Below, in pieces: positions 1 to 12,833 of a stretch of DNA of 12,833 bases. A program made the translations under genes and the position numbers. Position 1 is the first letter of the stretch; each line of letters begins with the position of its first letter. The stretch spans positions 1 to 12,833 of the forward strand of contig CAXIUT010000213.1 of NCBI GenBank assembly GCA_964035545.1, written 5' to 3'. Under the pieces are notes generated by a model. That model was not told the origin of the DNA, ran no database searches, and worked only from the letters and a program-made list of their open reading frames with translations. The stretch comes from Bugula neritina (lineage: Eukaryota; Animalia; Bryozoa).

Positions 1-80
1 CCCAACCCCAACCCCAACCCCAACCCCAACCCCAACCCCAACCCCAACCCCAACCCCAACCCCAACCCAACCCCAACCCC
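1..80. repeat. Left terminal telomere (CCCCAA)n
   Basis: About 13 C4A2 units from base 1, starting 5'-CCCAA, with one C3A2 variant near 66-70. Same repeat as oligohymenophorean (Tetrahymena-type) macronuclear telomeres. Confidence 0.98.
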
Positions 81-126
81 ATATATTTTATTATGAAATA
101 GTAATTATTTGTAAAGTTCTATTTTG

Positions 127-975
127 ATGACCTTGAAATAAGAAATAGCTGAACTCTGTAAAACTATCTTTGCCTTTGAGGATGATGTTAGTCGTTTTGT
201 ATGTAGATAGCTTCTCTTAAAGAAAGATTTGTTCAATATATCCCTTACAACACCTTCACTTCTATGGAATCATATGTTCGGATAGAGTTGTAAGGAGTGT
301 AGTCAAGATATGATCAAAAACTTTTTCAAAAAACATGGATTCAATATAAAATAAAACTAACTTGAATTGGTTGTTGGAATATATAGTAGTTCAAAAGTAA
401 AAAGCTAAGCAAAATGGATTTATGGCATATATATAAACCTTTAACCATGAAAATGGTTGACTAGATTATCGAAGTAAGATAAAAAAAGTATGTTTTAGCT
501 AAAAGTCATCAAATGCACTTTAAAATAACTGATTTATTATGCTAGATCATGAAAAAAACAATTAATTTCATATCTATTGCAAAACTAAATGAAACAAAAC
601 ATCGTCACAGCCAATCCATAATCAATCAACATCCACCCCTTCGATAAACAACAGTAATAAAACTAATAACATAGTCTACAATTGTATTTACATCCTTTTG
701 CTGAACTACCGACTTAAAGATATAGACTTGATAATGAAACATATAATGCGTAACTAGCTTTTTTGCGATAAACATTCAAAGAGTACATGATACCAGTCGG
801 ATATGCAAGAGGAAGGTGCAATCCAATTACTAGCGGTAGAAAGAAGATGCAGAGGAGATGGGAGGGGCTGGAATTGATGAAATATCATTGGGAAAATGTA
901 GATTATATATAAAATAAAAGAAAAAAGAAACCTATCTACTTAATAGAATAAAAATGCAGAAAATAAAGACTATGA
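127..975 (+). CDS. Hypothetical protein, possibly degenerate EF-hand family; gene model uncertain
   Basis: ATG127 opens MTLKEEIAELCKTIFAFEDDVSRFVCRELLLKKDLF...MIKNFFKKHGFNIKENELELVVGIYSSSK (UAR=Glu). That frame stops at TGA 448-450. A protein-like continuation (KLSKMDLWHIYKP...) starts in another frame at about 402 and stops at 702-704, so at least two frame changes are needed. The end could be TGA 973-975, 992-994 or 1018-1020. Confidence 0.35.
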
Positions 976-1021
976 TATTGGTCTACATGGATGAATATAC
1001 TAAATTACATATTTAAATGAA

Positions 1022-2066
1022 TCATTTGTTTAGAGTATTCAGTTGTATATTTTTGAGTAGAATTTAATACTGCCTCATAAACTAGACTTCTCTTATTTTG
1101 ATATAATCAACTAGACTGAATTAGATCTTTTAGTTATCAATTTGTTTGAGCCCCACTATCATCCACACCAAATGCGATACAACTCGACCCAATTGGACGC
1201 ATCTTGTCCTCTCCTAGGGCTATTTTGGACAGTTATAGCTAACAGACAATTTATCGAAATAGAGTTCGATCATTTTGCATTTAGTGGGTTCAGATAATTC
1301 CAGTTCTTGCAAAATGTTAAATTTTTTAGAATATATAGTTGTAATTTAGTTAAAGAAATTAGCCAAGTCGTAGCCTATGATGTTGAATTGACTAAACTAG
1401 TAATCTAAAATATAAATTTATTTGTTATGGAGGAGAAGGTTACCCAGATGTAGATCATTATGAGCTAAAGCATATAAACTACTATCCATTTACTTTTATA
1501 TTTTATTCATTATTTCTTTACAGCCGAATATTTTTTTCTAGTGATTATTGGCATTGCTAGACTAGATGTGGACATTAGTTTTTCTTTTTTTGATAAATAG
1601 ATTGATATATGTTGAATAGCTATCTGAATTTGTATCTGGGGGTGATGTTGTTTTTGATGTTGTACTGCTAGACATTTTCTTTATATTTACACGAAAACTA
1701 TGATATTTTTTAAGTCATGGTAAGAAACATATCCTAATAAAATTTATTTTGATCAAGAGGCTAAGATTAAAGATACTGTTCTATCCTGAATGTAGGACTC
1801 GACTTGTATATAATAGGATATTGTTTGTTCTATGCCAATTTGGGTACAAGAAAAGCTTAGAGTTGACTATCAGCGAATTCAGGCAAAACTGTCTTATTGT
1901 ATATCTTCAAAACAAATGATTCAGTCTGTACTGTTGCCTTGTAGACATCATTAGAAAAGGAATATAGATTCTATATTGACACCATACCTGGATCGATCTC
2001 CATCTTTATTTATTTCTTGTAGTACTCGACTATTATCAGTTTAGCTTTGATTTATTTGTCCTCCAT
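1022..2066 (-). CDS. Choline/ethanolamine kinase family protein
   Basis: MEDKEIKAK...FSNDVYKA...FVLKIY...FRIEQY; Brenner-type motif AHNDLHLGNLL; choline-kinase motif ILDYEFSQFNIIGYDLANFFNE; C-terminal SHLVWMIVG and IEFSLVDYIKIR; TGA at 1024-1022. Needs one +1 frame correction, most simply at the T7 run 1531-1537. Confidence 0.9.
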
Positions 2067-2163
2067 TATCTACTAAATAATAATACTTATATCTATTAAA
2101 TAAATATTTGATATTTGATTTGAGTAAACTGATATTATTTAATAACGCTGTAAATAAAAGATA

Positions 2164-3312
2164 ATGAAAGAAGACACTTATCTTGACGACAACTCATAGT
2201 CAGTTCGTCTTTGGTTTCGTAATTGTTATAAAGAGGCTAAACTTCTAACTGTCAACTCTCCTTGTCCTCAACCTGATTTAATTTCTTTTGCTTCTCTTTG
2301 TTTTAACATTCCAGAATAATATGTCATTCTTTTCTACAACGGTTTTAAAATAAGTCATCAAGAAGCACTGATTCTTTTGGTTGATAAAACAATTTTACAT
2401 GTAATAGATCAAAGAAAAGTGAACTGTCCTTAAGTTATTATCAAAGTCAGACCTAGATGGAATGCAGCTTGTCATAAACTAGAAATACAAACAGATATAA
2501 CAGTTAAATAACTTATTGATAACTATCTTGTTCCAAGATATGGAATAGAATCAAAGTCATTTTTATTGGTTTATGTTGGAAAGTTTCTTAATCCAACAAA
2601 TTTAATTAGATAAGAGTCAATATAAGATCAATCTGAAATATTTTTAGTTTTAAAGAAAAAGAATAATTAAGATTGTCCTAAAGTAGCTATTGAACATCAT
2701 AGTTCAAAAAGAGTAGCTAAAAGTTCTCCATCAATAGGTACTAATGTTCCAGTTACTTATTTCACTTCATTACAATCTCTTAAGAAAAAACAACAACAAC
2801 CACAACAACTAAATAGTCAAAAAAGTAGTTAGTCTAAAATAGCACCTGATCAAATAGAACAATTACAACCTCTTATTCCTAATAGCTAAATAACATCTGT
2901 TGGACCTTTATAAAAATCAGCAATGTTATTTTCAAAAGATCTAGATAAAAAATAATTATAAAAAGCAGGAGCTGGAGCATCAAGTCATTCATCAGCAGCT
3001 CCACAAGCTAAAGTCTAAAGTCTGGTAGCCTCAGGGTCAGTATAAGAGAAAATATCAAAAGAAGAGAAAAGTTCAAGAGAAGAGAAAGGATCAAGAGAAG
3101 AGAAAGGATCAGGAGAGGCTTCAGCATAAATAAAGATAACAATAACAGGACAAGATAAAAATAAACTTAATTAATCAAATCTAAGTTACCAAAAGATTCT
3201 TTAGCTCTAATCTAAAAAAGGACCAAAAGCACAGACTTCATTAATAAAAGATTCAGGTCATCTTTAGCAGTTACTAGAAGATATACAAAAATAAAAATAA
3301 ACAGAAGAATGA
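2164..3312 (+). CDS. Protein with two tandem ubiquitin-like domains and a low-complexity tail
   Basis: Uninterrupted 382-aa ORF from ATG2164 to TGA3310-3312. The second domain reads VIIKVRP...LEIQTDITVKELI...YGIESKSFLLVYVGKFLNP...IEDQSEIFLVLK, a ubiquitin-fold pattern. The first domain has a similar FNIPEEYVILFYNGFKI...ILHVID. S/Q/E/K-rich tail. Domain call is by eye. Confidence 0.75.
3061..3114 (+). repeat. 18-bp coding tandem repeat x3 (EEKSSR-EEKGSR-EEKGSG)
   Basis: gaagagaaaagttcaaga / gaagagaaaggatcaaga / gaagagaaaggatcagga. Confidence 0.9.
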
Positions 3313-3426
3313 TATTGACCTAATAACATAAATGATATTGATCCTAATAGAATAAATCATAAATGATATTGATCCTAATAAATCTAAGTGAATATCATCA
3401 GTCAATCATAAGTGAATATCATCAGT
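3308..3426. repeat. Cluster of short duplications filling a convergent intergenic region
   Basis: AATGATATTGA(T)CCTAATA at 3308-3325, 3331-3349 and 3362-3380; TAAGTGAATATCATCAGT at 3385-3402 and 3409-3426. Confidence 0.9.
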
Positions 3427-4836
3427 AATTCTTTACCTTACTACAGGCAATAACAATATATTTTTAACTATTTTGCTCAACATAGGTAGCTATGCCTATC
3501 TGAACATCATTTGTAACTTTTAAATAGCTAATAACTATCCTTCTTTTACTTGTCCTCGATATCTCATCCATACATGCTTGTCTAACTCTACTATAGTATC
3601 TAGAAGTGCATTTACTGTCTCAAAAGACTACTTTGATATGTTAGAATTGAGTTATTAATATATTTGATTTATTCTATTGATAGTTTGTTTTTTTAGTTAA
3701 GTTTTTATGTCAAGTTTTTTTTATTGTTTTTCACGTTATATAAATAATTATTAATCGACAGGTTCTAAACAAACAGAATAGTTATGTATTGATTAAGTTT
3801 TGACATATTTTTTACTAAACTAATCTTTAGAAACTTACTCAGTTAGTTCAGAAAGACTTTGTTCTTATATTTAACTTTTACTGACTGATAGATCACAACT
3901 GCTTACTTCAGAATCCATGAACTATAACATCAACCATTAAATCAAATCATAGAACATTATCATATTCTTTTTAGTATTTTAGTTGAAAAACATTTTGGCT
4001 GTTAACTAGTTGTATAATACTTAAAATGGTTTAGGTTTTGATTTAGAACAGTAAAGATTTTAAGTTTGTAAAATATTTAAAAATAAAGTGACTTACTATT
4101 CTGTTATTCCTTTTTCATATGGATTAGTTCTTAATCTATATCCTAAAACAGATGAACCTTGATTTTTATTATTTCTTCTATCTAATATCTTCTAAGTAGT
4201 TATTTGCTCTAGCATTGACCTCAATATTAAAAAGTAAATCAGAACATCAGTTGACCATTTCTATGATATAAAGTTACTAAATAAACGAACCCCATCAACC
4301 TTCGAATAGTGGTTAATTGATTCTATTAGATTAACTAGAGTTTGTTAGATTTTTAACTTTTATTTAAGAGAAGTTATTATGTTGTATACCCATGAGATAA
4401 ACTATGTCTTACCTAGTTGTTTATTCTTCTTGTATTAAATCCAAAACTTCTAATATAAACTTTATATTGTCTACATCAACTGACAAAGACTCATCCTCTT
4501 TGAATATATATAAACTTCAACCGATGGATGCAATGTCTAAAATTTAGATAACTCACCCATCTTAACAACAACCCTACTCAATGCTTTCTTAGTAGGCAAT
4601 AGTATACCTTATCCTTTTTTATTTTATTTCGACTTTGTTTTAGTTTTATTTACTGATTAAATATTACTAATATTGCTTAGAGGTAGATCACTATTTGATT
4701 GAACTTGAGTGGGATCGACTTTGAACTGAGCTATGAATTGATCATTTCTTTTAGTGAATTAAAGGTTGGATTGAGCTAGTAGTTGAACATAAAATTTCTT
4801 TTGGGTTTATGAAAGTGTGGAAAGGTCGATCTACAT
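3406..4836 (-). CDS. Hypothetical alpha-helical protein (476 aa)
   Basis: Uninterrupted ORF from ATG4836 to TGA3408-3406 with UAR=Glu. The core KRMSLCQLMETIESLYEKFW...LVNLIESINHYSKVDGVRLFSNFISEKWSTDVLIYFLILRSML loosely recalls TSNAXIP1-like ciliate proteins (weak inference). Confidence 0.8.
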
Positions 4837-4878
4837 CTATCTATTATTAACGTTTATAATAATACTAATTTTATCAAA

Positions 4879-5910
4879 TCATTCAAGTCCTTTCTTCTTC
4901 ATATCATTTATAAACTATTTCCTTTGTTTTAAAAATTCAGGAGCAAATACTCCCATCCAAAGTAAGTTGAAAAACCAATAAGGAACTAAGTTATAAATAA
5001 AACTTTGTATTTTATGAGAGATATGACCATTCGTTACTTTCTAATGTCCCCAGTCATTTATTATTCCTTTAGCACATTGGGAAGGAGTAATAGTAAAAAG
5101 ATCTAAATTTTTAAATCCAGTCATAAAAGTTGATACTTCTGAAGGATTAACTAATAACCAATCTATTTATGGAACCTATTAAGCTACATTTTTAGTTAAT
5201 TTTGAAACATAGGCCTTAGAAGCAGAGTACAAACCTTCGATTGGTAATGGCAAATCACCTAAATATATATAATAATTTACCAGCAATAGAAGCAATATTG
5301 ACTATAGCACATTTTTTACCATTTTTTATTTTCTATTTAAAAATCTGACCAAATTTATAAGTCAAAGCACAGACACAGAAACAATTGATGTTGATTAGAT
5401 TGATAACTTGAGAAGTAGTATGATTATGAAAGTAGTCTAATAAATCCATGCCAGCATTATTAACAACTATTGATAAGTCAAATTTATTTAATTCAGGTAA
5501 AACTGAGTCGATTTATTACTTTTGTCCTTCTTCTGAAAGATCAGCAACTATGTATTCTACTTTTATTTGAGGATATTTTTACTCTAATTATGTTTTAGCT
5601 TTCTTTAGTTTTGATTATTTTCTTGCCAAAAGTACAATATTCATACCTTAACTAGCAAGTTATTCAGCTATCTATCTTCCTATTCCTTTCTTATTAAATA
5701 TGTACCTTCTGAACTTCCAGTAATAAGAGCCCATGCACCTTTACCATATCTTTAAATGAAATTGATTCTTTTTCTGAAGAGTTTGAATATTCCAAGAAAG
5801 GCTTTGATCAAAAAGGTGAGAAGAGGAACAGCTCCGAAAAATATACATATATAGTAGAGAAGAGGGCTAAATATGTAGATGGAGTTGAGGATAGATGTGA
5901 ATATGGACAT
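4879..5910 (-). CDS. Short-chain dehydrogenase/reductase, 17-beta-HSD12 / very-long-chain 3-oxoacyl-CoA reductase type
   Basis: Hydrophobic N-terminus; YGKGAWALITGSSEGIGREIAEELA (TGxxxGIG), VNNAG, AIVNIASIAG, catalytic YSASK. Two introns (5686-5705, 5259-5280). TGA at 4881-4879. Confidence 0.93.
5259..5280 (-). other. 22-nt spliceosomal intron
   Basis: GTAAATTATTATATATATTTAG; removal restores ASIAG-DLPLP...YSASK. Confidence 0.9.
5686..5705 (-). other. 20-nt spliceosomal intron
   Basis: GTACATATTTAATAAGAAAG; removal restores TGSSEGIG. Confidence 0.9.
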
Positions 5911-6038
5911 AGATATTATATTAAATAACTAATATGAATAAAATCAACTAAAAAAAAGATGATTAAAGAATATTTATTTAATATTTTTAATTATTTTTTG
6001 AAGGATGACAAATTTCTATTATTTATAATACTAACAGA

Positions 6039-7478
6039 ATGTCAGTTATCGCAAGTCTACAATCAAATTTATCCAAAGAATTACTTTAAACTAAGACAGC
6101 ACTAACTTCTGAGTTATTTATTTTCAATTCAATGCTTCAACACTTCAAAACAACTATTTCTTAAACTCTTTCCACATACTCTTCTCATTACTAGTAAAAT
6201 ATCAATAAATTGAAGGAAGAAGTGACTAATCTTAAGTGTGAAAATACTTTTTTACAATAGCAAAATTAATAATTAGATAAATAGTTGAAGCAGAATAGTT
6301 AGGATAGGAAGGATTTGAGTAATAATTATTAGAAAATAAGTTAAGAAAATAAATACAATGAATAAAAGGTGTAATAACTAAAAAGATAAATAAAAATAAT
6401 TCGTAGTTATCTGCAGTAATATCAATAAATGCATAACAAATAATAATAGCAAATAGTTAATTTCGATTAATAGTAGCCTTCTCAGATGTATGATGGGTTA
6501 TAAACTATCAAATAAGTCAGTTAGTATGATATGTCAGTATCAGCATCGATGTAGTCTTTGGTTTCCAATCAGGATATACCTGTTTTTGACGATAAAACTA
6601 ATATAGTAACATAGTTGACATAGAAAGATAAGTGTTAAGTGAATAATTATCAAGATGCTCTTTAAATATTGAAAAATTATAATAATGGTACTATGATCAA
6701 AAAGAATAAAAAAGATAATCAAGAAAATCAACCTTAAACAATATCTTCAAAATAGAATCATGTCAAACAAGGATGTAATGTTACGATAGCAAAAATAAAA
6801 AAAATGAGAAAAATATAAAGTCTAGAATTAGAAAGTACATATACAATCAAATAAGAACAGAAAGAATCAAGAAATAGTAGAAATGAACTGAAAGGATAAA
6901 ATAAAGATCAATCTTCATCAAAAAAAGATCAATCTTCATCAAAGATAGTACCAACAGATAGACTAAGCATCTGTACTACTAGAACTCCTTCTCAGTAAAT
7001 CATTTCACTAGAATAACCGATCAAAAATATCAATCAAATTATCCAATCTATCAATAGCAGTTGTCAACCGCCTTCTAACATTTTAAAAATAAGAATAGAT
7101 ACATGTAAAATATACTACTCTAACTCTTTAGTCTATCAAGGCAGATGTAACTAGTTTGACCTTCCAGAAGGGTTTGGAAAACTAACTTTAAATGGATAAA
7201 TAGTTTATCAAGGAGAATGGAGACAAGGAAAACTACATGGTTGGGGTAAACTTGTCCTCTTGCCTTTTTCTAAATCTAAATAAAGAGCTGTGATTCAAGT
7301 AGATGGTAACTTTAGATGCGGACGTTTGGAAGGTAACTCAGTTTGTGTGTTCAATACTGGATAGAAGTTTATGGGAGTTATCAGACATGGATAAATATAG
7401 CAAGAAGGAACCTTTGTTAGCTAGAAAGGAATACTTACAGGACATTGGGAAAACAGTTGTCTTGTCATGCTCATATGA
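6039..7478 (+). CDS. MORN-repeat protein with N-terminal coiled coil (479 aa)
   Basis: Uninterrupted ORF. C-terminal YQGRCNEFDLPEGFGKL, YQGEWRQGKLHGWGKL, VDGNFRCGRLEG and TGHWENS are MORN-type repeats. TGA at 7476-7478. Confidence 0.88.
6903..6944 (+). repeat. 21-bp coding tandem duplication (KDQSSSK x2)
   Basis: aaagatcaatcttcatcaaaa / aaagatcaatcttcatcaaag. Confidence 0.9.
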
Positions 7479-7567
7479 ATATTATATTTACTTATTAATA
7501 TTACTAGCAAATTTATATTATTTCCATTGATTATAGGAATTAGAATATTTTTAATTTATTTTCTTCT

Positions 7568-8920
7568 ATGTCCTTAAAACTATCAGACTTCGAAACTATC
7601 CGTGACTTAGGTACTGGCTCTTTTGGATCAGTTAAATTAGTCAAAAAAAAAGACAATCAACAAGTTCTAGCACTCAAAACAGTGTCTCTCAGTAGACTCA
7701 GTCAAAAGGATAAAGATAATGCACTTAATGAAGTACGATTGCTAGCATCTATTCATATCCCTAATGTTATTGCTTACAAAGCTTCTTTATTTGATCAATA
7801 AACAAATTCACTTTGTATTTTTATGTAGTATGCTGATGGTGGAGATCTTACAGTATTTATTTTATTATCTTTAGGCTAAAATACAAGAACTTCGAGAAGA
7901 AAACTAGCCTAGAGGTTTTGATGAGAAATATGTCTGGAAAGTAGCTTATGAAATTCTTAATGGTTTGAATATGTTACACTCTAACAAGATTATTCATAGA
8001 GATATTAAAAGTGCCAACATATTCTTTGTAAATGGTATTGCCAAACTAGGAGATCTCAATGTAAGTAAGGTAGCTGATCATGGTATGTGCTAGACCCAAA
8101 CAGGTACTCCTTATTATACTAGTCCATAAATATGGCAAGGAAAGAAGTATGGAAGTAAATGTGATATTTGGTCTCTTGGAGTTCTTTTGTATGAAATGTG
8201 TACTTTAAAAATGCCTTTTAAAGCACATGATTTTCCTTCTTTGTATCGGACAGTTGTAGAAGGATAGTATACACCTCTACCTACTCATTTTTCATCAGAA
8301 ATACATAATTTAGTTAGAATGTGTCTCATTGTAGAATAAGAAATGAGACCTTCAGCTTCAGAATTGTTATAAACTACTGTTCTAAAAGGAATGGAAATGA
8401 GTCTTTCTTCTTTTAATGCTTAAGAAGGATAAGTCAGATTGATTGATCCGATTAAATGTCCAAAAGTTTTAAGATATTTAGCAGTTAAACTACCAAAACC
8501 AAGATTCTAAGAAAAGAAGGTGACTTTCAATAAATCTTTTAAAAAAGAAGGAGAATAAAATTCATTCAAGATAAAAAGTGTTAGAAAGATAAGATCCTAA
8601 AAACATATTCAAATGTAAGACAATGAACCGAGTATTATGAATAGTCCAAAAGTTTCTAATAAAATCAGATCAAGAAAGATAATAAATTTAGATGACTAAT
8701 AACATCCAAAACTTAATAAATTAGAGAAAGTAGGATCAAAGAAGAATATCAGATTACCTAAATTATAAAATGAATCAAAAGTGCTTTTGCCTCCTATCCA
8801 AAACAAAGATGAATAAAAAAAATCTCTAAAACATATTGGTTCATCTCGAAAAGTACATATGAAATAATATAGTTAATAAACACTTTAGCTAGACACATAA
8901 GACTAGAGAAATAAAACTGA
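7568..8920 (+). CDS. NIMA-related (NEK) Ser/Thr protein kinase
   Basis: LGTGSFGSV, ALK, NALNEVRLLASI, FMEYADGGDL, HRDIKSANIF, KLGDLNVSK, TQTGTPYYTSPEIW, DIWSLG. Intron at 7853-7874. The 3' end is uncertain: the frame as written reaches TGA 9021-9023 and overlaps the next gene. TGA 8918-8920, just before a T-rich spacer, is more plausible if one base is missing. Confidence 0.93.
7853..7874 (+). other. 22-nt spliceosomal intron
   Basis: GTATTTATTTTATTATCTTTAG; removal gives GGDLT-AKIQEL and the downstream kinase frame. Confidence 0.9.
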
Positions 8921-8979
8921 TTCCTTTCTTCATTTTACTTTATTTTATCAATTTTATCAATTAGTATATAATAATAACA

Positions 8980-10680
8980 ATGATTTAAATGGTAAGAAGA
9001 ACTTCTGTGGGTAAAATAACTGACTGGAGACATGACTTTCTTACCCTTCTGACAAAAAACCTACTTCAAGCAGAACAAGACAAAAACAACCTTAACCCAC
9101 TAGCTAACAATACTAATCTTTTCAAAATAATCAAAGATGATATAATTAGTCGATAGTTTCTTGATGTATTGGTTACTCATAAAGAAAGAGATGTTCTTGT
9201 TATTGGAGTATTACTACCTAAATCACTATTGATAACAGTTAAATAAATATTACTAGGATCTGAAGGAGGAGAGAGATAAATCAATGGAGGTATTTTGTAT
9301 GGAACTTTTCGATAAAAGAATCAAAAACATCAAGTCAATACTTTATATCTATTTTTGTAGACAGATAAAGTAGTTGATGGGAGATTAGAATTAAACTAAA
9401 AATTACTTTATAATATTTCAATGATTTGGATAACAACTGAAAGTCTAGCTAGAAGAAGGTGTTCTTTATGGTAAAGTAGATAATAAATATTTAAAAAGAA
9501 TTCAACTTTGTTAATTATTAAAGAAGAACATGCAGCAATAAACGAATAATTTATGTAAAAACTATAAAGTATATTTTGGAGTGTACTATCAATAACTCAT
9601 GCAGATCTTCAAAGTAAACAGCAATTCAAAATGGGAAATTAACTGACTCCTAAAATGGCATATAGACAGGCTTATAACTAGCTGGCTGAAGAAGATGAAG
9701 AGGTACTTTTTAGATCAAAAATATTTTAATTATAAAAAATAACACTAAAAAACAATCATAATTATAGTTTATGTCTTTTTTGTTTACCTTTTCTTTATTT
9801 TATTTGTTGCGTAATTCGATAATAGCAAAGAAATATCAAACAGCTTATTTAGATATCAATAAATGGATATTTCAAATTGATAGAAGAACAGTTATAAATA
9901 TTTTTAGATGGGTTGAAATTGCCAATAGATTAACTTAAGTTAAGAAACATTATAGGAACATAATTAAAAAGAATAATGATTGCTGTTAGAAAAAATATAA
10001 TACAATTTCAAGGATTATTCAAAAATGTAGATTATCTTTATAGATTTATAGATAATTTGACTAGAATATTATCAATAAAATAAAAATAATTTTATTAAAG
10101 AAATATATAAAAAGCTACTATCTATAATGAAGATCTTCTTTAAAAACTATATAGTCATTTAATAGAAAAGAAATTCAATTAAAATTTATCAGAAAGAGCA
10201 CTTAAAGATTATCAAATGGATTTCCAACATTTACTTGATACATATGGTAGCTAGAGTATAAGAGCTACTACACAACTAAAAACATTTAATGATTTTATGT
10301 CACATAAAAAGATAGATTACTTCTAAAATTTATAAAAAGAATTATCTTAATCTAAAAGAAGATATTCTAATTAAAAATAGTAATTAAAAGATAGGTTGGA
10401 TATTCAGGTAGGTGTCTTATAAACTTTAGAAGAATAGATTAAAGAATTGGAAGGGAAAAGACAACTAATAGATAGGTAGAATAGTCATTTAAAGAAAAAT
10501 ATAAATGATTTGAAAAATAAAAATAGATAACATAATATATCTAGTTCACCACTAATGCCTAGGAAAAAACCAAGGATGATAGAAAGTAGTAGTTTGTATA
10601 AGTAAAGTAGGTTTTCTTATAAAAGAAAAGATAAATAATAAAAAGGATGTTGTAGTACTTGTTGTTGTTAAGTTATGTGA
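8980..10680 (+). CDS. Coiled-coil protein with C-terminal Cys cluster/CaaX; probable degenerate guanylate-binding-protein-like (566 aa)
   Basis: Uninterrupted ORF from ATG8980 (or 8989) to TGA10678-10680, ending KGCCSTCCCEVM. The N-terminal FKII...EFLDVL...DVLVIGVL and helical YNEDLLEKLYSHLIEKKF...DYQMDFQHLLDTY resemble GBP architecture, but there is no GxxxxGKS. ORF is confident, family is inferred. Confidence 0.75.
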
Positions 10681-10723
10681 TTAATATTTGTATCTAATTA
10701 ATAGAGATAGTTACTATTATTTT

Positions 10724-10803
10724 GGGTTGGGGTTGGGGTTGGGGTTGGGGTTGGGGTTGGGGTTGGGGTTGGGGTTGGGGTTGGGGTTGGGGTTGGGGTT
10801 GGG
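10724..10803. repeat. Internal telomeric tract 1 (GGGGTT)n, 80 nt
   Basis: G4T2 array starting 43 nt after the TGA at 10680. Ends TTGGG, followed by unique AT-rich sequence. Confidence 0.98.
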
Positions 10804-11183
10804 TATTAAACTTAATCAGTTATAGTATGTCAAAGATAATGAGTTTATTTTACTAAAAATTTTAATTTAAAGATATTGATTATTAACTATGATGAACTAT
10901 CAGTTTTATTTTTTGTTAGTTTAAAAAATATATATATTTGGATACTATTTTATTCTTTGAATTTCTGGATTAAGAAGAAGAAAAATGGTTATTATCTCTT
11001 TATTTAAACAGTTCATATGATTATCTTATAGTCTTATTGATTATTTAGTGATAAAATTCTTATCTTTTATCAACATAAATATAAATATTGATCAATAGAA
11101 GTTTAAACATTAATTCTGATCATGATATTAAATGTTTACTGAAATAGATTAATATGTATTCCCTTATATAAAATATAAAATAT

Positions 11184-11222
11184 CTATCAATAACTACTAT
11201 CAATAATTACTATAAATAATTA
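11184..11222 (+). repeat. 13-bp tandem repeat x3 abutting the kinase ATG
   Basis: CTATCAATAACTA / CTATCAATAATTA / CTATAAATAATTA, then ATG 11223. Confidence 0.8.
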
Positions 11223-12747
11223 ATGAGTTAAATTCAACTATATCTAACCTTCCAAGCCAACTAGTCTATTAGCAATCCTCTAAAAGACAATCCTAAAACT
11301 AGCATATCAGATTTCTTTTTTCGTTAATATAGATTTCAAAAACTTTTAGGCCGAGGTTCATTCGCTCGAGTCTACAAAGCAATCAATCAATAAACATAAA
11401 AATAAGTTGCTATCAAAATAATCGATATCAAATAAATCTACGATATGCAACAAAGTTAATAAATTAAAAACAAATTGATGGGCTACATTTCTGCTTAATA
11501 AAACAACATGAAGAAATGCAGTAGTGCTCACGTAATAAAACTATTCGATTCGTTTTAAAATGATAAATGTAAAGTATATATACTAGAATACTGCAATTCA
11601 GGTAGTTTAGACGAATACCTAAAGAAAAAAGGAAGATTAGAAGAAATAGATGCAGTTACTATTCTCAAAGAAATTATATTTGGACTAGCTGTACTTTTTA
11701 TTCTAAATAGGAAATGCACAGAAACGGCATTATTCATCGAGATATCAAACCAGCTAATATTCTAATTCATAATGGTATTTTCAAAATAGCTGATCTTGGA
11801 TTTTCAAAATAATTATAAAAATAATAACTATAAAATCATACTTGTTTAGGTACTGGGGTTGGGGTTGGGGTTGGGGTTGGGGTTGGGTTGGGGTTGGGGT
11901 TGGGGTTGGGGTTGGGGTTGGGTCTAGGCTGATATATGGTCAATAGGAGTCATATTTTGTTTAATGCTCAACTATGATAGTGATTATAATTATGTTCAAA
12001 ATTTAATAAGAGTTAAAAAGCTAGCAAATTAACAATAAAAATTCAAAAACAAAATGTTTTATTAAAAAAATATTAGTATCTAAGCATTATCTTTTCTATG
12101 TAAAACATTATAATTAGATCAAGAAGAAAGAATGGACTGGTAATCAACTTTGAATCATAGCTTATTTTTCAAAAATACTATTACATTAAGTGAACATTTC
12201 ATGCCTCATCTTAAATCATAATTCTAATAATAAACTATGAAATAACATTAAAAAAATAAACTCAAAAAGTAAATCCAAAAAATACAATAATCTTAATATT
12301 AAGATATCTATGAATAATAATATAAAAATTCTCCAGTAAAAAGTAAATAAAATTATAGTATAACTAATGCAACTATATGTAGATCATTAAGTGGATCTGA
12401 TCATTAGGATCCAGATAGTATCAATACATAAGAACTATCAAGATATTAATTATTAAATAGATATTATCTTTAATGTAGAAAGGCAGAATATTTGTTAAAT
12501 AATATAGTTGATCCTTTATAAATAAAATATATTCAAGAAATATAGAAACAATAAAGAGTATAACTTTTGTTTTTGATAGTAATAAGATGTAAAAATAATG
12601 TTAGTAAAGCTAGAAAAAGAGTAAAACATAACTTTTCATAAAATATATTAAAATAATTTAAAAAACAAACAAATTCTTTGAAAAATAGAATATAACTTAA
12701 AATATAATATTATTCATAATTATTAAAATAATTTTAAAATAAATTAA
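11223..12747 (+). CDS. Ser/Thr protein kinase (ULK/CAMK-like), interrupted by a telomeric tract and truncated by the terminal telomere
   Basis: [25 protein letters not shown], intron 11691-11710, [24 protein letters not shown] | G4T2 tract | [11 protein letters not shown]...[11 protein letters not shown]. The APE segment is absent and there is no in-frame TGA before the telomere at 12748. Confidence 0.88.
11691..11710 (+). other. 20-nt spliceosomal intron
   Basis: GTACTTTTTATTCTAAATAG; removal gives [15 protein letters not shown]. Confidence 0.9.
11855..11922. repeat. Internal telomeric tract 2 (GGGGTT)n, 68 nt, inside the kinase CDS
   Basis: 11 units (one G3T2 at 11885-11889) plus a terminal GGG, between GGT ACT and TCTAGGCTGATATATGG. 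Confidence 0.98.
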
Positions 12748-12833
12748 GGGGTTGGGGTTGGGGTTGGGGTTGGGGGTTGGGGTTGGGGTTGGGGTTGGGG
12801 TTGGGGTTGGGGTTGGGGTTGGGTGGGGTTGGG
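12748..12833. repeat. Right terminal telomere (GGGGTT)n
   Basis: 86-nt G4T2 array with a G5 and a G3T1 variant, ending TTGGG. Confidence 0.98.

Follow-up and report, generated by a model that had tools for sequence, protein, structure and literature searches.

How does a run of telomeric repeats come to lie inside a protein kinase gene that resumes on the far side of it? The window analyzed here, a stretch of DNA of 12,833 nt taken as a whole, raises this question at the second of its two internal telomeric tracts, where G4T2 repeats stand in place of a conserved part of the kinase. The original prediction, made from the letters alone, had offered two answers: (a) that a break was extended by telomerase and rejoined to the distal fragment, or (b) that reads ending in a telomere overwrote the consensus of a longer isoform. 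The context of the tract favors the second answer, and the first survives as a less probable alternative. We consider it probable that tract 2 marks the end of shorter copies of the chromosome, carried into the assembled consensus, and is not a repaired break. The tract itself is most likely genuine telomere sequence, marking a genuine telomere-addition site within a coding region.

A capped molecule with two internal telomeric tracts

With C-strand repeats at its 5′ end and G-strand repeats at its 3′ end, the 12.8-kb window is a telomere-capped linear molecule, and we identify it as a complete ciliate macronuclear minichromosome (Table 1). It is AT-rich (GC 0.20-0.34) and gene-dense, with tiny introns. 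Since an 18-mer of the telomeric repeat has 36 matches in the window and none in 200 shuffles, a chance origin of the tracts is excluded. Their lengths along the window are 81, 81, 69, and 86 nt, so that the internal tracts match the terminal telomeres in size. Three of the four include irregular units (G3, G5, or a single T), and tract 2 contains an exact 35-nt unit in two copies.

Both internal tracts carry the G strand on the forward strand, as does the right terminal telomere, and thus have the orientation of a right end only. The window contains neither internal C4A2 repeats nor a G4T2-C4A2 junction of the kind that fusion or concatenation of whole molecules would produce. Tract 1 starts 43 nt past the stop codon (TGA) of the upstream gene, and about 420 nt separate it from the ATG of the kinase, a position that looks like the natural end of a compact minichromosome. 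A repeat search around the tracts returned no noteworthy flanking duplications or microhomology.

Table 1. Telomeric tracts, genes, and introns discussed in the text, with positions counted from the first letter of the window
Feature	Positions	Strand	Length (nt)	Details
Left terminal telomere	1-81		81	C4A2 repeats
NEK-type Ser/Thr kinase gene	7568-9023	+		Internal comparator
Intron of the NEK gene	7853-7874	+	22	Phase 0
Upstream gene	8989-10680	+		Function not assigned; ends with TGA at 10678-10680
Internal telomeric tract 1	10724-10804	+	81	G3T2 (G4T2)12 G3T; intergenic
Interrupted kinase, exon 1	11223-11690	+		ATG at 11223; Gly loop, VAIK, alpha-C Glu (TAA, 11496-98)
Intron of the interrupted kinase	11691-11710	+	20	GTACTTTTTATTCTAAATAG; reading frame 0 to 2; read directly
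Interrupted kinase, exon 2	11711-11854	+		Catalytic loop, DLG, activation loop; last residues TCLGT
Internal telomeric tract 2	11855-11923	+	69	(G4T2)5 G3T2 (G4T2)5 G3T; inside the kinase gene
CTAG	11924-11927	+		Between tract 2 and the resumed codons
Interrupted kinase, resumed	11928-12747	+		Frame 0; ADIWSIGV (subdomain IX) to subdomain XI, then low-complexity tail
Right terminal telomere	12748-12833	+	86	G4T2 repeats

If the molecule is a ciliate chromosome, to which ciliates does it belong? The open reading frames of the window are long only with TAA and TAG as sense codons and TGA as stop. In the neighboring NEK gene, the TAG at codon 87 (7826-28) aligns with the Glu of the "(M)EY" hinge, which is E in 93 of 98 homologues, and the TAA at codon 180 (8127-29) aligns with the Glu of the APE motif, present in 98 of 98. 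In the interrupted kinase, alignment to a hidden Markov model (HMM) places another TAA at the alpha-C Glu. Between the window and a related metagenome contig (L001, described below), we counted 13 exchanges of TAR and GAR against a single exchange of TAR and CAA. These alignments indicate that TAA and TAG specify Glu here and not Gln, with TGA as the stop codon.

Such a code has been reported for peritrich ciliates (PMC10553269) and, judged from the genetic code alone, the source of the window is most likely a peritrich or a close relative. Peritrichs, as Paramecium, show a narrow size distribution of tiny introns (PMC13685798); the confident introns of the window measure 20, 22, and 22 nt, are AT-rich, and all end in TAG. 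Two other candidates were considered. Paramecium bursaria, with 8-16-kb C4A2 minichromosomes, a GC content of 28.8%, and tiny introns, is ruled out by the Glu meaning of TAA and TAG in the window, and Oligohymenophorea sp. PL0344 is ruled out because UAA specifies Lys in that organism and its median intron is 57 bp. Scans of the window for tRNAs and Rfam families gave no match, and the window contains no rRNA.

The kinase gene on either side of tract 2

The motifs of the interrupted kinase carry on from exon 1 only once the 20-nt intron is taken out. From there the sequence is in substance as the original prediction had described it: the kinase reads to TCLGT, the G4T2 tract follows, and the same kinase then continues, in our reading from ADIWSIGV onward with CTAG ahead of it. 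The tract, put at 68 nt in that description, is one nucleotide longer. The reported +1 displacement of the downstream frame is also borne out: the codons of exon 2 start at positions equal to 2 modulo 3, the resumed codons (GCT GAT ATA TGG and onward) start at positions equal to 0 modulo 3, and 73 nt separate the last upstream codon from the first downstream codon. This CTAG may be the last bases of a tiny intron that was otherwise overwritten, in keeping with the TAG that ends the confident introns, or it may be exon sequence.

How much of the kinase is missing? The tract had been described as a replacement at the cost of about 15 codons; the loss is confirmed and the count proves slightly low. 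We derived an HMM from 98 full-length sequences homologous to the neighboring NEK kinase. Against it, TCLGT aligns with match state 170 and ADIWS with state 188, leaving states 171-187 unmatched. The missing part thus comprises exactly 17 match states (PyYasPEvwkdkpydyk), corresponding to the P+1 loop and the APE motif, and the Pfam coordinates of the window's own NEK agree that 17 residues are absent from the interrupted kinase.

Everything else that we would look for in a kinase is retained, namely the Gly loop, VAIK, alpha-C Glu, HRD, DLG, and subdomains IX-XI, and Pfam PF00069 matches exons 1 and 2 in pieces that cover profile positions 1-20, 73-111, and 114-146 (E = 3.6e-11 for the last piece). 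What the assembled sequence lacks is only the P+1 loop and APE segment that normally joins the activation loop to subdomain IX; tract 2 stands in its place. We take this absence as a property of the consensus and not necessarily of the kinase gene. The further suggestion that restoring the two G3 units to G4 would turn the tract into an in-frame (Gly-Val)12 found no support. A kinase with Gly-Val units where the P+1 loop and APE belong would not be active.

Is the gene otherwise decayed? Frame 0 contains no in-frame TGA across the 508 codons of 11223-12747, against eight in each of the other two frames. Because the kinase is undamaged outside the gap, an old, inherited lesion is unlikely. The kinase reading frame also runs into the terminal telomere without reaching a stop, whereas 2.7 in-frame TGAs would be expected in the last 189 codons. 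The end of the contig (~12747) may therefore be another addition site, lying inside or just after the kinase gene.

We also looked for other copies of the locus. Exact searches with the flanks gave no match in viral_contigs, JGI metagenome contigs, or GTDB genome contigs, and exact protein look-ups of three table-11 open reading frames of the window returned no record. In a profile search of the whole library with a 77-aa piece of the NEK kinase, the best matches had 58% identity, or 70-79% over fragments of 42-47 aa. The best NEK fragment match led to ENA metagenome contig ERZ27268107, k141_243044 (L001), which is syntenic with the window across the dehydrogenase-NEK region at 65-70% nucleotide identity and encodes an NEK kinase that is 59% identical. 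No orthologue of the interrupted kinase was found within 10 kb on this contig. A word search with a 44-aa piece of the interrupted kinase yielded no candidates, and the related loci in JGI metagenomes were kinases of 37-44% identity only. The intact sequence of the segment that tract 2 replaces was thus not recovered by any of these searches.

How the tract could have entered the gene

If tract 2 is the end of shorter chromosome copies, how would it come to be followed by more of the same gene? We envision the chromosome as a set of nested isoforms that share one left telomere and end at three alternative right telomere-addition sites, at ~10723 (just past the upstream gene), ~11854 (in the kinase), and ~12747, all within 2.1 kb. 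Tract 1 would be the addition site of the shortest isoform and tract 2 that of the middle isoform. On the longer isoform the kinase gene would be intact, on the middle isoform it would be truncated at its 3′ end, and a molecule running from unique sequence through telomere to unique sequence would not exist.

A shorter isoform would be nearly contained in a longer one, with only its telomere tail left unaligned. If the overlap-layout step allows for short overhangs, it would bring this telomere tail into the contig, displacing a similar length of unique sequence. A partial-order or window consensus in which the more abundant short isoform dominates would have the same effect. Shorter isoforms are probably more abundant, and their telomeres of ~70-80 nt would displace unique sequence before the longer isoform resumes.

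The evidence that leads us to favor such a composite is that the tracts are oriented as right ends, are the size of telomeres, and replace sequence of similar length, that tract 1 lies near a stop codon, and that the kinase is otherwise undamaged. Of the 73 replaced nt, the 17 codons would take up 51 nt, and the remaining 22 nt are a typical size for introns in the window. Overwriting base for base would fit this sum (51 + 22 = 73); the fit is compatible with overwriting but no proof of it, and it needs a putative intron in the span. An intron of length 3n + 1 would also give the observed +1 offset, and CTAG directly precedes the resumed codon. However, the genes of the window have about one intron each, and an intron within the missing 17-codon span is for that reason uncommon a priori, which counts against strict overwriting. 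Many modern pipelines soft-clip telomere tails instead of incorporating them, which also counts against a composite consensus.

An alternative, which we regard as unlikely, is that the tract is a telomere patch. The chromosome would have broken in the kinase gene, the left end would have been healed by telomerase with ~70 nt of G4T2, and the healed end would have been ligated to a resected, unhealed distal fragment; the same course of events would have taken place at 10724. Tract 2 has the length of a telomere, and its flanks are colinear with some unique sequence lost (17 profile positions), although this last feature is equally expected if the consensus was overwritten. Telomerase and end joining are both active in ciliate macronuclei, breaks there are healed with telomeres during vegetative life, and in Paramecium such healing is frequent (PMC13076228). 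Moreover, interstitial telomeric repeats are on record in Paramecium macronuclear DNA (Katinka and Bourgain, 1992, as related in PMC9543784).

Against these points, a patch requires two rare events within 1.1 kb of one molecule, in identical orientation, and to enter the consensus the patched molecule would have to prevail in a nucleus that is highly polyploid. In the Paramecium macronucleus, telomeres are reported to inhibit the joining of one end to another (Bourgain and Katinka, 1991, as cited in PMC9543784). The likeness between the length of the tract and the length of sequence lost would be coincidental, and nested telomere-addition sites give the same pattern without a new mechanism. 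The general case, in which the tracts are physically internal because breaks arising during or after macronuclear development were capped by telomerase and religated to the distal fragment so frequently that the products prevail in the population, seems to us distinctly unlikely. It would mean that telomere-sized "scars" replaced about 50-70 nt, twice on a 12.8-kb chromosome.

It is very unlikely, in our judgment, that the tract arose as some other artifact of library or assembly, such as a chimeric read, an amplification product, or local reassembly by a polisher that, at a pile-up of soft-clipped reads, connected the extensions from left and right through telomere k-mers. The duplicated 35-nt unit in tract 2 could reflect a graph or consensus product, and the irregular units in three of the four tracts point the same way. 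However, random chimeras are not expected to resume colinearly in one gene, and would usually give G4T2-C4A2 or inverted junctions. Reads that end in telomere at tract 2 would still be required, which reduces this proposal to the biology of shorter chromosome copies ending there.

We give hardly any credence to a telomere-like tract inherited through the germline, whether in a kinase pseudogene or in a gene from which the tract is spliced (GT at 11858 to AG at 11927) or translated as Gly-Val or Gly-Leu: excision of these 70 nt does restore the frame (...TCLGTG joined to ADIWS), but a G-rich intron of that length is unlike the 20-22-nt AT-rich introns of the window, the spliced product would have neither P+1 loop nor APE, the frame is broken as written, the kinase gene shows no other decay, and the tract has the repeat, orientation, and length of functional telomeres.

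The possibility that the tract is simply an intron was examined separately and rejected. Excision as a canonical GTA...TAG intron (11850-11927) leads into a TGA. The only excision that restores the frame is the G-rich one of 70 nt, which leaves the APE segment deleted.

Telomere-addition sites in other ciliates

Internal telomere tracts that derive from nested telomere-addition sites are a phenomenon already known, and a close likeness to the window is found in P. bursaria. The minichromosomes of this species are mostly 8-16 kb long, and its telomere-addition sites are dense and highly variable, with about 30% in coding regions (PMC7702705). Its breakage sites vary even between molecules that carry the same genes (Cheng et al., 2020, PMC7702705). 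P. bursaria and the window have in common multi-gene minichromosomes, C4A2/G4T2 caps, tiny introns, and a GC content near 28%, and the three sites in the last 2.1 kb of the window fit the P. bursaria picture of dense addition sites. The two differ in that the P. bursaria sites were mapped from reads, whereas those of the window are deduced from tracts in a consensus, and in that TAA and TAG specify Glu in the window and not Gln.

Conflict between a consensus and its reads has a counterpart in Blepharisma. In long-read assemblies of this ciliate, the consensus and the mapped reads conflict where the molecules are internally fragmented, and the contigs concerned had to be split and trimmed (bioRxiv 10.1101/2021.12.14.471607 / PMC9942806). 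Telomere-bearing reads map inside Blepharisma contigs (ATAS, assembly "cruft"; Singh et al., PMC9942806), as we propose for the window. Unlike the window, Blepharisma has a telomere unit of CCCTAACA, a telomere length with a mode of 209 bp, and larger molecules, and the Blepharisma paper (PMC9942806) gives no description of telomere tracts embedded in a contig at the expense of unique sequence.

Internal telomeric repeats have also been counted in contigs with two telomeres, amounting to 39 in 38 chromosomes of Oxytricha trifallax and 36 in 36 chromosomes of Stylonychia lemnae (PMC7285179). Like the tracts of the window, these are rare runs inside contigs capped at both ends; they differ in being G4T4 repeats of nanochromosomes in assemblies of the short-read era, and their origin is likewise not settled (PMC7285179). 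The nearest precedent for a real patch appears to be the interstitial repeats of Paramecium primaurelia (Katinka and Bourgain, 1992, as cited in PMC9543784). As presented in PMC9543784, that work concerns the integration of injected DNA, whereas the window holds a colinear gene with a tract inside it. In Paramecium scaffolds, "internal telomeric sites" are taken to reflect polyploid chromosomes that vary in length.

Vertebrate genomes contain short interstitial telomeric sequences that were inserted by telomerase during the repair of double-strand breaks. The proposed mechanism is that of a rejoined break, with telomerase adding repeats at the broken end before it is joined again. The vertebrate cases differ from the window in being germline and evolutionarily fixed, usually with the flanking sequence kept, and the window bears no sign of inheritance.

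What would these tracts mean for ciliate genomes? The window appears to represent a ciliate that reads TAA and TAG as Glu and has multi-gene minichromosomes of ~13 kb like those of P. bursaria, with telomere-addition sites close together and one of them in a coding region. If tract 2 was physically internal, it would document telomerase patch repair and rejoining in the somatic nucleus as a source of gene inactivation, and would matter to the biology of telomeres and genome rearrangement. If, as we favor, it is the end of shorter chromosome copies merged into one consensus, then internal telomere tracts in ciliate contigs flag alternative telomere-addition sites and corrupt gene models. The missing APE segment and the frameshift of the kinase would then be apparent only, and annotators would do well to mask tracts of this kind, or to resolve them with the reads, before they call genes.

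A second telomeric tract and the right end of the window

The G4T2 tract inside the interrupted kinase gene (11855–11923) is accompanied by a second internal G4T2 tract, which lies 43 nt 3′ of the TGA of the upstream gene (the open frame at 8989–10680) and about 420 nt 5′ of the kinase ATG (see table). The two tracts match in orientation and length class. Between the kinase catalytic domain and the terminal telomere (11928–12747) there is no in-frame TGA, while about 2.7 would be expected over the last 189 codons. One possibility is that the right contig end is itself a site of telomere addition, located inside or just past the interrupted kinase gene; another is that the reading frame shifts at an intron that escaped detection.

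Coordinates of additional features in the window
Feature	Window	Strand	Size	Details
Second internal G4T2 tract	10724–10804		81 nt	Near-perfect repeat; intergenic
Short-chain dehydrogenase/reductase gene	4882–6136	-		adh_short matches
Tandem repeat, in frame	3044–3116		18-nt unit	Predicted coding region
Tandem repeat, in frame	3308–3426		24-nt unit	Predicted coding region
Tandem repeat, in frame	6899–6943		21-nt unit	Predicted coding region
Intron	11691–11710		20 nt
Intron	7853–7874		22 nt
Intron	5259–5280	-	22 nt
Weaker candidate intron	898–920		23 nt
Weaker candidate intron	1316–1338		23 nt
Syntenic block	4889–5775			L001 7185–8091
Syntenic block	7175–8608			L001 9505–10923
Reassigned TAG	7826–7828			NEK, invariant hinge Glu
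Reassigned TAA	8127–8129			NEK, APE Glu
Reassigned TAA TAA	11496–11501			Interrupted kinase, alpha-C Glu

Neighboring genes and synteny

The short-chain dehydrogenase/reductase gene, which is split by a 22-nt intron, contains a YxxxK-type segment, and two stop-free pieces of it give weak adh_short matches (E = 9e-4 and 0.07). No Pfam matches were found for the coding pieces carrying the three tandem repeats, one of which consists of four copies of a Lys/Arg/Glu-rich 6-residue unit. The open frame of NEK, the comparator kinase gene, ends at a TGA (9021–9023) and shares about 35 nt with the open frame that follows, whose first ATG is at 8989; either genes are very tightly packed or overlapping here, or one of the two gene models is wrong at this junction.

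From the short-chain dehydrogenase to NEK, the window is syntenic, at 65–70% nucleotide identity, with L001, a metagenome contig of a related ciliate (ENA ERZ27268107, contig k141_243044; 52.8 kb, GC 0.35). L001 lacks the two genes that follow NEK in the window, and gene order to the right of NEK therefore differs between them.

Introns and genetic code

The introns are tiny and AT-rich, of GTA...TAG form and with lengths that are not multiples of three, resembling those of Paramecium and of published peritrich genomes.

The codon positions in the two kinases of the window, together with 13 TAA/TAG-to-GAA/GAG exchanges in either direction relative to L001 (9896–11344), which uses the same code, show that TAA and TAG encode glutamate rather than glutamine. 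This assignment is that of NCBI table 30, the peritrich nuclear code, and the source is therefore probably a peritrich-like ciliate. Annotation with table 6 would mistranslate the window.
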